58,123 bases of DNA, taken from the IMG/VR virus record IMGVR_UViG_3300028025_003736, positions 1 to 58,123 of that record, one strand, 5' to 3'. A model generated the notes under the pieces. The model had not been told where the DNA came from and did not search any database. It saw nothing but the letters and a program-made list of their open reading frames with translations. Made by a program: the position numbers and the translations under genes. This document shows positions 1 through 58,123 of the stretch, piece after piece. The number at the start of each line of letters is the position of its first letter. Within the stretch, counting starts at the first letter, position 1. This stretch comes from a virus. Lineage: Duplodnaviria > Caudoviricetes.

Positions 1-352
1 CTTATTAAAGAGTCAGAAATCTCCAATGCCCTTTTTCACAATAATTAGTTAATTAACAGACCATTAACATATTAGTTTTTTTTGTAATGTTAGGGTACTC
101 AGTAGTAGAAATCGGTTTTCCTTTCTGTAGAGCTGAAACAAAAAATAATAGGGTCCCTTACGGTGTTACATTCCTCATCCAATCCCTACCTTTACTTTTG
201 CATATGTTTAGTTAAGTGATGACTTTACTGCTATATAATACTCACTTAATATATATAAGAAGAAAACCCCATAACTCTATGATTTACAATACTAAGATTC
301 CCCTATTAGGGAATTAAATCCCTGTGTATGGAAAATAAGAGTATATTTGAGT

Positions 353-874
353 ATGAAAAAGAAACACGAAGAGTACTTGTACAGCCCTTATAAGATTAAT
401 GGAATATCTGAAAAAATGTACATGACCAAGTCTGATGAGACATTAACAATTAATCCTGATACTGGTGAGTACTACACAATGAGAAAGGTGGGTCAAAACA
501 AGAATATACTACATGATGAGCTTGTGTATACAAAGCTGTTTCAAAATGGCGTAAACAGCATTATGGACATGTCTCACTCGTCTTTAAAGATACTGTTGTA
601 TGCAATGAGTATAGTAAGACCGCTTAGTGAGATTGTAGTGCTACACTCATCAGACGTATGTGAAGCTTGCAAAATAGCAGAAAAGACGTTTTATAATAAT
701 CTATTAGAAATACTAGACAAGAAGATACTATCTAGGAAGATGGGTTCTTCTATAGAGTTCTGGTTTGACCCAAACATATTCTTCAATGGTAACAGAATCA
801 ATGTAAGCAGGTATAGGTTGTCTAGTCTAAAAAACGACCTAAATTTGGGCAATGAAGTACGAAATCCCAGATGA
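353..874 (+). CDS. RepL-like winged-helix DNA-binding/replication protein
   Basis: Central HTH-like segment and C-terminal FWFDPNIFFNGNR motif typical of RepL-type proteins; ATG at 353 preferred over the TTG at 347, which lies inside a promoter box. Confidence 0.55.
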   Translation: MKKKHEEYLYSPYKINGISEKMYMTKSDETLTINPDTGEYYTMRKVGQNKNILHDELVYTKLFQNGVNSIMDMSHSSLKILLYAMSIVRPLSEIVVLHSSDVCEACKIAEKTFYNNLLEILDKKILSRKMGSSIEFWFDPNIFFNGNRINVSRYRLSSLKNDLNLGNEVRNPR

Positions 875-1466
875 GTTTAAGTCCTTTGTTTCAAATGTAA
901 AAAGAAGATGTAAGAACAATGGGGTGGAATTAGTTCTATCTCCATCAAGGACTGTTGTCTTAACAGATACCTTTAGTTCAGATTGCTCTGGGTATTTCGA
1001 CGGGGAAGATAAAGCATTAGTTGTTGCTTGTGGGAAACCATTTGAAGATTGGATAGAAATCCTAATACACGAATACTCTCACATGGAGCAGTGGCTAACA
1101 GACTCAAGGTGGAAGCACTGGGAGGACACCTGCTTAGCTCTTTGGGATTGGATGGATAAGGCAAGAATGCTTAACAGCACACAACTAAATAATGTCATAG
1201 ACAGCATGATTGAGCTAGAAAGAGACTGTGAGGTTAGGGCCTTAAATAACATCAAGAAGTGGAATCTTCCAATAAACAAGTCTATGTACAAGAGAAAGTC
1301 AAACCTTTATCTGTACAGTTACAGGCTTATGCCAGAGCTTAAGAAGTTCCCAACAGGGATATATGACAATAAACACATACTGTCAATGTGCCCCCCAAGG
1401 ATGCTAAAAAACTATAAAAAAGTTCCTGCCAATATTAGAAAAGCTATTATGGAGGTATATTCTTAA
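852..1466 (+). CDS. HExxH zinc metalloprotease-like protein
   Basis: ILIHEYSHMEQW motif and downstream ELERDCE candidate third ligand. Confidence 0.6.
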   Translation: MKYEIPDEFKSFVSNVKRRCKNNGVELVLSPSRTVVLTDTFSSDCSGYFDGEDKALVVACGKPFEDWIEILIHEYSHMEQWLTDSRWKHWEDTCLALWDWMDKARMLNSTQLNNVIDSMIELERDCEVRALNNIKKWNLPINKSMYKRKSNLYLYSYRLMPELKKFPTGIYDNKHILSMCPPRMLKNYKKVPANIRKAIMEVYS

Positions 1467-1496
1467 TTTGTACTATTTTTGTTAAAATTAAAAACG

Positions 1497-1688
1497 ATGA
1501 AAGCAAAACTCGGAAGCGGAAAAAAGTTTGAAGCTGTAGCCAAGAAAGCGGCAGCGTCTTATGTAAAGAAAGGAATGCCTGCAGCAAAAGCAAAAGCTAT
1601 CGGTGCTGCTATTGCAGCTAAAGCTGGAGCAGCTAAGTATGGCCAAAAGAAGATGACTCAAATGGCAGTAAAAGGTAAAAAGAAATAA
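1497..1688 (+). CDS. small Lys/Ala-rich basic protein
   Basis: 63-aa ORF from ATG 1497; extreme K/A composition; first gene of a tightly packed array. Confidence 0.7.
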   Translation: MKAKLGSGKKFEAVAKKAAASYVKKGMPAAKAKAIGAAIAAKAGAAKYGQKKMTQMAVKGKKK

Positions 1689-1690
1689 CA

Positions 1691-2002
1691 ATGCAACAAC
1701 CTAAAAAACCACTTGGATTAAGTAAGCCACCAAAGATTTCAGTTAAGAAAGCTAAAGAAATGTCTGATTCATTAATGAGAGAATCTTTGGGTAAAAAAAT
1801 GCTAGCTAGTCAACAAGAAAAAATTGGTAGAGCTTTTATAAAAGCAGGTAAGGGAGATTGGAATATGGTTCTTGATATTAAGGGGACAAGTACACCAACT
1901 GCATTTGAAAGATTAAAAATAGCAAAAAACGCTAGAGCCTCAGCATCAGTAGATTCTGCAAAATCGGTAAAACTTAAAAATTTAGTTAAAAATATTAAAT
2001 AA
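1691..2002 (+). CDS. small basic protein (paralog of 2211..2510)
   Basis: N-terminus KKPLGLSKPPKISVKKAKEMSDSL nearly identical to that of 2211..2510. Confidence 0.75.
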   Translation: MQQPKKPLGLSKPPKISVKKAKEMSDSLMRESLGKKMLASQQEKIGRAFIKAGKGDWNMVLDIKGTSTPTAFERLKIAKNARASASVDSAKSVKLKNLVKNIK

Positions 2003-2248
2003 CAATGCAACAACCTAAACCCAAAAAAGGACCTGTTCCGACAAAAGAAGATATTGCATTTTCTAAGAAATCAGGGATTTCTATTGAACAAGTTATGGCG
2101 CAGGGGGGTGTAACTCCATCTGCTGTAATTAAGCAGGGAGATAAGAGTCGTGCATATGATGTTAAATATGGCCCTGGTCTTTATAAAAAAATTGTTAAAA
2201 AGAAATAATCATGCCACAGGATAAAAAACCACTTGGATTAAGTAAGCC
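1702..2248 (+). repeat. 27-bp exact direct repeat TAAAAAACCACTTGGATTAAGTAAGCC (1702-1728 and 2222-2248)
   Basis: Read directly; a second 23-bp repeat AAATAACAATGCAACAACCTAAA spans gene junctions at 1683-1705 and 1997-2019. Confidence 0.9.
2005..2208 (+). CDS. small basic protein
   Basis: Starts MQQPK like 1691..2002; 2-nt spacing to both neighbours. Confidence 0.7.
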   Translation: MQQPKPKKGPVPTKEDIAFSKKSGISIEQVMAQGGVTPSAVIKQGDKSRAYDVKYGPGLYKKIVKKK

Positions 2249-2510
2249 TAAAAAGATTTCTGTAAAAAGGGCATTGGAGATTTCTGACTCTTTAATAAGT
2301 GCTCCAACTAAATCCATGAGAGAATCAGACTCTAACTATGAAAAAAGTGAAAGACTTAGAATGCAAGTATATTCTAAAATGACTCCATCTCAGATAAAGG
2401 CACTCGAGAGCAGAAAAGACTCTTTAATTACTAAAAGCTTAAAGTCTGAAGTAAAAAGCCTTCGTGAAGTGATGAATAAGAAATACCCAAAAATTGTTCC
2501 TAAAAATTAA
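2211..2510 (+). CDS. small basic protein (paralog of 1691..2002)
   Basis: Shared N-terminus KKPLGLSKPKKISVKRALEISDSL. Confidence 0.75.
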   Translation: MPQDKKPLGLSKPKKISVKRALEISDSLISAPTKSMRESDSNYEKSERLRMQVYSKMTPSQIKALESRKDSLITKSLKSEVKSLREVMNKKYPKIVPKN

Positions 2511-2513
2511 TAT

Positions 2514-2636
2514 ATGGCAAAGGCTAAGGGAGGTTCTGAGAAAGTAAAAGCATCTTTTGGTAAAAGAAAGAAAGGTGTTGCTCAGAAGTCTTTCAATAAG
2601 CATGACCGTAAAGACCGTAAATACCGTGGTAAATGA
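2514..2636 (+). CDS. 40-aa highly basic protein (not in ORF track)
   Basis: MAKAKGGSEKVKASFGKRKKGVAQKSFNKHDRKDRKYRGK; fills the gap exactly and overlaps the next gene by ATGA. Confidence 0.7.
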   Translation: MAKAKGGSEKVKASFGKRKKGVAQKSFNKHDRKDRKYRGK

Positions 2637-3019
2637 GTACCGCAATTAAAAAAAATCCTGGATTATGGAAACGTATAGTTGCAAATGTAAAAGCTGGTTC
2701 CAAAGGTGGAAATGTAAACGAATGGTCTGCCAGAAAAGCTCAACTGGCGGTAACATTGTACAAAAACTCTGGTGGTGGATATCAAGGAAAGAAGTCAAGC
2801 TCAAATTCATTGTCGAATTGGACGAAGCAGAATTGGATGACCTCTTCAGGGAAGCCGTCGGCTGGGAAGCGTCGGTATTTACCGGAGAAAGCATGGAAGG
2901 CATTGAGCCCAAGCCAAAGAAGAGCAACAAACCAAGCAAAAGCACAGGGAAGCAAACAGGGAAAGCAGTTCGTTCAACAACCAAAAAAGATAGCTCAAGT
3001 CGTAAAAAAATATAGATAA
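2633..3019 (+). CDS. DUF5872-like basic protein
   Basis: WSARKAQL...GGGY...SLSNWTKQNW...RYLPEKAW motif series. Confidence 0.65.
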   Translation: MSTAIKKNPGLWKRIVANVKAGSKGGNVNEWSARKAQLAVTLYKNSGGGYQGKKSSSNSLSNWTKQNWMTSSGKPSAGKRRYLPEKAWKALSPSQRRATNQAKAQGSKQGKQFVQQPKKIAQVVKKYR

Positions 3020-3039
3020 CTATATAAAAGACTATACAA

Positions 3040-3993
3040 ATGCCAGAAGATAAAAAGCCAAAACCAAGTGTAGTAAAAAAAGAAAAGCCTAAAGCTTCTA
3101 CATTAAGGTCGATTATTAAAGATTTTCTTTCTAGTGCAGGTGGTACTATGGCAAAAGGTGCTGAAAATATGTCTTCCCCTGGTATAGCTAAAGCAACTAG
3201 TCAATTTGCCTTAGATAGAATGTCAAAAAAGATTACTCCTTATGGATATACTACTGGAGAAGGCTCAAGTCTTGTTAGAGGGGCAAAAGTAGTTGGTCTT
3301 AATAAGATGGAAAAAACTAGAGCTAATATAGAAAAGGCAATAAAAGAAAATAAGCCAAAAGTTCTAGTTGGAGAAGACGTATATATAGATACAGATGCAG
3401 CAAAAGTAAGACTTGACTTACTTAATCTACTTTCAAATAAACAACAAAGATTCAAAAATATAATACCTTCAGAATTTACTCCACTAGATTATAAAAAGGG
3501 TACAAAATACGTAAAGTCTAATAAAATTGATGAACTAGTACTAAGTAATTTAGGAATAAAAGGAGACAAGATATCTGGTATAAATGATTTGAAACAGGCA
3601 TTAGATAATATAACTGCTACAAGGCCTTCAGGTAGAAAGCCTACTGAAGAAGAATTAAAGATTTCGCCATATTACACTCCACAAGAAAAGGTAACAGGTA
3701 AATATGGTAATTTAGTTGGAGACCCTGTAATGGGTGATGCTACATATAATGTAGGTGAAGACGATAAAGGATACTTTATATCTTATCGTGACACTTGGGA
3801 TTTAAATCCAAATGAGGGAGGGACATCAGAAGAGGAAGTATTGGCATCTCCCTATAGTGTAGAAGGATTATTACAGAAAGCAAAAGTTTTAGGAAAAGAA
3901 GCTGCTTCTGGGTTATTGAAAGTAAGTTCATCTGCTCCTGAAATTTATGGTAGAATTTATTTTGACAAAAAAACTGGTAAAAGAGTTAAGTAG
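3040..3993 (+). CDS. hypothetical protein with basic N-terminal leader and possible colicin-M-like C-terminal domain
   Basis: 317 aa; N-terminus MPEDKKPKP resembles the array members; C-terminal MGDAT...SYRDTWDLN...YGRIYF; domain call is tentative. Confidence 0.6.
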   Translation: MPEDKKPKPSVVKKEKPKASTLRSIIKDFLSSAGGTMAKGAENMSSPGIAKATSQFALDRMSKKITPYGYTTGEGSSLVRGAKVVGLNKMEKTRANIEKAIKENKPKVLVGEDVYIDTDAAKVRLDLLNLLSNKQQRFKNIIPSEFTPLDYKKGTKYVKSNKIDELVLSNLGIKGDKISGINDLKQALDNITATRPSGRKPTEEELKISPYYTPQEKVTGKYGNLVGDPVMGDATYNVGEDDKGYFISYRDTWDLNPNEGGTSEEEVLASPYSVEGLLQKAKVLGKEAASGLLKVSSSAPEIYGRIYFDKKTGKRVK

Positions 3994-4143
3994 ATATCTC
4001 CAATAAGCCTTAGTAAAAAGAAATATAGTTACTATTGGCCATATAATACAAAATATTATAACATTTATAGCTTGGTATGATATTCCAAATATATTTGCCA
4101 AATAACTTAAGAAAAACATACAATTGTTGAATATTTCATTCAT
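3928..4143 (-). CDS. small integral membrane protein (possible immunity protein)
   Basis: Hydrophobic MNEIFNNCMFFLSYLANIFGISYQAINVIIFCIIWP; the only convincing minus-strand gene in the + half; convergent on 3040..3993. Confidence 0.6.
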   Translation of the reverse strand: MNEIFNNCMFFLSYLANIFGISYQAINVIIFCIIWPIVTIFLFTKAYWRYLLNSFTSFFVKINSTINFRSR

Positions 4144-4198
4144 AGTTGTAATTTTGATTAAAGTTATAATATAATTGTAAATTAGCAAAAATATTTTT

Positions 4199-4504
4199 AT
4201 GATTGACTATAGGGGGATAAAGTTTGCAGGATACAATAAGCCCAAAGACGCTAATGATGGAGTTCATAAGAAGGTTGTTCTTGCGAAAGAAGGAGATAAA
4301 GTCCGACTTGTAAGATTTGGGGCTAAAGGATATTCTTCAAACTACTCACCAGATGCTAGAGAACAATATAGAAGCAGGCACGCAAAAGAAGCAAATAGTT
4401 CAAAGTTAACTGCAGGATGGTGGGCATACCATTTTCTATGGTCAAAAAGCTCCCAAGTTTATAGAAGTGGAAAAACTTCTGGAAAAGGAGAAAGGTTTAA
4501 GTAA
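4199..4504 (+). CDS. small basic viral protein (DUF5754-like)
   Basis: KKVV...VRFGAKGYS...YRSRH...TAGWWAYHFLW pattern. Confidence 0.55.
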   Translation: MIDYRGIKFAGYNKPKDANDGVHKKVVLAKEGDKVRLVRFGAKGYSSNYSPDAREQYRSRHAKEANSSKLTAGWWAYHFLWSKSSQVYRSGKTSGKGERFK

Positions 4505-4552
4505 CTTTACATTCACGGCCATTATAGCCGACAAAACCAAAAACCATAAACT

Positions 4553-5155
4553 ATGTACAACAAATTGTACAACACGATTAAGCCTGTTGGCAGGAGGATA
4601 ATTGTTGCAGTAAATTCCAGGGAGAAAAATAGCCATGAAATAGAAATGGCAGACGGTACAAAAGTTGAGCTTTATGTAGACAATACATACTCATGGGATA
4701 GCCGTATTACTAACCACACACAAGGCGTACTCCTTACAGACTACAAAAACTTAAAAGCAGGAACAAATGTGCTATTACACCACAATTCATTTAACGATGA
4801 AAATAAGCTGGATATCGAGCCAGATATACATACCTCAATTCACGCAGTCGATGAGATGTTCATATACTTTGGTATAGATGGAGAAGATATGATATGCATA
4901 GATGGGTTTATGATTGCTGAAAGGATATACGAAGAAAATGATGTTACCGAAGGTGGAATTATCCTAGTAGAAAAGAAGCAGCATGAGTCTATGCTTAGAA
5001 TACTTGGTAAGCCAGAGTCTATAACAGACTTTGAGGTTGGAGATATAGCAATTGTTTACAAGAAGTCCGATTATGAGATGACTCATAATATAGGCGGTAA
5101 ACTCAAGAAAATAATACGTTTAAAATATTCAGATTGTCTAGGAAAATGTCAATAG
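4553..5155 (+). CDS. groES: GroES-like co-chaperonin with two tandem GroES-like domains
   Basis: N-domain IKPVGRRIIV...LKAGTNVLL; C-domain with mobile-loop TEGGIIL, FEVGDIAIV and IIRLKYSDCLG. Confidence 0.7.
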   Translation: MYNKLYNTIKPVGRRIIVAVNSREKNSHEIEMADGTKVELYVDNTYSWDSRITNHTQGVLLTDYKNLKAGTNVLLHHNSFNDENKLDIEPDIHTSIHAVDEMFIYFGIDGEDMICIDGFMIAERIYEENDVTEGGIILVEKKQHESMLRILGKPESITDFEVGDIAIVYKKSDYEMTHNIGGKLKKIIRLKYSDCLGKCQ

Positions 5156-5460
5156 AAGAAAAACTAAAGCTGTACGAAGAGGATGGTATTGTAGGAGCAT
5201 ACTATTCACTAAATAGGAAGCTAAATGAAATAACAGGATTGCTTAATAATAATGACCTAACTAAACTCGACCTAGCAGATAAGAATGATGGGTCATGGGA
5301 GAGGGTGTTAAAGCTATTTAACTCTGTAGGGGAAATAAACGATGTAATGAAGAAGCTAAGAATGGACAACCAACTTTCTGGAGATGAGGAAAAAGATAAG
5401 TCAAGAAGAAAACCAATCATAGAAGAACTATTCTCAAATGACTCGAATAAGTCCCAATGA
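5149..5460 (+). CDS. hypothetical protein (candidate terminase small subunit)
   Basis: Helical ~100-aa protein upstream of TerL; function inferred from position only. Confidence 0.4.
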   Translation, partial: SIEEKLKLYEEDGIVGAYYSLNRKLNEITGLLNNNDLTKLDLADKNDGSWERVLKLFNSVGEINDVMKKLRMDNQLSGDEEKDKSRRKPIIEELFSNDSNKSQ

Positions 5461-6040
5461 CGATAAGGAAGTAATTTATGATGCGTATCAAAGAGTGCTT
5501 AATAATCTTCGTGTCCAAAGACATAAGAATAAGGAGCATGTGCTACACAAGAGGAAAATAATAAAGGAAAAGAATAAGAAGTATAACACTCTTCATTGGA
5601 AATTGTTCAGGATGAATCAGGTTGTATTTGGTCTTGATGCTGAGATTAAAAAATTAAAGATATTTCATAATAAGAAAAAAGCAGAAGGAAGGAAAGTCGG
5701 ATATAAGGAGGCGATAAAAAGATTTGACAAAATAGCTTTTACCCCAGAAAGTCCATACAAGTTCTTGGCTATGTCAGATTTATTATCTGATATAATTAAA
5801 CACAGTATAAAGGAGATTTCATTTATATTATGGGCTAATCAATTTGACTTCTTCACTAAGAAAGACTTTGATAGAGACCTTTCTAAGTCTGAAATACCAT
5901 ATTATCACATGGTTTCAAAGATGAAGAAAAATAGTATATTGAATGTTGTGGGTTCTGAAAAACAGAGGAATATATATAGTCTTACAGGAATAGGTAAGCA
6001 ATTAGCATTAAAAATAAACAAGTATATTAAAAATATATAA
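5438..6040 (+). CDS. hypothetical protein, basic coiled N-terminus and winged-helix-like C-terminus
   Basis: C-terminal YSLTGIGKQL wing motif. Confidence 0.5.
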   Translation: MTRISPNDDKEVIYDAYQRVLNNLRVQRHKNKEHVLHKRKIIKEKNKKYNTLHWKLFRMNQVVFGLDAEIKKLKIFHNKKKAEGRKVGYKEAIKRFDKIAFTPESPYKFLAMSDLLSDIIKHSIKEISFILWANQFDFFTKKDFDRDLSKSEIPYYHMVSKMKKNSILNVVGSEKQRNIYSLTGIGKQLALKINKYIKNI

Positions 6041-6041
6041 T

Positions 6042-8039
6042 TTGCAACAAGAACATCAAATATATGGTATTACATATAAGACTCCAGAAGTTCCAGAAAA
6101 CTTCTCAGATGGCAATAAGTTTAATAAAATAGTTATACCAGAGGTATTTCAAGAGCTAGAATTTGATGATGATGGGAATGCAATATATGGAGATGAGCAG
6201 ATGAATTTTATTATACAAGAGGTCAATAGAATTAAAAATGGTTATTGGTTCATAAATAGTGATGTAGAGACATACATAACTGGGTTGCATTATTTTTATT
6301 TAAACTATTGGACGCTTGAAGATGGGAATACACCAGACTATAGGGACGCAGACAGGAGATATTTTTACTTCCAAGAATACTGTGAAAAACTTCCGCAGTG
6401 CTATGGAGTTGTGCGCATTAAAAAGCGTAGGGAAGGTGCTACATCTCAAGCTACCTGCTATTTGGTATGGAAGGCCATTACGCAGAAAAAACAATTTTGT
6501 GGAATAATATCAAAGACTGGTAAAGACGCATCTGATGCTTTTATATACATGGTTATGAATGGATATAGAAATCTACCTATATTCCTAAAGCCAAGGGTTG
6601 AGGATGAGGAGACAAAAACAGAAATTGTTTTCAAGAAGAAGAAGGATAAGAGAAAAGTAGTGCAAAGGGAGAAAGGTAAAATATTTGATGATGATATAGG
6701 GATGGAGTCTAAGATAAACTTTAAGAATACTGCCCTAAACTCTTATGACTCTGGAAGGGTATCTGCCCTATTAATGGATGAGGCTGGTAAATGGCCAAGG
6801 GAAATTCCCGTAAATCAGTATTGGCCAATTGTTAGAAAAACACTTATGAGGGGTGCTATAAAAGTAGGGTTCTGCCTTATCCCATCAACAGCTAATGATG
6901 CAAAGAGTGGTGGAGAGCCATATAAGGCACTATTTGACGAAAGCTCACATTTTAATGACTCATATACAGCTACAGGTCTATATAGGTATTTTTGCCCTGC
7001 ATATGACGGCTACGAGGGTTTTATAGACGAGTATGGTAATTCTATAATAGAAGCGCCAACAGAGGAGCAAAAAAAGTATGTATTGCAGCGTTACGGAATG
7101 AAAATAGAGTCTGGTGCAAAAGATTATTTATTGGCTCAAAGAAGACTTATACAAGATAAGAAGGCACTTTCAGAGGAGATTAGGATGAATCCTTTTACTG
7201 AAGAAGAAGCCTTTATGATTGACCAGAAGAAGTGCTACTTTAACTCAGAGAAAATATACAACCAATTAGATGTTATTGCTGAAGACAAAATTAGACTTAG
7301 AAGAGTTAGATTGTATTGGAAAGATGATAAAACTGTTGAGTGGGCGGATGATAAAGAAGGGGCTTGGCTTATTCATAAGTTTCCTTCAGATGGGGAAAAG
7401 AATAGGTTTAAAGAGGATAATGGATATAAGTCTCCAGCCAATAGCCACAAGTATGTTTCAGGTATTGACCCATTCAAGTCTTCTGTAATATCTGGTAAAG
7501 GTTCTATGGGTACTTGCTATGTATTTGAAAGGTTGGATATAAATGACCCTAATAATACTGGGATGCCTATAGCGGAATACGTAGACAGGCCTAGGCTAAA
7601 ATCTCTTTTTCATGAAGACATGTTAAAAGCAGCTGTTTTTTGGGGATACAAGGCATGCTACGAGAATGACGTTGGCGATGATTTTGTGGACTACTTCTCA
7701 AATAAGGGATATAAGGGCTATCTAATGAAAACACCAGATGCCGCTATCGACAGAAATAAAAGAAGGCATGTTTCCAAGTTTGGGGTTACATCTGGAGACG
7801 CATTTGCTCTAGCTAGGCAGCTTGATACTTGTATTACCTATATAGAGAACTATTGTGACAAAATCGTATTCAAGGACCTTCTTGAAGAACTGCTCCAATA
7901 TGACCATGAACATAGGACCGTATACGATAGAACAGTAGCTTTTATGATTAGTTTGCTGTCTGGAGTTTCCCTAGAAAGTAAGAAGGAGGAGAAACCATTA
8001 GTTTCCATACCTTTGAGAACGTACAAACTTTCAATCTAA
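6042..8039 (+). CDS. terL: terminase large subunit
   Basis: YITGLHYFYLNYW, KKRREGATS (Walker A), LLMDEAGKW (Walker B), VSGIDPF (RNase H-like nuclease); TTG start. Confidence 0.92.
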   Translation: MQQEHQIYGITYKTPEVPENFSDGNKFNKIVIPEVFQELEFDDDGNAIYGDEQMNFIIQEVNRIKNGYWFINSDVETYITGLHYFYLNYWTLEDGNTPDYRDADRRYFYFQEYCEKLPQCYGVVRIKKRREGATSQATCYLVWKAITQKKQFCGIISKTGKDASDAFIYMVMNGYRNLPIFLKPRVEDEETKTEIVFKKKKDKRKVVQREKGKIFDDDIGMESKINFKNTALNSYDSGRVSALLMDEAGKWPREIPVNQYWPIVRKTLMRGAIKVGFCLIPSTANDAKSGGEPYKALFDESSHFNDSYTATGLYRYFCPAYDGYEGFIDEYGNSIIEAPTEEQKKYVLQRYGMKIESGAKDYLLAQRRLIQDKKALSEEIRMNPFTEEEAFMIDQKKCYFNSEKIYNQLDVIAEDKIRLRRVRLYWKDDKTVEWADDKEGAWLIHKFPSDGEKNRFKEDNGYKSPANSHKYVSGIDPFKSSVISGKGSMGTCYVFERLDINDPNNTGMPIAEYVDRPRLKSLFHEDMLKAAVFWGYKACYENDVGDDFVDYFSNKGYKGYLMKTPDAAIDRNKRRHVSKFGVTSGDAFALARQLDTCITYIENYCDKIVFKDLLEELLQYDHEHRTVYDRTVAFMISLLSGVSLESKKEEKPLVSIPLRTYKLSI

Positions 8040-8060
8040 TTTGTAATTTTGCCATATATT

Positions 8061-10367
8061 ATGGAAAACAATAACAACAAGCAGGTTTTAAACTTTCACC
8101 TATCTAGCTTTAAAAGCAAGAGAGACACAAAAGAAGGTCTGAAGATATCTAAGTTTCTTGAGAAAGCTTATAATAGTGGATACTTCTCAAAGAGAAATAG
8201 AAAGTTCGAAAAGAACAGGATGTTTGCCAGGGGCAGGCAACCAATGTCTGAATTTCTTGACCTACTAAATGTAGATGGAAAGGAAGCATTTGTAAATCTT
8301 GACATGAAAGCGCCAGCTATTGCACCTAAGTTTATACAGGTAATTATTGGAGGTTTCATGAAAAGGGATGAGAAGATTAGAGTAACAGCCGTTGACCCTG
8401 TTTCTACAGAAAGGAAAACATATGAGAGAGAAGAGGCTGAGTTTAGAATGAACTTTGGTGAAGATGTTAAGGGAGTTGAAGATATGGCAGGTGTCAAGCT
8501 TATGCCTGAAAATGCCTATACTCCAGAAGATTATGAAGAACTTGAGTTATTCTTTAATGAGTTTCAGATTCCAGAGGAGATAATGTTTGAGAAGGGAATA
8601 AGTTCTGTATTTGATACAAACAGTTGGTCTGTAATAAAAAGAAAGCTAATTGAGGATATTATTGAGACTGGATTGGCTTGCACTAAAGTATCTGTAAACA
8701 GAGGTGGAAAGATAACTACTAGAAGAGTAATACCAGAAAATCTAATATATTCATATTCTGATTACGACGACTTTAGAGATATGTCTTTTATCGGAGAGGT
8801 TCTATCAATGAAGATTGTAGACGTTAGGAATAACTACCCAAGTATGGATGAGGAGCAATTATATAAGATTGCTCAAAAATCAAAGAATTACAATAGTCAA
8901 GTTAAATGGGATGACAGGTATAGATATAATATAGATAGACCATATGATGATTGGACTGTAGATGTTTTAGACTTTGAGATAAAGTCAATAGACAGTATGA
9001 TTTACCAAGCCCGTATTAATAAGTTTGGAAATCTAATTGTAGAAAGGAAAGAAAAAGAGCCACAAAAAGTAGGAGACAATAAGGAGATTATACGCAAGGA
9101 TATGCAAGTTGTATATAAAGGAATATATATTCTTGCTTCAGATATAATGCTTGAGTGGGGTTTAGCAAAGAATATGATTAAGCCTAGTATGGCTAAAGAG
9201 ATTGCTGATGTATATTTTAGTTATAGTGTATTTATGCACGAAAATCTTGACCTACAGAATATGGCCATACCAGAAAGGATGGAGACTTCTATTAGGCAGA
9301 TGACTCTTGCGCATTTAAAAATACAACAGCTAATTGCTAAACTTAGGCCATCTGGTCTTATTATAGATATAGATTCACTATCTGATATTAGTCTTGGACA
9401 GGGTAAAAATATTACTCCTTTAGAAATTCAGAAAATTTACGACCAAACTGGGAATATATACTACAGGAGAAGAACAGAAGATGGAGATGGCATGAATGGC
9501 TCGCCTATTCAAGAAGCTCCAAATAATGCTAGCATAGGACAAATCCAAGAGCTTATAACTGTTTATAACCACTATCTTGAAAGGCTTCGTGATGAAATTG
9601 GTGTAAATGAATATAGGGAAGGTGCTAGTGTAAATCCCAAAATGGGACTTGGCGTACAACAGGCTCAGATATCTGCATCAAATAATGCAACAGACTTTCT
9701 GTATGATGCATATTTGAACATATATACACAAACATCATTTAAGATTGCTTTACTTCTTTATGATTCAGTATTATATGGAGGTCAGGCATATAAGGAATAC
9801 TTATCAAATAATAATGTAGAAGGTAAAGTTTTTGATGTATTTATTGAAGCTTTGCCAGATGATTCTGAAAAGCAGTTTTTAAATCAAATGGTCCAAACTG
9901 CTTTATCTGCTGGTATGATTGAATTTGAAGATGCTTTTAAAGTAAGGAATATAAAGAATTATAAACTTGCTGAAATGTATCTTTCAAAAGCTAAGAAGCG
10001 TAAAATGAAAGAGGATATGCTGAAGTCTCAACAAAACTCACAAATGAATGCAGAGTCTCAACAGCAATCTATTGCTGCAAAGGCTCAAGCCGATGCTCAG
10101 ATGGAGCAAATTCAAGCTCAGAATAAAATATCTATTGTACAAACTGAGATGAAGTTTAAGCAAGATATTATGACTCAAGAGTTTGTTCAGTCCGCATTAA
10201 TGAAGTCATATGAACTTGATAAGGAATTGCCATCAGAAATACAATCTATTATTGACAGCTATTTCTCGGATATAGAGCAAATGAAAATGCAACAGCAGGC
10301 AATGCAGGAGCAGCAAATGCAAGAGCAAGAAATGCAAGAAGGTGGTCAAATGCCTGAAGCAGAATAA
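8061..10367 (+). CDS. portal protein
   Basis: ~770 aa directly after TerL, helical, Q/M-rich C-terminal barrel typical of podovirus/crAss-like portals. Confidence 0.85.
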   Translation: MENNNNKQVLNFHLSSFKSKRDTKEGLKISKFLEKAYNSGYFSKRNRKFEKNRMFARGRQPMSEFLDLLNVDGKEAFVNLDMKAPAIAPKFIQVIIGGFMKRDEKIRVTAVDPVSTERKTYEREEAEFRMNFGEDVKGVEDMAGVKLMPENAYTPEDYEELELFFNEFQIPEEIMFEKGISSVFDTNSWSVIKRKLIEDIIETGLACTKVSVNRGGKITTRRVIPENLIYSYSDYDDFRDMSFIGEVLSMKIVDVRNNYPSMDEEQLYKIAQKSKNYNSQVKWDDRYRYNIDRPYDDWTVDVLDFEIKSIDSMIYQARINKFGNLIVERKEKEPQKVGDNKEIIRKDMQVVYKGIYILASDIMLEWGLAKNMIKPSMAKEIADVYFSYSVFMHENLDLQNMAIPERMETSIRQMTLAHLKIQQLIAKLRPSGLIIDIDSLSDISLGQGKNITPLEIQKIYDQTGNIYYRRRTEDGDGMNGSPIQEAPNNASIGQIQELITVYNHYLERLRDEIGVNEYREGASVNPKMGLGVQQAQISASNNATDFLYDAYLNIYTQTSFKIALLLYDSVLYGGQAYKEYLSNNNVEGKVFDVFIEALPDDSEKQFLNQMVQTALSAGMIEFEDAFKVRNIKNYKLAEMYLSKAKKRKMKEDMLKSQQNSQMNAESQQQSIAAKAQADAQMEQIQAQNKISIVQTEMKFKQDIMTQEFVQSALMKSYELDKELPSEIQSIIDSYFSDIEQMKMQQQAMQEQQMQEQEMQEGGQMPEAE

Positions 10368-10401
10368 TATATATATATTTGCATATAAAATAAACCATAC
10401 C

Positions 10402-11550
10402 ATGTCTGAAACGCAAGAATTCAATCCGTTTAATTTGTCTGAATACTCAGGCACAGAAACAACTCAAGAAACGTCTTCTAATGTTCAACCAGAACAACAA
10501 CAAGCTGTAGAAGTTGTGTCATCTGAAGTTTCACAGGAAACTACACAAGATGGTCAACAACAGTCTGATGTTGTACAAATGAACACAGATTATTCTCAGC
10601 AAGTTCAACAAGAATCTGAGAGTAAGCAAGTTTTTGAAAATCAAGAGCCATCTGAATTTACATTTGAATGGCCAAATGAAGTCTCAAAAGACATATACGA
10701 AAAGCTTATAAATGGTGACATTTCAGAGCTTGCCGATATGATTTATGAGCAAAAAGTTCTTTCTAGTTTAGATGATATGAGTGAGCATGATGTTGTTAAG
10801 CTGAAAATGGCTTATGAATATCCAGACCTTACTCCAGAAGAAATAGAAGACGAATTCAACAGTAAATATAGTGTTGAAGAAGACTTTGATGAATCAATGA
10901 TGACCGATGAAGAAGTTTCTTCAAAAAAGCGTCATATTGAGAAACAAAGAAAATCGCTTGCAAGGGAGATGAAGAAGGACGTTAGAGAAGCAAAAGATTA
11001 CCTTTCAAGCATGAAACAAGAGATTTCGTTTCCAGACATACTTAGTCAAGTAGCTGCTCCACAACAGTATGATACAGAATCAGTTGTGAGTCAATATTTG
11101 GCTAATCAGGAAGAAGAGCAATCTAAGGTCTACAATGTTGCTAGGCAGGAATACCTAAATAGCATCAATGATGGACTTAAATCTTTTGATGGATTTAGCG
11201 TCAATTACAAAGACGAGGATGTCTCATTTGACGGTAAGTATAGCCTAACTCCGGAAGACAAGGCTACTCTTACAAATTCATTAAAGGATTTTGATTTGGA
11301 AGAGTTTTATGGCAATAGGTACTACAAGGATGGTAGGTACGACGCTAAACAACTCGCCGAAGATGTCTACTTCCTGCAAAATAGAGATAAGATTGTTAAT
11401 TCTATGGTGACACAGGCTGTGTCTCGTGCAAAATTGGACATTCTTAAATCTATGAAAAATGTTGATTATAGCGACAGCCCAAGAGTTGCTGCTTCTTCTG
11501 CATCTACAGATGACTATAGTGCAATGGTATCGAAATTGTATAGTTTATAA
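10402..11550 (+). CDS. capsid scaffolding-like acidic protein
   Basis: Very acidic with disordered Q/E-rich N-terminus; lies between portal and major capsid gene. Confidence 0.65.
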   Translation: MSETQEFNPFNLSEYSGTETTQETSSNVQPEQQQAVEVVSSEVSQETTQDGQQQSDVVQMNTDYSQQVQQESESKQVFENQEPSEFTFEWPNEVSKDIYEKLINGDISELADMIYEQKVLSSLDDMSEHDVVKLKMAYEYPDLTPEEIEDEFNSKYSVEEDFDESMMTDEEVSSKKRHIEKQRKSLAREMKKDVREAKDYLSSMKQEISFPDILSQVAAPQQYDTESVVSQYLANQEEEQSKVYNVARQEYLNSINDGLKSFDGFSVNYKDEDVSFDGKYSLTPEDKATLTNSLKDFDLEEFYGNRYYKDGRYDAKQLAEDVYFLQNRDKIVNSMVTQAVSRAKLDILKSMKNVDYSDSPRVAASSASTDDYSAMVSKLYSL

Positions 11551-11572
11551 GTAACAATTAAAATAATTAAAA

Positions 11573-12880
11573 ATGCCAGTATTGCAACCAGGTGGTGTAT
11601 CCACCTCAATTAATAGGCAGTTCGTATCGGACTTGTCTATTTTGAAGCCACAATACTTCCCTCAATTTATTGAGAAGTATGGCTCACAAAACTATGCCCA
11701 ACTCCTTGAGGCTTTGGGTATGAAAGCAACCGTTCCTTCTAAGAAGTTCGGTCACTTCGAATCTCGTGGTAAACTCCATGACAACGTAAAAGTTTCATCA
11801 ATCACTGGTGGTGCTTCTGCAGGTGCTACAATCACTGTCGAAGTTGATGCAGCTTCTGTTAGCAGTAGCCGTAGCCCAGTTCGTCTTGGTGAAGTTGTAG
11901 AAAACGCAAAGAATGGTAAGCAGTATAAAATCACTGCTGTTACCGATTTTAACACGTTCACTATGACTCCGTTTGATTCTACAGAACTTGGAAACGCAAC
12001 TGTAGCAGCTGCTGACTTCCTTTTGTTCCGTGGTATCTCTGAAGCTGGTGAAGCTTCTACTAAGTTTGACAGCTTGGCTGGTCTTATCGAAGAGAAGACT
12101 TTCTACACTACAGAAATCCGTGAAGATTTCACCATTACTGATAGAGCTAAAATTGAAGAATTGTGGTTCGAAGTAAACGGTCAACCTTACTATACCTACA
12201 AAGGTTTGGATGAGGCTGTTCGCCGTTTCATGAATAACAAAGAGTTCAAATTGATGTTCGGTAAGCCAAATGGTGCTACGGGTTCAACTGGTTTGATTCC
12301 TCAAGTTGAGGCTGGTGGTCAAGTAACTACATGGGGTACTAGCTTTGATATTGATGATTTTCATAATCTAGCTCGTCTTGCTGACTTCAATGGTGGAGCT
12401 CAAGAATACCACTTCCTTATGGATAGCTACCTTCGCAGTGCTGTTGATGATGCTTTGTTCGCTAAGTATCAGAACGGTTCTATCGTATGGGCTTCTGTAG
12501 GTGGTTCTAGCGAAGTAGCTGTTAAATATGGCTTCGATTCTCTGAAAGTTGATGGTACTACCTTCCATTTGAAGAAGTATCTTCCTTTCAATGCTGAAGC
12601 TGTTTACGGACAGTCTATCGGTACTGCTGGATACTATGCTCGTACAGGTCTTTTGATTCCTGTTAAAGATGGTCGTGACGCTCAAACTGGCGATAAAGTT
12701 CCTTCTCTACGCATTGTTTACAATGAGGTTGAGCCTGGAAAAGAAATCAAAGTTTGGGAAACTGGTGCTCTTGCTAAAGTTCCAACTTCAGATAAGATGG
12801 AATTGAACGTACACCACATGTCATACTGCGGTATTCAGCTGTTCGCAGCTAACCAATTCATGAAAGTTACTTACGCTTAA
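11573..12880 (+). CDS. major capsid protein
   Basis: 435 aa, strong high-expression codon bias, position after scaffold, followed by a strong terminator; resembles crAss-like/Bacteroidetes podovirus capsid proteins. Confidence 0.85.
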   Translation: MPVLQPGGVSTSINRQFVSDLSILKPQYFPQFIEKYGSQNYAQLLEALGMKATVPSKKFGHFESRGKLHDNVKVSSITGGASAGATITVEVDAASVSSSRSPVRLGEVVENAKNGKQYKITAVTDFNTFTMTPFDSTELGNATVAAADFLLFRGISEAGEASTKFDSLAGLIEEKTFYTTEIREDFTITDRAKIEELWFEVNGQPYYTYKGLDEAVRRFMNNKEFKLMFGKPNGATGSTGLIPQVEAGGQVTTWGTSFDIDDFHNLARLADFNGGAQEYHFLMDSYLRSAVDDALFAKYQNGSIVWASVGGSSEVAVKYGFDSLKVDGTTFHLKKYLPFNAEAVYGQSIGTAGYYARTGLLIPVKDGRDAQTGDKVPSLRIVYNEVEPGKEIKVWETGALAKVPTSDKMELNVHHMSYCGIQLFAANQFMKVTYA

Positions 12881-12900
12881 TCGTAATACTATATGAATAA

Positions 12901-12933
12901 AGAGCCCCGCCTAGTGCGGGGTTTTCTTTTTTT
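12901..12933 (+). terminator. intrinsic terminator after major capsid gene
   Basis: GAGCCCCGC-CTAGT-GCGGGGTTT hairpin followed by a T-run. Confidence 0.85.
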
Positions 12934-12964
12934 AGTATATTTGCTTAAACCAAAAATTATAACC

Positions 12965-13894
12965 ATGGCAAAAGCAACGCGCAAGACATTAGACGAAAAT
13001 GGCAATATTGTTGAACTATCTGGTAGTATACCATCTGGAGACAATCTTGGATTTGAAAACACAATCGAGCAAGCAGAACTCCCAAAAAAGAAGAAAGAAC
13101 CAAAAGAGTATATTTTTCAGCTAATAGAAAAGTTCTATACTAGTACTTCAAATTACCCTAGACCTCCTTATCCAGAGACATATTTAATTAAAAATACTGA
13201 TGTAATCTACGATGAAGAGTCTGGAACTGAAAGAAATATTAGATATCTAGAAGGAGTTAGTACAGTTTATGAAGATGAGCAAGAGCATCTATCTGATTCT
13301 AAAAAAAGACAAAGGCCTGATATTAAATTTATAAATGGTATTCTTCGGGTTCAGTCAAACAGGACTTCACTATTAAAATTCTTGCTTCTTAGTAACATGA
13401 ATGATGGTAATAGTAACACTATTCATGGAACAAGAAAAATTTATAAAGTGATTGACTTTGACGCTCAAGAGCAAACAGCTATCAATAATGCTGAAATAAG
13501 GATGGATGCTATGAAAATGGCTATGGAAGCTAGTGTAGAAACTATGATTCCACATGCTCAATATCTTGGCGTTAGGTTCAAAAATACATATGGAGAGGAT
13601 AGGGGAGATAAGGCAATTAGGGTAGATTACCTTGATTTTGCTGATAAAAACCCAGATGCTTTTTTAAAGAGCTATAACAATCCTCTTGTTAAGATTGAAT
13701 ATGCAATCAGAAAGGCTATTGCCCTAGATTTAATTAATCTTCATTCTGTTAAGGGACAGGCTATTTGGGGTGATACAAAGAAATTTATCGCACAAATACC
13801 TGATAGGAAAGACCCTAACAAGCACCTAGCAGACTTCGCCTTAAGCGATTCTGGAAGGGATTTTTACTCTCAACTAAAGTCAATGACTTCATAA
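12965..13894 (+). CDS. morphogenesis-region protein following the capsid gene
   Basis: ATG 12965 after a promoter box; RNIRYLEG...IKFINGILRV motif; position between capsid and ring genes. Confidence 0.6.
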   Translation: MAKATRKTLDENGNIVELSGSIPSGDNLGFENTIEQAELPKKKKEPKEYIFQLIEKFYTSTSNYPRPPYPETYLIKNTDVIYDEESGTERNIRYLEGVSTVYEDEQEHLSDSKKRQRPDIKFINGILRVQSNRTSLLKFLLLSNMNDGNSNTIHGTRKIYKVIDFDAQEQTAINNAEIRMDAMKMAMEASVETMIPHAQYLGVRFKNTYGEDRGDKAIRVDYLDFADKNPDAFLKSYNNPLVKIEYAIRKAIALDLINLHSVKGQAIWGDTKKFIAQIPDRKDPNKHLADFALSDSGRDFYSQLKSMTS

Positions 13895-13927
13895 ACTAGC
13901 TTCGTGTTTCTTATGGTTTGATTGGTT

Positions 13928-13962
13928 TCTCCCGGTAGTTCTCTACTGGGAGATTTTGTTTT
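13928..13962 (+). terminator. intrinsic terminator
   Basis: TCTCCCGGTAG-TTCT-CTACTGGGAGA hairpin followed by TTTTGTTTT. Confidence 0.75.
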
Positions 13963-13973
13963 ATATTTGCTGT

Positions 13974-14642
13974 ATGAATATTAATGAGGTTTATAAAATT
14001 GTGTCATATTTGGTAGACAAATACCAAGGGACATACATTTCGCCAGATGACTTCAATATGGTGATTAATATGGCTCAAAACCAATATTTGGCATTTCTAA
14101 CAGATGATACAGGGCAGCCTAATAGAAATCAAAAGAATCCTGTTGGAATGTCAAATTCTGCTGTAGTTGCAGACGCTCTTTCTTCTTTTCTTTTAGAATT
14201 AAATATAAATGTAGCGTCTCAGTTAGCAGCAAAGCCTAATGACTTATATAAAACAATTGCAATAAGAACTACAGATGACAATTATCCTGTTAAGTTTGTA
14301 CCTGCTGATAAGATTTCGTCTTATATAGACAATGCAATAGACGCACCTAGCGTTACAGCTCCTATATACTATGAGATAGGCTCAAATTATAAGGTATTCC
14401 CTAGCGCACTAGCTACAATAAGGTTAAGTTATATAAAAACAGCTCAAACACTTAAGTGGGCTTATACTGGTAGTTTAATTTATGACGCAGTAAATAGCGT
14501 ACCAGCTAACAATGCATCCCTTGAGTGGGGAGATACAGATGCTTATGAAATAATATATAGGGCTGTGGGTGTTATAGGAATAAATCTTAAGGATGGAGAT
14601 TTAGTTAGGGCAGCTCAATTAGTAAAAAATGATGGACTATGA
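13974..14642 (+). CDS. tail ring / head-tail adaptor protein
   Basis: MNINEVY...YISPDDFNMVINMAQ helical N-terminus typical of crAss-like ring (P22 gp4-like) proteins. Confidence 0.65.
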   Translation: MNINEVYKIVSYLVDKYQGTYISPDDFNMVINMAQNQYLAFLTDDTGQPNRNQKNPVGMSNSAVVADALSSFLLELNINVASQLAAKPNDLYKTIAIRTTDDNYPVKFVPADKISSYIDNAIDAPSVTAPIYYEIGSNYKVFPSALATIRLSYIKTAQTLKWAYTGSLIYDAVNSVPANNASLEWGDTDAYEIIYRAVGVIGINLKDGDLVRAAQLVKNDGL

Positions 14643-15262
14643 TAAGGAGAGCTCTTATAGAACAGATTAGAAGAATGTACTACGGAGGGATGCCTAGCGA
14701 CGATGCAAACCTTACTGAGAATGAGGTTAATCAATATATAAACCAGGGAATTGCTTATATAGCAAAGGTAAATTATACGGATTCTATAAAGATAGACGGG
14801 ATAGAGACTGTTAGTGATGCATTTTATACCACATTTAAGAATCTTGCAGTAGCAAAAGACAATGATACTGGATATTATTATGCAACACTACCACAGCCTC
14901 CTGTGGGGCTCTCGAGAGGGTATGGGATAGCTTCAGTAACATTTCCTGTAAGTACAGGTTTAGCAAAAGCTCCAACTGCCGTATCACCTCGTGAGGTTGA
15001 TTATATAGAGCAGATAAAACTTCCACCTAGTAAGATATTTTACTGGGCTGAAGGAGGTAAACTTTGGATGAGGAGCTACACCAACCTAGTTGGTAAGTTT
15101 GCTATAGTGAGGATGATTAGTTCAGAAAATAGCGATTTGACAGCGGAATTAAATGTTCCTGCTGAATATATTTCTGATATTATTAATTGGATTATGGACC
15201 AGTTAAAGTTCAGAAAGCAGATGACAGAGGATTCAACAAATGATGGGTTAGATACTAAATAA
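14639..15262 (+). CDS. tail ring protein
   Basis: Similar size and pattern to the flanking ring genes; ATGA overlap. Confidence 0.55.
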   Translation: MIRRALIEQIRRMYYGGMPSDDANLTENEVNQYINQGIAYIAKVNYTDSIKIDGIETVSDAFYTTFKNLAVAKDNDTGYYYATLPQPPVGLSRGYGIASVTFPVSTGLAKAPTAVSPREVDYIEQIKLPPSKIFYWAEGGKLWMRSYTNLVGKFAIVRMISSENSDLTAELNVPAEYISDIINWIMDQLKFRKQMTEDSTNDGLDTK

Positions 15263-15267
15263 AAAAT

Positions 15268-16038
15268 ATGGCAAAGTCTACAGCACAATGGGTAGGTCTC
15301 GCAGAAATAATTTATCAATACATTGACCAAGCTAAACTAACATCTGCTGAGTTTAGAAGGTTATGGACTATTGGAGTTAGAGGCGTAGAAGAAATTGGTC
15401 TTGATGTACACATGACACCAAAAACTGTAAAGTTGATGGTTAATGCAAACAAGACGGTAACACTACCTTCTGACTTTATTGCCTTCTCAAAAGTTGGAGT
15501 ATTTAATCCTTCTGGGGAAGTAGCTACACTTAGGAGAAATCCTGATTTAACAGCTTATAAAATAGACCAAAACGATAGGCTTACAAGCAATACGGATGAT
15601 ACACAATTAGAGACATTTAGGATGCAGGACCTAGCATATGTGAACTATTTTGATGGAGCTAGATATGTAAATGTGTTTGGCGCTGGCTCTCTTTTAAATT
15701 CTGCTGGACAGTTTGATGTATCTGAAGATGAGGGTATTATGTATCTTGATAATGACTACCCATATAATTATGTAGTAATGGAATATCTTTCTTCTCCTGC
15801 TGATGACGTTGACTATAAGGTTCCATTCCAAGTGAAAGAAGCTGTTTTATCCTATATAGCTTGGAAGGATATTGAGATGCTTCCTTCTGGGAGAAGAGTT
15901 ACATTAGGGGATAAACAAATAAGAAGAAAAGAATACTATAATCAAAAAAGATTAGCTAATCTTAGAGTAAACCCTGTGACTCCTTGGGATGCCAATGAGG
16001 TTATCAGGATGGGTCAAAAACTTGTAGCAAAAGCATAA
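15268..16038 (+). CDS. tail ring protein
   Basis: VTLPSDFI and YKVPFQVKEAVLSYIAW motifs; precedes the muzzle gene. Confidence 0.6.
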   Translation: MAKSTAQWVGLAEIIYQYIDQAKLTSAEFRRLWTIGVRGVEEIGLDVHMTPKTVKLMVNANKTVTLPSDFIAFSKVGVFNPSGEVATLRRNPDLTAYKIDQNDRLTSNTDDTQLETFRMQDLAYVNYFDGARYVNVFGAGSLLNSAGQFDVSEDEGIMYLDNDYPYNYVVMEYLSSPADDVDYKVPFQVKEAVLSYIAWKDIEMLPSGRRVTLGDKQIRRKEYYNQKRLANLRVNPVTPWDANEVIRMGQKLVAKA

Positions 16039-16039
16039 A

Positions 16040-19000
16040 ATGAAGATAGAAAGGAAACAGCTGTCTGGAACACTGAATCTTGATGATTCAAATGATATAC
16101 TTCCGTCTACGCATCACAAAGAGGCAGTAAATGTAGTATTTAGAGGTGGGCAATCTGGGTATTCAGCACAAAGTGCATTAGGGAATAGAAACATATCTAA
16201 CAGTTTGCCTGGTGGAACTAATATGTGTATAGGGACATATTACGACCAACAGAAACAGCGTTTATTTTATTTCAACTATAATTCTAATGGGAATCATGGT
16301 ATTTACATATATAATACAATTCCTAAAACAATACAAACTCTTTTCTTAAATAACACGCATAGTTCTTCGGATGTATTAGGGTTCGATATAAACAATCCAA
16401 TAACATCAGTAAATATTATCTATGGGGCTATTTATAATTCAACAAACGATATAGATGGTGATGTTTTATATTGGATTGATTCTTTAGGAAGGCCTTCTAA
16501 ATTAAATATTGATAGAAAACTTGCTATGGTGTACGCTTCGTATAAGAGGTCGTATATAGATGTTGCAAAGCCATGCCCTTCAATGCCAATTCAATGCACA
16601 TATGAAAACGATTTATTTGTAACAAACAATAACTTAAAAAACGCCCTTTATCAGTTTATTTATAGGTGGGTTTATGATGATGGTGAAAAGTCTGTATGGA
16701 GTACAGGTAGTGAGATTCCACTTCCTTTATTTTCAGAAAATCAAGCCGTGTCTTCAGACCCAAAGAAAAACTCAAGAATAAATCTTTATTATTCTACAGG
16801 AGACCAAACAGTTAGAAAAGTTGAACTAGCTGTTAGGGAATGCGTAGATGGTGTTATTAGTGATTATGGGCTAATTACAAGTATAGACAAGTCTACTACT
16901 ACCACAAATAATGTTGTTTACAACTTTTTATTTTACAATAATAGTGTAATTACTCCAATTGACCAGACTGAACAAAATCTTCTTTTCGATTATATCCCAC
17001 AAAAGGCGAATGCACAAGAACTTTTGAATGGTAATACGATAATTTATGGAGGAATAACAGAAGGGTATAACATACATAAAGACAATAATTTTGTTACAAC
17101 ATCAAATACTACAAACTCCTTTAATAAGATAAATGGATTATTATTTTTTGCTGCACAAGGAGGATTTATGTCATATGGGGATTCAGAATCTGTACAGGTT
17201 ATACTGACAGGTTATGGTACAAATAATGGAAGTACAAATATTCCAACTACAGTAACAACAGCAGTTGGTGCTGACTTTATGATAAACCTAAGAAATGATA
17301 TAACTGGTGTAAATTATTACATAAACTATTTATCTAGCGCTACTGATAGTGTTAGTACAATACTAAATGGACTAGCTTCATCTGCAACATCACAAGGATT
17401 TATTGCATCTGTTTCTGGTAATCAATTAACTATATCTAATAATCCTCCAACAACAATACCAACAATATCGAGATGGTTGCAATCTGCATTTACTTTATCA
17501 AGCAATTCGGAATCTCCATTTACATCTACATATAAAACAAATGTTATAAATGCTAGCATACCATCATCTAATTATAGATATGGTATAGTATACTATGATG
17601 AAAAAGGAAGGACTAATGGAGTCGTTACAACAGATTCTTTAAAAGTTACAACTCCAAGATTTAATGCAAATGAGAATTATCCATCTATTACTATTGACAT
17701 AAGCGGAATACCTCCTTTATGGGCATCATACTATAATTTAGTAAGAACAGAGAACCTTACATATAATAAAAATTTATCTTGGGTTACTAGAAGGGCGTTT
17801 TTCACAGAAGCTACATTCTCTTCAACTACAGATACAATAGTATATCTTGGTATAGATAATATGATTGATTATAACTCCAACATAAAGTCTACATCTGGAT
17901 ATATAGGATATGATTTTGCTCCTGGAGATAGGATTAGGTTTCTTTCTAAGATAGCTAATGATGGAAGTATATATGAATATAATAGTGGAGATGTATTAGA
18001 TTTTGAAGTTATAGGTCTTGAATCTGACCCCAATGCAGACGGTGTAGTTATTCCTGGTACGTATATAAAAATAAAATATCCAACAGGATTTACTTCAGCA
18101 ATGTTTGGATTTTATAGGGCAACTGAATATGTTACACCTCCATTACTGAAGGAAAACTTCCAGAATTACCAAATACAGATTTATAATAATAAAAGGCCAC
18201 AAGGGACAGATATATACTATGAATTTGGTAAGCAGTTTTCTATCGGGCTACCTGGAACATCTAACAGATATCATGTAGGGGAAAATAGTTCTCAAAAAAG
18301 GGGAACAATACCAGGCGGAGCGCAGCCTGCGGTAGTATATGCAACTAGTGGGGATAATTACTATAGATTTAGAGATATCCCTATAGGAGCTAGATATATG
18401 TTTACTGCTGGTTCATATATTCAAAATGGTAGTGCAGGAGGTCAGTTTAGCACTATAGTTATAAATGTGCAAGATAGTACAAATACTGCACAGACCATAA
18501 ATACTGGCACATCTCAATATGAAATAAAGTCTCAAACTACTCCAGCAAGCACTTGCACTCTTGCACAAAGCGATTATCCAAACTGGGCAACATCAGATTA
18601 TTTATTTTATAATAAATCGGGTTCTGCTATAACTGTTAAAGTAAAAGGAACAATACCTGTTTCTAAAAATGCAGCAAATCCTCAATATGTAAAAATTCAT
18701 GCAAAAATATTAACTTCTTCTTCTGTAACTATAAAAACAATAAAAGATAGAGTAGGTTTAAATGAAACTAATCTTCAATATAATATAGATTTTGAAGGTA
18801 GAATATTAGTTCCTGCATTATCAAAACTATTTTTGCTTACAGAGTGTACTTCAACTTCTTCTATAGAACTAATTGTTGGAGCATTTGACTTAGATTTTAG
18901 TGTTGTTAAAAACGCACAAATAGGTGTTGTTGAGGATAGCTTTAGTGATACATATAAGTTAAAGTTAAATTCAAATTCAAGACCTGTTGTATATGACCAA

Positions 19001-20074
19001 AATGCTGTAAATGCATATTATCCAACGCTAATTAGGTACGGACAACAGAATATAGCAGGAACAAACCAAAATAGTTCAAATAGGTTCTACCCTGCAAATA
19101 TGGATGAATATGATAGACAAAGAGGGGATATAATGAGACTTAAAGTTAGGGGTAGTCAAATGAGGGTATTTCAAAAGGTTGGATGTGGAATGGTTGGAGT
19201 ACTTCAAAATATGCTATTCAATGCAGATGGCTCTGGAAACTTATCACAAAGCAACCAATTATTGAATAATATAAACTATTATCAAGGGGACTATGGAATA
19301 GGTAATCATCCTACAAGTCTGGTATCTTCTTCAAATTCGGACTATTTTGTTGATACAATAAGAGGATATCAGGTAAGACTTGGAGGTGATGGCCTAACTC
19401 CAATATCGGCTCTTTATAAAGCTCAATATTATATGACAAATCTTGCCACAAAGTATGCTAACCTAACATCGGGAACACTTGGTGGATACGCTAAAATACT
19501 TGGAGCTTATGATTTTAACGAGGAGGAATACGTATCTGTTTTTCAGGGATATTCTGGACAATCGAATATAACGATAGGATTTAATGAGATGTCAAATAGG
19601 TACACATCTTTTTATGACTATAACCCAGAATGGATTACTTCAGCACAGGGGAATATCATAAGCTTTAAGAATGGCCAGGTTTGGCTTCATGATACATCTG
19701 CCACATACTGCAACTATTACGGAAGTCAATATAAGCCTTCTTTGACATTTGTATTTAATGATATGCAGACTGTTAAGAAAAGGTATAATACCATAAGCAT
19801 GCTTGGAAACAGTGTATGGCTCCCAGATACAAATGGAGATATTGCCACAAATCTAGGTCAGACTTCAAGTCTTCAAACCATAGATTTCTTACAGAAAGAC
19901 GATAAATGGCATGCATCATTTAAAAGGGATTCTGCTAGTACAGGCGGATTGTACAACGGGAATGTGTTGAAGGGGAATTGGGCTCAAATTAAATTAAAGC
20001 CTACAAATGGAAATTCATTCGTAAATTTGTTTTATATAGAACTTAATATTTTAGAACCTTTTTATAATAGATAA
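16040..20074 (+). CDS. tail muzzle / nozzle (P22 gp10-like stabilisation) protein
   Basis: 1344 aa beta-rich; GTLNLD N-terminus, YQFIYRWVYDDGEKSVWS, YRYGIVYYDEKGR, YGIGNHPTS, TSFYDYNPE motifs. Confidence 0.75.
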   Translation: MKIERKQLSGTLNLDDSNDILPSTHHKEAVNVVFRGGQSGYSAQSALGNRNISNSLPGGTNMCIGTYYDQQKQRLFYFNYNSNGNHGIYIYNTIPKTIQTLFLNNTHSSSDVLGFDINNPITSVNIIYGAIYNSTNDIDGDVLYWIDSLGRPSKLNIDRKLAMVYASYKRSYIDVAKPCPSMPIQCTYENDLFVTNNNLKNALYQFIYRWVYDDGEKSVWSTGSEIPLPLFSENQAVSSDPKKNSRINLYYSTGDQTVRKVELAVRECVDGVISDYGLITSIDKSTTTTNNVVYNFLFYNNSVITPIDQTEQNLLFDYIPQKANAQELLNGNTIIYGGITEGYNIHKDNNFVTTSNTTNSFNKINGLLFFAAQGGFMSYGDSESVQVILTGYGTNNGSTNIPTTVTTAVGADFMINLRNDITGVNYYINYLSSATDSVSTILNGLASSATSQGFIASVSGNQLTISNNPPTTIPTISRWLQSAFTLSSNSESPFTSTYKTNVINASIPSSNYRYGIVYYDEKGRTNGVVTTDSLKVTTPRFNANENYPSITIDISGIPPLWASYYNLVRTENLTYNKNLSWVTRRAFFTEATFSSTTDTIVYLGIDNMIDYNSNIKSTSGYIGYDFAPGDRIRFLSKIANDGSIYEYNSGDVLDFEVIGLESDPNADGVVIPGTYIKIKYPTGFTSAMFGFYRATEYVTPPLLKENFQNYQIQIYNNKRPQGTDIYYEFGKQFSIGLPGTSNRYHVGENSSQKRGTIPGGAQPAVVYATSGDNYYRFRDIPIGARYMFTAGSYIQNGSAGGQFSTIVINVQDSTNTAQTINTGTSQYEIKSQTTPASTCTLAQSDYPNWATSDYLFYNKSGSAITVKVKGTIPVSKNAANPQYVKIHAKILTSSSVTIKTIKDRVGLNETNLQYNIDFEGRILVPALSKLFLLTECTSTSSIELIVGAFDLDFSVVKNAQIGVVEDSFSDTYKLKLNSNSRPVVYDQNAVNAYYPTLIRYGQQNIAGTNQNSSNRFYPANMDEYDRQRGDIMRLKVRGSQMRVFQKVGCGMVGVLQNMLFNADGSGNLSQSNQLLNNINYYQGDYGIGNHPTSLVSSSNSDYFVDTIRGYQVRLGGDGLTPISALYKAQYYMTNLATKYANLTSGTLGGYAKILGAYDFNEEEYVSVFQGYSGQSNITIGFNEMSNRYTSFYDYNPEWITSAQGNIISFKNGQVWLHDTSATYCNYYGSQYKPSLTFVFNDMQTVKKRYNTISMLGNSVWLPDTNGDIATNLGQTSSLQTIDFLQKDDKWHASFKRDSASTGGLYNGNVLKGNWAQIKLKPTNGNSFVNLFYIELNILEPFYNR

Positions 20075-20076
20075 CT

Positions 20077-20736
20077 ATGGGATTTGGACTAACAAGCGCG
20101 CTTCAGGCAACGGTATCAGCAGTACCTTTGTTTTTCGGAGAGAATAATATTTTCAGCGGAAAAGCTAGAAGAGCTTCAAGAAATTTAGAAAAAACTTTTA
20201 AAGCTGGACAAGCTATATCTGATGTTCCTGAAGAGATACAGAGAGTTAATCAGCAGAGACAAATGCGCCAAAATCAAGGACTTGGTAGTTCGACTCTTGG
20301 ATTATACAATAGAGAGTCACAAAGAGGAATGGCAACAGCATTTGGTCAACTTGGAAGCAAAAGGTCTGCTTTGGCTGGTGTTGGAGATATTGTTAGAGCT
20401 GGTCAAGATTCTTCTCTTAGGTTAGCAGGAATGGAAGAACAGGCAAGGCAAGGAAATCTTGCTTTAGCAGAACAAACAGCTATGAATGTAGGTCAAATGA
20501 AACAATCTTCTCAGCTAAGGAAGATGGATGAGGCAAAGCAATACTATGGAACCCAAAAAGCTGAGGCAAACGCAGCTGTTTCTAGCGCTCTAAAGGGAAT
20601 TGGTTCTGCTATAGGAGGTTCATTAGAATCAGACGCATATGCAGGAAAAGAACAGAAGGGAATTGGGGATGTATTTAAAGCTATGAAAACCAAGAAGCTA
20701 GGTAAAACTTTAGGCAAAGGCCTTACATTTGGCTAG
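20077..20736 (+). CDS. internal virion (ejection/cargo) protein
   Basis: G/A/Q-rich helical protein with hydrophobic glycine-rich ends, directly after the nozzle gene. Confidence 0.6.
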   Translation: MGFGLTSALQATVSAVPLFFGENNIFSGKARRASRNLEKTFKAGQAISDVPEEIQRVNQQRQMRQNQGLGSSTLGLYNRESQRGMATAFGQLGSKRSALAGVGDIVRAGQDSSLRLAGMEEQARQGNLALAEQTAMNVGQMKQSSQLRKMDEAKQYYGTQKAEANAAVSSALKGIGSAIGGSLESDAYAGKEQKGIGDVFKAMKTKKLGKTLGKGLTFG

Positions 20737-20769
20737 GCAAGATAATTCGCATTAAATAAAAAAATATAA

Positions 20770-22062
20770 ATGGCACAATACCAACCATCATTCGTAGACG
20801 TAAGCGGATTTTCAAAAGCTATAAGCGATGCTGCATATAAAGCCCAGGTCCTATCTATGAAACAGCAGGATGCTATGAATAAGTCTATAGACAATCAGTT
20901 CAAGACATATTCTGGGAAGCTAAGGAAACAAGATTTAGCTAAGTTTGATGCTTATTTTGGGGAGTATTCAGAGGCATTAAAGGGATACCAAAGGTACAAT
21001 AGAGTTGGTGGGAGAAGTTCTGACATAACGGCTTCTAATCAAACGGCAAATGAAAAGAAGCAGCAAATGCTAGACTTTATTGACAGGTCTACAAAACTAG
21101 GTCAAGTTCAAATAGGACTTGGAAAGTTATATAAAGATGGTGGAAAGCTCATGAATAAGAGCAAGTATAATGAGGTGTATAATAATCTTGCGGCATATGA
21201 TGCAGACCAATTGAATGAGCTGTATGGGGGTGTCGATAAGATACCTACTGATTTTGAACTAAGGAAAGAAGATATAGATACTCCTAAATATTTTTCAACA
21301 ATTAGGAGTTTTAGTAAAATTGGTAATGTTTCTAGCTCTGCTAATTCTCTTAAGCAGCCTAAAATAGACCCTAATACAAACCAACAGCTTACAAGGCCTT
21401 ACCCTATTGGTGAATTTGGACAAATAGATGTTCCTTTAGTTGAGATAAAAGTTGGGATGTCTCCGTCAGAGGCAAAAAATGCTGTATGGGCATCTTCTGT
21501 GCCAGGTTCTAAGTTCCAAGATGCTCCAGACTTATTCTTGAAAGATGTCACTGATGGCATTAACTCAAATAATCCTTCTATTCAACAGCAGTCACAAGAT
21601 TTGTTAAATAGGGCTATGGATACATATGGTATAAAAGACCCAAGTCAAATTACTGGAGTTGATATTCTTTCTCAATCAATTTTAGACCAATCTCAGCAAT
21701 CTATAGAGGTAGAAGACTGGAGTAAGGTTAAGGCTTTGGAAGGAATTGAAAAAGGAAGAAATGCTCAAGAAATATCTAAGAAAAGACTTGCTGCTATTTC
21801 AAGTGCTAAAGGTGGTGCTTCTCTTAAACAAGTGCAAGCTGTTATAAACTTAATGAAATCGATGGTTGAATCTGGATTGGTTAATGACGAAAATGCAATG
21901 AATTATGTTAATACACTACTAGATGATTTTGGCCTTAGAGTGTCACCGGAGCAAGGAGAACAATATAAAATAATGCAGGGAACTGGAAAAGTTAGAACAG
22001 CAGAGGAGATTGCCAGGGAAGCACTTAAGACTCCAAGAAAGATACCTGTACCTGCTCAATAA
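20770..22062 (+). CDS. internal virion (ejection/cargo) protein
   Basis: 430-aa helical protein in the ejectosome position. Confidence 0.55.
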   Translation: MAQYQPSFVDVSGFSKAISDAAYKAQVLSMKQQDAMNKSIDNQFKTYSGKLRKQDLAKFDAYFGEYSEALKGYQRYNRVGGRSSDITASNQTANEKKQQMLDFIDRSTKLGQVQIGLGKLYKDGGKLMNKSKYNEVYNNLAAYDADQLNELYGGVDKIPTDFELRKEDIDTPKYFSTIRSFSKIGNVSSSANSLKQPKIDPNTNQQLTRPYPIGEFGQIDVPLVEIKVGMSPSEAKNAVWASSVPGSKFQDAPDLFLKDVTDGINSNNPSIQQQSQDLLNRAMDTYGIKDPSQITGVDILSQSILDQSQQSIEVEDWSKVKALEGIEKGRNAQEISKKRLAAISSAKGGASLKQVQAVINLMKSMVESGLVNDENAMNYVNTLLDDFGLRVSPEQGEQYKIMQGTGKVRTAEEIAREALKTPRKIPVPAQ

Positions 22063-22090
22063 TTAGCCTTTAATTAATTAACTTTGAGGC

Positions 22091-25000
22091 ATGTCATTAA
22101 GCAAAACTCCAAGTAACGAAGGTCCTAAAAAGCCTACACCAGAAGAAATGTCTCGTATCACTAGATTCATGTCTAGTAGGATTGGTAAACCAAAGCCAAA
22201 GCAAGTAGACAAAGCTGCCGTTAAACAGGCTTTTGAAAAGGCTAAAGAAAAGGGTGTAGTTCCAAAAGCTCTAGAAGTTATTGCACCTATTACAGTAGCC
22301 CCAATAAAAGCTATTGATGCATCTAGGACAGCAGAGTCGGATGCACTAATTAAAGGGGATAAGGAGGCCATTAATACAGCTCTAGAAGGGTATAATGCCA
22401 ATAGGGTTCAGCAAGGATTTATTGAGGCTGATGCTTTTACAAACACTATAAATAGGATGGCGTCATTTGATGGAATAAATACTCCCACTCCAGGCTCTGG
22501 TGCATATAATCAATACAAGGATTTAATAGACTTTAAAAAAAATGATTTATCACTTAGTTCAGATGAATCCGGTAAGCCAATATTTGCCGAGAAGATGGGA
22601 CTAGCGGATTCTTATAAATCTGGATATAATGCATATAATACAGCAATAGCAAGTGGAAAGTATTATCAAGAGAATGACGACAATAAAAATACAAGATTAC
22701 TAGAGAATAAAAGAAGGGGTATTACAGCTGCACCAGAAACAAGATTTACTCAAGAGCCAAATCAGTTTATGGCTACGATTGGAGGGCTTCAGAGGCCAAT
22801 TACAGACGGAGCTGTTATAGGGATTATGACTAGTGCATATGCTTCCGCAACAGGATTTACGGGCCCTGCGTTACAAGCAGCTAGCGGTGTAGGTATGTTT
22901 GGTACTGTTGGGCAGGATATGATAAATTCAAGGTACGGCTCAACTCTTGAAGAAAACTATTTTTTGGCAAGAGAGCAAGGTATTGGTGAAAAAGAAGCAT
23001 ACGGAAAAGCTAAATCAGTTGCAGAGCAAGCAGCTCTTTATGAGACAGCCGTTCAGATACCATTCTCATTTGGTGGGGCTATATCTACAATAGGTAAAGC
23101 AAGGAATCTACCGTCTACAGCCCTAAAGGTTGCGGAGAAACTTCCTGCAATAGATAAGAGCGTAAAAACATTTGCGAGAGGTATAGCAGAGAATTTTAAG
23201 TCTGGTGTACCAATATCTGGTATTGTTGCTCTTAGTAAGGCAGCTACTGACATGAAATCAGAACAGGAAGGAATCAATATCGAGAACAATTTAGAAAGAG
23301 CTATAACTGAAGGTGGACATATGATGGCCATGCACATGGGAATACACACCTTAACATCTGCTCCTAAAGCACTTTCTTTTGTACCAAAGAGCGTAAAGGC
23401 TTTCTCAAAACAATTGCTTGCTGCAGACGAGTCCATTACAATGTCATTTATTGATATTATGGAAGGTGCTGGACTATATGAGCCAGGAACAAAAGATAAG
23501 ATAAAGAAAGATATTAAATCATTTAAGGCTGCAGATAAGAAGACTCCAGATTTTGGCGGAGACAAGGATAGAAAGACAATAGCAGCAGGACTTATTGAGA
23601 AGAGAACTAATCTTGAAAAAGAGATGGCAGGAATAGATAAAGAGTTTCACGCTCCTATTCAAGTCAAGATAGATGAAGTAAATATAAGACTTAGAAAACT
23701 AAACGAAGTATCAAATCCTTTTGAAGTAGAAGTTACTGACGAGGGAGTTCCATTAACAGCTAAAACACAACAAGATGCCACTAAAATCAGCACAGGGGAA
23801 ATCAAAGAAGTCGCTACAGAAGGCGGTGTCAGCCAATATCAGGGACCTGAAGAAAGCAAACCTATCGAAGCCGAAAAGCAAGCAGAGGCCACAACAGCAG
23901 ATACTGGCAATCGCCCTATCAGCGGCCCGGAGGAAGTAGTACAGCCTAAAGCAAATGTCAAGTTTTCTGACCAGATTAGAAGACTTAAGATTGACGAGTC
24001 TATATTGACTGGGGGAGACATGGGTGTTGCTCAGTCTAACATAGCAGGACTTCCAATAGGAATATATAATGCATCTGTTGAAGCTATTGCTATTGGTGTA
24101 GAGGCAGGAGAGACAATTGCTATAGCTGTACAGAAACAAATAAAGTCTTTAAGGGAAGGAGGATACGAGGTGGATGAAGTTAGGTTTACAAAGAATGTAA
24201 ATCTGATTGAGAAATTAAGTACAGACAAAGCAAGAGTATCCGCTGAAGCAGAAATGCAGGGAATTAATTCAGTAGACTATTCTGACCTTCAGAGGTTTGC
24301 TGTTGAGAAGTTTAATGAAAGTGAAGTGTTTAAGGACCCTGTAGAAATGGGAAAGAGGCTAAGGTCTAAGCTATCAGAGAAGATGGATACATCTAATATA
24401 TCTGATGATGTATTTGAAATGATTGGATATGATGCTGTAGTAAATGAAAAACAAGCACCATTCCTACCTGGGACAGCTAAAAGAATACCACTACCAACAG
24501 AATCATACGCCAAAGAGCAGATTCTAACTAACCCTAGAGAGGTTTTTAAGGCGATATACGGAGCTGCTGAAACACAAGCAAAGGGAGTAAAGGAAAGGCT
24601 TTCTATGGCAGCTGATGCTGTCGCAGAGGCAGTATATAAGAAAAGCGGATTAAGGATGAACCCCAAGTCTGTAACAAGGGCTATAAGGATGTTTGTTAAT
24701 GATAACATGGATATTGAAACAGCTTCAATAGCCTTTCAGGAAAACATTAATGATATTACTAGGATGGCTGAAAACTCACAGAAGTTCGGTCAACTTAAGA
24801 AAGCCATATCTGGTATAAGGGCTTCTTCAAAGAGTAAGTCTTTTGGGACAATAGGAACTAAGAAGGCTACTAAGGAAATGGATTTCATGGCTCCGTCTAA
24901 AGTTAGAGACTATGATGAGAACGGGAATGTTCTTGACACTGATACAGCTTTAAATAAATATGAGACTCTACTTGAAGACTATAGAAAGTCTATTAGTGGT

Positions 25001-28000
25001 GAATCTCCAGATGCCTTGAAGGCTAGAGAGAATCTTAGCGATTTCTTGATTCAGCAAAGGGAGTTATATGAGAATGCACAGGTTAAGAAAAGAGAGGCAA
25101 AGAAAGCCCAATATGAGGCTAAGTATGATAAGATGCTTGCAGATGGTAAGATTGCAATAAATGATGAAACGGGAAGGCCTGTAGTATCTAAAGAAGAGTT
25201 TGTTGATGGTAGCATTAATCCAAATAAAGAGAAGTCTCAGGATACAGAAAATCTTATAGGAGAAGCAGAGATGGAAGAACTTCCATCAGTTGTTGACCAA
25301 GTGAAGACAAGGCAAAAGGTTTTGCTTGATGCCATAGAAGATGGAGATGTGTCTCTAGAGCTTATCCAAGATGCTAAAGAGTTGGCTGGTATTGACGCAG
25401 ATAGAGTGTCTCCGCAGAATATTAAAAGATTTAATAATATCATTGAGGATGTTCTAAATGGGGAAGAGCCATCTTGGATTGGTCAAATAAAAACGGACAT
25501 TGAATCTAATAAGCTAAGAGAAGATACTACAAACTTAAATACGCAGATAAGGCCTATGGCCAATATCCAGAAAGCTGGATTAACGAATTGGTTTAAGAGT
25601 CTTTTAAATAAGGATTCTGTAACTGGAAAGGCATTTGATACATTGGGTATAACTAATATGCTTAGGATACTTACAATGAACGATAAGGCAACATCTCTTG
25701 TAAGGGCAATGAGTGTAGGCAATTTTGAAACAGCTGTAAGAGATGTAAATACAAAAGCAAAAGCATTTACTAAACAGCTTTCAGATGTATTTACATGGAA
25801 ATCGGCTATTGTTGGTGGTCAAAAAGTTAAGTTTACTTCAAGCAGACTTACAGAAGCAAATTCTTTTAGAATAGGTATGGTATCTGCGCTAGAGCAAGTT
25901 CAGGACTTCGCAGTCAGCGTAGACAATATGATTGAGAGTCTTATATATCATTCTAAGGTAAATGCAGATGAAGGTGGTTATGATAGTTATATTAAGAATG
26001 CAAAAGACGCACTAACTAGTCTTGGTATAGTTGATGGATTTACTAATTCTAAATATGGTGAAATTACAGGTGTTTCATTGTCTGCAGATGCATCAATAGA
26101 AAAAGTTTTAGGAATGCTAAACGACAGAGAATCTGTAGCATTAAAATTAGCAAAAGAAGGGTTTAGTAATATATCGGGAGATGTAAGACAATCTGCTAGG
26201 GATTATTATGGGGTAGACCTTGATATATCATCTCCAGATTACTTGCCAAGGATTCCTCTAGGTGGACAAAAAGATGTATTAGTAGATTTTGATAATCCGA
26301 TTTTTAGTAGTCTCCCGAATCACATAAAAAAAATGAGGGCTAGTTCTACATTTGAAAGAACTCCTAATCTTAACGCTAGGGGTGGTAATGGAGAGTACAT
26401 ACTGTATGATTTTGATTTCTTTAGGAGAATGCCTGAGAAATACCATGAGTCAGCAACAACAGCGTATACTTCTGAGTCTACATCAACAATGGCAAAGTAT
26501 TTAAGCAGTAAAGAATTTGGGGATTTTATTCAAGGTAAGTTTAATGCAGACCCTAAGAATTATGAAGTAAATAAGAGGGAGTTCATAAAACATGTTAACG
26601 AATATGTTAATATGGAGAGAAAGCCATATGTAGTAACTAAAGAGATGGCACAACAAAGAAATAGATTTACCAGGTTTGTTTATGGTAAACTTCTAAATAC
26701 TTGGGATGCTGCAGCTAAGCAGTACATTCCTGGAACAATTACACTAATGACAGAAGCTGGTGGGGTTCCATTTTTGAAGGCAAACGACCTGTATTATAAG
26801 TCTCTAAAGAGTGGGAAGAATGCTGACCTTCTTTTGCAGTTCCTTTCAAAAACAAGTCAGGTTAATAGAGTTACCTCTGGAGTTGAGGCACTAAGAACAA
26901 AAGGGGCAAACATAGACAATAGCCAATATTCTAGAGGTTTAAAAGATGTTTCAGATTATTTATCTCAAAGCTTTTTAACAGGGTCAAAGTCTCTTGAGTT
27001 TGGAGATAACATGGTTACTATTCAAGGTCTATTGGTGGGCTATATGAAAGGACTTAAGTTAAGTGGTAAGCTAAAGAATTATTCAGACTTTAATCTTGAG
27101 CAAGAATTAGAAAATGGACTTGACCAATATGCATTATCTTATGCAGAAAATTTCTTATCTTTTTTAAATAACGAATCTTCATTTGCAGGCAAGGCTAAGA
27201 TATTCAGAGAGGGAGATTTTACATATCTAAGGATGTTGCAATCATTTAATCACAACCAGACTACCAACTTCCTTATAGACTTAGGAAGGCTTACGGAATC
27301 TAAAATTGGTTCAGATGATAGCAAGCAAGCTATTAAGAGAATAGCTCAATATGCATCAAATCAAATATTATTTGGAGCTACAACATACTTCCTTGGAAAT
27401 CTTTCATTAAATACGGCTAAAACTGGAATGGATGCTTATAGTGTTATGTTTAGCGCAGACGAATCAACGGAGGAGTCTGAAAAGGACAAGACTGCCACTA
27501 GGATTGGGGTAGGGTTGTTTGCAGATGCTGCACTTGGTAGGCAAAACGTGGTTTATGCTCAAGTAGTAAAAGCTGGACTTAAAGGAAGTATAGAATACTT
27601 CCAAACAAAGAAAAGAAAGGAGATGGAAGCTATGGGATATGACGTATCTAAGACATTGTATTCAAAGGGATATTCTCCTATATTCAAAAATGATTATATA
27701 GGAGCTATTGGAACATTTACACAGGATGCGGAGAGGTACTATAATATGGTAATGAAAGACGATGAAGCAGGGGCTGGTCTTGAAGAGTCTCAAACAAATG
27801 CACTTAGAAAGGCTGCAGCAATAAAAGGGTTCTCATTGATTTTCCCTTCAAGAGATTTAGAAAGAATAGCTTCTAGTACTGAGAAAAGTATAATGAATAG
27901 AAAGCTTAATCAGATTGATTATGATGCTCAGGCTCTTTCTTGGTCAAGAAACGATGGTGGAGAAGTTCCTCCATTGCAGGTAAAAGAAGCGTCAGACTAC

Positions 28001-28543
28001 CTTGAAATGAGGAGAAATAAAGACCCAAAGAGATTTGATGATTATTTACCAAGAGTTGTAAAAAGAGCAGATGAGCTAATAGGAAAGCAGGAGATTAGGG
28101 ATATGGCTAAGGCTCAACTTGGCGAAGAGTTTAGCAGGGTTGTAACTAGCATATTTGACAATAAGGTTAAAGATAAGATGCTTGTGCTCAATAACAGATA
28201 CCCAATTGTGTATCAAAGTGTAGACACAATACCTGTTGGTCAGATAGAAAAAACTAACTCTGTTCATAACAAGCAGATTAGATTTATGCTACTAAATGGT
28301 CTATTAACAGCTGATGAATATGCATTTTCTATAGGATTTGACAAAGACGGGAATCCCAGGATAGGCATTAGCGAAGATGATTTGAACCAAGAAGTTATTA
28401 AAAGGTATGCAGATGCTATTTCTTTCCCAGGCGTAAAGAAGACCATTGAGGGCGGTAATGAACAGGTTCAATACGATGAAATACTAAAAGCATTCAAGAA
28501 ATTCTCCGCAGATAGGTATGTTTTAAAACAAAGAGTAAAATAG
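22091..28543 (+). CDS. large internal virion (ejection/cargo) protein
   Basis: 2150 aa, largely helical with G/A-rich segments; no RNA polymerase DxDxD catalytic motif seen. Confidence 0.7.
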   Translation: MSLSKTPSNEGPKKPTPEEMSRITRFMSSRIGKPKPKQVDKAAVKQAFEKAKEKGVVPKALEVIAPITVAPIKAIDASRTAESDALIKGDKEAINTALEGYNANRVQQGFIEADAFTNTINRMASFDGINTPTPGSGAYNQYKDLIDFKKNDLSLSSDESGKPIFAEKMGLADSYKSGYNAYNTAIASGKYYQENDDNKNTRLLENKRRGITAAPETRFTQEPNQFMATIGGLQRPITDGAVIGIMTSAYASATGFTGPALQAASGVGMFGTVGQDMINSRYGSTLEENYFLAREQGIGEKEAYGKAKSVAEQAALYETAVQIPFSFGGAISTIGKARNLPSTALKVAEKLPAIDKSVKTFARGIAENFKSGVPISGIVALSKAATDMKSEQEGINIENNLERAITEGGHMMAMHMGIHTLTSAPKALSFVPKSVKAFSKQLLAADESITMSFIDIMEGAGLYEPGTKDKIKKDIKSFKAADKKTPDFGGDKDRKTIAAGLIEKRTNLEKEMAGIDKEFHAPIQVKIDEVNIRLRKLNEVSNPFEVEVTDEGVPLTAKTQQDATKISTGEIKEVATEGGVSQYQGPEESKPIEAEKQAEATTADTGNRPISGPEEVVQPKANVKFSDQIRRLKIDESILTGGDMGVAQSNIAGLPIGIYNASVEAIAIGVEAGETIAIAVQKQIKSLREGGYEVDEVRFTKNVNLIEKLSTDKARVSAEAEMQGINSVDYSDLQRFAVEKFNESEVFKDPVEMGKRLRSKLSEKMDTSNISDDVFEMIGYDAVVNEKQAPFLPGTAKRIPLPTESYAKEQILTNPREVFKAIYGAAETQAKGVKERLSMAADAVAEAVYKKSGLRMNPKSVTRAIRMFVNDNMDIETASIAFQENINDITRMAENSQKFGQLKKAISGIRASSKSKSFGTIGTKKATKEMDFMAPSKVRDYDENGNVLDTDTALNKYETLLEDYRKSISGESPDALKARENLSDFLIQQRELYENAQVKKREAKKAQYEAKYDKMLADGKIAINDETGRPVVSKEEFVDGSINPNKEKSQDTENLIGEAEMEELPSVVDQVKTRQKVLLDAIEDGDVSLELIQDAKELAGIDADRVSPQNIKRFNNIIEDVLNGEEPSWIGQIKTDIESNKLREDTTNLNTQIRPMANIQKAGLTNWFKSLLNKDSVTGKAFDTLGITNMLRILTMNDKATSLVRAMSVGNFETAVRDVNTKAKAFTKQLSDVFTWKSAIVGGQKVKFTSSRLTEANSFRIGMVSALEQVQDFAVSVDNMIESLIYHSKVNADEGGYDSYIKNAKDALTSLGIVDGFTNSKYGEITGVSLSADASIEKVLGMLNDRESVALKLAKEGFSNISGDVRQSARDYYGVDLDISSPDYLPRIPLGGQKDVLVDFDNPIFSSLPNHIKKMRASSTFERTPNLNARGGNGEYILYDFDFFRRMPEKYHESATTAYTSESTSTMAKYLSSKEFGDFIQGKFNADPKNYEVNKREFIKHVNEYVNMERKPYVVTKEMAQQRNRFTRFVYGKLLNTWDAAAKQYIPGTITLMTEAGGVPFLKANDLYYKSLKSGKNADLLLQFLSKTSQVNRVTSGVEALRTKGANIDNSQYSRGLKDVSDYLSQSFLTGSKSLEFGDNMVTIQGLLVGYMKGLKLSGKLKNYSDFNLEQELENGLDQYALSYAENFLSFLNNESSFAGKAKIFREGDFTYLRMLQSFNHNQTTNFLIDLGRLTESKIGSDDSKQAIKRIAQYASNQILFGATTYFLGNLSLNTAKTGMDAYSVMFSADESTEESEKDKTATRIGVGLFADAALGRQNVVYAQVVKAGLKGSIEYFQTKKRKEMEAMGYDVSKTLYSKGYSPIFKNDYIGAIGTFTQDAERYYNMVMKDDEAGAGLEESQTNALRKAAAIKGFSLIFPSRDLERIASSTEKSIMNRKLNQIDYDAQALSWSRNDGGEVPPLQVKEASDYLEMRRNKDPKRFDDYLPRVVKRADELIGKQEIRDMAKAQLGEEFSRVVTSIFDNKVKDKMLVLNNRYPIVYQSVDTIPVGQIEKTNSVHNKQIRFMLLNGLLTADEYAFSIGFDKDGNPRIGISEDDLNQEVIKRYADAISFPGVKKTIEGGNEQVQYDEILKAFKKFSADRYVLKQRVK
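23775..23939 (+). CDS. nested +1-frame 54-aa basic protein
   Basis: MPLKSAQGKSKKSLQKAVSANIRDLKKANLSKPKSKQRPQQQILAIALSAARRK; A-rich leader before ATG; resembles small phage proteins of the MPLKKGKS...NI.EL...QAVAIALS.AR type. Confidence 0.7.
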   Translation: MPLKSAQGKSKKSLQKAVSANIRDLKKANLSKPKSKQRPQQQILAIALSAARRK

Positions 28544-28577
28544 AGGTTTTTGGGTATATTTGCATAAATAGAATATT

Positions 28578-29132
28578 ATGCCTTTTACTACAGCATTCAC
28601 TGTTACCCAAGGCGGAGATTGTTCACAGTTTCAAATAAATGATACCTCTACATACAATATAGAGGGAACAGGAACATTCACTGCTAGAAAGGTAACAATC
28701 CAAAAATCAGACGGTACATTTCTCAAGGTTGGTAGCACTACTTATAATGAATATGTATGGCCATTTGCAAGCGGAAATACTCTAACACTTAGTGGAGTAG
28801 ACGTAAACAATGTACCATATATACCTCAAGACTACTCATTCTTGATAACACTCGCTTTAACTTCTTCTTCTCCACAAGGGGGGAGCATTTATAGCAAGCA
28901 AAATACAGCTGTATTGACTTGTTATACAATGAGTGGATTTTATAGTTTTTCAAACAAGATGGCAATAAATCCTTCTCTTGAAAAAGACTATAAGTTTGTT
29001 AAGGATGTGATGAGGCTTTGGATAGAGCAAGAATCTGCAAAGAACTCTGGTATAGATGGTGACTTTCAAAGTTCACAATCGGCTCTAAATAGGGCTAAAT
29101 TCATTATTGACAATCTAACAGTGGGTTACTAA
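28578..29132 (+). CDS. tail hub / fibre attachment protein
   Basis: Beta-rich N-domain with helical C-terminus, immediately before the fibre gene. Confidence 0.5.
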   Translation: MPFTTAFTVTQGGDCSQFQINDTSTYNIEGTGTFTARKVTIQKSDGTFLKVGSTTYNEYVWPFASGNTLTLSGVDVNNVPYIPQDYSFLITLALTSSSPQGGSIYSKQNTAVLTCYTMSGFYSFSNKMAINPSLEKDYKFVKDVMRLWIEQESAKNSGIDGDFQSSQSALNRAKFIIDNLTVGY

Positions 29133-29133
29133 T

Positions 29134-32100
29134 ATGGCATACTCAATTGGTCAGATAACTACAATACTGCTTAAGGCGGATAAGACAATGTACAAACTTG
29201 GAGATGTTGCATACGACAACATGTTTTCCGAGCTTGATGAGGCTTATGACTATGAAAGGGATATTATCTTTATCTACAAGAAAGCTGTTGAGTATGCAGA
29301 TGACTACTTTGTAGGAACACTTAAATTAGACCAGATTGTAGATAGGTTGGCTTCAAAGTTAAATATTTATGACTACGGAACACTCTCTCCTTTATATGTA
29401 GATGTTTATACACAAGTTGACCAGGGGCTAAATGTAATATATGTCCTAAAATCAACAGCGCTTAGTTTAGGGGCAGGACTTACAGGTGATTCGGACTTTA
29501 GCCAATCTGATATTAATATAAACTTAGACTACGCATACCTAGACACAGTGTATGTAATAGATGGCCGGACACTAACAATAAACGGAACAACATACGACCT
29601 AAGCGCAAATAGAACTTGGTCTGTTGGAACAGTAACTTCAGTATCAGCCTTAACTTTAGGTACAACAGGGACAGACTTATCTAGTACAGTTGCAAATAGT
29701 ACAACAACTCCCACTATAACATTAAACGTACCTACTGCATCAGCAACTAACAGAGGTGCTTTATCAAGTGCAGATTGGACTATATTTAATGGCAAACAAG
29801 GTGCGATAATCTTAACCACAACAGGCTCAAGTGGGTCATCTACGCTAATAGGAACAACATTAAATATTCCAAATTACACGCTAGGTGGATTAGGCGGTGT
29901 TCCTGCGTCAAGACAATTGACAATTAATGGTACATCGTATGACTTAAGTGCAGATAGAAGTTGGAATGTGGGTACAGTAACATCTGTAGACATGTCCGTT
30001 CCAACAGGGTTAACAATATCTGGTAATCCAATAACTTCATCTGGAACATTAGCAATAGGGTTAGCGAGTGGATACTCTATACCCACAACAGCAAATCAAA
30101 CTAATTGGACTACTGCATATAATGATAGCATAGTAAGTGCAGCAGTTACAGGAACAACTACTAAGACATTAACTTTAACACAGCAAGATGCAGGTACAAT
30201 AACAGCATCTTGGACAGATATAAATACTGATGCAGTAACTTCTGTTTTTGGCAGGACAGGGGCAGTAGTGGCAGCAGAAGGGGATTATACATTAACTCAA
30301 CTTGGAGATGTAACAATCACAACACCATCAACAAATCAAGTATTAAAATATAATGGAACAGCTTGGGTAAATAGTGCAGATACCGATACAGGTATTACTT
30401 CACTAAATGGATTAACTGCATTAACTCAAACTTTTGCAACAGGAACAAGTGGTTCTGATTTTAATATTTCAAGTGGCACTTCTACACATACGTTTAATTT
30501 GCCTACAGCAAGTGCAACTAATAGAGGTCTTTTATCTACTTCTGATTGGACATTATTTAATGGTAAAGAATCTGCTTTAACATTTTCTTCTCCATTAAGT
30601 AGAGCAACAAATACAATAAGTATCCCTGCTGCTACAACTTCTGTGAATGGATATTTAACTTCTACAGATTGGACAACCTTTAATAATAAGGTAGGTGGTA
30701 GTGGAACAAGCGGTCAGATAGCTTATTGGAATGGTACTGCAACACAAACTGGTTCTGCTGATTTTGCTTGGGATAATACAAATAAATATTTAGTTTCTAA
30801 TATAGGTCTTAGTGGATATGTTAAACTTGCACAAACAGGATGGAATAGCGGATTCATTCAAACTGCTTATTCTAATTTTATATTTGGTAGCAATTTGAGA
30901 TATGATGGTACTCAATGGATATACGACCAATCTGGTTTTGGTGTACAATTTCAGGCAGATAGTTTTAATGGATATTTGCAATTAAATACTGCAACAAGCG
31001 GAACAGGTGGAAATACTGCTACAATTAATCCAAGACTTAGAATATTAAATGATGGTAGAACTTTCTTAGGAACTTCTATTGTTACAGATGATACCACAAG
31101 TTCTTTACAAGTTGGTGGAAGTGGTAGGTTTACAGGAACTTTAAAGTTAGATACAATAAATGCAGCTACTACAGATACAGATAAATTTTTAGTATCTGAT
31201 GGTGGTATTATTAAGTTTAGAACAGGAACAGAAATATTATCAGACATAGGTGGTCAAGGTTCTTTAACTCTAACTACTACAGGAACAAGTGGTGCTGCAA
31301 CCTTAATAGGTAACACATTAAATGTTCCTCAATATGAAGCAGAAGGTAATTATGTTACAACGGCAACTACATTAACCATCAATGGAACTACTTATGATTT
31401 AAGTGCAAATAGAAGTTGGTCTGTAGGTACAGTTACTTCTGTAGGTCTTTCAATGCCTGTAGCTTTTTCTGTTTCCAATACACCAATTACATCAAGCGGT
31501 ACTTTAGCGGTAACAGCAGTCGGTACTTCTTCTCAATATATTCGTGGAGATGGTCAATTAGCAACCTTACCAAGTGGTTCAAGTGGTGGTAGTTCTGTTA
31601 ATTACTACCTAAATGGTAGTGTTAATCAAGGAACTATTGGTGGAAGCGTTTACTATGAAATGAATAGGAGTGCTATTATCGGTGTTGGAACTGATTTTAC
31701 AAGAACAAATGGTAGTGGAAATGGTCTTATAGCACAATTTATTACTGATGTAGCAGACCCAAATAGATTAGAAATACCTGGTGGTGCATGGAACTTTGAA
31801 ATGTATTTTTCAGCTTCTTCAAGCGGTGGAAGTCCTACATTCTATGTTGAATTATTAAAATATAATGGAACAACATTTACAAGTATTGCTTCAAATGTAT
31901 CAAATGCTGAAGTAATAACAGGTGGTACAACTATAGATTTATATGTATCATCTCTTGCCGTTCCTCAAACAACATTACTTGCAACAGATAGATTAGCAAT
32001 TAGGGTTTATATAACTACAAGTGGTAAGGATATAACCTTACACACAGAAGACAATCATCTTTGCGAAATAATTACAACTTTTGCTGGAGGTGTAAGTTCA

Positions 32101-34545
32101 CTAAACGGATTAACTGCTAACACACAATATTTTGCAGTAGGAACAGCAGGAACTGATTTTGCAATTAGTTCTTTATCGGATACGCATACATTTAATCTCC
32201 CTACTGCATCTGCAACAAATAGAGGGGCATTAAGTTCTGCCGATTGGACAACATTTAATGGTAAGCAAAACGCTATAACATTAACTACTACAGGAACAAG
32301 TGGGGCTGCAACATTAGTAGGTGCAACTTTAAATATACCACAATATCAAGCAGCAGGTACTTATGTTACATCGGTTACAGGTACAAGTCCTATTGTATCA
32401 AGTGGAGGTACAACTCCTGCTATTTCTATTCCTGCTGCGACTACATCTGTGAACGGATATTTAACTTCAACAGATTGGACAACATTTAATGGTAAGTTTA
32501 ACCTTCCATCCCTTACAAGCGGTTCAGTCCTATTCAGCAACGGCACAACCATAGCACAAGACAATGCTAACTTCTTTTGGGATGATACTAATAATAGATT
32601 AGGTATAGGTACTGCAACTCCATACTCAAGATTATCAATTAATGGAAACGCTGCAGATTTTAACTCTGCAAGTACAAAAATATCTGTATATGCTGATGGT
32701 TCTTCTACTTATGGTATTGGATTTTCAAAATATACGAATTATGGATTAGGTCTTTTCTCGGCTAATAATTTTACAGATTCTCCAAGAGTATTTATTGAAA
32801 GTACAGGTAACGTAGGTATAGGTACTACAAGTCCTGCTGCTAAATTAGAGGTTGCTGGAGATATTAAAGTATTAAGTACAGGTGCAGCTATTTATGCTTC
32901 AACTGAAGGTGTATATTTTGCTGGTACTGTAAATGGAAATTATTTATCATTTTCAACTAATAGTGCCGAAAGAGCAAGAATTACAAATGGTGGTAACGTA
33001 CTAATAGGTAATACAACAAATAGATTAAGGTTAACGGTTAGTGGTGCTGATGCAAATGCACCTACATTAGGAACTGCAAGCGGTACTACTGTTTTTGCAA
33101 ATGCAGCAGTTACTACACAATATGGTATGAACTTCGGCATATCAAGTTCGGGATATGGGTGGATTCAACAACATAGATTTGATGGTACTGCAACTGCATA
33201 CGCATTAGCATTACAGCCAAGTGGTGGTCGTGTATTGATAGGCACAGCAACAGACAATGGCACAGATAGGTTGCAGGTAAGTGGGAGTTCCACATTCTCA
33301 AGTAGTGTAACGGCAACACAGTTTAATGGCAAGTTATATACAGGTGCAACATATAATTTTGAAGGTGGATATTTTGGAAAATCAAGTGGAAATGGTGGTG
33401 CTTTATTAGAATTATTAGGACATGGCGGAGTAAGTACATCAAATGGGTTTGCTCTTAGATATGATACAGATGTTAGCGGAAATTTATTATTTCAGTATGC
33501 AGGTTCTCAAGCTACATATGGTGCTTTATCATACTCTACGATATTACAATTAACAAGTGCAGGTGCAGCCACATTTAGTTCATCTGTAACGGCTTCATCA
33601 CTTATTAAGAGTGGTGGTACATCAGCACAAATATTAGCAGCAGATGGTTCGGTAATAACAGCAGGAACGAACATCACAATAAGTGGTGGAACGATAAGTG
33701 CAAGTGGCGGTGGTACAGTTACAGGAACAGGAACAACTAACTACATACCTAAATTTACAGGTGCAAGTGCATTAGGGGATAGTGCAATATCACAATCAGC
33801 AACTGGCAATAGAATATTGATAGGTGCAACTGATGATACTACAAGTAAATTAAGGGTAAGTGGTGCAACAAGAACATCAACATTGATTGTTGATGCAGGT
33901 ACTGCATCTGTAGCACCAATAAACTTTACATTATCAAGTGCTGCATTAATGACAAACAACCTCGCTGGAGATGTAGAGGTTAATAGTGCTGGTCATTTAT
34001 ATTATAGTTTTTGGGATGAAATTAGGGGTGTAGTAAATGCAGAACAGTTCTTAACAAATACATCTACATATACACTAACATCTACAATATCATCACAAAA
34101 ATTATTTAACGTAGGGCCATTATCTGGTAATGCTGGGGCATTAACTGTAAAGCCTTCTACGACATATTTTTTTGAATGTATGTTTTCATTAACATCAATG
34201 AGTTCTACAAGTGGTAGTGCAAGATTTGATTTAAAAGGTGCAGGAACAGCAGGGGTATCAAGTACAGCTTATTCTGCAACTGGAATTGATATAAGTACTA
34301 TTACAAGTAGTAATTTTCTTAATGGAGTATTTAGCAATAGTATAATTTCTACAGAATTAGTTACTGGTGGAGTTGGAACAGGTATGTGGGTACAAATTAA
34401 AGGGATATTTAGAACTAACGGTACTGCTGGAACAATAATCCCATCAATTCAATTAGTAACGGCAGCAGCAGCAATAGTAGGTGTTAACTCATTTTTTAGA
34501 GTATATCCAATAGGCTCAGATACTGCGAATTATCAAGGTCAATAA
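29134..34545 (+). CDS. long tail fibre protein
   Basis: 1803 aa, T/G/S-rich, internal repeats, NRLGIGTATP and GNVGIGTTSP fibre motifs common in Bacteroidetes phages. Confidence 0.88.
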   Translation: MAYSIGQITTILLKADKTMYKLGDVAYDNMFSELDEAYDYERDIIFIYKKAVEYADDYFVGTLKLDQIVDRLASKLNIYDYGTLSPLYVDVYTQVDQGLNVIYVLKSTALSLGAGLTGDSDFSQSDININLDYAYLDTVYVIDGRTLTINGTTYDLSANRTWSVGTVTSVSALTLGTTGTDLSSTVANSTTTPTITLNVPTASATNRGALSSADWTIFNGKQGAIILTTTGSSGSSTLIGTTLNIPNYTLGGLGGVPASRQLTINGTSYDLSADRSWNVGTVTSVDMSVPTGLTISGNPITSSGTLAIGLASGYSIPTTANQTNWTTAYNDSIVSAAVTGTTTKTLTLTQQDAGTITASWTDINTDAVTSVFGRTGAVVAAEGDYTLTQLGDVTITTPSTNQVLKYNGTAWVNSADTDTGITSLNGLTALTQTFATGTSGSDFNISSGTSTHTFNLPTASATNRGLLSTSDWTLFNGKESALTFSSPLSRATNTISIPAATTSVNGYLTSTDWTTFNNKVGGSGTSGQIAYWNGTATQTGSADFAWDNTNKYLVSNIGLSGYVKLAQTGWNSGFIQTAYSNFIFGSNLRYDGTQWIYDQSGFGVQFQADSFNGYLQLNTATSGTGGNTATINPRLRILNDGRTFLGTSIVTDDTTSSLQVGGSGRFTGTLKLDTINAATTDTDKFLVSDGGIIKFRTGTEILSDIGGQGSLTLTTTGTSGAATLIGNTLNVPQYEAEGNYVTTATTLTINGTTYDLSANRSWSVGTVTSVGLSMPVAFSVSNTPITSSGTLAVTAVGTSSQYIRGDGQLATLPSGSSGGSSVNYYLNGSVNQGTIGGSVYYEMNRSAIIGVGTDFTRTNGSGNGLIAQFITDVADPNRLEIPGGAWNFEMYFSASSSGGSPTFYVELLKYNGTTFTSIASNVSNAEVITGGTTIDLYVSSLAVPQTTLLATDRLAIRVYITTSGKDITLHTEDNHLCEIITTFAGGVSSLNGLTANTQYFAVGTAGTDFAISSLSDTHTFNLPTASATNRGALSSADWTTFNGKQNAITLTTTGTSGAATLVGATLNIPQYQAAGTYVTSVTGTSPIVSSGGTTPAISIPAATTSVNGYLTSTDWTTFNGKFNLPSLTSGSVLFSNGTTIAQDNANFFWDDTNNRLGIGTATPYSRLSINGNAADFNSASTKISVYADGSSTYGIGFSKYTNYGLGLFSANNFTDSPRVFIESTGNVGIGTTSPAAKLEVAGDIKVLSTGAAIYASTEGVYFAGTVNGNYLSFSTNSAERARITNGGNVLIGNTTNRLRLTVSGADANAPTLGTASGTTVFANAAVTTQYGMNFGISSSGYGWIQQHRFDGTATAYALALQPSGGRVLIGTATDNGTDRLQVSGSSTFSSSVTATQFNGKLYTGATYNFEGGYFGKSSGNGGALLELLGHGGVSTSNGFALRYDTDVSGNLLFQYAGSQATYGALSYSTILQLTSAGAATFSSSVTASSLIKSGGTSAQILAADGSVITAGTNITISGGTISASGGGTVTGTGTTNYIPKFTGASALGDSAISQSATGNRILIGATDDTTSKLRVSGATRTSTLIVDAGTASVAPINFTLSSAALMTNNLAGDVEVNSAGHLYYSFWDEIRGVVNAEQFLTNTSTYTLTSTISSQKLFNVGPLSGNAGALTVKPSTTYFFECMFSLTSMSSTSGSARFDLKGAGTAGVSSTAYSATGIDISTITSSNFLNGVFSNSIISTELVTGGVGTGMWVQIKGIFRTNGTAGTIIPSIQLVTAAAAIVGVNSFFRVYPIGSDTANYQGQ
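29569..32492 (+). repeat. modular peptide repeats in tail fibre shaft
   Basis: LTINGTxYDLSAxRxWxVGTVTSV x3; PTASATNRGxLSxxDWTxFNGK x3; LTTTGxSGxxTLxGxTLNxPxY x3; ISIPAATTSVNGYLTSTDWTTFN x2; SLNGLTAxTQxFA...THTFNL x2. Confidence 0.85.
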
Positions 34546-34561
34546 TAATAAAACAAATACA

Positions 34562-34885
34562 ATGACAAACATTCAATTTCAGCTAAATCCTTCGCTCCCG
34601 TTTATTAACGTAGAAGCAGTTAAAGGGTATTTTTACGTTCAGTACCCAAGTGGACTTTCTTATTGGGCAATCCAAGATGATAAAGGAACTAACCTTAAAG
34701 ATGGTAATTACACCTTTAGCCAAGAAGTTTTGGCACAGTGGACAACCTCTGACCAAGTTCTTATTGATGACATCCTTGCTGCTGCCCCTTGGATTGTGGT
34801 AGATAACACCCCTATTCCTCCAGCCCCAGAGCAAACACCAGAGCCAGTATCAGAAATCGTATCTGACGTAGAAGTTTCTGAATAG
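34562..34885 (+). CDS. tail fibre-associated small protein
   Basis: LKDGNYTF...WTTSDQ pattern and P/E-rich tail; directly after the fibre gene. Confidence 0.5.
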   Translation: MTNIQFQLNPSLPFINVEAVKGYFYVQYPSGLSYWAIQDDKGTNLKDGNYTFSQEVLAQWTTSDQVLIDDILAAAPWIVVDNTPIPPAPEQTPEPVSEIVSDVEVSE

Positions 34886-34930
34886 TATATAATAATTATA
34901 TGTGTATTCTGACTGAAATATAAAAAAAAT

Positions 34931-34961
34931 TTTGGTCAGAATCCTTATATATGTACCTTTG
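34931..34961 (+). promoter_or_regulatory. Bacteroidetes primary-sigma promoter
   Basis: TTTG (34931-34934), 19-nt spacer, TACCTTTG (34954-34961); overlaps an inverted repeat at 34906-34942. Confidence 0.65.
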
Positions 34962-34983
34962 AGTATACACAAAATCTATAAAA

Positions 34984-35421
34984 ATGGCAAAAGTAAACAG
35001 AACAAACAGCGAACTATTGAACTTAGTTCAGGTTATTAATATCCTTCTTAGGGATGATAAGTTTAAACAAAACAACACAAAAGGAGTAAAGAAGCTTCAA
35101 AAAATTGGAGAGAAAATAAAGCCTTTTCTAGATTTGTACAATGAAAAAATTGAAGATTTAAGGCTAGATAACGCAAATGTAGATGCAAGTGGGAGTCTAT
35201 TATTCAACGAAAAAGGAGAATATTTGTTTTCAAAAGATGGTCTTAAAAACTTGAATAAGTCTATAAAGTCTCTATTGAATGAAACATTTGAGTTCTATCA
35301 ATTAACATTCTCAACAGAAGGAATTGAGGAATATGATTTTTTAAATGGATGGGTAGAAGGACTTGATTTTCAACAAGTTGAAGATGTTTCATCTGATGTA
35401 ATTGAGGCAGAAGTTATTTAA
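34984..35421 (+). CDS. hypothetical helical protein
   Basis: 145 aa with good start context, own promoter and downstream terminator. Confidence 0.6.
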   Translation: MAKVNRTNSELLNLVQVINILLRDDKFKQNNTKGVKKLQKIGEKIKPFLDLYNEKIEDLRLDNANVDASGSLLFNEKGEYLFSKDGLKNLNKSIKSLLNETFEFYQLTFSTEGIEEYDFLNGWVEGLDFQQVEDVSSDVIEAEVI

Positions 35422-35444
35422 GTGAAAATTTAATATATATAGTT

Positions 35445-35476
35445 AAAGGCTCCTATCTTTGGGGCCTTTTATTTTT
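35445..35476 (+). terminator. intrinsic terminator
   Basis: AAAGGCTCC-TATCTTT-GGGGCCTTT followed by TATTTTT. Confidence 0.7.
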
Positions 35477-35514
35477 AGCACAATAAACACATTTTAAACA
35501 ATAAATCTAATATA

Positions 35515-36144
35515 ATGAAGTATCATATAATATATTCTGGGATTATACTAGTCTTGGCTATAGTATTATTTAGGTCTGAATGCAGCATGTCTGATAATAT
35601 TAAAAATGAGATAAAGATAGATGGGAAGAAGTACGATGTAATAAAGACCGATACAGACACAGTATTTGTAAAAGTAAATCCAGATGTTGTATATAAATCT
35701 GGTAAAAATATATACCGGGACACTACGATATATAGAGATGTACCATCATTTGGATTGTCTGACGCAGGTGCCGAGGTTATTCAACAGTACTACGACTCTA
35801 TTTTGATGTCTCACTTTGCTACAAACGTATATATTGATACCATAAAATTCGGGAAGTATGGTAGCTTGTACATTAAAGATTCTATACAAGAGAACAAAAT
35901 ACTGTCTAGGGAGTCAAATTCTGACCTAATGTTCCCTAGTGTAACAAATACTACAATAGTTAAGGAAAAGCCCAAGAATCAGCTATATTTAGGTGCTAGA
36001 GGCATATTTGCAAATGGCGCAGTATCTGGAGTGGGTACAGGCCTTATTTTAAAGTCTAAGAAGGACAGGTTGTATGGTGTTGGGGCTATTATAGACGGTA
36101 AAAAAAATATTAACTTTGCCTTAGATTTTTATATTAAACTATAG
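35515..36144 (+). CDS. membrane-anchored lysis-region protein (spanin candidate)
   Basis: N-terminal hydrophobic helix, DTV/DTT/DTI repeats, C-terminal amphipathic beta strands ending FYIKL. Confidence 0.5.
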   Translation: MKYHIIYSGIILVLAIVLFRSECSMSDNIKNEIKIDGKKYDVIKTDTDTVFVKVNPDVVYKSGKNIYRDTTIYRDVPSFGLSDAGAEVIQQYYDSILMSHFATNVYIDTIKFGKYGSLYIKDSIQENKILSRESNSDLMFPSVTNTTIVKEKPKNQLYLGARGIFANGAVSGVGTGLILKSKKDRLYGVGAIIDGKKNINFALDFYIKL

Positions 36145-36150
36145 GGTAAT

Positions 36151-36489
36151 TTGGAAAATTTTATTAAAAACTTTTTAGGAGGTGGATGGGTAGTATTACT
36201 CATTGGAGCAGCCGGTATGGTTGCTAGACTTGTTACAACAAACGAGAATCAATCGGGTATTGATGTAGTAAAAAAGATGGTAAGCTCTATTATAGCATCT
36301 CTTATTGCTTGGTTTGTCATGGAGCAGTTTGAGATAAACTCTATGTATAAGGCCGTTGCTTATGGTCTAGTTGGATTAAATAGTCCAGAGATTATAAATG
36401 GAGTTTTAAAGATAAGTGGGCAATTCGCAGCAGACCCAATGTCATTTATAAAAAAAGAGAAACCTAAACCAACAAGAAGAAGAAAATGA
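36151..36489 (+). CDS. holin-like membrane protein (about 3 TM, basic C-tail)
   Basis: Hydrophobic segments WVVLLIGAAGMVARLV, SSIIASLIAWFVM, AVAYGLVGL; KPKPTRRRK tail; TTG start. Confidence 0.55.
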   Translation: MENFIKNFLGGGWVVLLIGAAGMVARLVTTNENQSGIDVVKKMVSSIIASLIAWFVMEQFEINSMYKAVAYGLVGLNSPEIINGVLKISGQFAADPMSFIKKEKPKPTRRRK

Positions 36490-37145
36490 AAAATACACTA
36501 CTAATCATATTAACTGCTATAATATTAGCAATAGCAGCATTTGGAAAATATGTAGAAAACACTATTAAGCAAACGGCTATAAGCGTTTATGAGGACAGGT
36601 TAGTACCTCAACCATATTTGAGCCGAAAGTTTGATTATTACGGCTCAACAATACAAGACCAAATTAAAGTTATAAAGGGCGGTAAGATAGACTTGGTTGC
36701 AATCCAAAAGGAAAAAGACATAACAGATACAATGTGGGCAGCCTATCTTAGAACTTACCAAACAGGAGATGAAAAAGAGGTAAGCGACAAAGCTCAAATA
36801 TTTATTGATACGGCAGATGCTTGTTTTGAAAATATTTCAGCAGACGGTATTGTTACAGATGATGAGGCAAAAGAAATGGATGCAAAGATTTATCCTGTCT
36901 TAAAGTATGTAAATGACTTAATAGACATCCAAACAACTATTGGAGCAAGAGATACCAAGGGGATGATTGAGCTTCTTGATAAATTTGCCAATTTTATGAT
37001 AGGAGCTATTGCCATTGCTGTTGTTCTTTTAGGTTCTATCGTTTACGACATGCTTAAAAAACCTATTTCGACAAAGAGAGTAGTAAGGAAAGTTATAAAA
37101 AAGGCACCAGTTAAAAAAGCAGCAGTTAAAAAGAAAATTAAATGA
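36486..37145 (+). CDS. stand-alone chemoreceptor four-helix-bundle (4HB_MCP-like) sensor with two TM helices
   Basis: TM1, SVYEDRLVP, WAAYLRTYQTGDEKEV, IYPVLKYVNDLIDIQ, TM2; no HAMP or signalling domain; Lys-rich tail. Confidence 0.75.
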   Translation: MKNTLLIILTAIILAIAAFGKYVENTIKQTAISVYEDRLVPQPYLSRKFDYYGSTIQDQIKVIKGGKIDLVAIQKEKDITDTMWAAYLRTYQTGDEKEVSDKAQIFIDTADACFENISADGIVTDDEAKEMDAKIYPVLKYVNDLIDIQTTIGARDTKGMIELLDKFANFMIGAIAIAVVLLGSIVYDMLKKPISTKRVVRKVIKKAPVKKAAVKKKIK

Positions 37146-37576
37146 GGATAATATTTATTATATTATTTTTTATTGCTTTAGAATCAAAGGCTCAGTATTA
37201 TATTATGGCTGCACCTAACGTAGCTTTTGATACGCCACTGAGAGATACTAAAAACCTATTAGGTGGAACAGTTGAGGTAGGAAAGTATTTTGGAGATATA
37301 GCAGTTGGGATTAATAGTGGTTGGTGGACTTATGATAGTAAGGATTTTTACCAGGAACTTATGGTTACATTTCCTATTTACGGAAGGTTTAGTATAAGTT
37401 CAGCCATTGGGTATTTTTACTATTATAAGGATATTACTATGGAATATGACTTAAATTATACACTACCTTTGAAAAAAGAATATTCATTTGTTTTTAGTTA
37501 TGGCGCTCAAAGTGCTTTTGGTGGAACATTTGGCTCTTATTCCGTAGGTATTAATAAAGATTTTAAAATAAAATAA
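37142..37576 (+). CDS. small outer-membrane beta-barrel protein
   Basis: Signal peptide ending SKA/Q, about eight alternating aromatic/Gly strands, terminal strand YSVGINKDF. Confidence 0.7.
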   Translation: MRIIFIILFFIALESKAQYYIMAAPNVAFDTPLRDTKNLLGGTVEVGKYFGDIAVGINSGWWTYDSKDFYQELMVTFPIYGRFSISSAIGYFYYYKDITMEYDLNYTLPLKKEYSFVFSYGAQSAFGGTFGSYSVGINKDFKIK

Positions 37577-37577
37577 A

Positions 37578-37838
37578 ATGAAAAAGTTTTTTAATTTTAT
37601 AGGAGGTTTCTTTTCTTCGGATAGTAATAACTCATCTAAAAGACTTGTAGGTATTATTGGTGCTCTAGTACTATTTTATACACTATGGGACAATTCAAGG
37701 TCTGAGGCACATATTGCTCCAGCAGAATCTCTTGTATGGGGCACTGTAACCCTTGTTGCCGTTTCTCTTGGACTTACCACTGTGGAGTCTATTGGGAATC
37801 TAATTAATTCTTTTAAGGGAAATAAAAAAGAAGATTAA
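37578..37838 (+). CDS. holin-like 2-TM protein
   Basis: SSKRLVGIIGALVLFYTLW and LVWGTVTLVAVSLGLT; immediately upstream of the endolysin. Confidence 0.6.
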   Translation: MKKFFNFIGGFFSSDSNNSSKRLVGIIGALVLFYTLWDNSRSEAHIAPAESLVWGTVTLVAVSLGLTTVESIGNLINSFKGNKKED

Positions 37839-37840
37839 CA

Positions 37841-38440
37841 ATGAATACTAGTAAGCTAAATGTAAAAATACCACCAGCAGTCTTAGAAGAACTTCCTTCT
37901 GTGATGGAGAAATTTTCAATAAATACTCCACTAAGGCTTGCTCATTTTCTTTCTCAGGTAGCTCACGAGTCTGGGAACTTTAAATTTCTAAAGGAGAACT
38001 TAAACTACGGAGCAGCAGGTCTTAGGACTACATTCCCAAAGTATTTTAAGGATGATATTACAGCAAAACAGTATGAAAGAAATCAAGAGAAGATAGCTAA
38101 CAGAGTATATTCAAGTAGGATGGGAAATGGAGATGAGGCATCTGGAGACGGATGGAAGTTTAGGGGAAGGGGGTATATTCAGCTTACTGGTAAAGTAAAC
38201 TATACAGAATTCGATAAAGTAGTAGATGATGATATATTGTCTAATCCAGATTTAGTATCAAATAAATATCCACTATTATCTGCTGCATGGTTTTGGAATA
38301 GCAGAAATTTAAACGAATTAGCGGATAAAGGAAATACAGATTTAGATGTCACAAATATTACAAAAAAGGTCAATGGAGGAGTACATGGACTAGCTGACCG
38401 TATATCTAAATTTAAACTGTTTATCGTTGAACTTGTGTAG
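37841..38440 (+). CDS. endolysin, glycoside hydrolase family 19
   Basis: LAHFLSQVAHESG, ENLNY, GDGWKFRGRGYIQLTGK, SAAWFW, TKKVNGGVHGLADR. Confidence 0.93.
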   Translation: MNTSKLNVKIPPAVLEELPSVMEKFSINTPLRLAHFLSQVAHESGNFKFLKENLNYGAAGLRTTFPKYFKDDITAKQYERNQEKIANRVYSSRMGNGDEASGDGWKFRGRGYIQLTGKVNYTEFDKVVDDDILSNPDLVSNKYPLLSAAWFWNSRNLNELADKGNTDLDVTNITKKVNGGVHGLADRISKFKLFIVELV

Positions 38441-38503
38441 ATTCACAAGCATATTGCGTATATATCTATACATGATTTATATTTGTATATATATGTAATT
38501 AAA

Positions 38504-38686
38504 ATGAATCAAGACTTTGACATATTAGGGATTCCATCAACAATCATGACCTGGTTATTCTTTTTTGATGTAGTCAAAATCAACCCTTTAGTTACATTCT
38601 TCGTGAGTATTATGTCTTTGGTTTGGTTATCTTTGCAGATATACGGCTGGATTGAAAAGCGTATAAATAAAAATGGCAAAAAATAA
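38504..38686 (+). CDS. small membrane protein (holin/antiholin candidate)
   Basis: 60 aa from ATG 38504; hydrophobic core and basic C-terminus; promoter box at 38478. Confidence 0.5.
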   Translation: MNQDFDILGIPSTIMTWLFFFDVVKINPLVTFFVSIMSLVWLSLQIYGWIEKRINKNGKK

Positions 38687-38948
38687 TAATGCAGGAAATC
38701 ATCCATCTTATAATGGATGGAGTTCATCTTCCATAGAAAGGAAGAGGAAATATGATAAAGAATATCATCAATCAGAAGAAAGGATAGAATATAGGGCTAA
38801 GTTAAATAAAGCCAATAGGGATGCTGGAACCTATGGGAATGGCGATGGCAAGGATATGAGCCATACAAAATCAGGAAAGTTTAAGTTAGAATTAAGCAGG
38901 ATTAACAGAGCGAGAAATGGTAGGAATGGTAAGTCAACTAAGGCTTAA
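38673..38948 (+). CDS. small basic HNH-related protein
   Basis: GDGKDMSH...SRINRARN degenerate HNH pattern. Confidence 0.5.
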   Translation: MAKNNNAGNHPSYNGWSSSSIERKRKYDKEYHQSEERIEYRAKLNKANRDAGTYGNGDGKDMSHTKSGKFKLELSRINRARNGRNGKSTKA

Positions 38949-38966
38949 ATTCACTATTTTCGTTGC

Positions 38967-39161
38967 ATGATTATTTCATTTAATAAGATTGATGACAATT
39001 CAAATAGTCTAGTAGTTCTTCATATGTGCACCACATTTAGTTTTGAAAGAATTTTAGATGAAGTGGCTTGTATTGAAATGAATGATATTATTAATGATGA
39101 TGGAATTGGTCCTATTAATCCATGTGAGCCATTTATGCTAGACCACATATACTTAAACTAA
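38967..39161 (+). CDS. hypothetical protein
   Basis: Last + strand ORF, fills the gap to the convergent gene. Confidence 0.45.
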   Translation: MIISFNKIDDNSNSLVVLHMCTTFSFERILDEVACIEMNDIINDDGIGPINPCEPFMLDHIYLN

Positions 39162-40186
39162 AATATATGACTTATTCTAGCTATTTGTCCTTGTATTGGG
39201 TGATGTATAAATGCATCAATTCCTTTGGGTGAGTGAACATATCCATTCCTATGATGCCAAGAGTCTGGTCCTGATGGACTTCTCATTGACTCAACAGTAA
39301 CACCCATATAATCTTTAGACTTCTTATGGTGTATGTGATGAGTATAGAAGTATTTATGCTTACATTCTGCCCAATCCATTCCCGTCTCATGAGCCATTAA
39401 CAGGGCCAAATCAGACTCTTTAGCACCATCTCCATGAGTAGTTCCAATTATATTATTATGATATCTAAAATACTTCCTATGGTTTATAGATGTATTGAAT
39501 GTAACATTCTTGCTCTTTGAGAACCATGAGCTTATTGTATCGGCTAAAAAATATCCAGACATATAGTCGTGGTTGGATGGGTCGTATTGAACATACACAT
39601 CAGCCAAAGTCATCAACATCTCAATAATCTTTATATGAAGAGACTTAGCTACTAAAAAGTTGTTGTGCCACATACCATCTGTATCTTGTGGCGTACCGCT
39701 AGTGGTAGTTCTTTTTGTATTGTCTGTATGAAGTATATCATTACCTATGACATACATTATCTTATCAAAATAAAAGCCATTGCACTTTTTAAGCAATGAC
39801 TCTACTCCATCAACAACCCTTTTAACAGCTATTTCTACGTTATAATCCTCTCCTGTTTCATTAGCTGTTGCTAGCTTCCCTATATGTATATCAGATGGGT
39901 CTATTACTAATAGATGGCTATCATTTAATTTAGTTCTTTTTATGATTGGGTATACAGGAGTATACTTAGTCATATCACTTAGAATTTCATCCCTAACGTC
40001 TAGGTATGATATAGATGCAGACTTTACGTTTATGGAGAAGTTTTCGCCTTTATACCAATAGTGCTTTACATCTTCAATTGGTATTCCCTTTTCTTCGCAC
40101 TCCTGTTTTAACGCTTCGTGTCTTTGTCTTAGGTGTTTTATTACCTCGTATTCCTCCGGGCTTAATCGTGGGCGAAATGATGACAT
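39158..40186 (-). CDS. calcineurin-like metallophosphoesterase
   Basis: SDIHIGK, GNDILHTD, PSNHD, THGD and HHIHH metal-binding motifs. Confidence 0.8.
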   Translation of the reverse strand: MSSFRPRLSPEEYEVIKHLRQRHEALKQECEEKGIPIEDVKHYWYKGENFSINVKSASISYLDVRDEILSDMTKYTPVYPIIKRTKLNDSHLLVIDPSDIHIGKLATANETGEDYNVEIAVKRVVDGVESLLKKCNGFYFDKIMYVIGNDILHTDNTKRTTTSGTPQDTDGMWHNNFLVAKSLHIKIIEMLMTLADVYVQYDPSNHDYMSGYFLADTISSWFSKSKNVTFNTSINHRKYFRYHNNIIGTTHGDGAKESDLALLMAHETGMDWAECKHKYFYTHHIHHKKSKDYMGVTVESMRSPSGPDSWHHRNGYVHSPKGIDAFIHHPIQGQIARISHIF

Positions 40187-40577
40187 CGGTATATGGTTTG
40201 GTTGCTAAATTACAAACATTTTTTATATAATCTAATGTTTTTTGACATTCTTTTTGGTTTTTGGGTAAAAATATCTCAGGAGATTTACCTTCTGAGTACA
40301 TTTTATACTTCAATAGTTTCCACTTTAGCTTGTTGTCATTTCTTTGAAATCCTTTTGTGTCTACAATTATATTAATCCCATGAGTAGTAAAGTCAAAGTC
40401 AACGGTCAAAGTCATTGCTCTAACCGTTGATTTGTTGTACTTGAATGAAGGGTGTAAAGTATATGTTTTTTGAAACGTAAAGTCTATTTTTGAGTTTAAT
40501 ACTAACTCATAGAAATATAACTCAAGTCTTGAGTCAAACTTTACTCCATACTTTTCAACCTTTTTAATCTGCCTCAT
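40074..40577 (-). CDS. DUF1064-like PD-(D/E)xK endonuclease
   Basis: GVKFDSRLE...VDF...IVDTKGF...KWKLL. Confidence 0.7.
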   Translation of the reverse strand: MRQIKKVEKYGVKFDSRLELYFYELVLNSKIDFTFQKTYTLHPSFKYNKSTVRAMTLTVDFDFTTHGINIIVDTKGFQRNDNKLKWKLLKYKMYSEGKSPEIFLPKNQKECQKTLDYIKNVCNLATKPYTDVIISPTIKPGGIRGNKTPKTKTRSVKTGVRRKGNTN

Positions 40578-40585
40578 ATATAGAA

Positions 40586-40984
40586 TTATAACATGTTCAT
40601 TTCTTGCTTAGAATAAGATAATGCGCTTCTTAGAAGGTCCATTTTATAATGCGCTTCCTTAATTAGCAATTCACAAAGTACGTTATAAAAAGAGCAGTCT
40701 CCTATCTCGTATGCTATTACTATCTTCTTTTCTGTAGCACCCATTTCCTGGTTATTTAAGTTCATACACTTTTGGAATGACAGCTTCTCTGTTAAAAACT
40801 GAAACTGAGCTTTTGCTGTTACTCCTTGTCCCATAACTTCTGTAAGTTCAGACATATGGCCAACTATTTCAGCGGGGTTTGCACAGTCTACTTTTTTAGA
40901 AACAACTTTCCTGAATGTTTCATGCATATCAACACTCTTTTCAAATGCTGACTGCAATCCTTTGTCCGTAAAAACTTCTTTCAT
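40586..40984 (-). CDS. helical protein, possibly a recombination mediator
   Basis: Coiled C-terminus MDLLRSALSYSKQEM; function uncertain. Confidence 0.45.
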   Translation of the reverse strand: MKEVFTDKGLQSAFEKSVDMHETFRKVVSKKVDCANPAEIVGHMSELTEVMGQGVTAKAQFQFLTEKLSFQKCMNLNNQEMGATEKKIVIAYEIGDCSFYNVLCELLIKEAHYKMDLLRSALSYSKQEMNML

Positions 40985-41346
40985 AATAATTGATTTATTG
41001 GTATTAAAATAATTTTTGATGTATTTCCATCTCCCGCATTTAGTATGCGTCCACTCTTATACCAAAACCTAGCCAACTCTTTAAGCCTTTCTATTGTAAT
41101 GAAAATAACAGTTTTGTTCTCTCCTATTACAAACGCCCAATAGTCAGCTTTTGTTGTTGCTATACCACTTGGTAAACCCCTTGACGCATACTCTATAGCG
41201 ACATTCCCTGTCATATGAGCCATCCTATCTGTTTTTACTTCTACCTTCTTTACTCCGTTAAGAATCTCAAGAACAAGATTTTCACCATGAGTACCGTAAA
41301 CTACGTCAATGTCAAATGCTCTTTGTTTGCTTCCTACGTTTTTCAT
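40981..41346 (-). CDS. PD-(D/E)xK-like nuclease family protein
   Basis: VEVKTDR...TGNVAIEY...PSGIATTKADYW. Confidence 0.6.
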   Translation of the reverse strand: MKNVGSKQRAFDIDVVYGTHGENLVLEILNGVKKVEVKTDRMAHMTGNVAIEYASRGLPSGIATTKADYWAFVIGENKTVIFITIERLKELARFWYKSGRILNAGDGNTSKIILIPINQLL

Positions 41347-41570
41347 TTTACATATCTTATTGCTATTTCTTTATCAAGGAAAGGTGCGTATATCCTGTTA
41401 CGCTTAGCTGCTGCATTTTTTATTGCAGTATACCCTATTCCAAGTTTCTGTTCAGCAAGTTTAAGGGTCTTGTATTTAATAGCTTTGTTTTTTCTTTCTT
41501 CTATATTTTTTATTGAAACATCGTACACGATTACACTAACTCTTGAATCTTCAATAAACTCATATCCCAT
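41343..41570 (-). CDS. NUMOD1-like small HTH protein
   Basis: YKTLKLAEQKLGIGYTAIKNAA. Confidence 0.5.
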   Translation of the reverse strand: MGYEFIEDSRVSVIVYDVSIKNIEERKNKAIKYKTLKLAEQKLGIGYTAIKNAAAKRNRIYAPFLDKEIAIRYVK

Positions 41571-41571
41571 A

Positions 41572-43386
41572 TTACAATAATTTATATTTAATTAAGACTT
41601 GCTCCCTATTAAATGGTAGGTAATCATTATCATCAACAAACTCTATTCCGTTTACCATCTTAAGCCTTACAGGAGAGCCTTGAGAAGTTGCCTTTCCACC
41701 TGTTTCTCTATTTCTAATCTTGTCAATAGATATTTCAGTGTACATCCATTCGTTAGGGTCTTTAATCTTCCTATGAAGTGTCATAAAATTGTCAGACCTG
41801 TTGTATAGTGCAGCACCGCCTTCTGTATCTGATGCGTGAGGCATCTTCTGATGTCCTGAAGAATCTCTGTCTCTTTGTGAAGCTGTAGTGGTATGTACAG
41901 AAAGAAAAATTGTTGTATTATACTTCTTTGTAAAGTTAAGCATTTCGCTATAGGCTTCATAGTCATATATATATTTATTTTTAGCAGCCGTAAGTTCCAT
42001 CTTTAATGAATTATACGGGTCAATAAATACACCTTTTAGAGACTTATATCCCATTAGTATTTTTGCATGCTCCAATAGGTCTTTATAGGAATACATGTTG
42101 TCTGTTGACATCATAAAGAAATGCTCATCAACAAATTTCAATGAGATGTTATGCTCCCTGTCATCCATTTGACTTATTCTCTTACCTACAAAGAACTCCA
42201 TAATCTTCATCTTAACAGATGCTGATTGATTCTCTCCTGTATATACCATCCAATTCCAATCATATTTAAGGGCAGATAGGAATAGAAACCATAGATTTAC
42301 TGTTGTCTTACCTATATGAGAATGAGCAAGAGATGCGTAGAACTCTCCTTCCTTTAGTCTAAAGTATTGGTCTAGTTCGTAGTGCCCAATAGGGAGACCC
42401 ATTGGTATAAGACCTGCCCTAAACTTATATATAAAGTCATCATCTTTGGCATTATTTGAAAGGAATGATAATTCCTCCTCCATAACTCCTATCTCTCTAA
42501 CAGCTTCTCTAAAGTCCTCTTCAATTTCAGATATAGGCCTAGCCATACCATGCCTAAGACCATCTTCTATTGTCTTCCTGGCTAGTATAGGGTCATCTAT
42601 ATTTCTCTTATTAATCTCATGCATCAATAAGTTTAGGGATACATCATATTCAACTGTTTTTGTTGCTACGTATCCGCCTAGAAGATTTGAAGCTCTGAGT
42701 AAAACCATATGCTTGTTCCCATCAGGAGCAGACCTAATCATTCTACAAGCAATATCTACCTTCTTATAGTCTGTATTTCCATCTCCTATTGATATCTTAG
42801 ATGGTTTCTTTTCTTCTTCTATGTCTATATCGTAAAATACAGATGATGATGTATTTATATAAATATCTGGGTCATATGAAACATATAGAACCCTGCTTAC
42901 ATTTTGAGCAGTAGTATCAAGTCCTTTATATCTTTTTATTATTGACCTATAGTGCTGTTGATGCTTATTACCATCACCAATCTTTATTAGTCCGTGAAGT
43001 CCTTTGCCTGATGCTGAACGCCACAGTGCATAAATAAATTGGTCATTAGATAACTGCTCTTTTACACCATCAATATTATCTACATCATCTATGTCTATTG
43101 GTACTAGACAGCTATGCTTTGTAATACTCTTATCATCTCTATAAGAGACATACTCTTTACCAGATGCATTTGTTTTTGTTATTGGCTTATTAAACTCTCC
43201 ACTAAATAGTACGCATGGCAAATTAGACTTTAATATTCTTTTTTCTTCATCATTGGCACATGCTCTAATTGTTTCTACTTTATCCTTATACCTACCATCG
43301 CCTATAGCTTTAAGCACAGCATCAATAGTTACTAGCTTTGGGTTAGATATTGAAAGAATATTCTCAAATATTGTAACTGCACTCAT
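41572..43386 (-). CDS. primase-helicase: BT4734/VirE-N-like primase domain fused to DnaB/Twinkle-type SF4 helicase
   Basis: LPCVLFSGEF, DIDD, SASGKGLHGL, SRVLYVSYDP; then AHSHIGKTT, YTGEN, FIDPYN, LSVH, DKIRN. Confidence 0.85.
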   Translation of the reverse strand: MSAVTIFENILSISNPKLVTIDAVLKAIGDGRYKDKVETIRACANDEEKRILKSNLPCVLFSGEFNKPITKTNASGKEYVSYRDDKSITKHSCLVPIDIDDVDNIDGVKEQLSNDQFIYALWRSASGKGLHGLIKIGDGNKHQQHYRSIIKRYKGLDTTAQNVSRVLYVSYDPDIYINTSSSVFYDIDIEEEKKPSKISIGDGNTDYKKVDIACRMIRSAPDGNKHMVLLRASNLLGGYVATKTVEYDVSLNLLMHEINKRNIDDPILARKTIEDGLRHGMARPISEIEEDFREAVREIGVMEEELSFLSNNAKDDDFIYKFRAGLIPMGLPIGHYELDQYFRLKEGEFYASLAHSHIGKTTVNLWFLFLSALKYDWNWMVYTGENQSASVKMKIMEFFVGKRISQMDDREHNISLKFVDEHFFMMSTDNMYSYKDLLEHAKILMGYKSLKGVFIDPYNSLKMELTAAKNKYIYDYEAYSEMLNFTKKYNTTIFLSVHTTTASQRDRDSSGHQKMPHASDTEGGAALYNRSDNFMTLHRKIKDPNEWMYTEISIDKIRNRETGGKATSQGSPVRLKMVNGIEFVDDNDYLPFNREQVLIKYKLL

Positions 43387-43397
43387 ATTTTTGTGTT

Positions 43398-43428
43398 AAA
43401 AAACCCCACGCTGTTAAAGCGCAGGGTT
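43398..43428 (-). terminator. intrinsic terminator/attenuator between SSB and primase-helicase
   Basis: Minus strand AACCCTGCGCT-TTAAC-AGCGTGGGGTT followed by a T-run. Confidence 0.65.
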
Positions 43429-43451
43429 ATATATTTTAAAGAAAGCAGTTA

Positions 43452-43739
43452 TTAGAATGGTAGTCCATCATCCTTAATTCCATCTTGCAACTCTTGGTTA
43501 GATTGCTGAGAGAATGTTTTTGCTTTTGTAGGGTCAGGCTTCCATGTGTCTAGCATTATATACACATTATTGCCGTATTTATCAGGAGACTTCCTGTCTT
43601 TTACTACTACGTTACAGTATCCTGATTCGTTTGCATTTGCTTTAAGTTCTTCAATGAACTTTTCTACATTAAAGGAAAGTTTTGTTCCGTACATTGTTTT
43701 CTTGCCTCTAGCTGAATTGAAATAAATTGTCTCTGACAT
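43452..43739 (-). CDS. ssb: single-stranded DNA-binding protein
   Basis: Small beta-rich protein with acidic DDGLPF C-terminus; adjacent to the helicase. Confidence 0.65.
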   Translation of the reverse strand: MSETIYFNSARGKKTMYGTKLSFNVEKFIEELKANANESGYCNVVVKDRKSPDKYGNNVYIMLDTWKPDPTKAKTFSQQSNQELQDGIKDDGLPF

Positions 43740-43795
43740 AAAATTGGTTTTTTAAAATTTTAAAAATAACCCCATGGCTAAGAATAACCGGGGCG

Positions 43796-44056
43796 TTAAT
43801 TGATGCTTATGGTTTGAAATCTTCTCTTATTGGCAATAATATCAATGTCGTATCCGTGCTGTTCAAGTATATCTATAACAGCACCCATAGATACAGCTCT
43901 TGGTTTACCATTCTTGTCTTTGTATTTTCCTAGATAGTTCACAAAGAACCAATAGTTTGTTTGCTTATTTGCATCGTATATCTCATCAAGTATTGACGCT
44001 ATACGTGGATAGGATTCGTGCAACTTATCTCTCGTTATTTGCTTTGTGTTTGACAT
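43796..44056 (-). CDS. hypothetical protein
   Basis: Operon packing. Confidence 0.55.
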   Translation of the reverse strand: MSNTKQITRDKLHESYPRIASILDEIYDANKQTNYWFFVNYLGKYKDKNGKPRAVSMGAVIDILEQHGYDIDIIANKRRFQTISIN

Positions 44057-44058
44057 AA

Positions 44059-44409
44059 TTACTTAATAACTCGTTCTATTGAAAACATTACACCTTCTTT
44101 AAAGTTTGACTTAAATATGTAAAAAACATCATACGGTTTACCATAAAAAATAACTTCTCCCGTATAAGTGCTTTCTTTTGTGTTTATGTTTTTTCTACTC
44201 AACTTAAATTTGAATATATCTTCATCTGTTTCAACAAGTTCATACTCGTAGTCCATGTATGTTAACTTTCCGGTTTCATCAATATCATACTCTAAAAACT
44301 CATTATCAAGACTTTTCGTTTGGAACTCAAGATTTGATAAATCCCTTCTTTGAAATGAATTAACTGGTAACAGTTCTTCTTTTATTTTTATATAGTCGTA
44401 CCTGCTCAT
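44059..44409 (-). CDS. hypothetical phage protein
   Basis: FQTKSLD...YDIDETGKL...YTGEVIFY pattern. Confidence 0.6.
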   Translation of the reverse strand: MSRYDYIKIKEELLPVNSFQRRDLSNLEFQTKSLDNEFLEYDIDETGKLTYMDYEYELVETDEDIFKFKLSRKNINTKESTYTGEVIFYGKPYDVFYIFKSNFKEGVMFSIERVIK

Positions 44410-44495
44410 TTAAGTGTGGAAGAGGTTTTTATTACCCATCTCCCAATTACTACATGTCATTGCGAATATACAAGCGAATTTACAAATATCCAAAT

Positions 44496-45248
44496 TTATT
44501 TAATCCATTGTGGAAGATTTATAGATATTGGGCCATTAAACTCATATCCTGCATCCCAAGAGTTTAGTATCATGCATGTATTAAAGCTGTCTGTCAGCCT
44601 TTGAACCTCCGACCATCCATAATCAAGGTATTCCTGTGATATAGGAGCCATAAAGAAGTTGTATGGTGATTTTGTTTCAGCTACTATATAACTCAGTGGC
44701 TTTCCTGTTGCATGATAATATAGCGCAGCTTGGATATAGTACATTCTATTGTGGTAGTCCTTTATGAATGTTTTTGGATTGCCATCAAAAGTTGTTTTTA
44801 ATTCAATCATAAAGTTATCTGACATAGCATCAATAAATCCTCGAAACGGTAGTCCATTGATGATAGTTGACCACTCTTTCTCAATTTCTGAGCAGGAGTG
44901 TATGGCATTTTTAATATCTGTATTTGAAAATACTCTGACAGCTATTTCGTTTGCCGTATCCACATCTTCACCACTTACAACAATCTTTCCTCCTGCTTCT
45001 GCTGAGAACTGTTCCCATGTGGCTTTCCCTTCCTTAGTTCTTCTATCAACATCAGGAGCAACAGCGAATAGTTCAGTAAACTGTTGGCTGTATAGTAGCA
45101 TGCAATGTACTAGTGAACCGAAGTTCATCTCTTTACTAGGCTCTTTCTTTCTGCTTATATATTGAATATAGTGTGAAGGAGACTTCGCAAACTCTTTCAG
45201 TGAAGAGTATGATAATGGTCTTTTTTTAAGTGTTTCTTGTGTTATCAT
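44496..45248 (-). CDS. RecE/exonuclease VIII-like PD-(D/E)xK nuclease (DUF3799-like)
   Basis: LSYSSLKEF.KSPSHY, FGSLVHC, DRRTKEGK, RGFID, ELKTT, YYIQAALY. Confidence 0.8.
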   Translation of the reverse strand: MITQETLKKRPLSYSSLKEFAKSPSHYIQYISRKKEPSKEMNFGSLVHCMLLYSQQFTELFAVAPDVDRRTKEGKATWEQFSAEAGGKIVVSGEDVDTANEIAVRVFSNTDIKNAIHSCSEIEKEWSTIINGLPFRGFIDAMSDNFMIELKTTFDGNPKTFIKDYHNRMYYIQAALYYHATGKPLSYIVAETKSPYNFFMAPISQEYLDYGWSEVQRLTDSFNTCMILNSWDAGYEFNGPISINLPQWIK

Positions 45249-45814
45249 AGTGATTTAAGTTTATCTGATACAGCTTTTCTAAATAATTGGTTTTGTTTCA
45301 TGGAGTCATCAAGAGACTTTGCGTAGTCTGTAATCTCATTCTTGTCCTTCATTGCTAATATATCGCTTACAGCCTGAGTAACAGACTCTGATTCATAACT
45401 CTGTAGTGCAGAATCATGCTTTCCCTTGAATACATCTATACCTATACCGACATATGAAGATATCTTGGTAATAGCATCTGTTGTTGCTCCTTTACAAGCA
45501 TCTCCTGGGTCATCATTTACAGATGATGCTATGCACTCATAGTATATCTTGTGGTCAGGAATTTCAAAAACTGTCTTAAGTACGGCAGTGAATTCAATCC
45601 TTTCCCTTCCTGATGATGTTACCCTTGTCTTCTCAATGATTCCAGGGCCTACAAGTTCTGTCTTAATTGTCCATGAGCCAACTCCAAACACATCGTTAAG
45701 CCTTTCTGTTACATAGATTGCTTTGATTGTTGACATGTTTTGTCTTGTTGGGTGCTGTGTTACTGCTTCTTTAGGTAAAGGCTTCTTGATTAAGTCTAAT
45801 TGTTCTTTTGTCAT
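45245..45814 (-). CDS. sak: Rad52/Sak-family single-strand annealing protein
   Basis: IKAIYVTERLNDVFGVGSW and KGATTDAITK...GIG; start MTKEQ at 45814. Confidence 0.8.
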   Translation of the reverse strand: MTKEQLDLIKKPLPKEAVTQHPTRQNMSTIKAIYVTERLNDVFGVGSWTIKTELVGPGIIEKTRVTSSGRERIEFTAVLKTVFEIPDHKIYYECIASSVNDDPGDACKGATTDAITKISSYVGIGIDVFKGKHDSALQSYESESVTQAVSDILAMKDKNEITDYAKSLDDSMKQNQLFRKAVSDKLKSL

Positions 45815-45893
45815 AATGCAAGCATTAAATAAAATAAAAGGTGAATAAATATAAAATATAAAATCATGTCTCGTATGTCTTTCCAAGTTGGAA

Positions 45894-46148
45894 TCATATG
45901 CTTATTTTACTGTGCTGGTTCATCATTTTAATAAAGTCTGATATGTGTACATACACAAGAAGTGTTTCTCCACTCTTCATGGACACATGTGTGCAGTCTC
46001 CGTTATTTTCATCAGATGGCCTAAATGCATAAACGTCAAATGGATTTATGTACGTATATGTGTCTTTAGTTACTTCTGAACCAGTTAGTTCTTTGTGGTC
46101 AACGTCATAAAGCTTAATAGGTACTTTTAAGAATCTGTCTGTGAACAT
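45894..46148 (-). CDS. hypothetical protein
   Basis: Start MFTDRF at 46148 avoids overlap with the upstream gene. Confidence 0.55.
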   Translation of the reverse strand: MFTDRFLKVPIKLYDVDHKELTGSEVTKDTYTYINPFDVYAFRPSDENNGDCTHVSMKSGETLLVYVHISDFIKMMNQHSKISI

Positions 46149-46149
46149 G

Positions 46150-46362
46150 TTAGTTGTTTTTATATGTTTCGTTATAATACTCTTCTGATAATATTCTATT
46201 TCCTTCACTACCTTGCTTAAATCCATCACAATATGCTTCTATTATCTGCTCTTTCTCTATTTGTTTGGCTTGTTCAAACTCTTCATCAAATATAGATTCC
46301 TCATATACTTGTCTTCTATTATATTTTTCTTGCAACCATTCTACTGCTGTTTGTTGTGTCAT
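46150..46362 (-). CDS. small phage protein (QTAVEWL...EKEQIIEAY...YYNETY type)
   Basis: Motif pattern common in Bacteroidetes phages. Confidence 0.7.
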   Translation of the reverse strand: MTQQTAVEWLQEKYNRRQVYEESIFDEEFEQAKQIEKEQIIEAYCDGFKQGSEGNRILSEEYYNETYKNN

Positions 46363-46365
46363 AGT

Positions 46366-46575
46366 TTATTTATTTTGGTTATATACTGTTTTGTAATATG
46401 TATCAGAGTCTTTGAATTGTCTTAATACTACATCTGCAGCACCACTTGAATATGCTCTCTCTATCTGCTGCTTCTCTAGTGACATTGACATATCTCTTGC
46501 ATCATTAAGATTGAAGCTATCTTCATGATAATTTGCATCAATAAATTCCCATAATGTTTGCATTGCTGTTTCCAT
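46366..46575 (-). CDS. paralog of 46150..46362
   Basis: TAMQTL...EKQQIERAY..G...YYKTVY. Confidence 0.65.
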   Translation of the reverse strand: METAMQTLWEFIDANYHEDSFNLNDARDMSMSLEKQQIERAYSSGAADVVLRQFKDSDTYYKTVYNQNK

Positions 46576-46601
46576 GTTATTTGTTTTTATGTTATTTGTT
46601 T

Positions 46602-46811
46602 TTATGGCCATTCAGGACTTCTGTCTATTATTATTTCTCCTAAACTACTCCATATAGATTCGGCATTGTCTCCCCAATAATGGTCACACTTATCTACTTT
46701 TATTGGAGGATTTGCAAAGTATGATTGATATTCACTAGGCTTTGCGGTAAATCTATAGCAGTTATCTTTATAGGGACAATCAATACCCGAACACATTGTG
46801 ATATCCGGCAT
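46602..46811 (-). CDS. small Cys-rich protein
   Basis: MPDITMCSGIDCPYKDNCYRF...QSYF...CDHYW. Confidence 0.7.
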   Translation of the reverse strand: MPDITMCSGIDCPYKDNCYRFTAKPSEYQSYFANPPIKVDKCDHYWGDNAESIWSSLGEIIIDRSPEWP

Positions 46812-46813
46812 AG

Positions 46814-46996
46814 TTATAGTTTATGATGTTTTAATGAATCAATCCATCCTTGGTCATAAGACCTATCTAATTCTTCTTGATAATTAGACTTGATAGATTC
46901 TATAATTCTAATACAGTTGTCTAGTGTTTGTGGGTCAGTGTCTAAGTTTGATTTAATAGACTCGAGTTCGTAGAGTAAATTCTCTAGTGTGTTCAT
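46814..46996 (-). CDS. hypothetical protein
   Basis: Operon packing. Confidence 0.55.
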   Translation of the reverse strand: MNTLENLLYELESIKSNLDTDPQTLDNCIRIIESIKSNYQEELDRSYDQGWIDSLKHHKL

Positions 46997-47045
46997 GTGA
47001 TTTGATTTGGTTTGTGAAATTACAAAATAGTAGTGAAAAGAAAAA

Positions 47046-47354
47046 TTATTTTTCTATAGATTGAAGAAATTTAACAATTGTATCTTCAAGTTGTTGCTGA
47101 TATTCTTCGGGCATATTAGAAAGAAGTCTACATATACTATCGAATCTTAATGTATCAATAGACTTAGATACATCTGTTTGTACTTTTAAGTCCATATTCT
47201 TTTTAATCCAAGACAACTTATCCTTAATAGGTCTTACTGAATCTTTAACAGTTCTTGATGTTTGCTTTTCTATAAGAATATCTTCTGCATATATAAGTGC
47301 GTTGCATACATTTACATATATAAGGAATATTGATTCTCTTTGTCCTTGATTCAT
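47046..47354 (-). CDS. hypothetical protein
   Basis: Helical 102-aa ORF in operon. Confidence 0.55.
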   Translation of the reverse strand: MNQGQRESIFLIYVNVCNALIYAEDILIEKQTSRTVKDSVRPIKDKLSWIKKNMDLKVQTDVSKSIDTLRFDSICRLLSNMPEEYQQQLEDTIVKFLQSIEK

Positions 47355-47459
47355 TTACCTCTAATTAAAATGTAAATATACAAAGGAAGCAATAGAAATA
47401 AAAATACAATAAGAAAAAAAATTACTTCAAATATTAATCTTAGTAATTCTAATGATGCT

Positions 47460-47762
47460 CTAATTGGTTTCATATATTTCAATTGATTTTGAATAAACAG
47501 TTTCTCCTTTAGCCTTAAAGTCATCATCAGATAGACACATATTCCAATAGTCGTGTATATGGTGTTGTACTGTGCTATGTTCTGCATATCCAATAATCTT
47601 AGCTACTTCTTCCATCGTTATGCCTCCTACTATATATAGTGCCCAACACGCCATCTTCCTGGGCATAATATATTGTTTATATCTACTCTTATTATTGTAG
47701 TAGTTTTTATCTACTCCAAACTGTTCTGCTATGTAGTCTAGTACTTGTTTGTGCTTTTCCAT
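47460..47762 (-). CDS. DnaA domain IV-like HTH protein
   Basis: KSRYKQYIMPRKMACWAL...TMEEVAKIIGYAEHSTVQH matches the DnaA C-terminal pattern. Confidence 0.75.
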   Translation of the reverse strand: MEKHKQVLDYIAEQFGVDKNYYNNKSRYKQYIMPRKMACWALYIVGGITMEEVAKIIGYAEHSTVQHHIHDYWNMCLSDDDFKAKGETVYSKSIEIYETN

Positions 47763-48030
47763 TAGATTATTGTTTTTAAACTATTACTGAATATAGATTT
47801 GAGAATAGGTGGTCAGAACAGAAGTTGCCCCCTTCCCCCTAAAGAAAACAACCTCTGACCTATTACGTCATATGAGTTATCGAATGAGGTAGGCTGTATA
47901 GGGATAAAGTTACATCCACACTATACATTTAACAGATAAGGCACGGGAATCTTTGGTAAGGCCATGCCTATATATTCCTTATACTCGGAACTTAGAGAGA
48001 CAGACGACTGCTTGCTAACCAATCCAAAAC

Positions 48031-48125
48031 AAAAAACCCACACAGGTCGCAGCTGTATGGGTTCAATGAAATGCGGGTTGCATTAAATCAAACCCGAATT
48101 CATACTGCGACTATCAATTCGGATT
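48031..48125 (-). promoter_or_regulatory. two-hairpin kissing-loop leader; second hairpin is an intrinsic terminator
   Basis: Minus-strand loops GTCGCAG (48105-48111) and CTGCGAC (48046-48052) are perfectly complementary; G-U pairs indicate the minus strand; T-run follows the second hairpin. Confidence 0.75.
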
Positions 48126-48132
48126 GACAATA

Positions 48133-48164
48133 CAAAAGTAAATATACTTTTCTTATAATCCAAA
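48133..48164 (-). promoter_or_regulatory. Bacteroidetes primary-sigma promoter
   Basis: Minus strand TTTG, 20-nt spacer, TACTTTTG; ends a few nt upstream of the first hairpin. Confidence 0.75.
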
Positions 48165-48308
48165 TTTAAAATAAAAATTAGCTGTTCTGGTACAGCAAAA
48201 CCTCCCTGCTGTCTTTATTGGGTAAAAAATAAACAACACACACTGAACCCAAATATCAAGACAGCTATGTCTTGCCAACCCCGAGACAAGGGTACAAGGC
48301 TTCATACA

Positions 48309-48941
48309 TCAGTGTGCTGTAATACCTAGCTTACGGAACATAAACTTGACCTTAGTAACTAAGTACTCTATGTCATTGTCGTTATGTAACGTATAATCAA
48401 AATCGTAATTATCTAAAGCAATCTCAGATATGTGTCCATTAACTGGCTTAGAATAAGGCCTTTTAACCCTAACAACTAATCCACCGCACTTTTTTATTTG
48501 TTCGGCTTCGTTAGGGAACCTGCAGTCTGTAACAACCCAATTTGTATTGCTCTTATCAACTAGAGTATTTGTCTTACATGACATACATATAGACATAGTT
48601 GATTCTTTATTACATACTGAGCAAACCTTCTTGAAGCTTATAGACCTGTTATACTCTGATATAAGTGCATTAACCCAAGCATCTTGGTGAAGGTTGTTCC
48701 TGATGGCATCAGTGCCTAATTTCTGAAGGAAATCCCTTACGGTCATGCCGTAACCTTCTAGCGTCATTTGCTTGACTAAATGGTCCTCAAAATCACTTAC
48801 AGATAGTCCTGTCAACATGCTCGCTATTTCCTTCAGCTTGCCCGAAAACTTTTTAACATGCCATTCAGGATATAACTCACATATTGTCTTTCCAACTGCG
48901 TCTTTGCCCGAGCCTGCGTAACCTGACAATGCAATAATCAT
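48309..48941 (-). CDS. deoxynucleoside monophosphate kinase with inserted CxxC-CxxC motif
   Basis: IIALSGYAGSGKD, RDFLQKLGTD, VVTDCRFPNE, HISE. Confidence 0.85.
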   Translation of the reverse strand: MIIALSGYAGSGKDAVGKTICELYPEWHVKKFSGKLKEIASMLTGLSVSDFEDHLVKQMTLEGYGMTVRDFLQKLGTDAIRNNLHQDAWVNALISEYNRSISFKKVCSVCNKESTMSICMSCKTNTLVDKSNTNWVVTDCRFPNEAEQIKKCGGLVVRVKRPYSKPVNGHISEIALDNYDFDYTLHNDNDIEYLVTKVKFMFRKLGITAH

Positions 48942-49360
48942 ATAATTTTAATTTGTTTATCTAACCCTAATTCTTTAATAAGTCTATTGTGTATGTCTAC
49001 GATTCCATTATTTATCTCAGGGTATACTTCGCTGTATCCTTGGCATGATGCTCTATTGGAGTATAGTGTGGTGTGGTCTCTTAGTCCAAACATATTGTAA
49101 ATCTTTACAGGAGAAAGCATTTCTTTTTCCATTAGAAAGTACTGAAGCCACACCTTCTCTGTGCTATTGTTACGTCTACCCCTGGAGAACAACTTATCTT
49201 TGGCACATCCGAAGTATTCTGATATGGCAGTAGCCCATATGTCTACGGCCTGGGTGTCCCTAGTTACGGACTCGTCTACAAACCTATTGACTTTTATTCT
49301 AGTTCCATAGGTGTTTTCTATATACCTAGAGAACTCGTTGATGTCATCAATCATAGCCAT
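48938..49360 (-). CDS. second DnaA domain IV-like HTH protein
   Basis: LFSRGRR...YFL...IYNMFGLRDHTTL. Confidence 0.65.
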   Translation of the reverse strand: MAMIDDINEFSRYIENTYGTRIKVNRFVDESVTRDTQAVDIWATAISEYFGCAKDKLFSRGRRNNSTEKVWLQYFLMEKEMLSPVKIYNMFGLRDHTTLYSNRASCQGYSEVYPEINNGIVDIHNRLIKELGLDKQIKII

Positions 49361-49595
49361 CTCTTTCTTTTTTATAGTTACTTAGAATATCTGAGGCTAT
49401 TTGGTCTATGTCTTTATCAGACTCCCATCCTTTTGTTGATAGCAACATATCTATGATAACATCTCTCATTTCTGATGATATCGTCATGTACTTACTCCTT
49501 GACTTATTGACCTTTCTGAATGAAATCAATAGCTCATCTAACCTTCTCTCAAGGGTGTCTCGCTCAATCCTGAGCATGCTCTCATTTATACTCAT
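49347..49595 (-). CDS. hypothetical protein
   Basis: Coupled overlaps with neighbours. Confidence 0.55.
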   Translation of the reverse strand: MSINESMLRIERDTLERRLDELLISFRKVNKSRSKYMTISSEMRDVIIDMLLSTKGWESDKDIDQIASDILSNYKKERDGYD

Positions 49596-49807
49596 AAAAT
49601 TTGGAAATATCCGTACCCCTGGATGTCAACAATCTTTGTTGAATTAATCTTATAGAATGTAACTCTACCGTGCTTTAAAACTATAGCTCTTTGGTAAACA
49701 GCTGCCTCGGGTATGCTCTTCCAATCAAGGAAGGCAATGCACTGGGCATCTTCACCAAGTTCTAATAATATTTCACAAGCTATTTTAATTTTAAGTAAAG
49801 TCTTCAT
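49592..49807 (-). CDS. hypothetical protein
   Basis: ATGA-type overlap with the next gene. Confidence 0.5.
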   Translation of the reverse strand: MKTLLKIKIACEILLELGEDAQCIAFLDWKSIPEAAVYQRAIVLKHGRVTFYKINSTKIVDIQGYGYFQIL

Positions 49808-49961
49808 CTACTGCATTTTCTAATCGTTTCAAAGAAGAGTTGTACCCCGAGAAGAAGCAAAGCCTTATAAGAGACATAGGCACTTGCATTTCTTTAAGCG
49901 TTGGGTACTTTGTTAGGAAATCGAGGAAGTCATCCTCTACGGCTTCATGTAATTCTTTCAT
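49791..49961 (-). CDS. 56-aa hypothetical protein (not in ORF track)
   Basis: MKELHEAVEDDFLDFLTKYP...; follows the minus-strand TAACTTTG box at 49979-49986. Confidence 0.5.
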   Translation of the reverse strand: MKELHEAVEDDFLDFLTKYPTLKEMQVPMSLIRLCFFSGYNSSLKRLENAVDEDFT

Positions 49962-49983
49962 GCTTGATTGGGTTTTTGCAAAG

Positions 49984-50175
49984 TTAAATTATTCTAATTA
50001 CACTATTTACAGAATCAAAATCATCTTGATTTACTGCATTTTCAAATCCTCTTAAAGAATATACACTTCCTTCAAACTCTGAATAATTCATGAAGTCCTG
50101 GTCTGTAATATCTTGACAATTAAGACCTTCTGGGATAGATTTAATACTCATTACGTAAACTTTCATTTCTTTCAT
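49984..50175 (-). CDS. hypothetical protein
   Basis: GSVYSLRGFENAVN pattern; operon packing. Confidence 0.55.
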   Translation of the reverse strand: MKEMKVYVMSIKSIPEGLNCQDITDQDFMNYSEFEGSVYSLRGFENAVNQDDFDSVNSVIRII

Positions 50176-50786
50176 AATAGTGGGTTTATTCTATTTGGAT
50201 AAAAATCTTCATCTAATATCTTCTCATTACCTCTCATATAGCAATCGTAATTAGAACTGTATACTACCTTGTTACCATCTTTATCTTGGTACTCTACTTG
50301 AGCTTCTTTGTCTAAAAATTCTCCTTCAATTCCAATAGACAGCCCACAGAACATATCCGCTTCATCAATGTAGTCCATGGTAAAGTGCAAGTTAGGAAAC
50401 ATTTCAACAGCTTTCTTTAGCCAACCAACAGGTGGGCTCCAAGCACTATTAAAACTGCACTCTATTCTATCGATTTCATCAAGACATAAATTGAAGTCAT
50501 ATACCTCCCACTTAGTCTTCCAATTTTGCCACCTCCAATCATACCAATTATCTGCTCCATACAGCTTCTTGTATTTTTTCATACGGGTATCGTATTGCTT
50601 GTCTGTCTCTCCATCTCTTTTTGGAAGTGGTGATACATCAGCGTTCAATTCTTGTGGCATTGGATGTATCCCATTGTATTTGGCGGTATATCCTCCGTCT
50701 TTTTCAATGATAAAAACATTTCTAAAGTCTTGCACATCTTGTGCATCTCCGAAGACGCATAGGTTGTTTTCTACGTGATTTGGCAT
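50172..50786 (-). CDS. DUF1281/YubB ferredoxin-like domain protein
   Basis: MPNHVEN, WYDWRWQNWKTKW, FNSAWSPP motifs. Confidence 0.8.
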   Translation of the reverse strand: MPNHVENNLCVFGDAQDVQDFRNVFIIEKDGGYTAKYNGIHPMPQELNADVSPLPKRDGETDKQYDTRMKKYKKLYGADNWYDWRWQNWKTKWEVYDFNLCLDEIDRIECSFNSAWSPPVGWLKKAVEMFPNLHFTMDYIDEADMFCGLSIGIEGEFLDKEAQVEYQDKDGNKVVYSSNYDCYMRGNEKILDEDFYPNRINPLL

Positions 50787-50798
50787 GATGATAGTTGT

Positions 50799-51056
50799 TT
50801 AGCTTGTGAAAAATAATTCTCCATTGTTTTGAAATACTTTCTCTTGCCCTATCTCTACGATAGACACAAGTTCTCCATTTCTGATTCCATCAGAATAGAA
50901 TTTAGCATACGAATCATTTGATTCATCTAGCACCTTTAATACACTTGTTGAGTCTACTATAACACATCCATATATAGGTGTATGAGTGAAAGCTATTCTA
51001 ACCTGCGGGAAATGGTCTCTCAATAAATTCCTGTAATAACCTGTTGGTGGTCTCAT
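50799..51056 (-). CDS. hypothetical protein
   Basis: Operon packing. Confidence 0.55.
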   Translation of the reverse strand: MRPPTGYYRNLLRDHFPQVRIAFTHTPIYGCVIVDSTSVLKVLDESNDSYAKFYSDGIRNGELVSIVEIGQEKVFQNNGELFFTS

Positions 51057-51069
51057 GTGATTTGTTTTA

Positions 51070-51204
51070 TTATTTAATGTAAATTGTGAATGTAGGTCCG
51101 TAAGCTATTTGATATTCTCTTGCAAGAAATTCTGCTTCTGACTTAGTATCTGCTGTGTCTACTTGCTCTTTTCCGTACTTGCTTAGTGCTATTATTTTAT
51201 ACAT
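51070..51204 (-). CDS. 44-aa hypothetical protein (not in ORF track)
   Basis: MYKIIALSKYGKEQVDTADTKSEAEFLAREYQIAYGPTFTIYIK; A-rich start context. Confidence 0.55.
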   Translation of the reverse strand: MYKIIALSKYGKEQVDTADTKSEAEFLAREYQIAYGPTFTIYIK

Positions 51205-51219
51205 ATTATTTATTTATTA

Positions 51220-51420
51220 TTAGTTAATAAGCATTTCAACTTTCGTTGAGTGATTAAGAAATACAATGTCATCTACTTTATATCCGCACCGAAGTTCACA
51301 TTTGGTCATCTTAAACAAGTACCCATAGTCGCTAATCTCTAATAAGATTGCAGACTTTTTATATGTGTCGTTTGGGAATAGTTTAACTTCTTTTCCTATA
51401 AAATCTGTTATACTGTTCAT
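51220..51420 (-). CDS. hypothetical small beta-rich protein
   Basis: Operon packing. Confidence 0.55.
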   Translation of the reverse strand: MNSITDFIGKEVKLFPNDTYKKSAILLEISDYGYLFKMTKCELRCGYKVDDIVFLNHSTKVEMLIN

Positions 51421-51425
51421 GTTAT

Positions 51426-51689
51426 TTATATTACAGGGATTATATAATTGGTATCTCCTTGCTTGCTGTAGTGAATAGAACCTCCATCATTGCCTTCATC
51501 ATCTGCCACCGGGTATATAATAGTACCGTCATCAAGGGTAATAACTATTGGTCTACTGAACCATCCAATCTCTTCGCACTCATCTTTACTTAAATAGTTT
51601 ATAGACTGAATCTTCCTACCTACTAATACTTTGGCTGCTTTCCCAAGCCAATAATCTTTAATGTCAATCTTTGTCTTTTTTGTACTCAT
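51426..51689 (-). CDS. hypothetical phage protein
   Basis: LVGRKI...GW..RP...LDDGT.IYP..DDEGNDGG pattern. Confidence 0.65.
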   Translation of the reverse strand: MSTKKTKIDIKDYWLGKAAKVLVGRKIQSINYLSKDECEEIGWFSRPIVITLDDGTIIYPVADDEGNDGGSIHYSKQGDTNYIIPVI

Positions 51690-51704
51690 TGTTTTGAATT
51701 TTAG

Positions 51705-52142
51705 TTATTGAATATTACCGTTATCTAGCATAGAATAGTGTCCGTTACTTGTTACTATAACATGGTCAAGTAGCTTTATGTCAAGGAATGAGCAAGCGTT
51801 CTTTATCTTCTTGGTTATACTTATATCTCCATCAGATGGCTTTAAATTGCCAGATGGGTGATTGTGTTAGAGTATAATTGATGATGCTGCACATTGTAGG
51901 GCTATGGTTAATATAACCTTTGGGTCACATACAGTGCCCGAGAAACCACCTGATGAAACCTTGTGATAACCAACAACCACGTTGGCCCTGTTTAGACATA
52001 CTACCATCATCTCTTCAGTCCAATTGATTGTGTCTGCAGTGAATATACTCTTGCATATCCTAGCCACATCATCCGAGCTAGTTATAGTATGTATTTCACC
52101 CTTGCTAATATATACCTTGATTTTGATTTTTGGTAGCTTCAT
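51705..52142 (-). pseudogene. radC: RadC/JAB (MPN+) domain gene interrupted by an in-frame TAA at 51867-51869
   Basis: Reading through the stop gives ...AASSIIL*HNHPSGNLKPSDGD...IKLLDHVIV..., the complete RadC signature. Confidence 0.85.
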
Positions 52143-52153
52143 TGTTAGTTATT

Positions 52154-52417
52154 TTAAAATGATTTTGTTCTTGTCTTAAAATACGCTTTATACTGTGATT
52201 TGTTATATGCCGCCTTGATACCATTATATGTAATCGTGTTCCAAAAGTCATGCCCTTCAGGTGTATTTGCCCAATGCATTGTATTGTTTGTAGCATCACT
52301 AAATTTTTGGTACTTTGAGAAGATAGCATCTATACCTTTTTGCTCAACAACATTTCTCAAGAACCTAATCCTTAAACTTCTTGGCATAAGGTTTGAATAG
52401 TCTAGTACTGTTTTCAT
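52154..52417 (-). CDS. hypothetical phage protein
   Basis: W..TPEGHDFW motif. Confidence 0.6.
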   Translation of the reverse strand: MKTVLDYSNLMPRSLRIRFLRNVVEQKGIDAIFSKYQKFSDATNNTMHWANTPEGHDFWNTITYNGIKAAYNKSQYKAYFKTRTKSF

Positions 52418-52418
52418 G

Positions 52419-53468
52419 TTATATTATTTTAGGGTTATGGTATATTGAACATCTGTCACACAGCCCATCGCTGTTTATTGCTGACTTATCATGCACTTCG
52501 TAACAATCCCAACATGCCTTCCACTTGCTATCTGTCATAGTGTACTTGCCATTGTTGTACTCCCAGTCTGACCAATCTTTATCGTACCAATCTGTTGTGC
52601 TGCCATTAGTTGAATTATTATCGTACCATGATAGCGTCTCAATATCCTTACTTGAATCCTTTCCATATGCTATGCCATTACCACCATCCTTCCACCATGA
52701 GTAGCTTCTTCCTATTTCATGATTGCACTCATAAACATCTGTACACTTATACATTATCTCATACACCATGCGTCTACAATTCTCTACATCCTTTAATGAT
52801 ATCATCTCGTCATCACAATGTGGATTATAATAACCGCAGGACATATTCGCCACACATACTCCGATGCCATTGTCAGCGAGTTGGTATACATCCGTAAGCC
52901 CACCCATATTTTCAGAGTACCCATGTGCCTCAAGTATTGGTGCGATGTCATTGCTAAACTGTTCTGTATAGAGACTTACACCCATGATATTATACACGAA
53001 GTCACTATTACCCTTGCGGTCACATTGTAGTGCGAAGCGAACATCCTTGAAGAATTCCATGTCTGCTTCTGAGCTACCTAAGCATCCTACTTCTTCATCT
53101 ACAAAGAAAGCTGCCTTGCAATGGTCAAGGTCTCGCATCATCTGTAGTGCTATGTATATACCAACCTTGTCATCACCACCAACCCCTGTCATCTCTCTCT
53201 TGATTGGATTGTATGCAAATGCATATTCATCATCACTAATGACCGTATACTCATTGTCAGGAACAATCTTATGTACAGTGTCAAGGTGTGCTACCATACA
53301 TGGATATGTATCAGCGCTACCTTTTATGGCATAGATATTACCCGACTCGTCGTAGTCCATAGAACAACCTAACTCGAACAGCTTCTCTAAGACGAAGTCA
53401 ATCATCTTGTCGCATTTATAGGTCTCTGACTGAACCTTAAGAACTTCTAACAATAGTGGATTTATCAT
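52419..53468 (-). CDS. M28/M20-clan zinc peptidase-like protein
   Basis: VAHLDTVH, GGDDKVG, DEEVGCLGS, CDRKG, GYYNPH; C-terminal CxxC-CxxC. Confidence 0.8.
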   Translation of the reverse strand: MINPLLLEVLKVQSETYKCDKMIDFVLEKLFELGCSMDYDESGNIYAIKGSADTYPCMVAHLDTVHKIVPDNEYTVISDDEYAFAYNPIKREMTGVGGDDKVGIYIALQMMRDLDHCKAAFFVDEEVGCLGSSEADMEFFKDVRFALQCDRKGNSDFVYNIMGVSLYTEQFSNDIAPILEAHGYSENMGGLTDVYQLADNGIGVCVANMSCGYYNPHCDDEMISLKDVENCRRMVYEIMYKCTDVYECNHEIGRSYSWWKDGGNGIAYGKDSSKDIETLSWYDNNSTNGSTTDWYDKDWSDWEYNNGKYTMTDSKWKACWDCYEVHDKSAINSDGLCDRCSIYHNPKII

Positions 53469-54781
53469 GCTTCTTGATTTTGATTGTTACCTTTCCTTAC
53501 CCATTCCCCATAAATATTCTCGCAGTCACATTCTAATAGCCATCCATCAGATGTCTCAACGGCATCATCTATACATACCCAATCACCGTCAATAGTATGC
53601 ACTGCATCATCACAATGTATAGGTTCTCCGTTATTATCGTATACAATATCATCTATATGATAGTATTCACTATATTTTTCTACATATACTATGCTACTGC
53701 TATCGAGCATATAGTATGTATTTCCTATATAGATACAGTGGTCAACATAAACATTACTACCTACTTCATCTACATAGTTTGTAGGACATTCTGTATACCC
53801 AGAGTAGCTGCATCCATCATACCGATAATCTACATGTGTGCCATCACACTCTCTGATGTAGTCTCCATTTATAACATCTTCTACCTCCTCATTTAGTTCC
53901 TCATATGTTCCATCCGTACTCCTAAGCTCTCGATATTGTCCATCTGGCCGTCTATTAGATATAACTGACCCATCAAGATAATATAGTGAATCCATGTATG
54001 GGTATTCATCAAAATCCCAGTGCCTTAGTGTTACACTAGCGTAGTCACCTTCTATAGTTGACTCTCCATCAAGCATTTCAAATGAATGATGGTGGCACGA
54101 TTGACTAGCCTTATATCGTATTCCATTCTCTCTAGCAAACTTGATGAACATAGGCCTAATCTCATCCTTCCCATATATTGTATCCATACACAAACCTATG
54201 TTATCGGTCTTCCAAAGCAATGCCCTTCCAAGAACCCTATGCACAGAATCTAGGGCTACAATCATAGATACTTTGTCAGGATTTCGTCTATAGATATCAA
54301 ATGTTTCGGGGTTCATACCCCTCATACAGCTGTTTGATAAGTTACCGCCTGCATACTCAGAATAGTTTTCTCCATCATAATATAATGGTATCAAATCTCC
54401 ATTGCACACAAATAGTGAAACCTTATCACTATCTCCACCTTCTCCATCTCCATTCGCCATGACATATGAGCGTATGGCATTGGTAAACTTCTCTAACTTG
54501 GAATCATTAATGCTGAAGTCATCATACATGTATTGTGGTATAACCTTCTGTATGATACGGGCAGGCTTACCTTCTTGCCTACCTTCTCTGCGCCATCTAC
54601 CATCGTCATTTGTCATATGCTCTCTACCTGCAGGCAGGTATGAAATCATGGACCCACGCATGGTGATGTAGTCGAGTTCATCATTCTTTAAATCGCCCCT
54701 GTGGCAGTAAAGTACATTGGATACTTCGCAGTCATCGCGAAGTTCCGCAATCATCTTGCTGAAACTGTTGCTGAATACCAT
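53465..54781 (-). CDS. phage protein with SCM/GRALLW/YPYMD core and acidic Cys/His-repeat C-terminus
   Basis: NSCMR, GRALLW, MDTIY, YPYMDSL; coupled to the peptidase gene. Confidence 0.65.
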   Translation of the reverse strand: MVFSNSFSKMIAELRDDCEVSNVLYCHRGDLKNDELDYITMRGSMISYLPAGREHMTNDDGRWRREGRQEGKPARIIQKVIPQYMYDDFSINDSKLEKFTNAIRSYVMANGDGEGGDSDKVSLFVCNGDLIPLYYDGENYSEYAGGNLSNSCMRGMNPETFDIYRRNPDKVSMIVALDSVHRVLGRALLWKTDNIGLCMDTIYGKDEIRPMFIKFARENGIRYKASQSCHHHSFEMLDGESTIEGDYASVTLRHWDFDEYPYMDSLYYLDGSVISNRRPDGQYRELRSTDGTYEELNEEVEDVINGDYIRECDGTHVDYRYDGCSYSGYTECPTNYVDEVGSNVYVDHCIYIGNTYYMLDSSSIVYVEKYSEYYHIDDIVYDNNGEPIHCDDAVHTIDGDWVCIDDAVETSDGWLLECDCENIYGEWVRKGNNQNQEA

Positions 54782-54796
54782 AGTTGTGTGGTTTGG

Positions 54797-55015
54797 TTAT
54801 GAATGTTTACGTTTTTTGATTAGTCTTTGCATATACGTCCTTTCCCACTTCTTATTGTAATTATCGGCAGCCTTCATTAGTGTAAGTGTTACAAGAATCA
54901 TTACAATGGCATACCCTAGCATTGTGTGTTTATTGGTGGCAATTACTAGCAGTGGGAATATAGATGTACCGCTAACTATAACGAGTACATCAAGGACTTC
55001 GCTTCTCTTTTTCAT
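54797..55015 (-). CDS. small 2-TM membrane protein
   Basis: Two hydrophobic stretches and a basic tail. Confidence 0.55.
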   Translation of the reverse strand: MKKRSEVLDVLVIVSGTSIFPLLVIATNKHTMLGYAIVMILVTLTLMKAADNYNKKWERTYMQRLIKKRKHS

Positions 55016-55016
55016 A

Positions 55017-55163
55017 CTACCAACTTATGCCAAGTACAGCCTTTGAATGTTTGGTAATTAATTTATCCCTGCCTACTACATGTGACACTATGAATATTAG
55101 CTGAATGACTAGTGCCAGGAATACTAAGAATAAGACTGCTTTTGCTGTGTTTTCTTGTTTCAT
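55017..55163 (-). CDS. 48-aa single-TM protein (not in ORF track)
   Basis: MKQENTAKAVLFLVFLALVIQLIFIVSHVV...; fills the gap. Confidence 0.45.
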   Translation of the reverse strand: MKQENTAKAVLFLVFLALVIQLIFIVSHVVGRDKLITKHSKAVLGISW

Positions 55164-55174
55164 GTGTTTGATTT

Positions 55175-55426
55175 TTATCTTGTGAAATATAGGTATGACT
55201 CTTGAACTTCGCTTGGTTGTACTACTCTAAAGCTAAACGGACCATCCGCCCATTCTGCATTAGAATCCCACCATTCGTACACATCATCTATAGACTTAAA
55301 CTCTGCATGTCCTCCACTATGTCCTCCATCACAATCCGATGAGTCGTAGTTGATGTGAATTTTACCATATGCAATGATTTGTTTTAGCATCTCATTCTCT
55401 AGCATAAGTTTTGCAATATGTGTCAT
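55175..55426 (-). CDS. hypothetical phage protein
   Basis: SSDCDGG...AEWADGP motif. Confidence 0.6.
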   Translation of the reverse strand: MTHIAKLMLENEMLKQIIAYGKIHINYDSSDCDGGHSGGHAEFKSIDDVYEWWDSNAEWADGPFSFRVVQPSEVQESYLYFTR

Positions 55427-55437
55427 GTGAATGGGTT

Positions 55438-55836
55438 TTATTTAGCCATTTGTTTAATGTATTCTATAAATGATTGGTTATAGCTTATACCCTCATCATG
55501 ATATGACCTTCTTTGTGTATGATATACATACATCTCAAACAGTTCAATGTCATCTGTCCATGACAAGTCCACCCATTCTTCTACGTGGTCAAAAAGGTAG
55601 TTTTCCATAATCCGTCTTGCATGTTTGAAGTTATTGGCGTCTAGACTAGCATTGCCCTTTAATGATTCTGTATTTAATTTAATGAAACTCATTAGCCTTT
55701 CCAACTCGTTTATCTTATCCATTGCATCAAACAGCTTACCCTCCCTTATTGATTCTTTTGCTGATATTAATTTAAGGCTTGATGAAAGGACGTGTTCAGA
55801 TAACTCATTTGATATGTTGATGTAATACTTTGACAT
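55438..55836 (-). CDS. hypothetical protein
   Basis: 132-aa ORF in early operon. Confidence 0.55.
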   Translation of the reverse strand: MSKYYINISNELSEHVLSSSLKLISAKESIREGKLFDAMDKINELERLMSFIKLNTESLKGNASLDANNFKHARRIMENYLFDHVEEWVDLSWTDDIELFEMYVYHTQRRSYHDEGISYNQSFIEYIKQMAK

Positions 55837-55845
55837 ATGATTGGT

Positions 55846-56025
55846 TTATTTTGTTTGTGAATCTTCGAATATAGCTGTACCTGCCAATGAGAATATAATT
55901 GCAAATGCTACAAAAGCAGCTCTACCCCCAGTATCCCAGGTTGATGGGTTTGGTGCGAGTGAGATGAAGCTTACGATAGCATACAGCGAAATGGTTACGA
56001 TGCCCAATACTTTAATGAATGTGTA
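55846..56025 (-). CDS. small 2-TM membrane protein
   Basis: Two hydrophobic helices around PNPSTWDTGGR; start position uncertain. Confidence 0.5.
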   Translation of the reverse strand, partial: YTFIKVLGIVTISLYAIVSFISLAPNPSTWDTGGRAAFVAFAIIFSLAGTAIFEDSQTK

Positions 56026-56173
56026 CATGTTGTTTAGTTTTATTTTGCCCAATAATCTATTTCGTACTTAGCGTGTGATAGGGAGTCGAAGCGTACAAAT
56101 TTGCCACCTGCGTACACTTCCCACCACCCATTATCCCTCTCGTAGATAATGTAGCCATTGTGATAAACTTCCT

Positions 56174-56368
56174 TCATATTGCTCTGAATTTATCATCTGA
56201 CTTGATAGCCATTTTAAGTTTGAACAGATTGAATTGAGTGACCGCCTCCTCCTTTCCATAGTAGGAGATGAACTTCTCAAACAAAACTTTGTCCGACGTG
56301 ATAGTTGCCTTGATGCGTCTGTGCCTACGTGAGTAGACAAGTGTACCGCTTGTTGCTTGTGTTTGCAT
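56174..56368 (-). CDS. hypothetical early protein
   Basis: A-rich start context; first ORF downstream of the structured non-coding region. Confidence 0.5.
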   Translation of the reverse strand: MQTQATSGTLVYSRRHRRIKATITSDKVLFEKFISYYGKEEAVTQFNLFKLKMAIKSDDKFRAI

Positions 56369-56419
56369 GATTATTGTTGTTCAGTTTACGCTGTCCCCCG
56401 TTCTTTGGTTTATGAAATA

Positions 56420-57120
56420 GGCATAGGGGTTGGAGTCGAACCAACCCTGCGACCATCCTATGCTTTTTATAGGTTATTTACTCGTGTTTCTGTTTGTATG
56501 TAGCGACATCCCGTCGCCCATAGTCTTTTGCTCCCTGCTTAATCAACAGACAACGCCCACTTATAGCGTTGAATGGCTTTCGCCCAGGAGGGGTATATTA
56601 CACCGCTTGACGGTCAGCGTACCCGAACCCGCTTATATACGTTTACCACAACCCCTTAAAACGTATGAAAATCACATGGGTTTTCCTCGCATACCCCTAC
56701 CATTACACAATCCGAACTATGTAGGTAGTATGCTCACTTGGTACTAATTTACGTATGCGTCGCCATGCCCATAGCTTACAAATTACTTGTAAGGGCAATG
56801 ATGCGTCAACCCAATTTAACCTACCCAATAGTTACACTACCCACTTTCCCACTCCTTTGTGTGCATAGCACAGCCCGTTATGGTATTTGCAAATAATGAA
56901 CCTCTCCCCTCATAGTGCATTTCGCCCCATATGAGTTTAAGGTAGGCGAATCATTCGGACCGCCCATAAATAGTCAATATGTCAAAGAGTGTTTTAGTGG
57001 TCAAGCACAGGACGTCGGGAATTACTCCCTAGCTAAGCCATTAGTCGGAATTACTCCGCTCTATATGGCACACTTCGCCCCACACTTTGTTTTGTCAGAC
57101 CGCCCCCTTATTTATTAGGA
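56420..57120 (-). ncRNA. candidate large structured non-coding RNA (or RNA cluster) with tRNA-like 3' end
   Basis: No credible ORF, visibly GC-richer, many nested helices, GGC-GAAA-GCC tetraloop, three AGTAATT-loop hairpins, terminal GGTTGG-TTCGACT-CCAACC arm; boundaries approximate. Confidence 0.6.
56975..56990 (-). promoter_or_regulatory. boxA-like antitermination site
   Basis: Minus strand ACTCTTTGACATATTG; near-identical copy at 57674-57690. Confidence 0.6.
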
Positions 57121-57231
57121 GCAGCCCCCACATTTGCGATATGTTTATATCGCCCCCATTGGGATATCATAAATAGAAAAAAGTGGGGGAGTTGAACCCC
57201 CATACATTCAGATTTTTAGAATGTTTTTACC

Positions 57232-57618
57232 TTACTTTTTGTTGGCATAATAACGACGTATCAATGTCATTATAAGCCATGAGCTAAATTTCCCGTTAAT
57301 TGCTTCTTTGCCCTTGAGCAATGGGAGCAAATTTTTGGGGGAGCAGTCAAGCTCATTGAAATTTACGAAGGATGAAATGAAACCTTTGTCAAATTTTACT
57401 ACACTTTTGAGGCAAAAAGAAAATGATGTATTTTCCTGCTTCACCGCATTATTGGTAGCAATTTTGTTTTGTACCAATTTTTTACCTGTCATGCCTTCAG
57501 CCAAAAAGACAATTTTTTCAGTCTTTTTTGCGGCCTGTTTGCCTTGCAAAGGTTTTTTGTTTTCTGTCTTAACTTGCTTTCTTGCTGCCTTTGTAGCTTG
57601 TGTTGTCGCTGTTTTCAT
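57232..57618 (-). CDS. first early-operon protein, basic
   Basis: 128 aa with K/A/T-rich N-terminus; only ORF between the boxA-like sites. Confidence 0.65.
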   Translation of the reverse strand: MKTATTQATKAARKQVKTENKKPLQGKQAAKKTEKIVFLAEGMTGKKLVQNKIATNNAVKQENTSFSFCLKSVVKFDKGFISSFVNFNELDCSPKNLLPLLKGKEAINGKFSSWLIMTLIRRYYANKK

Positions 57619-57673
57619 GTTGAATTTTTAAATATGAATGAATGAATGAATAAACAAGTTTAGATGATATGCC

Positions 57674-57690
57674 CAATATGTCAAGGAACT
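57674..57690 (-). promoter_or_regulatory. boxA-like antitermination site
   Basis: Minus strand AGTTCCTTGACATATTG. Confidence 0.6.
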
Positions 57691-57852
57691 ACTGACGGGA
57701 ATAATAGTATTACACTATATATGAGATGAGAAAATAAGTTACTTATTTTGATCTCATCAACACATTGCCGCCATATATAAAAGAACTGAATGCAAGGTAA
57801 AGGATATTTTTTGAAATTTTGCAATTTTACAAAATCAAAATAGTTAAAAATA

Positions 57853-58117
57853 TGTTAAGAAAAAAAATCTTAATTACATAAGAACGTGTGCGTGTGCGTA
57901 GGGTATTATTTCTTAAAAAAATGTTAACGGGACTAGAATGCATGGATATTAACGAGACTTTAACATATCCTCAAATTTCAATTATCTTGGCATTGGTAAG
58001 GGTAAGGTATCAAAACAAAGTCAAGGGGCTTAAATTGGCTGAAAATGCCTTAAAACGTGTTAATGCATTTTAACATAAATCTTTGTTAATATGTTGATAG
58101 TTAACAGCTTATTAACA
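57853..58117. repeat. cluster of TTAACA/TGTTAA hexamers
   Basis: Copies at 57853, 57922, 57960, 58058, 58070, 58084, 58101, 58112, continuing at 53 and 64 if the window is circular. Confidence 0.7.
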
Positions 58118-58123
58118 TATGGC

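Follow-up and report, generated by a model that had tools for sequence, protein, structure and literature searches.

Complete small genes read within a larger one are known from Rz1, which lies in the +1 frame of Rz in phage lambda and its relatives, and from the nested genes of T7 and of microviruses. As at the locus described here, the small gene in these systems is complete and shares its strand, though not its frame, with the larger one. It has its own start, as is inferred here from sequence features alone, and both proteins are believed to be produced. The small product studied here resembles two families of unknown function, DUF6496 and PHROG 2423, in its length, its basic charge and a C-terminal K-Q-x-x-A-I-A-x-S-type motif. 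The surrounding gene order recalls that of crAss001, in which the cargo genes gp45-gp50 follow the muzzle gene gp44 (Bayfield et al. 2023, PMC10172136).

The window, that is, the whole stretch of 58,123 nucleotides that was analysed, contains a short open reading frame wholly inside the gene for a 2150-aa protein (Table 1). We consider it likely that this ORF is a real, separately translated gene in the +1 frame of its host gene, although no RNA, proteomic or ribosome-profiling data give direct evidence of its expression. The arrangement departs from Rz1/Rz and from the T7 and microvirus cases in several respects. Most members of the nested gene's family stand alone, and its host here is a giant gene of the virion module. 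The overlap falls in a linker predicted to be disordered, with the nested frame the more constrained of the two, and related phages show either a nested or a split form at this one site. A muzzle-like gene precedes the host gene, much as the muzzle gene precedes the cargo genes in crAss001. However, no member of the small family was detected in crAss001 at E <= 1, nor does the host protein resemble its gp45 or gp47 at a detectable level.

Table 1. Features of the locus, with positions counted along the window.
Feature	Position	Strand	Description
Muzzle-like virion protein gene	16040..20074	+	1344 aa; marks the crAss-type tail and cargo block
Host gene	22091..28543	+	2150 aa; in the block downstream of the crAss-type muzzle-like gene
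Host-frame linker	23732..23959	+	about host residues 548-623; acidic, poorly conserved, predicted disordered; holds the whole overlap
Nested-gene leader	23745..23774	+	inside the host ORF; A-rich, little predicted structure, without Shine-Dalgarno motif
Nested gene	23775..23939	+	54 codons and a TAG stop (23937-23939); very basic DUF6496-like / phrog_2423-like protein
Downstream syntenic-marker gene	28578..29132	+	184 aa; common to loci with a stand-alone small gene

The sequence-only reading had described a 54-aa ORF opened by the ATG at 23775 in the +1 frame of the 2150-aa gene, an A-rich leader, an acidic linker in the host frame and locally GC-richer DNA. Each of these claims held. Translation and a frame check confirmed the ORF, whose product is MPLKSAQGKSKKSLQKAVSANIRDLKKANLSKPKSKQRPQQQILAIALSAARRK, a peptide with a pI of 12.0, 15 Lys and Arg residues and a single acidic one (D+E). 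The same DNA read in the host frame encodes residues 562-617, an acidic segment (pI 4.26, 12 D+E versus 5 K+R). The overlap has a GC content of 0.515, a value attained by just 2 of 3864 sliding 165-nt windows, whereas the host gene as a whole stands at 0.376 and the window at 0.357. No part of the window is richer in GC than the overlap. Both the acidity and polarity of the host linker and this local GC-richness arise largely because Lys/Arg-rich codons are read one base earlier and stops are avoided.

The length of the nested ORF is by itself not beyond chance: among the 164 stop-free runs in the +1 frame of the host gene, the one that contains it extends over 60 codons and two others over 55 each. 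The case for dual coding was built on conservation. Analysis of relatives revealed the nested ORF intact from ATG to stop in L001, L003 and L004, and open in L005, where it is truncated by the end of the contig. The +1 frame was thus open in every relative found, so that its closure in close relatives, an outcome that the sequence-only reading had named as refuting, did not occur. Comparison of the window with L001 over 2141 codons gave 441, 305 and 1084 changes at host codon positions 1, 2 and 3, while the 50 overlap codons showed 14, 7 and 3. Host third positions were changed in 3/50 overlap codons versus 1081/2091 elsewhere (Fisher p = 7.9e-12), which is the suppression of synonymous change in the host frame that the sequence-only reading had put forward as a check. 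Comparison with L003 gave 721/560/1053 changes over 1740 codons and 30/10/9 over the 56 codons of the overlap, with host position 3 altered in 9/56 overlap codons versus 1044/1684 elsewhere (p = 5e-12). Here, host codon position 1 corresponds to nested codon position 3.

At the protein level, the nested peptide differs at 7/54 residues from that of L001 and at 15/54 from that of L003, against 22/52 and 32/53 for the host frame of the same DNA. Set against its flanks, the host frame showed amino acid differences at 18/50 residues in the overlap versus 22/100 and 19/100 on either side. A survey of nested loci extended this pattern: in all 41 pairs compared, nested position 3 was the most changed and amino acid differences were more numerous in the host frame. 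These pairs, retained from 190 by requiring a nucleotide divergence of 3-30% and no fewer than 40 aligned codons, are not independent of one another. Of the two readings, the nested protein is conserved better, and it is mainly on its frame that selection acts. At least three natural variants lie in the nested ORF; these, at 23825, 23891 and 23918, all fall on nested third positions and, judged from the codons, leave the nested protein unaltered but alter the host protein.

The host frame leaves its own mark on the nested codons. T occupies the nested third position in 1/54 codons, compared with 39.7% in other genes (binomial p = 5e-11), and the frequency is 3.0% across all nested copies versus 29% in stand-alone copies of the same synteny. 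Among 97 unique ORFs of the family, 68 hold 1-11 stops in the host-equivalent frame. With T all but missing from nested third positions, no stop codon arises in the host frame, and we therefore regard it as very likely that both reading frames are maintained by selection. The claim of true dual coding is accordingly supported by the substitution pattern and the avoidance of T, as well as by putative ribosome-binding features at the nested ATG.

The sequence-only reading had also noted a resemblance to small basic phage proteins that usually stand alone, and had counted the lack of such homologues as a second refuting outcome. This resemblance was confirmed by profile search. Run against 1.84 billion representatives, a profile built from nested copies alone gave 139 matches with E <= 1e-3, of which 19 reached E <= 1e-10; most were proteins of 45-70 aa with an MPL start, and stand-alone proteins were matched with E values down to 1.6e-22. 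An alignment (A4) that includes the window peptide defines an MPL-start family. In every column of A4 that is invariant or at least 90% conserved, the window peptide has the family residue (M1, P2, L3, N21, L25, R38, Q42, A45, I46 and A47), and its length lies within the family range of about 45-70 aa. A word-based search with the 54-aa peptide found no candidate homologue, although the profile search did, and tblastn of this peptide and of the L078 peptide against GenBank phages returned no match.

Among described families, phrog_2423 matched the window peptide over its full length (residues 1-54; E 0.002, 19.1 bits) in the PHROG library, which has no curated cut-off, and matched four of five nested peptides with a best E of 8.5e-6. 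DUF6496 (PF20106) scored 13.9 bits (E 0.072) on the window peptide, under the gathering cut-off of 24 bits, and matched four of five nested peptides at E <= 1, the best at E 0.0011. The window peptide is therefore likely to be a distant relative of DUF6496 rather than a member. Its MPL-start family is likewise only remotely related to DUF6496 and phrog_2423. One neighbour cluster in the ESM Atlas carries DUF6496 on 17% of its members. The module also occurs fused in frame to other proteins, at the C-terminus of representatives of 135-205 aa, at the N-terminus of one of 2435 aa and at the N-terminus of a 193-aa phage protein. In the literature searched, the term DUF6496 was absent, and nothing relevant was found on overlapping, nested or embedded genes in crAss-like phages.

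AlphaFold2 predicted with confidence (pLDDT 93.2) that the nested protein folds as a helical hairpin whose two arms span residues 11-30 and 40-52. Foldseek searches with this model gave no match in the PDB at E <= 0.001 and only weak ones in BFVD (E >= 0.29), to uncharacterised small phage proteins; a sequence search of the PDB with the small-family alignment found no match either. A homodimer prediction scored 0.02, which is evidence neither way.

To place the nested copies among their relatives, family ORFs were collected from viral contigs with a degenerate DNA pattern that required ATG-CCN-YTN together with other family motifs. The resulting census of at least 97 unique ORFs is biased, and both the nested share and the invariance of the ATG are partly built in. 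Within it, 20/97 ORFs lie inside open runs that measure between 475 and 2678 codons. Covering runs on the same strand that reach 150 codons number 24, and every one of them has the same relative frame. Nested copies were found across hosts just 25-46% identical or not alignable. Stand-alone copies sit between two large genes at the equivalent syntenic place, and these flanking genes are homologous to the corresponding halves of fused hosts: the downstream gene of L101 matches the fused host of L115 (E 1e-21), that of L009 matches the fused host of L050 (E 3e-44), and the upstream gene of L033 matches the fused host of L099 (E 1e-16). We infer that one syntenic site accommodates two interchangeable layouts, either gene A, the small gene and gene B in a row, or A and B joined as a single ORF that runs through the small gene. 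In this view, the widespread small gene would probably be the older reading and the linker of the giant gene the newer one.

The start region of the nested gene was compared with genuine starts. A makes up 12/20 bases upstream of its ATG, a level that 1.8% of positions within the host gene attain, and the folding energy of the leader (-4.2 kcal/mol) is close to the mean of annotated starts (-4.37) and far from that of gene interiors (-8.53). Since SD-like motifs precede only 2/59 gene starts of the window, this A-rich, weakly structured leader resembles the genuine starts of an SD-less genome. An in-frame TAA lies 7 codons 5' of the ATG in the window; in 18/20 nested loci an upstream in-frame stop lies 3-26 codons before the ATG, and in the remaining two at 82 and 150 codons. 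An SD-like motif precedes the nested ATG in 7/20 nested loci, 6 of which have a GC content of at least 0.43, and in GC-rich relatives it stands at the position equivalent to the A-rich leader. We infer that ribosomes would initiate at the nested ATG on the mRNA of the giant gene, and that an AT-rich, Shine-Dalgarno-less phage of Bacteroidota type would rely on the leader to do so. Initiation within a translated ORF is generally expected to be inefficient, which counts against a nested gene. The evidence for start signals consists of sequence features alone, and the ATG had been demanded by the search pattern.

The giant gene would read the overlap as a disordered acidic linker between folded parts. 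In an AlphaFold2 model of host residues 440-720, fragment residues 109-184 were predicted to be disordered (pLDDT <50, no secondary structure) and the flanking helices reached 80-89. The host protein is 42-72% identical to its relatives (71% for L001). It had no Pfam match, no PDB match in sequence searches with the protein and its alignment, and the gene gave no blastn match against GenBank phages. Upstream, the 1344-aa product matched Pfam crAss_MUZ_C (E 7.1e-8, 33.2 bits versus a cut-off of 27) and phrog_14478, a virion structural protein, and its gene has syntenic homologues in loci with nested or stand-alone small genes. The 184-aa downstream protein has BLASTP counterparts of 30-80% identity in L001, L119, L033, L101, L105, L091, L060, L030, L009, L077, L082 and L044. 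The sequence-only reading had called the host a cargo gene; this label remains possible and rests on position alone.

Three other explanations were weighed. The nested frame could be entered by a +1 ribosomal frameshift shortly before 23775, giving a truncated fusion of the N-terminal 560 residues to the basic module rather than a free 54-aa protein. The known in-frame fusions of the module to other proteins support this possibility, as does an AAAA run that follows the upstream stop and precedes the ATG, both in the window and in 10/19 other nested loci. However, 9/20 nested loci, including L003, L119 and L004, have neither a homopolymer of at least 4 nor another shared slippery site, and in 11/20 the upstream in-frame stop is merely 3-7 codons from the ATG. 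The invariant M-P-L is moreover the N-terminus of the stand-alone proteins, and SD motifs or A-rich leaders lie at start-codon spacing, so that we consider a frameshift unlikely. A less plausible alternative still is that the ORF is a relic, a small gene swallowed by the fusion of two neighbours that has stayed open and is no longer expressed or needed. Split layouts at the same site make such a fusion history plausible, and expression data are absent. Against it, comparisons between nested copies keep the third-position bias and the better-conserved nested protein (41/41 pairs), nested copies persist across hosts that are merely 25-46% identical or defy alignment, and the putative start signals are retained; we regard this explanation as very unlikely.

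Finally, the conservation could stem from a structure, promoter or packaging signal that acts at the DNA or RNA level without coding, or from constraint imposed by the host protein, with the +1 frame open by chance. The overlap does have the highest GC content of the window, and the host gene contains further +1 runs of 55 codons that arise by chance. Nevertheless, the substitutions recur every three bases in step with the nested frame, conservation of the host frame is lower in the overlap than in its flanks, and the product both matches independent small proteins (E to 1.6e-22) and is predicted to fold at pLDDT 93, which together all but exclude this reading. A separately translated nested gene thus remains our preferred explanation.

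The function of such a gene product can be addressed only through its neighbourhood. The sequence-only reading had offered a DNA-condensing or cargo-loading peptide as a possibility, and the evidence reaches no further than an association with virion-module genes. On this basis alone, the small protein may serve the virion module as a basic accessory that is produced alongside the giant internal or cargo proteins, a proposal towards which we remain slightly more sceptical than convinced. Its role could then be to partner nucleic acid or neutralise charge, or to help in assembly or loading. In GenBank MW202675.1, a module-carrying protein is encoded two genes upstream of 'internal virion protein D'. 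Against such a role, the homologue in the record of the Caulobacter phage phiCbK lies amid tRNA genes and not among virion genes; 16 more Caulobacter-phage records were matched.

A bolder reading, which we find as easy to doubt as to accept, is that of recurrent reverse overprinting. An old small gene would have been engulfed by giant virion or cargo genes, with the layouts interchanged at least 3 times across phages of AT-rich and GC-rich hosts and always in one relative frame. Two large neighbours would merge into one ORF that crosses the small gene with a frame offset of one base, and the resulting new disordered linker would have its sequence set by the codons of the small gene. That the layouts interchange yet the relative frame stays constant would suggest that synthesis of the small protein has to share both the mRNA and the location of its giant partners. 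Because nested and split layouts occur at one site, it becomes possible to test whether the change ran by fusion or by fission, and how old each frame is.

A 54-codon ORF nested in a 6.4-kb gene goes uncalled by gene callers, and its protein is missing from phage annotations; small-protein families can hide in this way within giant virion genes across many uncultured phages. The locus offers a clean natural case of dual coding, in which one frame carries the protein constraint and the other a predicted disordered linker that survives by a simple rule: nested wobble positions exclude T. It also ties the uncharacterised DUF6496-like / phrog_2423 family to a virion/cargo module, a starting point for work on its function.

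The host alignment showed domain insertions and deletions directly after the nested stop in relatives. A GNAT acetyltransferase considered for the insertion that follows the nested ORF in L003 was dropped, with no Pfam match and no similarity to the acetyltransferase of MW202675.1. In L120, a GNAT domain occupies the insertion position after the nested ORF.

The sequence-only reading had described a complete ORF in the +1 frame of the 2150-aa host gene, with an A-rich leader, locally GC-richer DNA and an acidic host-frame reading, and each of these points held. Adenine makes up 12 of the 20 bases before the nested ATG, a content reached by 1.8% of interior positions. GC content is 0.515 in the overlap versus 0.376 in the host gene and 0.357 in the window, matched by only 2 of 3864 sliding windows, and the pI of the overlap is 4.26 in the host frame versus 12.0 for the nested peptide. 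The length of the ORF is not by itself significant, as the host gene's +1 frame holds two more open runs of 55 codons.

Features of the window and of related viral-contig loci (L-numbers)
Feature	Location	Strand	Particulars
Nested ORF	23775-23939	+	ATG at 23775, 54 codons, TAG at 23937-23939; offset +1 of host gene
Host gene	22091-28543	+	2150 aa
1803-aa protein	29134-34545	+	
Antisense open frame	23753-24139	-	128 aa
Antisense open frame	23053-23565	-	170 aa
Window block order			1344-aa muzzle-like gene (Pfam crAss_MUZ_C, 33.2 bits), 219 aa, 430 aa, host, 184 aa, 1803 aa
Insert past nested stop, L003	4166-4620		roughly 150 aa
Insert past nested stop, L119	about 4530-5000		roughly 150 aa
GNAT domain, L120	host residues 529-585		PF00583, 24 bits, cut-off 20.7
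L101 downstream gene, residues 179-1038	L115 host residues 726-1603		E 1e-21; small gene at host codon 557
L009 downstream gene	L050 host residues 1132-1648		E 3e-44; small gene at codon 471
L033 upstream gene, residues 100-468	L099 host residues 206-585		E 1e-16; small gene at codon 641
Tightly coupled stand-alone group (n=11)			L009, L030, L044, L060, L071, L075, L077, L082, L090, L091, L105

Dual coding at this site, the central inference of that reading, is very likely and well supported: its proposed check, a conserved +1 ORF with suppressed synonymous change in the host gene, came out positive in relatives. The nested ORF is kept in the closest relative, L001 (host protein 71% identical), and in L003, L004 and L005, the hosts of the latter two being a different giant protein of >2665 aa. 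Substitutions between the window and L001 at host codon positions 1, 2 and 3 number 441/305/1084 over 2141 codons and 14/7/3 over the 50 aligned codons of the overlap; for L003 the counts are 721/560/1053 (1740 codons) and 30/10/9 (56 codons). The overlap is thus strongly depleted of host third-position change (Fisher p 7.9e-12 and 5e-12, respectively), and its substitutions pile up at host position 1, the third position of the nested codons. Compared with the window, the nested protein has changed at 7/54 residues in L001 and 15/54 in L003, versus 22/52 and 32/53 in the host frame over the same DNA. Among the 20 nested loci, 41 of 190 pairs fell inside the limits set for comparison (nucleotide divergence of 3-30%, 40 or more aligned codons); all 41 showed most change at nested position 3 and more host-frame than nested differences, although common ancestry means that these pairs are not independent. 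Contigs of four DNA runs compared with positions 23300-24400 have 100 variant places; of the 40 considered, three lie inside the nested ORF (23825, 23891 and 23918), all at nested third positions. Judged from the codons, these three are synonymous for the nested protein and alter the host frame.

The host frame too is under selection. T occupies 1/54 nested third positions, versus 39.7% in 20 other window genes (binomial p 5e-11), and 3.0% over all nested copies versus 29% in stand-alone copies of the same syntenic group. This position is the first base of the host codon, and all stop codons start with T; avoidance of T before the many AAR, AGR and GAR codons therefore keeps the host frame open, and accounts for both the GC-richness of the overlap and its Glu/Gln/Thr-rich host reading. 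The peptide family alone does not keep this frame open, since 68 of 97 unique family ORFs have 1-11 stops in the equivalent frame. On the opposite strand, two open frames run across the host gene near the nested ORF. Comparable ones span the small ORF in L001 (180 codons) and L070 (210 codons), and not in L003; such frames are probably a side effect of the overlap being GC-rich and poor in stops.

As to how the peptide is made, independent initiation at the nested ATG is the best reading, inferred from sequence features without expression data, as no RNA run contains the stretch. An SD-like motif precedes only 2/59 putative gene starts of the window, where leaders are A-rich; together with the crAss-type muzzle domain, this lets us infer a Bacteroidota-type host for the virus. 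Folding predicted around the nested ATG has an energy of -4.2 kcal/mol, close to the mean of -4.37 for 26 annotated starts; the mean for gene interior is -8.53. An SD-like motif lies ahead of the ATG in 7/20 nested loci, six of these seven having GC ≥ 0.43, while the 13 without it have GC of 0.34-0.39 and 9-15 A among the 20 upstream bases. An in-frame stop is found 3-26 codons before the ATG in 18/20 nested loci, and 82 and 150 codons before it in the remaining two. One caveat is that the census pattern required the ATG. A minor rival, in which the product is made by frameshifting as a fusion, is unlikely, as no slippery site is common to the 20 nested loci.

The claimed resemblance to small basic phage proteins also held, homologues being found that are mostly 45-70 aa long. 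Against phrog_2423 the window's peptide gives E 0.002, and against Pfam DUF6496 it scores 13.9 bits, under the cut-off of 24; four of five nested peptides match phrog_2423 (best E 8.5e-6) and four of five DUF6496 (best E 0.0011). A profile built from these five peptides and searched against 1.84 billion representatives retrieved 139 proteins at E ≤ 1e-3, of which 19 reach E ≤ 1e-10, the majority of 45-70 aa with an MPL start. In a few, the module is C-terminal in proteins of 135-205 aa, and in one it is N-terminal in a 2435-aa protein. The latter is a repeat protein, and N-terminal modules also occur in 154-163-aa proteins; the C-terminal carriers have unrelated N-terminal parts with a common G-G-K junction ahead of MPLKK. 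These long carriers (P0006, P0007, P0009, P0011, P0012; P0099; P0114, P0115, P0117) are in-frame fusions as called, with over-extended gene calls possible. In a 30-sequence family alignment including the window's peptide, M1, P2, L3 and N21 are invariant and L25, R38, Q42, A45, I46 and A47 at least 90% conserved; the window's peptide has them all. AlphaFold2 with this alignment predicted helices at residues 11-30 and 40-52 (pLDDT 93.2, pTM 0.74), and fold searches with the model returned nothing informative. In the GenBank phages searched, homologues occur in 18 records. Seventeen are genomes of Caulobacter phages (phiCbK and its relatives), where the annotation is always 'hypothetical protein', and the other is MW202675.1. 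In phiCbK, the one Caulobacter-phage record inspected, the gene has tRNA genes for neighbours; in MW202675.1 the module is at the N-terminus of a 193-aa protein, after which come a putative acetyltransferase and 'internal virion protein D'.

A census of viral contigs with a degenerate DNA pattern for the family found at least 120 stretches; the pattern matches, the window and L004 together yielded 118 ORFs, 97 of them unique. Of these, 20 lie in open runs of 475-2678 codons, nine in runs of 63-288 codons, and 68 are uncovered. Same-strand covering runs that reach 150 codons number 24; each of them is read one base upstream of the small gene's frame, and none in the other sense frame. Both the 1344-aa gene and the 184-aa gene have homologues beside nested as well as stand-alone copies. 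In L033 and L101, the small gene follows a gene of 1361 or 1383 aa at a distance of about 30 nt, and a gene of 1256 or 1267 aa comes next. In the tightly coupled group, a 414-434-aa gene (321 aa in one, at a contig end) precedes the small gene by 1 nt. In 10/11 the small gene's stop and the start of the next gene (≥566 aa; 918-1211 aa where complete) overlap or lie no more than about 1 nt apart; in L105 the first 60 nt downstream are free of genes. The flanking genes of stand-alone copies are homologous to the matching halves of fused hosts. In L009, L071, L075, L077, L082 and L091, both flanking genes are in the frame matching fused hosts, and the small gene has 3-8 stops in that frame. On a tree of 84 distinct peptides, itself poorly resolved, the nested state requires 8 changes, well-supported branches forcing at least 3. 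The window's record, with a CheckV completeness estimate of 54%, holds one family copy.

An AlphaFold2 model of host residues 440-720, from a 6-sequence alignment, places helices ahead of the overlap (pLDDT 80-89). Over fragment residues 109-184, pLDDT drops below 50 and secondary structure is absent; the whole overlap lies inside (123-178), and its host reading is thus predicted to be disordered. Because the family is far wider than any host gene, its frame more constrained, and the host reading disordered and set by nested codons, the small gene is likely the older of the two readings, with the linker of the giant gene arising later; whether fusion or fission occurred is not shown. Directly past the nested stop, relatives have differing inserts of about 150 aa or a deletion, and L120 a GNAT domain, making this site a hotspot of module insertion in the giant gene. 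The inserts of L003 and L119 are unlike each other, and the acetyltransferase of MW202675.1 is a separate gene after the module-carrying one.

Regarding function, 6/10 tested neighbours of stand-alone copies match tail, portal, head, virion-structural or endolysin-like PHROGs, one matches an unknown-function family and three have no match. Together with the position in the cargo block, this suggests that the nested peptide may be a virion-module accessory, an inference from gene neighbourhood, the function itself not being shown. The window differs from crAss001, which has no family copy at E ≤ 1 and whose gp45 and gp47 show no detectable relation to the host protein. The 1803-aa protein has no PHROG or Pfam match. 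Short, closely similar stretches (24-150 aa, 70-88% identity), repeated several times and shifted in position, link it to large proteins of related loci, and it could be a mosaic, repeat-bearing, fibre-like protein.

Follow-up and report, generated by a model that had tools for sequence, protein, structure and literature searches.

A conserved three-gene unit with a chemoreceptor-type sensor domain and an outer-membrane-type barrel in a phage lysis block suggests a possible, so far undescribed means of lysis control or completion

Most of what is known about phage lysis comes from a few coliphages, and the holins and spanins of Bacteroidota phages are mostly unassigned: the accessible part of a flavophage survey reports only "proteins with TMDs" beside GH19 enzymes (PMC8776804). 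The locus described here raises the question of what a signal-input domain of the chemoreceptor type, made together with an integral outer-membrane protein, does in a lysis block. It was found in a stretch of 58,123 nucleotides (hereafter the window), which corresponds to positions 1 to 58,123 of the IMG/VR record IMGVR_UViG_3300028025_003736. The three genes concerned, called A, B and C below, probably close the block of late structural genes in a tailed phage that is uncultured and has a Bacteroidota host. We found no published description of such a module in open-access text.

Organisation and conservation of the gene block

The genes A (36151..36489), B (36486..37145) and C (37142..37576) are on the + strand, and reading the ORFs confirms the ATGA overlaps that the initial annotation, made from the sequence alone, had described, at 36486-36489 between A and B and at 37142-37145 between B and C. 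The start codon of A is TTG, the sole start codon after the in-frame stop at 36142-36144. The trio is embedded in a tight block of six genes on the + strand, g209-A-B-C-D-E, with intergenic spacings of 6, -4, -4, 1 and 2 nt. The first gene of the block, g209 (35515..36144), codes for a protein of 209 amino acids that has a hydrophobic N-terminal segment and whose C-terminus is Gly-rich and strand-like; C is followed by D (37578..37838; 86 amino acids, two hydrophobic segments), and the last gene, E (37841..38440), codes for a GH19 endolysin without N-terminal membrane segment (34.2 bits against PF00182, E 2.6e-72 against phrog_181). The block lies directly 3' of the tail-fibre genes, a 1803-aa ORF ending at 34545. 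A terminator-like hairpin followed by a T-run (35445..35469, + strand, between g145 and g209) is likely its upstream boundary; the scan, based on a consensus only, found three such sites in the window against 1.8 +/- 1.4 in shuffled sequences. No tRNA gene was found within the whole window.

The TAACTTTG box (36111..36118, + strand), which had been taken for a promoter element of the trio, is present and fits the pattern TAnnTTTG, but it lies inside the coding sequence of g209. The pattern has 87 occurrences in the window, where shuffled sequences have 76.2 +/- 8.0, and 12 of 100 shuffles reach 87. Among the relatives, just 2 of the 32 distinct regions of 70 nt that precede A contain it. The box is neither enriched in the window nor conserved in relatives, and its reading as a promoter is not supported.

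Related viral contigs provide 61 distinct stretches that are complete, and the order A-B-C is found in every one of them; six further loci are incomplete, each being cut by the end of the locus or contig. Of the 61 A-to-C stretches, 45 have a 4-nt overlap at the A/B junction and 16 a gap of 1-5 nt; at the B/C junction, the genes overlap by 4 nt in 44 stretches and by 1 nt in 14, and are 7 nt apart in 3. The same order is seen in 18 of 19 loci whose C is 38-50% identical, the 19th locus being cut. Judged from these gene sequences, the coupling of A, B and C is beyond chance. The trio is constant while the tail-fibre and upstream genes differ among relatives, and the adjoining endolysin belongs to one of three classes: GH19, Peptidase_M15_3 (L068, L095) or Phage_lysozyme (L081). 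The module therefore stays while the enzyme is exchanged; A, B and C are strictly co-inherited, and deeply conserved whatever the type of endolysin.

The initial annotation had placed the trio between a spanin candidate and a holin-endolysin pair. The trio does sit between g209 and the D/E pair, but the similarity to holin families is in A, not in D. D matches no Pfam or PHROG family; in relatives it is found directly before A or after C, and it could serve as an additional holin or as an antiholin. The spanin candidate of that annotation was g209, a poorly conserved gene that only some of the relatives have, at 26-40% identity. No spanin PHROG or Pfam family is matched in the cassette of the window. 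In four relatives (L049, L053, L054 and L057), a 143-aa ORF directly upstream of A combines a lipobox (LLLTSC), a C-terminal transmembrane (TM) segment and a terminal KRK or KKK, which by its sequence is the architecture, and only the architecture, of a unimolecular spanin. Among the upstream neighbours, this ORF included, no lysis PHROG was matched apart from a weak holin/anti-holin match at L007:3356-3616 (E 0.0047).

As for the distribution of the module, a pattern scan for B in the genomes of 185,579 species gave 32 pattern matches and no relative, and a scan for C with one pattern gave 72 matches and a single relative, the fragment L133, beside a GH19 gene; both scans rest on a small number of conserved peptides, and more distant relatives may escape them. 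A tblastn search of 50,697 deposited phage records gave no match for A, B, a distant B orthologue or C. At the DNA level, the block had matches for its endolysin part alone, in Flavobacterium and Cellulophaga phages. The trio is carried by an uncultured group of phages, whose hosts are probably Bacteroidota, as the metagenome matches indicate. The initial annotation had named homologous trios lying mainly in bacterial chromosomes, away from lysis genes, as evidence that would speak against it; in the scans made here the trio is seen in viral contigs, beside endolysins, and not in bacterial chromosomes.

The three membrane proteins

Protein A (112 amino acids) has a first TM helix, a second one, a third segment that is hydrophobic or amphipathic, and a basic tail. 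TM1 is Gly/Ala-rich and nearly invariant (15 of 18 columns are invariant). The protein has the features of the holin class: it is small, has at least two TM helices and a charged C-terminal tail, and an endolysin is encoded in the same block. It matches PF16083 (LydA) with 20.9 bits (E 4.1e-4), below the gathering cut-off of 28.4, and phrog_6384 "holin" with E 4.4e-6. Among five distant orthologues, PF16083 is matched by two (19.1 and 18.0 bits) and not by the other three, whereas the holin PHROGs 6384, 785 and 1527 match weakly in all five. These similarities, all below curated cut-offs, weakly suggest that A is a holin candidate of the LydA type. It could also be that D is the real holin rather than A, or that B itself is a holin, given its pair of TM helices and its basic tail; a large periplasmic domain is also carried by holin T of phage T4.

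Protein B (219 amino acids) consists of TM1 (approximately residues 1-21), a periplasmic four-helix bundle (22-165), TM2 (166-191) and a tail (192-219) of 28 residues rich in Lys, Arg and Pro. The AlphaFold2 model (AF2; pLDDT 74.6) has helices at 2-38, 42-62, 70-88, 94-117 and 125-191, the first being kinked at an invariant DRLxPxP...FDYYG motif. The initial annotation had proposed a four-helix bundle between two TM helices, with no output domain and a Lys-rich tail, a proposal that would fall if the domain did not fold in this way; it does so in the model, and the fold matches and Pfam agree.

For the assignment of this bundle to the ligand-binding family 4HB_MCP_1 (PF12729), made in the same annotation, the copy in the window gives no more than 8.7 bits (E 1.6), in a match confined to residues 6-47, the region of TM1. 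The family is matched at E <= 10 by all 22 close members of the B family (best E 1.6e-5), and four close relatives score 17.4-22.8 bits. Six distant syntenic orthologues score 36.7, 35.3, 31.5, 28.8, 28.0 and 26.6 bits; the gathering cut-off of 27 bits is thus reached by five of the six and not by the copy in the window. The matches of the distant orthologues span the profile from positions 11-14 to 174 of 181. Since the B of the window has only 8.7 bits, its membership in the family rests on the orthologues and on the fold.

Regarding the fold, the best Foldseek match of B is the ligand-binding domain (LBD) of the chemoreceptor Vc1313 (E 0.03), and the comparison with the LBD of Tar (2lig) gives a TMt of 0.63 and an rmsd of 3.4. 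In a VIA-align search of 48,161 chains, the LBD of McpN (Z 12.5), LytS-N (12.4) and NarQ (12.2) come first, the alignment with NarQ covering 180 residues with both TM helices included, and Vc1313, HK9, PilJ, Adeh_2942 and QseE rank below; for helical bundles, Z scores of about 12 are in the range that VIA-align itself calls ambiguous, and are not decisive alone. The nearest ESM Atlas cluster is viral, with proteins of about 230 amino acids, 95% of which have PF12729. A search of PDB sequences with the profile of the close B alignment produced nothing beyond a TM match by chance, to chain 6 of NADH dehydrogenase (E 1.7).

Neither HAMP, nor an MCP signalling domain, nor any other output domain was detected by Pfam at E <= 10 in the 22 B members. 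With only 28 residues after TM2 and no match to a signalling family, the label "methyl-accepting chemotaxis protein", which is the JGI automatic name of 8 of 120 B homologues among the matches listed, is a misnomer: as sequence and model indicate, B is a stand-alone sensor domain of the 4HB_MCP_1 type, not a full chemoreceptor. No longer, fused form of B (420-2000 amino acids) was found, which is weak evidence, and no antiholin family is among the Pfam or PHROG matches of B at E <= 1. The most conserved part of the protein is TM2, with eight invariant columns, including the small residues G173, A176, G183 and S184; outside TM2, W84, Y87 and Y91 are also among the invariant positions. This conservation and the Gly/Ala-rich TM1 of A would be compatible with helix-helix packing in the membrane.

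Protein C (144 amino acids) has a hydrophobic leader (approximately residues 1-18) which, read by eye, ends in ...SKA followed by QYY, and its AF2 model (pLDDT 86.4) has eight strands, in line with the barrel of about eight strands that had been noticed in the sequence together with a signal peptide. All 11 Foldseek matches at E <= 0.001 are membrane beta-barrels (probability 1.00), including the TM domain of OmpA, Ail, the porin PorB and designed TM barrels; OmpX, OprF-N and NspA are just short of this threshold. From the model, we are confident in the prediction that C is a minimal eight-stranded barrel of the outer-membrane type. Seven distant homologues end in ...KDF or ...KQF, with a C-terminal Phe, which in the group of the window is followed by three more residues, KIK. 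Pfam detects no OMP_b-brl, OmpA_membrane, Ail_Lom or OmpW match at E <= 10 in 22 C members, and there is no PHROG match. One neighbour cluster of C in the ESM Atlas is 73% OMP_b-brl, which is a lead only. We also considered, and discarded, an enzymatic barrel of the PagP/PagL type: no His is found among the invariant or nearly invariant columns, and PagP and PagL are not among the listed fold matches, the latter being weak evidence against it.

The periplasmic turns are the least conserved part of C (only 6 columns), so a conserved interface with B at this place is not favoured. The outward loops are as conserved as the strands (0.61-0.65 and 0.63-0.75, respectively), a pattern compatible both with a role at the cell surface and with C being a partner of B.

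Possible functions of the trio

Our preferred reading, which we regard as quite possible while holding it tentatively, is that the trio is the core of a lysis operon, in which A is the holin, B a regulator of the holin that reads the periplasm, and C the outer-membrane counterpart of B. In this mechanism, A would be a hole-forming or hole-nucleating holin of the LydA type, and B would be the inner-membrane partner of the holin system, whose four-helix bundle would read something in the periplasm. As B lacks a kinase or methyl-accepting output, its two TM helices and the short basic tail would be its only means of action. It may delay or license the triggering of the holin, like an antiholin or a lysis-timing regulator, while C, which is made together with B, may report or change the state of the outer membrane or of the cell surface. 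Because A has only short periplasmic loops, a periplasmic contact like that between RI and T is not possible, and any contact between A and B must be within or beneath the membrane. The prediction of a complex of A with B(1-195), run with alignment inputs and without controls, gave an ipSAE of 0.00 in both runs, which counts neither way.

A narrower proposal, which we consider rather unlikely, is that B is a new kind of antiholin, a chemoreceptor-type sensor that couples a periplasmic or surface cue to the holin, with C as co-sensor. The cue may be a small molecule from the host or the environment, damage to the envelope, or a superinfecting phage, and such an arrangement would amount to a ligand-gated lysis clock that is widespread among uncultured phages with probable Bacteroidota hosts.

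Other functions can be envisaged for B and C. That they are a late superinfection-exclusion or progeny-protection pair, which shares the lysis operon only for timing, appears unlikely. C would mask or occupy a receptor or the surface, and B would block DNA entry at the inner membrane. The block directly follows the tail-fibre genes, as do the receptor-blocking genes cor and llp in other phages, and the conservation of the outward loops of C to the level of its strands, unusual for outer-membrane proteins, also goes in this direction. However, translational coupling links B and C to the holin-like A in each of the 61 stretches, they travel with A despite differing fibre genes, no promoter of their own is conserved, and no PHROG or Pfam similarity to known exclusion proteins was found. 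It is still less probable that B and C were captured from a host as a cassette (moron) with a function other than lysis, for example interference with host signalling, and we consider this improbable. Bacterial stand-alone 4HB proteins of about 250 amino acids do form an ESM Atlas cluster (1071 members, 94% with PF12729, score 0.94), and clusters of small Bacteroidota barrels are among the nearest neighbours of C in the same atlas, both being leads only. Against such an origin, the genomes of 185,579 species contain no detected relative of B, the only C fragment found is itself beside a GH19 gene, and B and C are translationally coupled and deeply conserved within the lysis block; the lack of a longer fused B, here too, weighs little.

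B and C may also substitute for a two-component spanin in a non-canonical manner and disrupt the outer membrane as the last step of lysis. In pairs of i-spanin and o-spanin, the inner-membrane gene comes before an overlapping outer-membrane gene, an order that B and C mirror; they are strictly conserved beside endolysins, in a cassette that has no PHROG or Pfam spanin match. On the other hand, the second TM helix of B places both its ends in the inner membrane, the helices of its bundle, of about 40 residues in the model, would be too short to cross the periplasm, and the C of the window has neither a lipobox Cys in its leader nor a periplasmic extension. In the subgroup with the 143-aa ORF, moreover, spanin function seems to be provided separately. 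We consider this substitution quite unlikely.

If B gates the holin, external chemistry would directly set the timing of the burst in abundant environmental phages, and the module would be of interest to biotechnology as a compact switch from sensor to lysis. Should the outer membrane be the target of B and C instead, the pair would represent another way of achieving the final step of lysis in Gram-negative bacteria. In either case, the trio is a concrete three-gene unit that can be tested in lysis research.

Comparison with known systems

Compared with the lysis inhibition of phage T4, A as candidate holin lacks a domain in the periplasm through which a contact could be made there. We know of no outer-membrane component in T4 lysis inhibition. 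The proteins involved in the latter have no sequence or family similarity to the trio in Pfam or PHROG. One account of the T4 system is PMC11413866. Lysis inhibition in T4 involves the holin T, the antiholin RI and RIII, and the logic that may be shared is that of a periplasm-facing regulator which retards the holin on an external cue.

The LydA family, PF16083, is the best Pfam match of A, with 20.9 bits against the 28.4 of the cut-off. In phage P1, lydB directly follows lydA, and A likewise has a co-translated partner gene directly after it. B, however, is a membrane protein with a periplasmic sensor fold, for which no similarity to antiholin families was found.

Regarding C, the TM domain of OmpA, OmpX/Ail/Lom, OprF-N and NspA also have eight antiparallel strands and a leader peptide, and the aromatic C-terminal strand of small outer-membrane barrels is common to the distant C homologues. 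C differs from these proteins by its extremely short loops and by the fact that no Pfam barrel family is matched in 22 members. Lom of phage lambda is a small outer-membrane barrel borne by a phage; unlike the moron barrels that are expressed by lysogens, C is coupled to lysis genes. Like spanins, B and C combine a protein of the inner membrane with one of the outer membrane, and their place in the cassette is the same. A two-component spanin, however, is defined by an i-spanin with one N-terminal TM helix and a C-terminus that is free in the periplasm, and by an o-spanin that is a lipoprotein with a lipobox Cys, whereas B has two TM helices and C is a barrel without lipobox.

The sensors of the 4HB_MCP_1/TarH type, such as Tar, Vc1313, McpN, NarQ and QseE, consist, like B, of TM1, an up-down four-helix bundle and TM2. 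Compared to the chemoreceptors and sensor kinases, B has no HAMP, methyl-accepting, kinase or cyclase module; it also differs from the receptors of this family in that it is encoded by a phage, inside a lysis operon, and has a kinked helix 1. The QseE chain of the QseG-QseE complex (PDB 9m08) is itself among the fold matches of B (VIA-align Z 10.9). QseE has a kinase output, which B lacks. The lipoprotein QseG extends into the periplasm, while C, an integral barrel, has only very short turns on that side. By analogy, this complex, in which an outer-membrane protein acts on an inner-membrane 4HB sensor, may nevertheless be regarded as a precedent, in its logic, for B and C.

The six-gene block and its flanks

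The estimated completeness of the virus record (IMG/VR, 58,123 bases) is 54%. Large ORFs occupy its + strand between roughly 3 and 34.5 kb; three of them (1344, 2150 and 1803 aa) resemble genes for tails and fibres. Minus-strand genes begin at 39.1 kb. The 3' end of the + strand gene block consists of six genes, preceded by a terminator-like hairpin (35445–35469): g209 (35515–36144), the holin-like gene A (36151–36489, 112 aa), the sensor gene B (36486–37145), the barrel gene C (37142–37576), the small gene D (37578–37838) and the endolysin gene E (37841–38440). The successive ORFs are spaced by 6, −4, −4, 1 and 2 nt, and the two ATGA overlaps (A/B and B/C) reported in the initial annotation are present in the ORF coordinates. 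E codes for a GH19 endolysin (PF00182, 34.2 bits; phrog_181, E 2.6e-72), and it is the only part of the block that has relatives in a DNA search of deposited phages (Flavobacterium and Cellulophaga phages, 68–73% identity).

A putative promoter box, TAACTTTG, is found at 36111–36118, yet it lies within g209, and it is neither enriched nor kept in relatives: TAnnTTTG occurs 87 times in the window versus 76.2 ± 8.0 in shuffles (12 of 100 shuffles reach 87), and any box of this type precedes A in 2 of 32 distinct 70-nt regions from related contigs, in which A abuts whichever gene stands before it. We do not count this box as a feature.

The protein encoded by g209 has a hydrophobic segment near its N-terminus, and its Gly-rich C-terminus is strand-like and closes with FYIKL; in relatives on two other contigs (L022:3102–3647 and L045:2940–3593) the last residues are GYSLKL and SYWKIK. 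These proteins are variable and gave no family match; g209 could be an envelope-spanning lysis protein in its own right. On the 3' side of the endolysin gene (38483–38948), two ORFs, one hydrophobic (67 aa) and one basic (91 aa), have no Pfam match. Relatives of both also follow the endolysin gene in L010 (55 and 76% identity, respectively), and in L011 and L014 the 91-aa ORF has a match (63%) far downstream on the opposite strand.

Sequences and predicted folds of A, B and C

The B protein of the window itself has no Pfam or PHROG match at E ≤ 1. Its family comprises 417 clusters at 90% identity (E ≤ 0.01); the 120 homologues listed from these are 80–95% identical, and eight carry the automatic JGI name 'methyl-accepting chemotaxis protein'. 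All of the 22 close members that were scanned singly match 4HB_MCP_1 at E ≤ 10 (best 1.6e-5), and nine match TarH. We consider as the decisive test, as far as sequences go, the distant orthologues, which were reached via the neighbouring gene C and recognised by synteny and 37–45% identity: five of six are above the 27-bit Pfam cut-off for 4HB_MCP_1 (36.7, 35.3, 31.5, 28.8 and 28.0 bits; the sixth scores 26.6), with matches that span profile positions 11–14 to 174 of 181. HAMP, MCP-signal, kinase and cyclase domains are matched by none of the 22 members scanned, and the tail of B after TM2 is just 28 residues long, which indicates that B is probably a 4HB_MCP_1 sensor domain standing alone rather than a chemoreceptor.

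In the AF2 model of B (pLDDT 74.6), TM1 runs into helix 1 with a kink at residues 39–41, two shorter helices follow, and a long helix 4 runs into TM2, before a tail that is disordered from residue 196. The best Foldseek match is the ligand-binding domain of the chemoreceptor Vc1313, with the sensor domains of Tar, KinB, NarQ and PcaY at lower ranks, all with weak E-values and interleaved with OspC-type bundles. An all-against-all structural search places the McpN LBD (Z 12.5), LytS-N (12.4) and NarQ (12.2) at the top, and NarQ aligns over 180 residues that include both TM helices. Since Z values below about 13 are common for helical bundles, the predicted fold supports the profile matches and would not prove the family by itself. 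In the ESM Atlas, B has as its neighbour a viral cluster with proteins of some 230 aa, 95% of which carry PF12729. Constraint is strongest in helix 1 (invariant DRLxPxP..S..FDYYG), around helix 2 (W84, Y87, T90, Y91 and E96) and in TM2 (F167, F170, G173, A176, L181, G183, S184 and Y187).

The family of C is narrow, with 19 representatives at 50% identity in a search of 1.84 billion proteins, and no Pfam family matched any of 22 members. Its AF2 model (pLDDT 86.4) shows a leader helix, then eight strands connected by very short loops. The 11 Foldseek matches at E ≤ 0.001 are all membrane barrels (the OmpA TM domain, Ail, a PorB porin and designed TM barrels), and OmpX, OprF-N and NspA fall just short of this threshold. 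Outer-membrane barrels usually end in a C-terminal Phe. Seven distant C homologues do so (...KDF or ...KQF), and the group of the window adds KIK beyond this residue. Conservation is lowest in the six columns of the periplasmic turns (0.32–0.48); that of the outward loops (0.61–0.65) is close to that of the strands (0.63–0.75).

A starts with TTG, the sole start codon after the in-frame stop at 36142–36144, and orthologues with an ATG start conserve the residues encoded from it. TM1 is Gly/Ala-rich (GGWVVLLIGAAGM.ARL), with 15 invariant columns among 18 in an alignment of 23 sequences (identity down to 46%); after it come TM2, a further stretch, hydrophobic or amphipathic, that contains an invariant GLNSPE, and a basic tail. 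Holin families match A best (PF16083 LydA with E 4.1e-4 and 20.9 bits, below the cut-off of 28.4; phrog_6384 'holin', E 4.4e-6), and holin PHROGs match all five distant orthologues. We take A as a candidate holin rather than an established member of the family. The parts named in the initial annotation, a holin-like protein, a four-helix-bundle sensor and a membrane-type barrel, were correctly recognised.

Both A and B have Lys/Arg/Pro-rich cytoplasmic C-terminal tails (36400–36489 and 37060–37145), which are longer together in the distant subgroup, by about 10 residues in A and 8 in B; this may reflect a cytoplasmic partner or a constraint that the two have in common.

Conservation of the trio beside endolysin genes

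Relatives of B are found on 60 viral contigs and those of C at 80 loci, many on the same contigs. The order A-B-C is kept in all 61 distinct complete stretches from A to C (identical ones removed; six incomplete loci end at a locus or contig edge). Of the 19 loci in which C is only 38–50% identical, 18 have this order, and the remaining one is cut. In 14 of these 18 distant loci a GH19 gene lies directly 3' of C. The gene orders seen are ABCD (24), ABCE (15), DABCE (15), DABC (4) and ABCDE (3). Where GH19 is missing, the endolysin beside A-B-C is Peptidase_M15_3 (L068:5643–6107 and L095:5676–6140) or Phage_lysozyme (L081:5437–5883), in the three loci that were checked, which do not amount to a census. 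Because the module stays fixed while the wall-degrading enzyme swaps among three classes, A-B-C is best read, on this gene-order evidence, as part of the lysis apparatus.

D and its relatives (for example L114:79–321 and L125:3560–3808) have two hydrophobic segments and no Pfam or PHROG family; they always accompany the trio and change sides, before A or after C. D might itself be the holin, or else an antiholin. Different small membrane proteins cluster at the upstream flank of the module, which is a hot spot for them: just 5' of A, L007:3356–3616, L023:1873–2175, L046:3207–3491 and L048:3343–3660 code for short proteins that combine a single TM helix with a charged, coiled-coil-like segment, the first of which has a weak holin/anti-holin PHROG match (phrog_10340, E 0.0047).

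Possible functions of the trio

All that we say of function is inferred from the parts, their folds and their linkage, which are what was observed. Lacking an enzymatic output, a sensor bundle would have only its TM helices and tail to work with; the B gene overlaps the holin-like gene A, and in both proteins conservation peaks in TM helices rich in small residues. For these reasons we favour, tentatively, the reading in which B is a partner of the holin system in the membrane and sets or conditions its triggering. C could then be the outer-membrane counterpart of B; to judge by its structure entry, QseG-QseE is a precedent, in which an outer-membrane protein feeds a four-helix-bundle sensor. 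The ligand-gated lysis timing proposed initially is plausible, as one among several readings.

Exclusion or progeny protection by B and C would agree with the conserved outward loops of C and with a position after the tail fibres, but it fits poorly with the coupling to A, and we consider it unlikely. It is somewhat more doubtful still that B and C substitute for a spanin: B has a second TM helix, its bundle is short, and a separate gene with unimolecular-spanin architecture adjoins the trio in one subgroup. This 143-aa ORF, directly 5' of A (L049:3188–3619, L053:920–1351, L054:528–959 and L057:3185–3616), combines a lipobox (LLLTSC) with a C-terminal TM helix and finishes in KRK or KKK; it matches no lysis PHROG, and matches phrog_884, of unknown function, with E 0.0024.

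The least supported reading, which we hold to be improbable, is that B and C are a captured host cassette. No relative of B was found in the genomes of 185,579 species, and none of A, B or C in 50,697 deposited phage genomes; C has a single C-terminal fragment in the species genomes (L133:5780–6558, a Bacteroidetes MAG contig, 39% identity, no intact frame). Immediately after this fragment comes an ORF whose N-terminus is peptidoglycan-binding-like and which includes a GH19 part, and the genes upstream of the fragment look bacterial, an ABC permease-like ORF included. A prophage edge, a remnant or a chimera from binning could explain the contig, which hints at a Bacteroidota host.

Lysis cassettes as such are known, as are LydA-type holins, 4HB sensor domains and small outer-membrane barrels. 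In open-access text we found no account of an arrangement in which a stand-alone sensor of the chemoreceptor type and an integral barrel are fixed between the genes for a holin-like protein and an endolysin.

Follow-up and report, generated by a model that had tools for sequence, protein, structure and literature searches.

A promoter-proximal phage RNA module with two covarying, mutually complementary hairpin loops

The locus and its features

The window, by which we mean the whole stretch of DNA that was analysed (58,123 nucleotides), is a 58-kb linear virus record with an estimated completeness of 54%. Up to about 39 kb its plus strand carries structural genes, and beyond that point the replication and recombination genes follow on the minus strand. 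The module described here lies in a gap of 546 nt between two of the latter, and the flanking genes on both sides are co-directional with it. A preliminary description had placed a promoter, three hairpins and a pair of fully complementary 7-nt loops in this gap, and their positions and sequences on the minus strand were found to be correct. In the order of that strand the features are:

48309-48941, minus strand: upstream gene, a deoxynucleoside monophosphate kinase (Pfam PF21448 and phrog_139)
Between the genes at 48309-48941 and 47460-47762, minus strand: intergenic gap of 546 nt that holds the module
48181-48196, minus strand: terminator-like hairpin closing the upstream operon (terminator scan)
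48161-48164, minus strand: -33 box TTTG of a Bacteroidota-type promoter (read in the sequence)
48133-48140, minus strand: -7 box TACTTTTG (TAnnTTTG), 20 nt after the TTTG
48122-48128, minus strand: GTCAATC, at which the RNA probably starts; it may also be the 5' strand of a closing helix, P0
48094-48122, minus strand: hairpin H1, stem of 11 pairs (arms 48112-48122 and 48094-48104) with one G-G mismatch
48105-48111, minus strand: loop L1 of H1, GTCGCAG, 7 nt
48086-48097, minus strand: TCGGGTTTGATT, highly conserved, made up of 4 nt from the end of the 3' arm of H1 (48094-48097) and the linker that follows
48070-48084, minus strand: middle hairpin AATGC-AACCC-GCATT
48034-48064, minus strand: hairpin H2, the putative terminator hairpin, stem of 12 pairs (arms 48053-48064 and 48034-48045)
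48046-48052, minus strand: loop L2 of H2, CTGCGAC, 7 nt
48026-48036, minus strand: U-tract TTTTTTGTTTT, directly after H2
48018-48024, minus strand: GATTGGT, tentative 3' strand of P0
47763-48017, minus strand: long structured non-coding leader or domain, ending at the ATG of the DnaA_C-like gene
47460-47762, minus strand: first gene after the leader, a 100-aa protein with a DnaA C-terminal helix-turn-helix (Pfam PF08299, E 5.7e-10)

L1 and L2 are exact reverse complements of each other and lie on one strand, 52 nt apart. The 111-nt RNA folds with -37.6 kcal/mol as compared to -22.3 ± 2.9 kcal/mol for 200 shuffled sequences (z -5.28), none of which was as good. Each locus has one copy of the module, and so has each of the four virus records that were searched whole, one of them with terminal repeats.

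Homologous copies and covariation

The two flanking proteins were used as queries for relatives and gave one distant locus and none. The first relatives were obtained with the 604-aa primase encoded 4.6 kb downstream of the module on the same strand, which gave 11 loci. In five of these the blastn match to the window was nearly confined to the non-coding stretch 48168-47766, with an identity of 90% in L004 and 73-78% in L005-L008, and the flanking genes were matched in L004 only. In the first alignment the loop pairs were different or identical between sequences, and exact complements every time. A scan with a pattern inside the module then gave 31 loci on viral contigs and 27 distinct cores (one locus cut by the contig end and nine duplicates were excluded). 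A second scan, with an outer-arm pattern, gave 52 loci, 26 of them new, and a covariance model confirmed 23 of these 26, the other three being unrelated chance matches. One metagenome scan gave 49 loci. Altogether, viral and metagenome contigs yielded 100 homologous copies of the module, of which 81 are distinct, and a covariance model built from the 27 cores matched all 100 sources supplied. The search patterns fixed parts of the scaffold, so its invariance is partly forced, and the loops lay outside every pattern. The TCGGGTTTGATT stretch was fixed in the first pattern and free in the second, and only three distinct sequences differ there.

The loops were fully complementary in all 27 sequences of the first set, and in 79 of the 80 distinct rows that could be judged in the larger set (79 of 81 overall). 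The two rows that fail are L129, which is cut off at the contig end, and L099, which is a true mismatch. About 25 distinct loop words occur. All seven pairs of the loop-loop helix show two-sided changes, with 97.6% of the cells paired in the 81 distinct rows (97.8% in the first 27 sequences, again with two-sided changes at all seven), and in the 81 rows not a single one-sided change or G-U pair was seen. The unpaired cells come from 6-nt loops with unevenly placed alignment gaps and from L099. Conservation of the complementarity had been proposed as a check in the preliminary description, and the relatives strongly bear it out.

Both loop partners sit in hairpins with support of their own, as the H1 and H2 stems covary and contain G-U pairs. 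Over the 81 distinct rows, two-sided changes occur at 5 of the 11 pairs of H1 (91.6% of the cells paired, G-U present), at all four pairs of the middle hairpin (98.8% paired) and at 2 of the 12 pairs of H2, where another six have one-sided changes, mostly G-U (96.3% paired). G-U was found in 31 rows at one H1 pair, and in 50 and 37 rows at two H2 pairs. The structure as a whole is paired to 95.4% in the distinct rows, as compared to 83.0% in shuffles and 32-45% in slid controls. We regard it as virtually certain that the three-hairpin structure with its loop-loop pairing, as read from this covariation, is real.

Between H1 and H2, AACC is present in 78 of the 81 distinct rows. L075 and L078 have a longer hairpin without the AACC loop in place of the middle hairpin, and their linker reads GGGTCTGATT. 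GACC just ahead of the new hairpin could pair with GGTC, and this may be a compensatory change for a contact between the linker and the middle loop.

Two palindromes with an inverted 7-bp core might also act as DNA, either as recombination or inversion sites or as a cruciform at an origin. The layout resembles the 11-7-11 of tyrosine recombinase core sites, the core pairs are strictly Watson-Crick, and genes with DnaA domains lie near in the window. However, a G-U pair in a stem becomes C-A on the opposite strand, so that the many G-U pairs would be mismatches in a DNA cruciform, and the arms of H1 are unlike those of H2. The segment between the loops was inverted in none of the 31 loci found with the inside pattern and in none of the 49 found with the outside pattern; furthermore, the promoter and the U-tract are conserved and the gene context varies. 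A DNA element was already disfavoured, and we find it very improbable. The stem covariation with its G-U pairs, the fixed -7 box, the kept U-tract and the lack of inversion imply that the module is a minus-strand RNA, with a predicted start near 48128.

Promoter, terminator-like hairpin and downstream domain

TAnnTTTG, with a TTTG at -33 about 19-21 nt upstream, is what we take to be the consensus of the Bacteroidota primary-sigma promoter. The pattern has four matches in the window as compared to 3.61 expected, i.e. not above chance. Among the 27 distinct relatives the -7 box is exact in 25, with TAnnTTCG in the other two, and it always lies 4 nt ahead of GTC; the -33 TTTG is at the expected place in 16. 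The conserved blocks in other contigs also start at the -7 box. Seen in this way, transcription would start a few bases past the -7 box. The only other match to the promoter pattern in a gap between listed ORFs of at least 80 aa is found at 34931-34961 on the plus strand, ahead of an ORF at 34984.

H2 was detected in a terminator scan (stem of 12 pairs with 5 G-C, loop of 7 nt), which gave two sites between 47000 and 49000 as compared to 0.6 ± 0.8 expected. It had been described before as terminator-like, and this agrees with the relatives: within 9 nt after the stem (GTGTGGG), 7-8 Ts are found in 81 of the 81 distinct rows. The U-tract is kept though the sequence beyond it is unrelated between the different types, and H2 with its U-tract has, as judged from these letters, every mark of an intrinsic terminator. 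In other runs, the match of contigs to the window is limited to 48026-48128 and their flanks are unlike on both sides, which makes the block from the promoter to the U-tract a separable unit.

On inspection of the window, a second promoter box was not seen anywhere from the U-tract to the next gene. Should there be none, the downstream genes would depend on read-through, and this favours a role in termination. L014, L019, L037, L063 and similar loci have a second exact -7-like box (e.g. TATCTTTG or TAACTTTG) directly after the U-tract, and the downstream RNA may thus have its own promoter in those phages. Only an imperfect version of this box is present in the window.

We tentatively suggest that the module is a promoter-proximal termination gate, the fold of which is locked by the loop-loop helix, and to this reading we would give a little less than an even chance. 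The first ~100 nt would fold into the three hairpins, L1 would pair with L2 through seven Watson-Crick pairs, and H2 with the U-tract would act as an intrinsic terminator, so that many transcripts would end at the U-tract as a compact RNA of ~100 nt. A competing central helix, GGGUUUGAU with AUUGAACCC, could occupy the terminator's 5' arm, and the loop-loop helix would prevent this by locking the terminator fold in place. On read-through, the transcript would include the long structured leader as well as the downstream genes. Termination, the competition between folds and the intra- or intermolecular nature of the loop pairing are in this account what we infer.

The modelling compares two folds. 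Fold A consists of H1, the middle hairpin and H2; in fold B, L1 and L2 form an ordinary helix around an extended central hairpin, which is predicted to occupy the 5' arm of the terminator. In the modelling, a competing central helix can form from TCGGGTTTGATT and ATTGAACCC (48059-48067). The mean energy over the 27 sequences is -32.1 kcal/mol for fold A as compared to -31.6 kcal/mol for fold B, with the kissing energy uncounted; fold A is lower in 15 of the 27, and the energies are close in all of them. Transcripts cut ahead of the H2 3' arm adopt the central helix in the folding model. Fold A exists, since H1 and H2 covary; close to the top of H2 there is also a two-sided change from A-U to U-A that would give a mismatch in fold B. 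As for the central helix, it is 99% pairable with zero covariation, and this is uninformative, as it is mostly fixed by the search pattern. L075 and L078 have an uncompensated U-to-C change in the central helix.

A leader of ~95 nt was proposed in the preliminary description. The part of this that stands is a promoter-proximal three-hairpin RNA of ~100 nt, but the non-coding region does not end there; it continues for ~270 nt past the U-tract, and it is structured. In every locus examined that shows a downstream ORF, a stretch of 198 nt or more, free of same-strand ORFs of at least 60 aa, follows the module, and in the 268-nt leader of the window every frame is closed, even with one stop reassigned. 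The DNA of the downstream domain in the window is conserved to 73-90%, and the flanking genes are not. It contains, at 47790-48017 (minus strand), a structured domain of ~230 nt in which the stems covary; one hairpin is an optional insertion and another, GGTCAG...CTGACC, is G-rich. RNAalifold predicted 53 pairs in the downstream domain, 11 of them with two-sided changes, from 11 of 17 sequences, the near-identical ones being dropped. Rfam had no match to the domain at 47790-48017 or to the other downstream types. At least four unrelated downstream sequences, i.e. the window type and at least three others, occur behind the same module, and the window type travels with the module into unrelated gene contexts, such as those of the window and of L023, where it lies behind a terminase gene.

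Two further observations concern this region. In L019, a tRNA-like stretch lies ~30-170 nt after the module, between it and a domain of the window type, with GGTTCGAATCC as T-arm and an acceptor-like pairing; neither ARAGORN nor Rfam made a call on it. In the window, TGTGGATGT and TTATCCC are found at 47901-47920 (minus strand), inside a covarying hairpin of the downstream domain, and each is a 7-of-9 match to the DnaA box. Genes with a DnaA C-terminal domain lie near, at 47460-47762 and, more weakly, at 48938-49360.

Across the downstream types, a 7-nt complement of the RNA 5' end is found again 5-31 nt past H2 (GUCAAUC with GAUUGRY). At least six contiguous pairs of this kind are found in 38 of the 55 sequences with enough flank, as compared to 78 of 715 control windows (11%), which suggests a closing helix, P0. 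It covaries at one position in one lineage (A-U versus G-C in L018) and is otherwise invariant; L114 and L125 have the same A-U/G-C change, located beyond the 5' strand of P0. An outer extension of P0 into the promoter was rejected, as it has zero covariation and a cognate value of -7.22 versus -7.06 for permuted pairs, and 1218 of 5000 permutations did as well or better.

Conceivably, the module forms the 5' domain of an RNA that is longer and structured, with the whole non-coding RNA of 370-700 nt as the unit. P0 (GUCAAUC with GAUUGGU) would then close a four-way junction, the U-tract would be a linker, and the arms would be fixed by the loop-loop helix as a tertiary contact. This would agree with the long ORF-free stretch after the module, with a window-type domain that covaries and accompanies the module into unrelated gene contexts, and with the recurrence of the 5'-end complement. 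However, a U-tract kept in 81 of 81 distinct rows is unneeded for a linker, at least four unrelated sequences follow the same module, and P0 is nearly without covariation, with an outer part that fails the permutation test. In addition, the 7-nt linker of the L020 type makes it hard to fit both P0 and an intramolecular kissing helix of seven pairs, as estimated from helix dimensions. We consider a longer RNA as the unit to be rather unlikely. Some points also go against the termination gate. Kissing is possible only after L2 has left the polymerase, which is late for a decision on termination; P0 beyond the U-tract, if real, would mean that the functional RNA extends past the putative terminator; and the genes behind the module are unrelated between phages, so that no common regulated function can be named.

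Gene context, loop divergence and known systems

The module lies among replication genes in the window and in other loci, and the preliminary description had placed it upstream of the replication/recombination genes. The gene behind it encodes the DnaA_C protein in the window and Erf in L020, two methyltransferase genes follow it in L005, and in L023 and L014 it is followed by phrog_32199, a family of unknown function; in L023 a large terminase gene is located just upstream. Among 86 non-redundant loci, 28 have the module just behind the large terminase gene and about 18 have it in a primase context. No protein family is common to all 86, and the most widespread cluster occurs in 39 of them, at varying positions. 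The tie to these genes does not extend to relatives in which the module follows the large terminase gene or precedes Erf or methyltransferases; the context varies between phages, which means that the link to replication genes is particular to the window phage.

No match was found in cultured phages by blastn, even at E 10, or with the covariance model in Maribacter phage Panino. Bacterial and archaeal genomes gave nine pattern matches, none of them with a model match at the site, and their number fits the estimate for chance. The nearest cultured relatives of the primase infect Flavobacteriia (Maribacter, Cellulophaga and Flavobacterium), with identities of 23.6-35.5% among the 15 records listed, which fits the Bacteroidota type of promoter. 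The carriers of the module are uncultured phages that use Bacteroidota-type promoters.

Over all pairs of sequences the divergence is 0.430 in the loops as compared to 0.161 in the scaffold. Between L007 and L025, one difference is found in 78 scaffold positions as compared to 10 in the 14 loop positions. A specificity code would be consistent with this, but strong constraint on the scaffold together with recombination at the module explains it as well. L005, L006 and L007 are nearly identical in the alignment over 435 nt from the U-tract onward, and ~5-8% different upstream of it, with 11 differing positions in the 100-nt module, which suggests a recombination boundary at the putative terminator. 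Diversifying selection on the loops was discarded as an explanation, since it is inseparable from recombination. L099 (positions 22-136, minus strand, of a 1.6-kb contig) is the only copy with non-matching loops. Its L1 is GTAGGAG as in L021 and its L2 is ACGCAAC as in L020, and it is either a natural recombinant or an assembly chimera.

One way to use such loops would be an intermolecular address code, in which each RNA, free or nascent, recognises only its own kind and builds dimers or rings, or brings about termination that is specific for the phage. We find this idea doubtful, though with a real chance of being right, and its two forms can be weighed separately.

In the first form, a stand-alone RNA of ~100 nt would associate with itself, L1 to L2 between molecules, into dimers or rings in the manner of phi29 pRNA or of ROOL and GOLLD, and the variable loops would keep the RNAs of different phages apart. 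The module has its own promoter and its own putative terminator, covariation is blind to whether pairing is within or between molecules, the loops diverge far more than the scaffold, and in 28 of the 86 loci the module is just behind the large terminase gene. There is also a precedent, as a kissing loop of ROOL was first read as tertiary and proved to be quaternary (PMC12286853). Contrary to this, the ~30-nt linker can, by estimate, span an intramolecular kissing complex just as well, and no partner protein family is common to the loci (39 of 86 for the widest cluster). The long downstream domain is left unexplained, and the divergence of the loops may be neutral compensatory drift on a constrained scaffold, with L005, L006 and L007 looking recombinant at the module. 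Self-association is in our opinion unlikely.

The second form is a self-antisense control in trans, similar to that of the P4 CI RNA or the P1 c4 RNA. The terminated 100-nt RNA would kiss nascent leaders from the same or a co-infecting phage and set the frequency of termination, and the loop words would define specificity groups. About 25 loop words on a nearly fixed scaffold would fit this, as would L099, the one mismatched natural copy, which combines an L1 and an L2 of different types, and the architecture of P4, as outlined in PMC4825925, is the same in principle. On the other hand, there are no lysogeny genes among the 30 window ORFs scanned, there is no match to the C4 model, isrK reaches 13.2 bits versus a threshold of 50, and a third target site was not found in the flanks. 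No site complementary to the loops occurs there at a conserved position, with the exception of a coding site shared by four related loci. The loci's own loop words were found 56 times in the flanks as compared to 35.7 for the words of other loci, and the excess comes from an A+T-rich word. Control in trans seems improbable to us.

The covariation of the module is unusually clean, with seven Watson-Crick loop-loop pairs in about 25 versions on a nearly fixed scaffold, and the module is new in the sense that it has no Rfam 15 entry or description in the literature searched. For structural biology it is a small natural kissing complex with many natural variants, and for engineering it provides a ready candidate set of orthogonal loop pairs. 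For phage biology it is a portable cassette of promoter, RNA and putative terminator, found at the head of operons in two or more unrelated genome contexts, and it points to RNA-based control in phages with their nearest cultured relatives infecting Flavobacteriia, which is a little-known area. If the address code were true, nature would already have made about 25 orthogonal 7-nt loop pairs on one scaffold, and a sense RNA would recognise itself without an antisense gene.

With gathering scores, one tRNA was the only Rfam 15 match in the window and 12 loci together, and no tRNA or tmRNA was found in the window. Permissive scans gave only sub-threshold matches to generic leaders and sRNAs (trpB, rnk leader, RybB, isrK and ARRPOF), and full-text literature searches gave no description of the module. 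The c4-like motifs that the preliminary description had named for checking gave no match in the Rfam scan either; the c4 antisense RNA family is below the gathering score and absent among the matches up to E 10. In c4 the target sites lie at the ribosome-binding site of the gene behind, whereas L2 of the module is the loop of the terminator-like hairpin, 284 nt ahead of the ATG at 47762. The P4 CI RNA/IsrK was also rejected, on the isrK score given above.

In P4, complementary sequences in a promoter-proximal untranslated transcript lead to premature termination before the replication genes, according to the account of this in PMC4825925. The module is like the P4 and P1 RNAs in that it is phage-encoded, promoter-proximal and untranslated and has short complementary sequences in one transcript. 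The specificity of P1/P7 c4 resides in a few bases. Unlike in these systems, both partners of the module are hairpin loops, one of them the putative terminator's own loop, and the module has no target at a ribosome-binding site and no lysogeny genes among the scanned ORFs of the window.

Antisense attenuators of plasmids, of the pT181 and pIP501 types, and kissing complexes such as ColE1 RNA I/RNA II with 7-nt loops share with the module the complementary 7-nt loops and the link to a leader terminator, and in those plasmids the loop words are specificity determinants. There the partner comes from the opposite strand and complementarity is automatic; in the module both loops are on one strand, which means that the complementarity must be kept by paired mutations.

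The phi29 pRNA model of Rfam had no match. Two complementary loops of pRNA pair between identical molecules, as stated in PMC4201828. The module is likewise a phage RNA with two mutually complementary loops. The loops of pRNA are 4 nt and those of the module 7 nt, however, and the phages are ~60 kb with unrelated gene content.

ROOL, GOLLD and OLE had no model match in the window or in 12 loci. According to PMC12286853, ROOL and GOLLD are non-coding RNAs of phages or prophages with unknown function; covarying kissing loops, some of them quaternary, are present in all three RNAs, and GOLLD has one conserved and one variable part. In contrast to these the module is much smaller, has its own promoter box and has a putative terminator inside the unit.

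Purine and lysine riboswitches have stems that covary, junction bases that do not change and two arms in contact through their loops, and their output is a terminator; the module resembles them in this. A riboswitch was rejected, as there is no match to an Rfam aptamer and the genes behind the module share no function; moreover, unlike in the aptamers, all seven loop bases of the module pair and are free to vary. The best near-match in Rfam, the trpB motif RF04312, was rejected as well (27.7, 24.2 and 22.4 bits versus a threshold of 59, with non-pairs in the aligned stems). It too has two hairpins followed by a terminator with a U-tract, a likeness of generic leader shape. We rate the module as a phage RNA, either a structured leader or a small RNA, in which the kissing contact is tertiary or quaternary; it resembles the same-transcript antisense systems of P4 and P1, the kissing-loop attenuators of plasmids and pRNA, and is a member of none of them.

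What the first reader, a model, noticed from the sequence alone, without database searches (positions are those of the whole stretch)
56420..57120. Large ornate non-coding RNA candidate at the head of the early operon
Seen: about 700 nt without a credible ORF in an otherwise densely coding genome, visibly GC-richer, and packed with minus-strand helices: CTCATA/TATGAG, TGCCC/GGGCA enclosing CTTACA/TGTAAG, GCATAC/GTATGC enclosing CTAC/GTAG, ATACGTTT/AAACGTAT, GGGTA/TACCC enclosing ACCG/CGGT, GGC-GAAA-GCC, CAACGC/GCGTTG, GGCGAC/GTCGCT. It ends in a tRNA-like acceptor plus T-arm. Established: phages encode large ornate RNAs such as GOLLD and ROOL. I do not recognise this sequence as either. Inference: a possibly new class of large phage RNA made very early in infection.
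Basis: partly seen in the sequence, partly recalled or inferred. Interest (0 to 1): 0.82.

Follow-up and report, generated by a model that had tools for sequence, protein, structure and literature searches.

The report
New large phage RNA with tRNA-like ends
A roughly 0.8-kb gene-free stretch near the start of this phage's early operon encodes a large, modular, folded RNA that matches no catalogued RNA family and ends in a miniature tRNA look-alike that many unrelated phages also carry.

Summary
Window 56369-57231 lacks a credible gene, and its minus strand encodes a structured RNA. I found 10 distinct homologues in related phage and metagenome contigs, plus one distant homologue (L047).

- **Covariation:** the 3' core (56741-56464) has 67 proposed pairs, 98.2% of cells paired (38.5-47.4% when partners are slid) and 21 pairs with changes on both sides.
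- **Conservation:** the core is 72-93% identical where flanking genes are 42-59% identical in distant pairs.
- **Modularity:** 5' domains are gained or lost as whole units.
- **Known families:** Rfam 15 gives no hit, and direct GOLLD and ROOL searches are negative.
- **Ends:** the 3' end (56463-56420) is a tRNA-like minihelix. The same element occurs in at least 34 further phage loci and in named actinophages, usually a few bases after a stop codon. A cloverleaf-like element with a U-run (57240-57178) lies at the 5' side.

**Against:** folding energy is no better than shuffles (z about -1.4 to -2.2), and expression is untested.

**Best reading:** a new family of large phage RNA whose ends are set by tRNA mimicry. 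Its function is unknown.

The parts
57178..57240 (-). TLS1: a cloverleaf-like tRNA-like element that also looks like a terminator. The acceptor-like stem is AAAAAGT (57240-57234, including the stop codon of the upstream gene) paired with ACTTTTT (57184-57178). It encloses a small hairpin and a T-arm-like hairpin, GGGGG-TTCAACT-CCCCC (57201-57185), followed by a U-run.
   Evidence: Terminator scan. Complementary acceptor versions in homologues: AAAATAG/CTATTTT (L009), AAAAAAG/CTTTTTT (L002, L004, L010, L021, L025) and AAAAATAGG/CCTATTTTT (L047). The MFE fold is a four-way cloverleaf in L005, L011, L010, L021 and L025. Rfam Tymo_tRNA-like scores 20 bits in the window and 22.2 bits in L047, below the gathering score of 40. 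The R1 model matches only its T-arm (16.3 bits, E 0.65).
56975..57177 (-). Variable 5' domain 1: a run of hairpins, including two with the same GGAGTAATTCC hairpin sequence, and repeated GGGGCGAA-type motifs.
   Evidence: Repeat D8. The alignment with L009 shows compensatory changes, for example GCGATAT/ATATCGC against ACGATAT/ATATCGT. This domain is not alignable with the L002, L005 or L025 groups.
56743..56974 (-). Optional domain 2, closed by a long-range helix (ACTATTTATG at 56974-56965 with CGTAAATTAGT at 56753-56743).
   Evidence: RNAalifold on window, L009 and L023 gives 106 predicted pairs, 18 of them with changes on both sides. L021 and L025 lack the equivalent domain of about 270 nt that L005, L010 and L011 carry, and the break falls at this closing helix.
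56464..56741 (-). Conserved core. It starts at CCAAGTGAGCAT and holds a variable hairpin, a pseudoknot, a hairpin with an invariant 14-nt loop, the GGTN/NACC helix, a junction closed by CTCCT/GGGAG that carries the GGC-GAAA-GCC and CAACGC/GCGTTG hairpins, and a bulged hairpin TATGGGCGAC/GTCGCTACATA.
   Evidence: Alignment A5 of 10 distinct sequences. It has 67 pairs, 98.2% of cells paired against 38.5-47.4% when slid, and 21 pairs with a change on both sides against 2-4 when slid; 0 of 500 shuffles reach this. L009 replaces the second junction hairpin with a short loop, and L002 and L011 insert 26 nt within the core, between GCGGGTTCG and GGTCCGC. In L047 three helices are rebuilt with other letters.
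56650..56682 (-). Pseudoknot: AACCC (56682-56678) pairs with GGGTT (56654-56650) inside the loop of the next hairpin.
   Evidence: Pairs 111-139 (UA 7, CG 3) and 112-138 (CG 8, GC 2) are canonical in 10 of 10 sequences.
56420..56463 (-). TLS2: a tRNA-like minihelix. It has a 7-bp acceptor-like stem (GCATAGG/CCTATGC), a linker ATGGTCGCAG with an invariant UGG, a 6-bp T-stem, the T-loop TTCGACT and a final unpaired C, followed by TATTT.
   Evidence: Sequences. The class alignment A8 holds 35 distinct sequences, with 91.6% of cells paired against 39.5-57.1% when slid, and a covariation score of 0.63 against 0.14. Model R1 scores 62.3 bits, E 3e-12. ARAGORN calls no tRNA.
57232..57618 (-). Syntenic upstream gene (128 aa). 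It has a disordered Lys/Ala/Thr-rich N-terminus and a helical C-terminal domain, belongs to no known family, and precedes the RNA in every locus where the upstream region is held.
   Evidence: The AlphaFold model has pLDDT 76 with no convincing structural match.
57657..57684 (-). Promoter-like site upstream of the first gene (TTGACA-N16-TAAACT). The motif TTGACATATTG recurs inside the RNA at 56985-56975.
   Evidence: Promoter scan, 10 of 12 matches. The motif is seen upstream of gene 1 in L002 (as TTGAAATATTG), L021 and L025, and inside the RNA in window, L009, L002, L004 and L047.
56174..56368 (-). Syntenic downstream gene (64 aa, no known family). It is preceded by a conserved GGGGGACAGC...CTGAACA leader.

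Best explanation
The minus strand of about 57240-56420 encodes a large (about 0.76-0.83 kb), modular, structured non-coding RNA of a family that is not in Rfam 15.

**Architecture.** A strongly conserved 3' core of about 280 nt (pseudoknot, multi-helix junction, GAAA tetraloop) is preceded by 5' domains that differ between phages. The RNA is bounded by two tRNA-like elements: a cloverleaf-like one that overlaps the stop codon of the first early gene, and a 3'-terminal acceptor/T-arm minihelix.

**Proposed mechanism (inferred, not shown).** The RNA is transcribed with the leftward early operon from the promoter upstream of the first gene. The tRNA-like elements act as punctuation: they form or process the RNA's ends (hairpin plus U-run termination, RNase P cleavage 5' of the minihelix, 3' trimming and CCA addition). 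This leaves a stable RNA with a tRNA-like 3' end. The conserved core then acts as RNA, as a scaffold or decoy that engages host machinery. By analogy with GOLLD and ROOL it may do so as an oligomer.

**Shown:** the RNA-level constraint, the strand, the modularity, the tRNA-like geometry, and absence from known families.

**Inferred:** transcription, processing and function.
For: 1. **Homologues with covariation.** There are 10 distinct homologues, all in phage or metagenome contigs. The curated core structure has 67 pairs, 98.2% of cells paired (slid controls 38.5-47.4%), and 21 pairs with changes on both sides (slid 2-4; shuffles mean 9.6, 0 of 500 reach the observed value).
2. **Pseudoknot and key helix.** The pseudoknot is supported by three covarying states. 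Pair 197-225 has four canonical types in 10 of 10 sequences.
3. **Strand.** Many G-U pairs (for example 234-285 UG in 10 of 10) would be A-C mismatches on the other strand.
4. **Conservation.** The core is 72-93% identical where flanking genes are 42-59% identical in distant pairs.
5. **Module-wise indels.** L009 has a deletion, L002 and L011 have a 26-nt insert, and L021 and L025 lack a domain. The distant homologue L047 rebuilds CTCCT/GGGAG as CATAT/ATATG, CAACGC/GCGTTG as TACACC/GGTGTA, and GGTN/NACC as GTTA/TAAC.
6. **No known family.**
7. **The 3' minihelix is a robust class.** 35 distinct sequences give a covariation score of 0.63 against 0.14, with 0 of 500 shuffles reaching it. In most other phages it sits 5-9 nt after a stop codon. 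L005 and L011 carry a second copy about 1 kb downstream.
8. **Experimental analogy.** In mycobacteriophage L5 an abundant, stable non-coding RNA of about 500 nt is made from the early promoter Pleft, and about 90% of transcripts end at 51,140-51,190 (PMC5712189; I read passages and section 11). In that interval I find a T-arm-like hairpin at 51,141-51,157 flanked by GGGTAG/CTACCC.
Against: - The MFE is not significantly better than shuffles on either strand (z -2.15 and -1.84 for 801 nt; -1.40 and -1.36 for the core).
- There is no expression evidence. No listed run holding the stretch is on record as RNA, and the one run labelled RNA-Seq is flagged as probably DNA.
- The family is small and falls into a few clades, so counts of covarying cells overstate the number of independent events.
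- Several helices never vary within the close family (CTCCT/GGGAG, AGCG/CGCT, GGC/GCC).
- Parts of the structure are ambiguous. Two alternatives for the GCGGG region were tried.
- TLS1 may be only a terminator. In the L005 group its loop is not T-loop-like, and R1 matches only its hairpin.
- RNase P cleavage 5' of TLS1 would remove the stop codon of the first gene, which is awkward for the punctuation model.
- No promoter specific to the RNA was identified.
Confidence: 0.7

Rival explanations
1. The region is a cis-acting leader or read-through control region of the early operon, not a free RNA. In this reading two terminator-like structures (TLS1, TLS2) and the structured RNA between them regulate, for example by processive antitermination, how much transcription from the first promoter reaches the roughly 40 downstream genes. 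The small basic first-gene product might act as partner.
For: Both tRNA-like elements are hairpins followed by U-rich tracts. No clear promoter lies between TLS2 and the next gene. The first gene is syntenic in all loci and has a basic, disordered N-terminus. In L5 about 10% of transcripts read through the equivalent 3' end (PMC5712189, section 11).
Against: An element of about 750 nt with a pseudoknotted core that is 72-93% conserved is far larger and more constrained than is usual for such leaders (the size of known antitermination RNAs is from my recall). The same minihelix occurs alone between ordinary genes in many phages. The L5 analogue accumulates as a stable free RNA (PMC5712189).
Confidence: 0.12
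2. There is no single large RNA. The region is a string of independent small hairpin RNAs or terminators, plus one conserved RNA of about 325 nt (core plus minihelix). The 5' half would be fast-evolving spacer.
For: The 5' half is not alignable between subgroups. L021 and L025 have only about 107 nt between TLS1 and the core. L5's 500-nt transcript is processed into species of 100-400 nt (PMC5712189, section 11).
Against: The 5' domains show compensatory changes where they can be aligned: 18 of 106 predicted pairs in only 2-3 sequences. A long-range helix ties domain 2 to the junction just before the core, and it is exactly this unit that L021 and L025 lack.
Confidence: 0.08
3. It is a DNA-level element, such as a replication origin, iterons or operator sites (for example the repeated GGGGCGAA-type and TTGACATATTG motifs), and the apparent RNA structure is incidental.
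For: Short motifs recur: ATTTCGCCCC three times, CGCCCATA twice, and TTGACATATTG both at the promoter and inside the region. The region lies upstream of the replication module.
Against: Base-pair covariation with strand-specific G-U pairs and a pseudoknot is not expected of protein-binding DNA. The repeats are short (8-12 nt) and irregularly spaced (153 and 75 nt), and they sit inside covarying hairpins.
Confidence: 0.05
4. The conserved core is a protein-coding gene on the opposite (+) strand (ORF 56430..56747, 105 aa; L002 6827..7231, 134 aa).
For: Long open antisense frames span the core in 5 of 10 homologues: window, L002, L004, L011 and L010.
Against: The frame is broken in the other 5 of 10 (L009, L023, L005, L021, L025). 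Three different frames are used over the same columns, and indels are not multiples of three. Variable columns fall 37, 47 and 43 of 105 at codon positions 1, 2 and 3 (p=0.37), so there is no codon periodicity. There is no Pfam hit, and the only PHROG hit has E 0.078. The ORF lies opposite to all neighbouring genes. The + strand has negative GC skew here, which I take to mean it is purine-poor and so has few stop codons.
Confidence: 0.02
5. It is a highly divergent GOLLD or ROOL RNA that the Rfam models miss.
For: The overall lifestyle is shared: phage-encoded, large, associated with tRNA or tRNA-like elements. [quoted passage not shown]
Against: There are 0 matches at E<=10 to RF02032 and RF03087 on the whole record, and none in the permissive cmscan of the window region or of five homologous loci. 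The ROOL control search rang in no control genome, so that negative is weaker.
Confidence: 0.03

Closest known systems
GOLLD RNA (Rfam RF02032)
   Same: [quoted passage not shown] It is often next to or linked with tRNAs, and its function is unknown (PMC12286853, passages read).
   Different: There is no sequence or structure match at E<=10. Here the linked elements are tRNA mimics without an anticodon arm, not tRNAs. Oligomerisation was not tested.
ROOL RNA (Rfam RF03087)
   Same: A large ornate RNA of phages and prophages, found near tRNA islands and highly abundant (PMC12286853, passages read).
   Different: No match at E<=10. That search also rang in no control genome, so the negative is weaker.
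Abundant early non-coding RNA from Pleft at the right end of Cluster A mycobacteriophages (L5, D29, StarStuff; PMC5712189)
   Same: It is a non-coding stretch of about 500 nt at the start of the leftward early operon. It is the most abundant and stable transcript, and its 3' end maps to 51,140-51,190. There I find a T-arm-like hairpin with a flanking acceptor-like stem. The related phage Sheen carries a full-scoring copy of the same minihelix class at 51141-51188.
   Different: No sequence similarity to the core was seen: the window region found no match in GenBank phages. The L5 element is a longer cloverleaf, not the 44-nt minihelix (R1 only 15.3 bits). The paper does not describe it as tRNA-like (0 occurrences of the term).
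MALAT1/MEN-beta with mascRNA (Rfam RF01684) and plant-virus 3' tRNA-like structures (for example Tymo_tRNA-like RF00233)
   Same: In each, a long RNA carries a tRNA-like module at its 3' end that host tRNA enzymes recognise. RNase P, RNase Z and CCA addition for mascRNA is recalled knowledge, not from a call.
   Different: Those are eukaryotic or RNA-virus systems. Only sub-threshold scores were seen here: mascRNA 18.3 bits against 42.5 at the second minihelix of L005, and Tymo_tRNA-like 20-22 bits against 40 at TLS1.
tRNA and the tmRNA tRNA-like domain
   Same: An acceptor/T-arm coaxial stack of 12-13 bp, a canonical T-loop UUCGACU closed by G-C, and an invariant UGG in the linker that could mimic D-loop G18 G19.
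   Different: There is no D-arm, no anticodon arm and no tag reading frame. The 5' acceptor strand is local rather than at the RNA's 5' end. ARAGORN finds nothing, and Rfam tmRNA matches only 17 nt of T-arm.

Membership tests
GOLLD (RF02032) | Match to the family covariance model (416 positions, gathering score 150 bits). | tested here: not met
   0 matches at E<=10 on the whole 58-kb record. None in the cmscan of 56000-58123 at E<=10.
ROOL (RF03087) | Match to the family covariance model (574 positions, gathering score 99.1 bits). | tested here: not met
   0 matches at E<=10 and none in cmscan. Caveat: the same search rang in none of the 14 control genomes.
tRNA | A cloverleaf with D-arm, anticodon arm and anticodon, detectable by ARAGORN or Rfam tRNA models. 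| tested here: not met
   ARAGORN finds 0 genes in the window. The minihelix has a 10-nt linker in place of the D and anticodon arms.
tRNA-like minihelix (acceptor/T-arm mimic) | Acceptor-like stem stacked on a T-stem (about 12 bp in all), a 7-nt T-loop UUCRAnU closed by G-C, and stems that covary. | tested here: met
   The window has 7+6 bp; most of the class has 6+6 bp. The T-loop is TTCGACT. Six pairs show 3-6 pair types across 35 sequences.
tRNA-like minihelix (acceptor/T-arm mimic) | Recognition by RNase P, the CCA-adding enzyme or T-loop modification enzymes. | not testable with these tools
   This needs biochemical assays.
tmRNA (RF00023) | Acceptor stem formed by the 5' and 3' ends, pseudoknots, a tag reading frame, and detection by ARAGORN or Rfam. 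| tested here: not met
   ARAGORN finds none. Rfam matches only model positions 347-363 (15.9 bits against 47) at TLS1. The small frame in the TATGGGCGAC hairpin changes non-synonymously while pairing is kept.
Large structured non-coding RNA (generic kind) | Several hundred nucleotides, no conserved ORF, and multiple helices supported by covariation. | tested here: met
   The element spans about 760-830 nt. There is no conserved ORF on either strand. 21 of 67 core pairs and 18 of 106 pairs in the 5' domain show changes on both sides.
Large structured non-coding RNA (generic kind) | Transcribed as a discrete RNA. | tested here: inconclusive
   No run on record as RNA holds the stretch, and only contigs could be laid on it.

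The most novel reading that the evidence does not exclude
This would be a previously undescribed class of large phage RNA whose ends are built from tRNA mimics.

The 44-nt acceptor/T-arm minihelix would be a widespread phage 'punctuation' or tRNA-decoy module. It is found from AT-rich (35% G+C), probably Bacteroidota-infecting phages to 73% G+C actinophages, usually just after stop codons near the head of early operons. It would recruit host tRNA-processing or tRNA-binding machinery to make very stable early RNAs.

The abundant, toxic Pleft RNA of mycobacteriophage L5 would be one such case. The large core here would be an RNA-only machine or cage comparable to GOLLD and ROOL, or an anti-defence decoy.
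Probability: 0.35. Interest if true: 0.9.

Novelty: new variant of a known kind. Interest (0 to 1): 0.78.

Why it matters
Only a handful of very large structured RNAs are known in bacteria and phages (GOLLD, ROOL, OLE, raiA), and their functions are largely open.

This locus adds a family with clear modular architecture and an explicit link to tRNA mimicry. That link gives directly testable hypotheses: RNase P and CCA-enzyme processing, 3'-end formation, and stability.

The terminal minihelix also ties an uncultivated phage group to named, culturable actinophages. In one of these groups (mycobacteriophage L5 and its Cluster A relatives) an abundant, toxic early non-coding RNA is already documented but unexplained. 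So the proposed mechanism could be tested in a laboratory system.

Tried and rejected
**Searches that found no further members**
- blastn of the region against 50,697 GenBank phage records found no match.
- Single-protein searches with the 128-aa and 438-aa neighbours in IMG/VR found nothing.
- A profile of the first gene found only the same six contigs.
- Pattern TTTTAAGGNNTTGTGGTAAA hit 17 stretches. 11 were unrelated coding sequence (L006-L008, L012-L019) and were dropped.
- Two pattern scans of 185,579 species genomes gave 0 hits and 1 hit. The single hit (L032) lies inside an ordinary GC-rich gene and was rejected as chance.

**Expression**
- No listed run holding the stretch is on record as RNA.
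- One run labelled RNA-Seq (flagged as probably DNA) holds a 211-nt contig over 56390-56598 only. All runs were contigs, so nothing can be said on expression.

**The upstream protein**
- No Pfam or PHROG family.
- Foldseek against PDB gave no match at E<=0.001. VIA-align wide gave a best Z of 4.3, which is not meaningful.

**Structure alternatives rejected**
- The long hairpin AAGCGGG/GGTNCGCT has 3 of 10 mismatches at pair 162-197. It was replaced by GGTN/NACC.
- An RNAalifold pairing of GGAAAAYCC with the TLS2 linker was rejected as an alignment artefact.
- Pairing of the conserved downstream GGGGGACAGC with CGCTG of the core was rejected by inspection, because the changes are not compensatory.
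- An all-against-all column covariation screen was too noisy to use with so few clades.

**Other ideas rejected**
- An attP or tRNA-fragment reading: the 5' acceptor strand is adjacent, and no integrase appeared among the 30 ORFs scanned.

- I first typed a wrong Rfam accession from memory and corrected it.
- The csRNA catalogue of IMG/VR (PMC10690425) reports motifs of 29-151 nt only. Its supplementary tables, which might list pieces of this RNA or the minihelix, could not be seen.
Full report
**What is there**

The window is a 58,123-bp IMG/VR virus record, estimated 54% complete. Structural genes lie on the + strand: large terminase, a 2150-aa ORF and an endolysin. A leftward block on the - strand holds replication and recombination genes: exonuclease, a DUF1064 resolvase-like protein, a BT4734-like primase/helicase, a PD-(D/E)XK exonuclease, a Rad52-like protein, a dNMP kinase and an M42-like peptidase. 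The BT4734-like domain suggests a Bacteroidota host; that is an inference.

At the upstream end of the leftward block, a promoter-like site at 57684-57657 precedes a 128-aa gene (57618..57232). An 863-nt stretch, 56369-57231, then follows. Its longest same-strand ORFs are 41-43 aa, and its GC reaches 0.454. The next gene starts at 56368.

**Known families**

- Rfam 15 gives no hit at gathering score in the window.
- Nothing meaningful appears at E<=10 in 56000-58123. The only hits there are a 17-nt tmRNA T-arm match and a 20-bit Tymo_tRNA-like match, both at the hairpin after the first gene.
- ARAGORN finds no tRNA or tmRNA.
- Direct searches of the record with GOLLD (RF02032) and ROOL (RF03087) give 0 matches at E<=10. 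The ROOL search also rang in no control genome.
- Homologous loci give no hit either.

**Homologues**

The neighbouring peptidase led to one related contig (L002, 51% protein identity). L002 has a gap of about 710 nt in the same position, and its 3' third aligns with the window at far higher identity than the proteins.

Motif scans then found more copies. In all there are 10 distinct sequences: window, L002, L004, L005, L009, L010, L011, L021, L023 and L025. L020, L022 and L024 are identical copies. All come from phage or metagenome contigs. Eleven other stretches that matched one motif were unrelated coding DNA and were dropped. Two scans of one genome per prokaryote species found nothing real, and GenBank phages hold no copy of the region.

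In every locus where the flanks are held, the order is the same: first gene, hairpin plus U-run, non-coding stretch, small gene.

**Evidence for RNA structure**

- On the 10-sequence alignment (A5), RNAalifold predicts 66 pairs, 20 of them with changes on both sides.
- My curated structure has 67 pairs in 11 helices. 98.2% of 651 cells are paired, against 38.5-47.4% when the 3' partners are slid by 1-3 columns. 21 pairs carry a change on both sides, against 2-4 when slid. None of 500 column shuffles reaches the observed covariation score (0.229 against 0.093).
- A pseudoknot is supported. AAYSC in GGAAAAYSCATG pairs with GSRTT in the invariant 14-nt loop of the next hairpin, with states CC/GG, TG/CA and TC/GA. 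All 10 sequences are canonical.
It fits better than an alternative hairpin that has 3 mismatches.
- Conserved G-U pairs fix the strand as minus.
- Where the 5' half can be aligned (window, L009, L023), 18 of 106 predicted pairs have changes on both sides.
- The core is 72-93% identical between loci whose flanking genes are 42-59% identical in distant pairs.

Against this, the MFE z-scores are weak and similar on both strands. With only a few clades, the cell counts also overstate the number of independent events.

**Modularity**

- L009 lacks the second hairpin of the junction, which leaves a short capped helix.
- L002 and L011 carry a 26-nt insert (two small hairpins, one with a GAAA loop) within the core, between GCGGGTTCG and GGTCCGC.
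- L021 and L025 lack a 5' domain of about 270 nt that L005, L010 and L011 carry. The break falls at the helix that closes that domain.
- The distance from the first hairpin to the core ranges from 107 to 468 nt.

A distant homologue, L047, has a recognisable first gene, a TLS1-like element, about 830 nt of non-coding DNA and the same 3' end. It rebuilds three helices with different letters: CATAT/ATATG, TACACC/GGTGTA and GTTA/TAAC. Its 5' core does not align reliably.

**Not coding**

The antisense strand is open across the core in 5 of 10 homologues and broken in the other 5. Different frames are used over the same columns. Variable columns show no codon periodicity (37, 47 and 43 of 105; p=0.37). 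No protein family matches. A 15-codon sense frame in one hairpin changes non-synonymously while its pairing is preserved.

**The tRNA-like ends**

The 3' end (56463-56420) folds as follows: a 7-bp acceptor-like stem, a 10-nt linker with an invariant UGG, a 6-bp T-stem, the loop TTCGACT, one unpaired C, then TATTT. Both stems covary within the family.

A scan for its linker plus T-arm found 39 stretches. 34 are in other, mostly GC-rich phage contigs. ARAGORN calls a tRNA at only one of these sites. Rfam, at E<=1 on 12 of the loci, finds nothing at the sites.

Across 35 distinct sequences, 91.6% of cells pair (39.5-57.1% when slid), six pairs show 3-6 pair types, and the covariation score is 0.63 against 0.14 (0 of 500 shuffles). 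In most of these phages the element starts 5-9 nt after the stop codon of diverse genes of unknown function. Some contigs carry arrays of 2-4 copies.

A covariance model (R1) scores the window copy at 62.3 bits. It also finds a second, weaker copy about 1 kb downstream in L005 and L011, again 6 nt after a stop codon.

At the 5' side, the hairpin after the first gene is enclosed by a 7-bp stem that includes the stop codon. That stem exists in four complementary versions across loci. In five loci the minimum-energy fold is a four-way cloverleaf. In the L005 group, however, its loop is not T-loop-like, and it could be simply a terminator.

**Link to cultured phages**

The minihelix class occurs, unannotated, in Mycobacterium phages Sheen, MyraDee, HINdeR, Journey13 and SWU2, in several Gordonia phages, and in Streptomyces phage Dagobah. 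In Sheen it lies 7 nt after gene 85, the second gene of the leftward operon at the right genome end (R1 61.1 bits).

For the related phages L5, D29 and StarStuff, Dedrick et al. 2017 (PMC5712189; I read passages and section 11) report a non-coding RNA of about 500 nt made from the early promoter Pleft. It is highly abundant, stable and toxic to the host, and about 90% of transcripts end at 51,140-51,190.

In L5 I find a T-arm-like hairpin, TCGGGTTCGATTCCCGA, at 51,141-51,157. It is flanked by GGGTAG/CTACCC, and there is a sub-threshold full-length tRNA-Sec match over 51,133-51,228 (22.1 bits against 47). ARAGORN finds no tRNA there. The paper does not use the term 'tRNA-like'. This is an analogy, not homology of the cores.

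**Interpretation**

About 0.9 likely:
- A real RNA-level element of a family absent from Rfam 15.
- A large, modular RNA with a tRNA-mimicking 3' end that belongs to a broad phage class.

About 0.4-0.5:
- The tRNA-like elements define and stabilise the RNA's ends through termination and host tRNA-processing enzymes.
- The RNA is made early from the first promoter.

About 0.2:
- The core works as a self-assembling scaffold or as a decoy for tRNA-binding or defence proteins.

Expression could not be tested. The notes of earlier readers were closed.

**Literature**

Searches for a description of such an RNA or minihelix found none. The IMG/VR csRNA catalogue (PMC10690425; passages read) reports motifs of 29-151 nt and mentions tRNA-like candidates. 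Its supplementary tables could not be seen, so pieces of this RNA, or the minihelix, may be listed there. A 2026 preprint on bacterial tRNA mimics (outline and abstract read) concerns other families (skipping-rope, DUF2693-FD, salivarius-1). I believe these are in Rfam (recalled, not checked), and no Rfam family matched here.

Noticed in passing
L033-L066 (for example L033:1320-1363, L036:1330-1373, L055:3994-4037): The 44-nt acceptor/T-arm minihelix with linker AUGGUCG occurs in 34 further phage contigs of 48-73% G+C. It usually starts 5-9 nt after a stop codon, and neither ARAGORN nor Rfam recognises it.
   Followed up: partly
L062:3620-4128; L051:3888-4041; L063: Arrays of 2-4 near-identical minihelix copies spaced about 100-240 nt apart in GC-rich contigs. 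ARAGORN calls one of them a 94-nt 'tRNA-Ser'.
   Followed up: no
L068 (phage L5, NC_001335) 51133-51228 and 50425-50471, minus strand: tRNA-like elements lie where the published abundant Pleft non-coding RNA ends, and again between genes 89 and 88. The paper does not describe them as tRNA-like.
   Followed up: partly
L005:684-723(-) and L011:2439-2478(-): A second, weaker minihelix (R1 34.7 bits; Rfam mascRNA 18.3 bits) lies about 1 kb downstream of the large RNA, 6 nt after a stop codon. No such second copy was found in the window.
   Followed up: partly
window 57684-57674 and 56985-56975 (minus strand): The 11-nt motif TTGACATATTG sits at the promoter-like site of the first gene and again inside the RNA. 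The internal copy is also present in L009, L002, L004 and L047, but not in the L005 group. It could be an internal promoter, an operator or a structural element.
   Followed up: no
window 56410-56372 (minus strand): A conserved motif, GGGGGACAGC...CTGAACA, lies between the minihelix and the start codon of the next gene in all loci. No pairing partner was found for it.
   Followed up: partly
L048:3457-3960(-) and L066: In a 63-64% G+C phage, a stretch of about 500 nt without a convincing same-strand ORF precedes the minihelix and contains the same ACCGAAAGGT hairpin as the L002/L011 insert. This may be another large RNA capped by the minihelix.
   Followed up: no
L002 and L011 compared with L004 and L005: Mosaicism: L011 has an L005-like core but shares the 26-nt insert and the irregular T-stem/linker version of the minihelix with L002. 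This suggests that RNA modules are exchanged between phages.
   Followed up: no
window 57700-58123: An AT-rich contig end (GC about 0.30) holds many TTAAC/GTTAA repeats upstream of the early promoter. It may be a regulatory or origin region.
   Followed up: no
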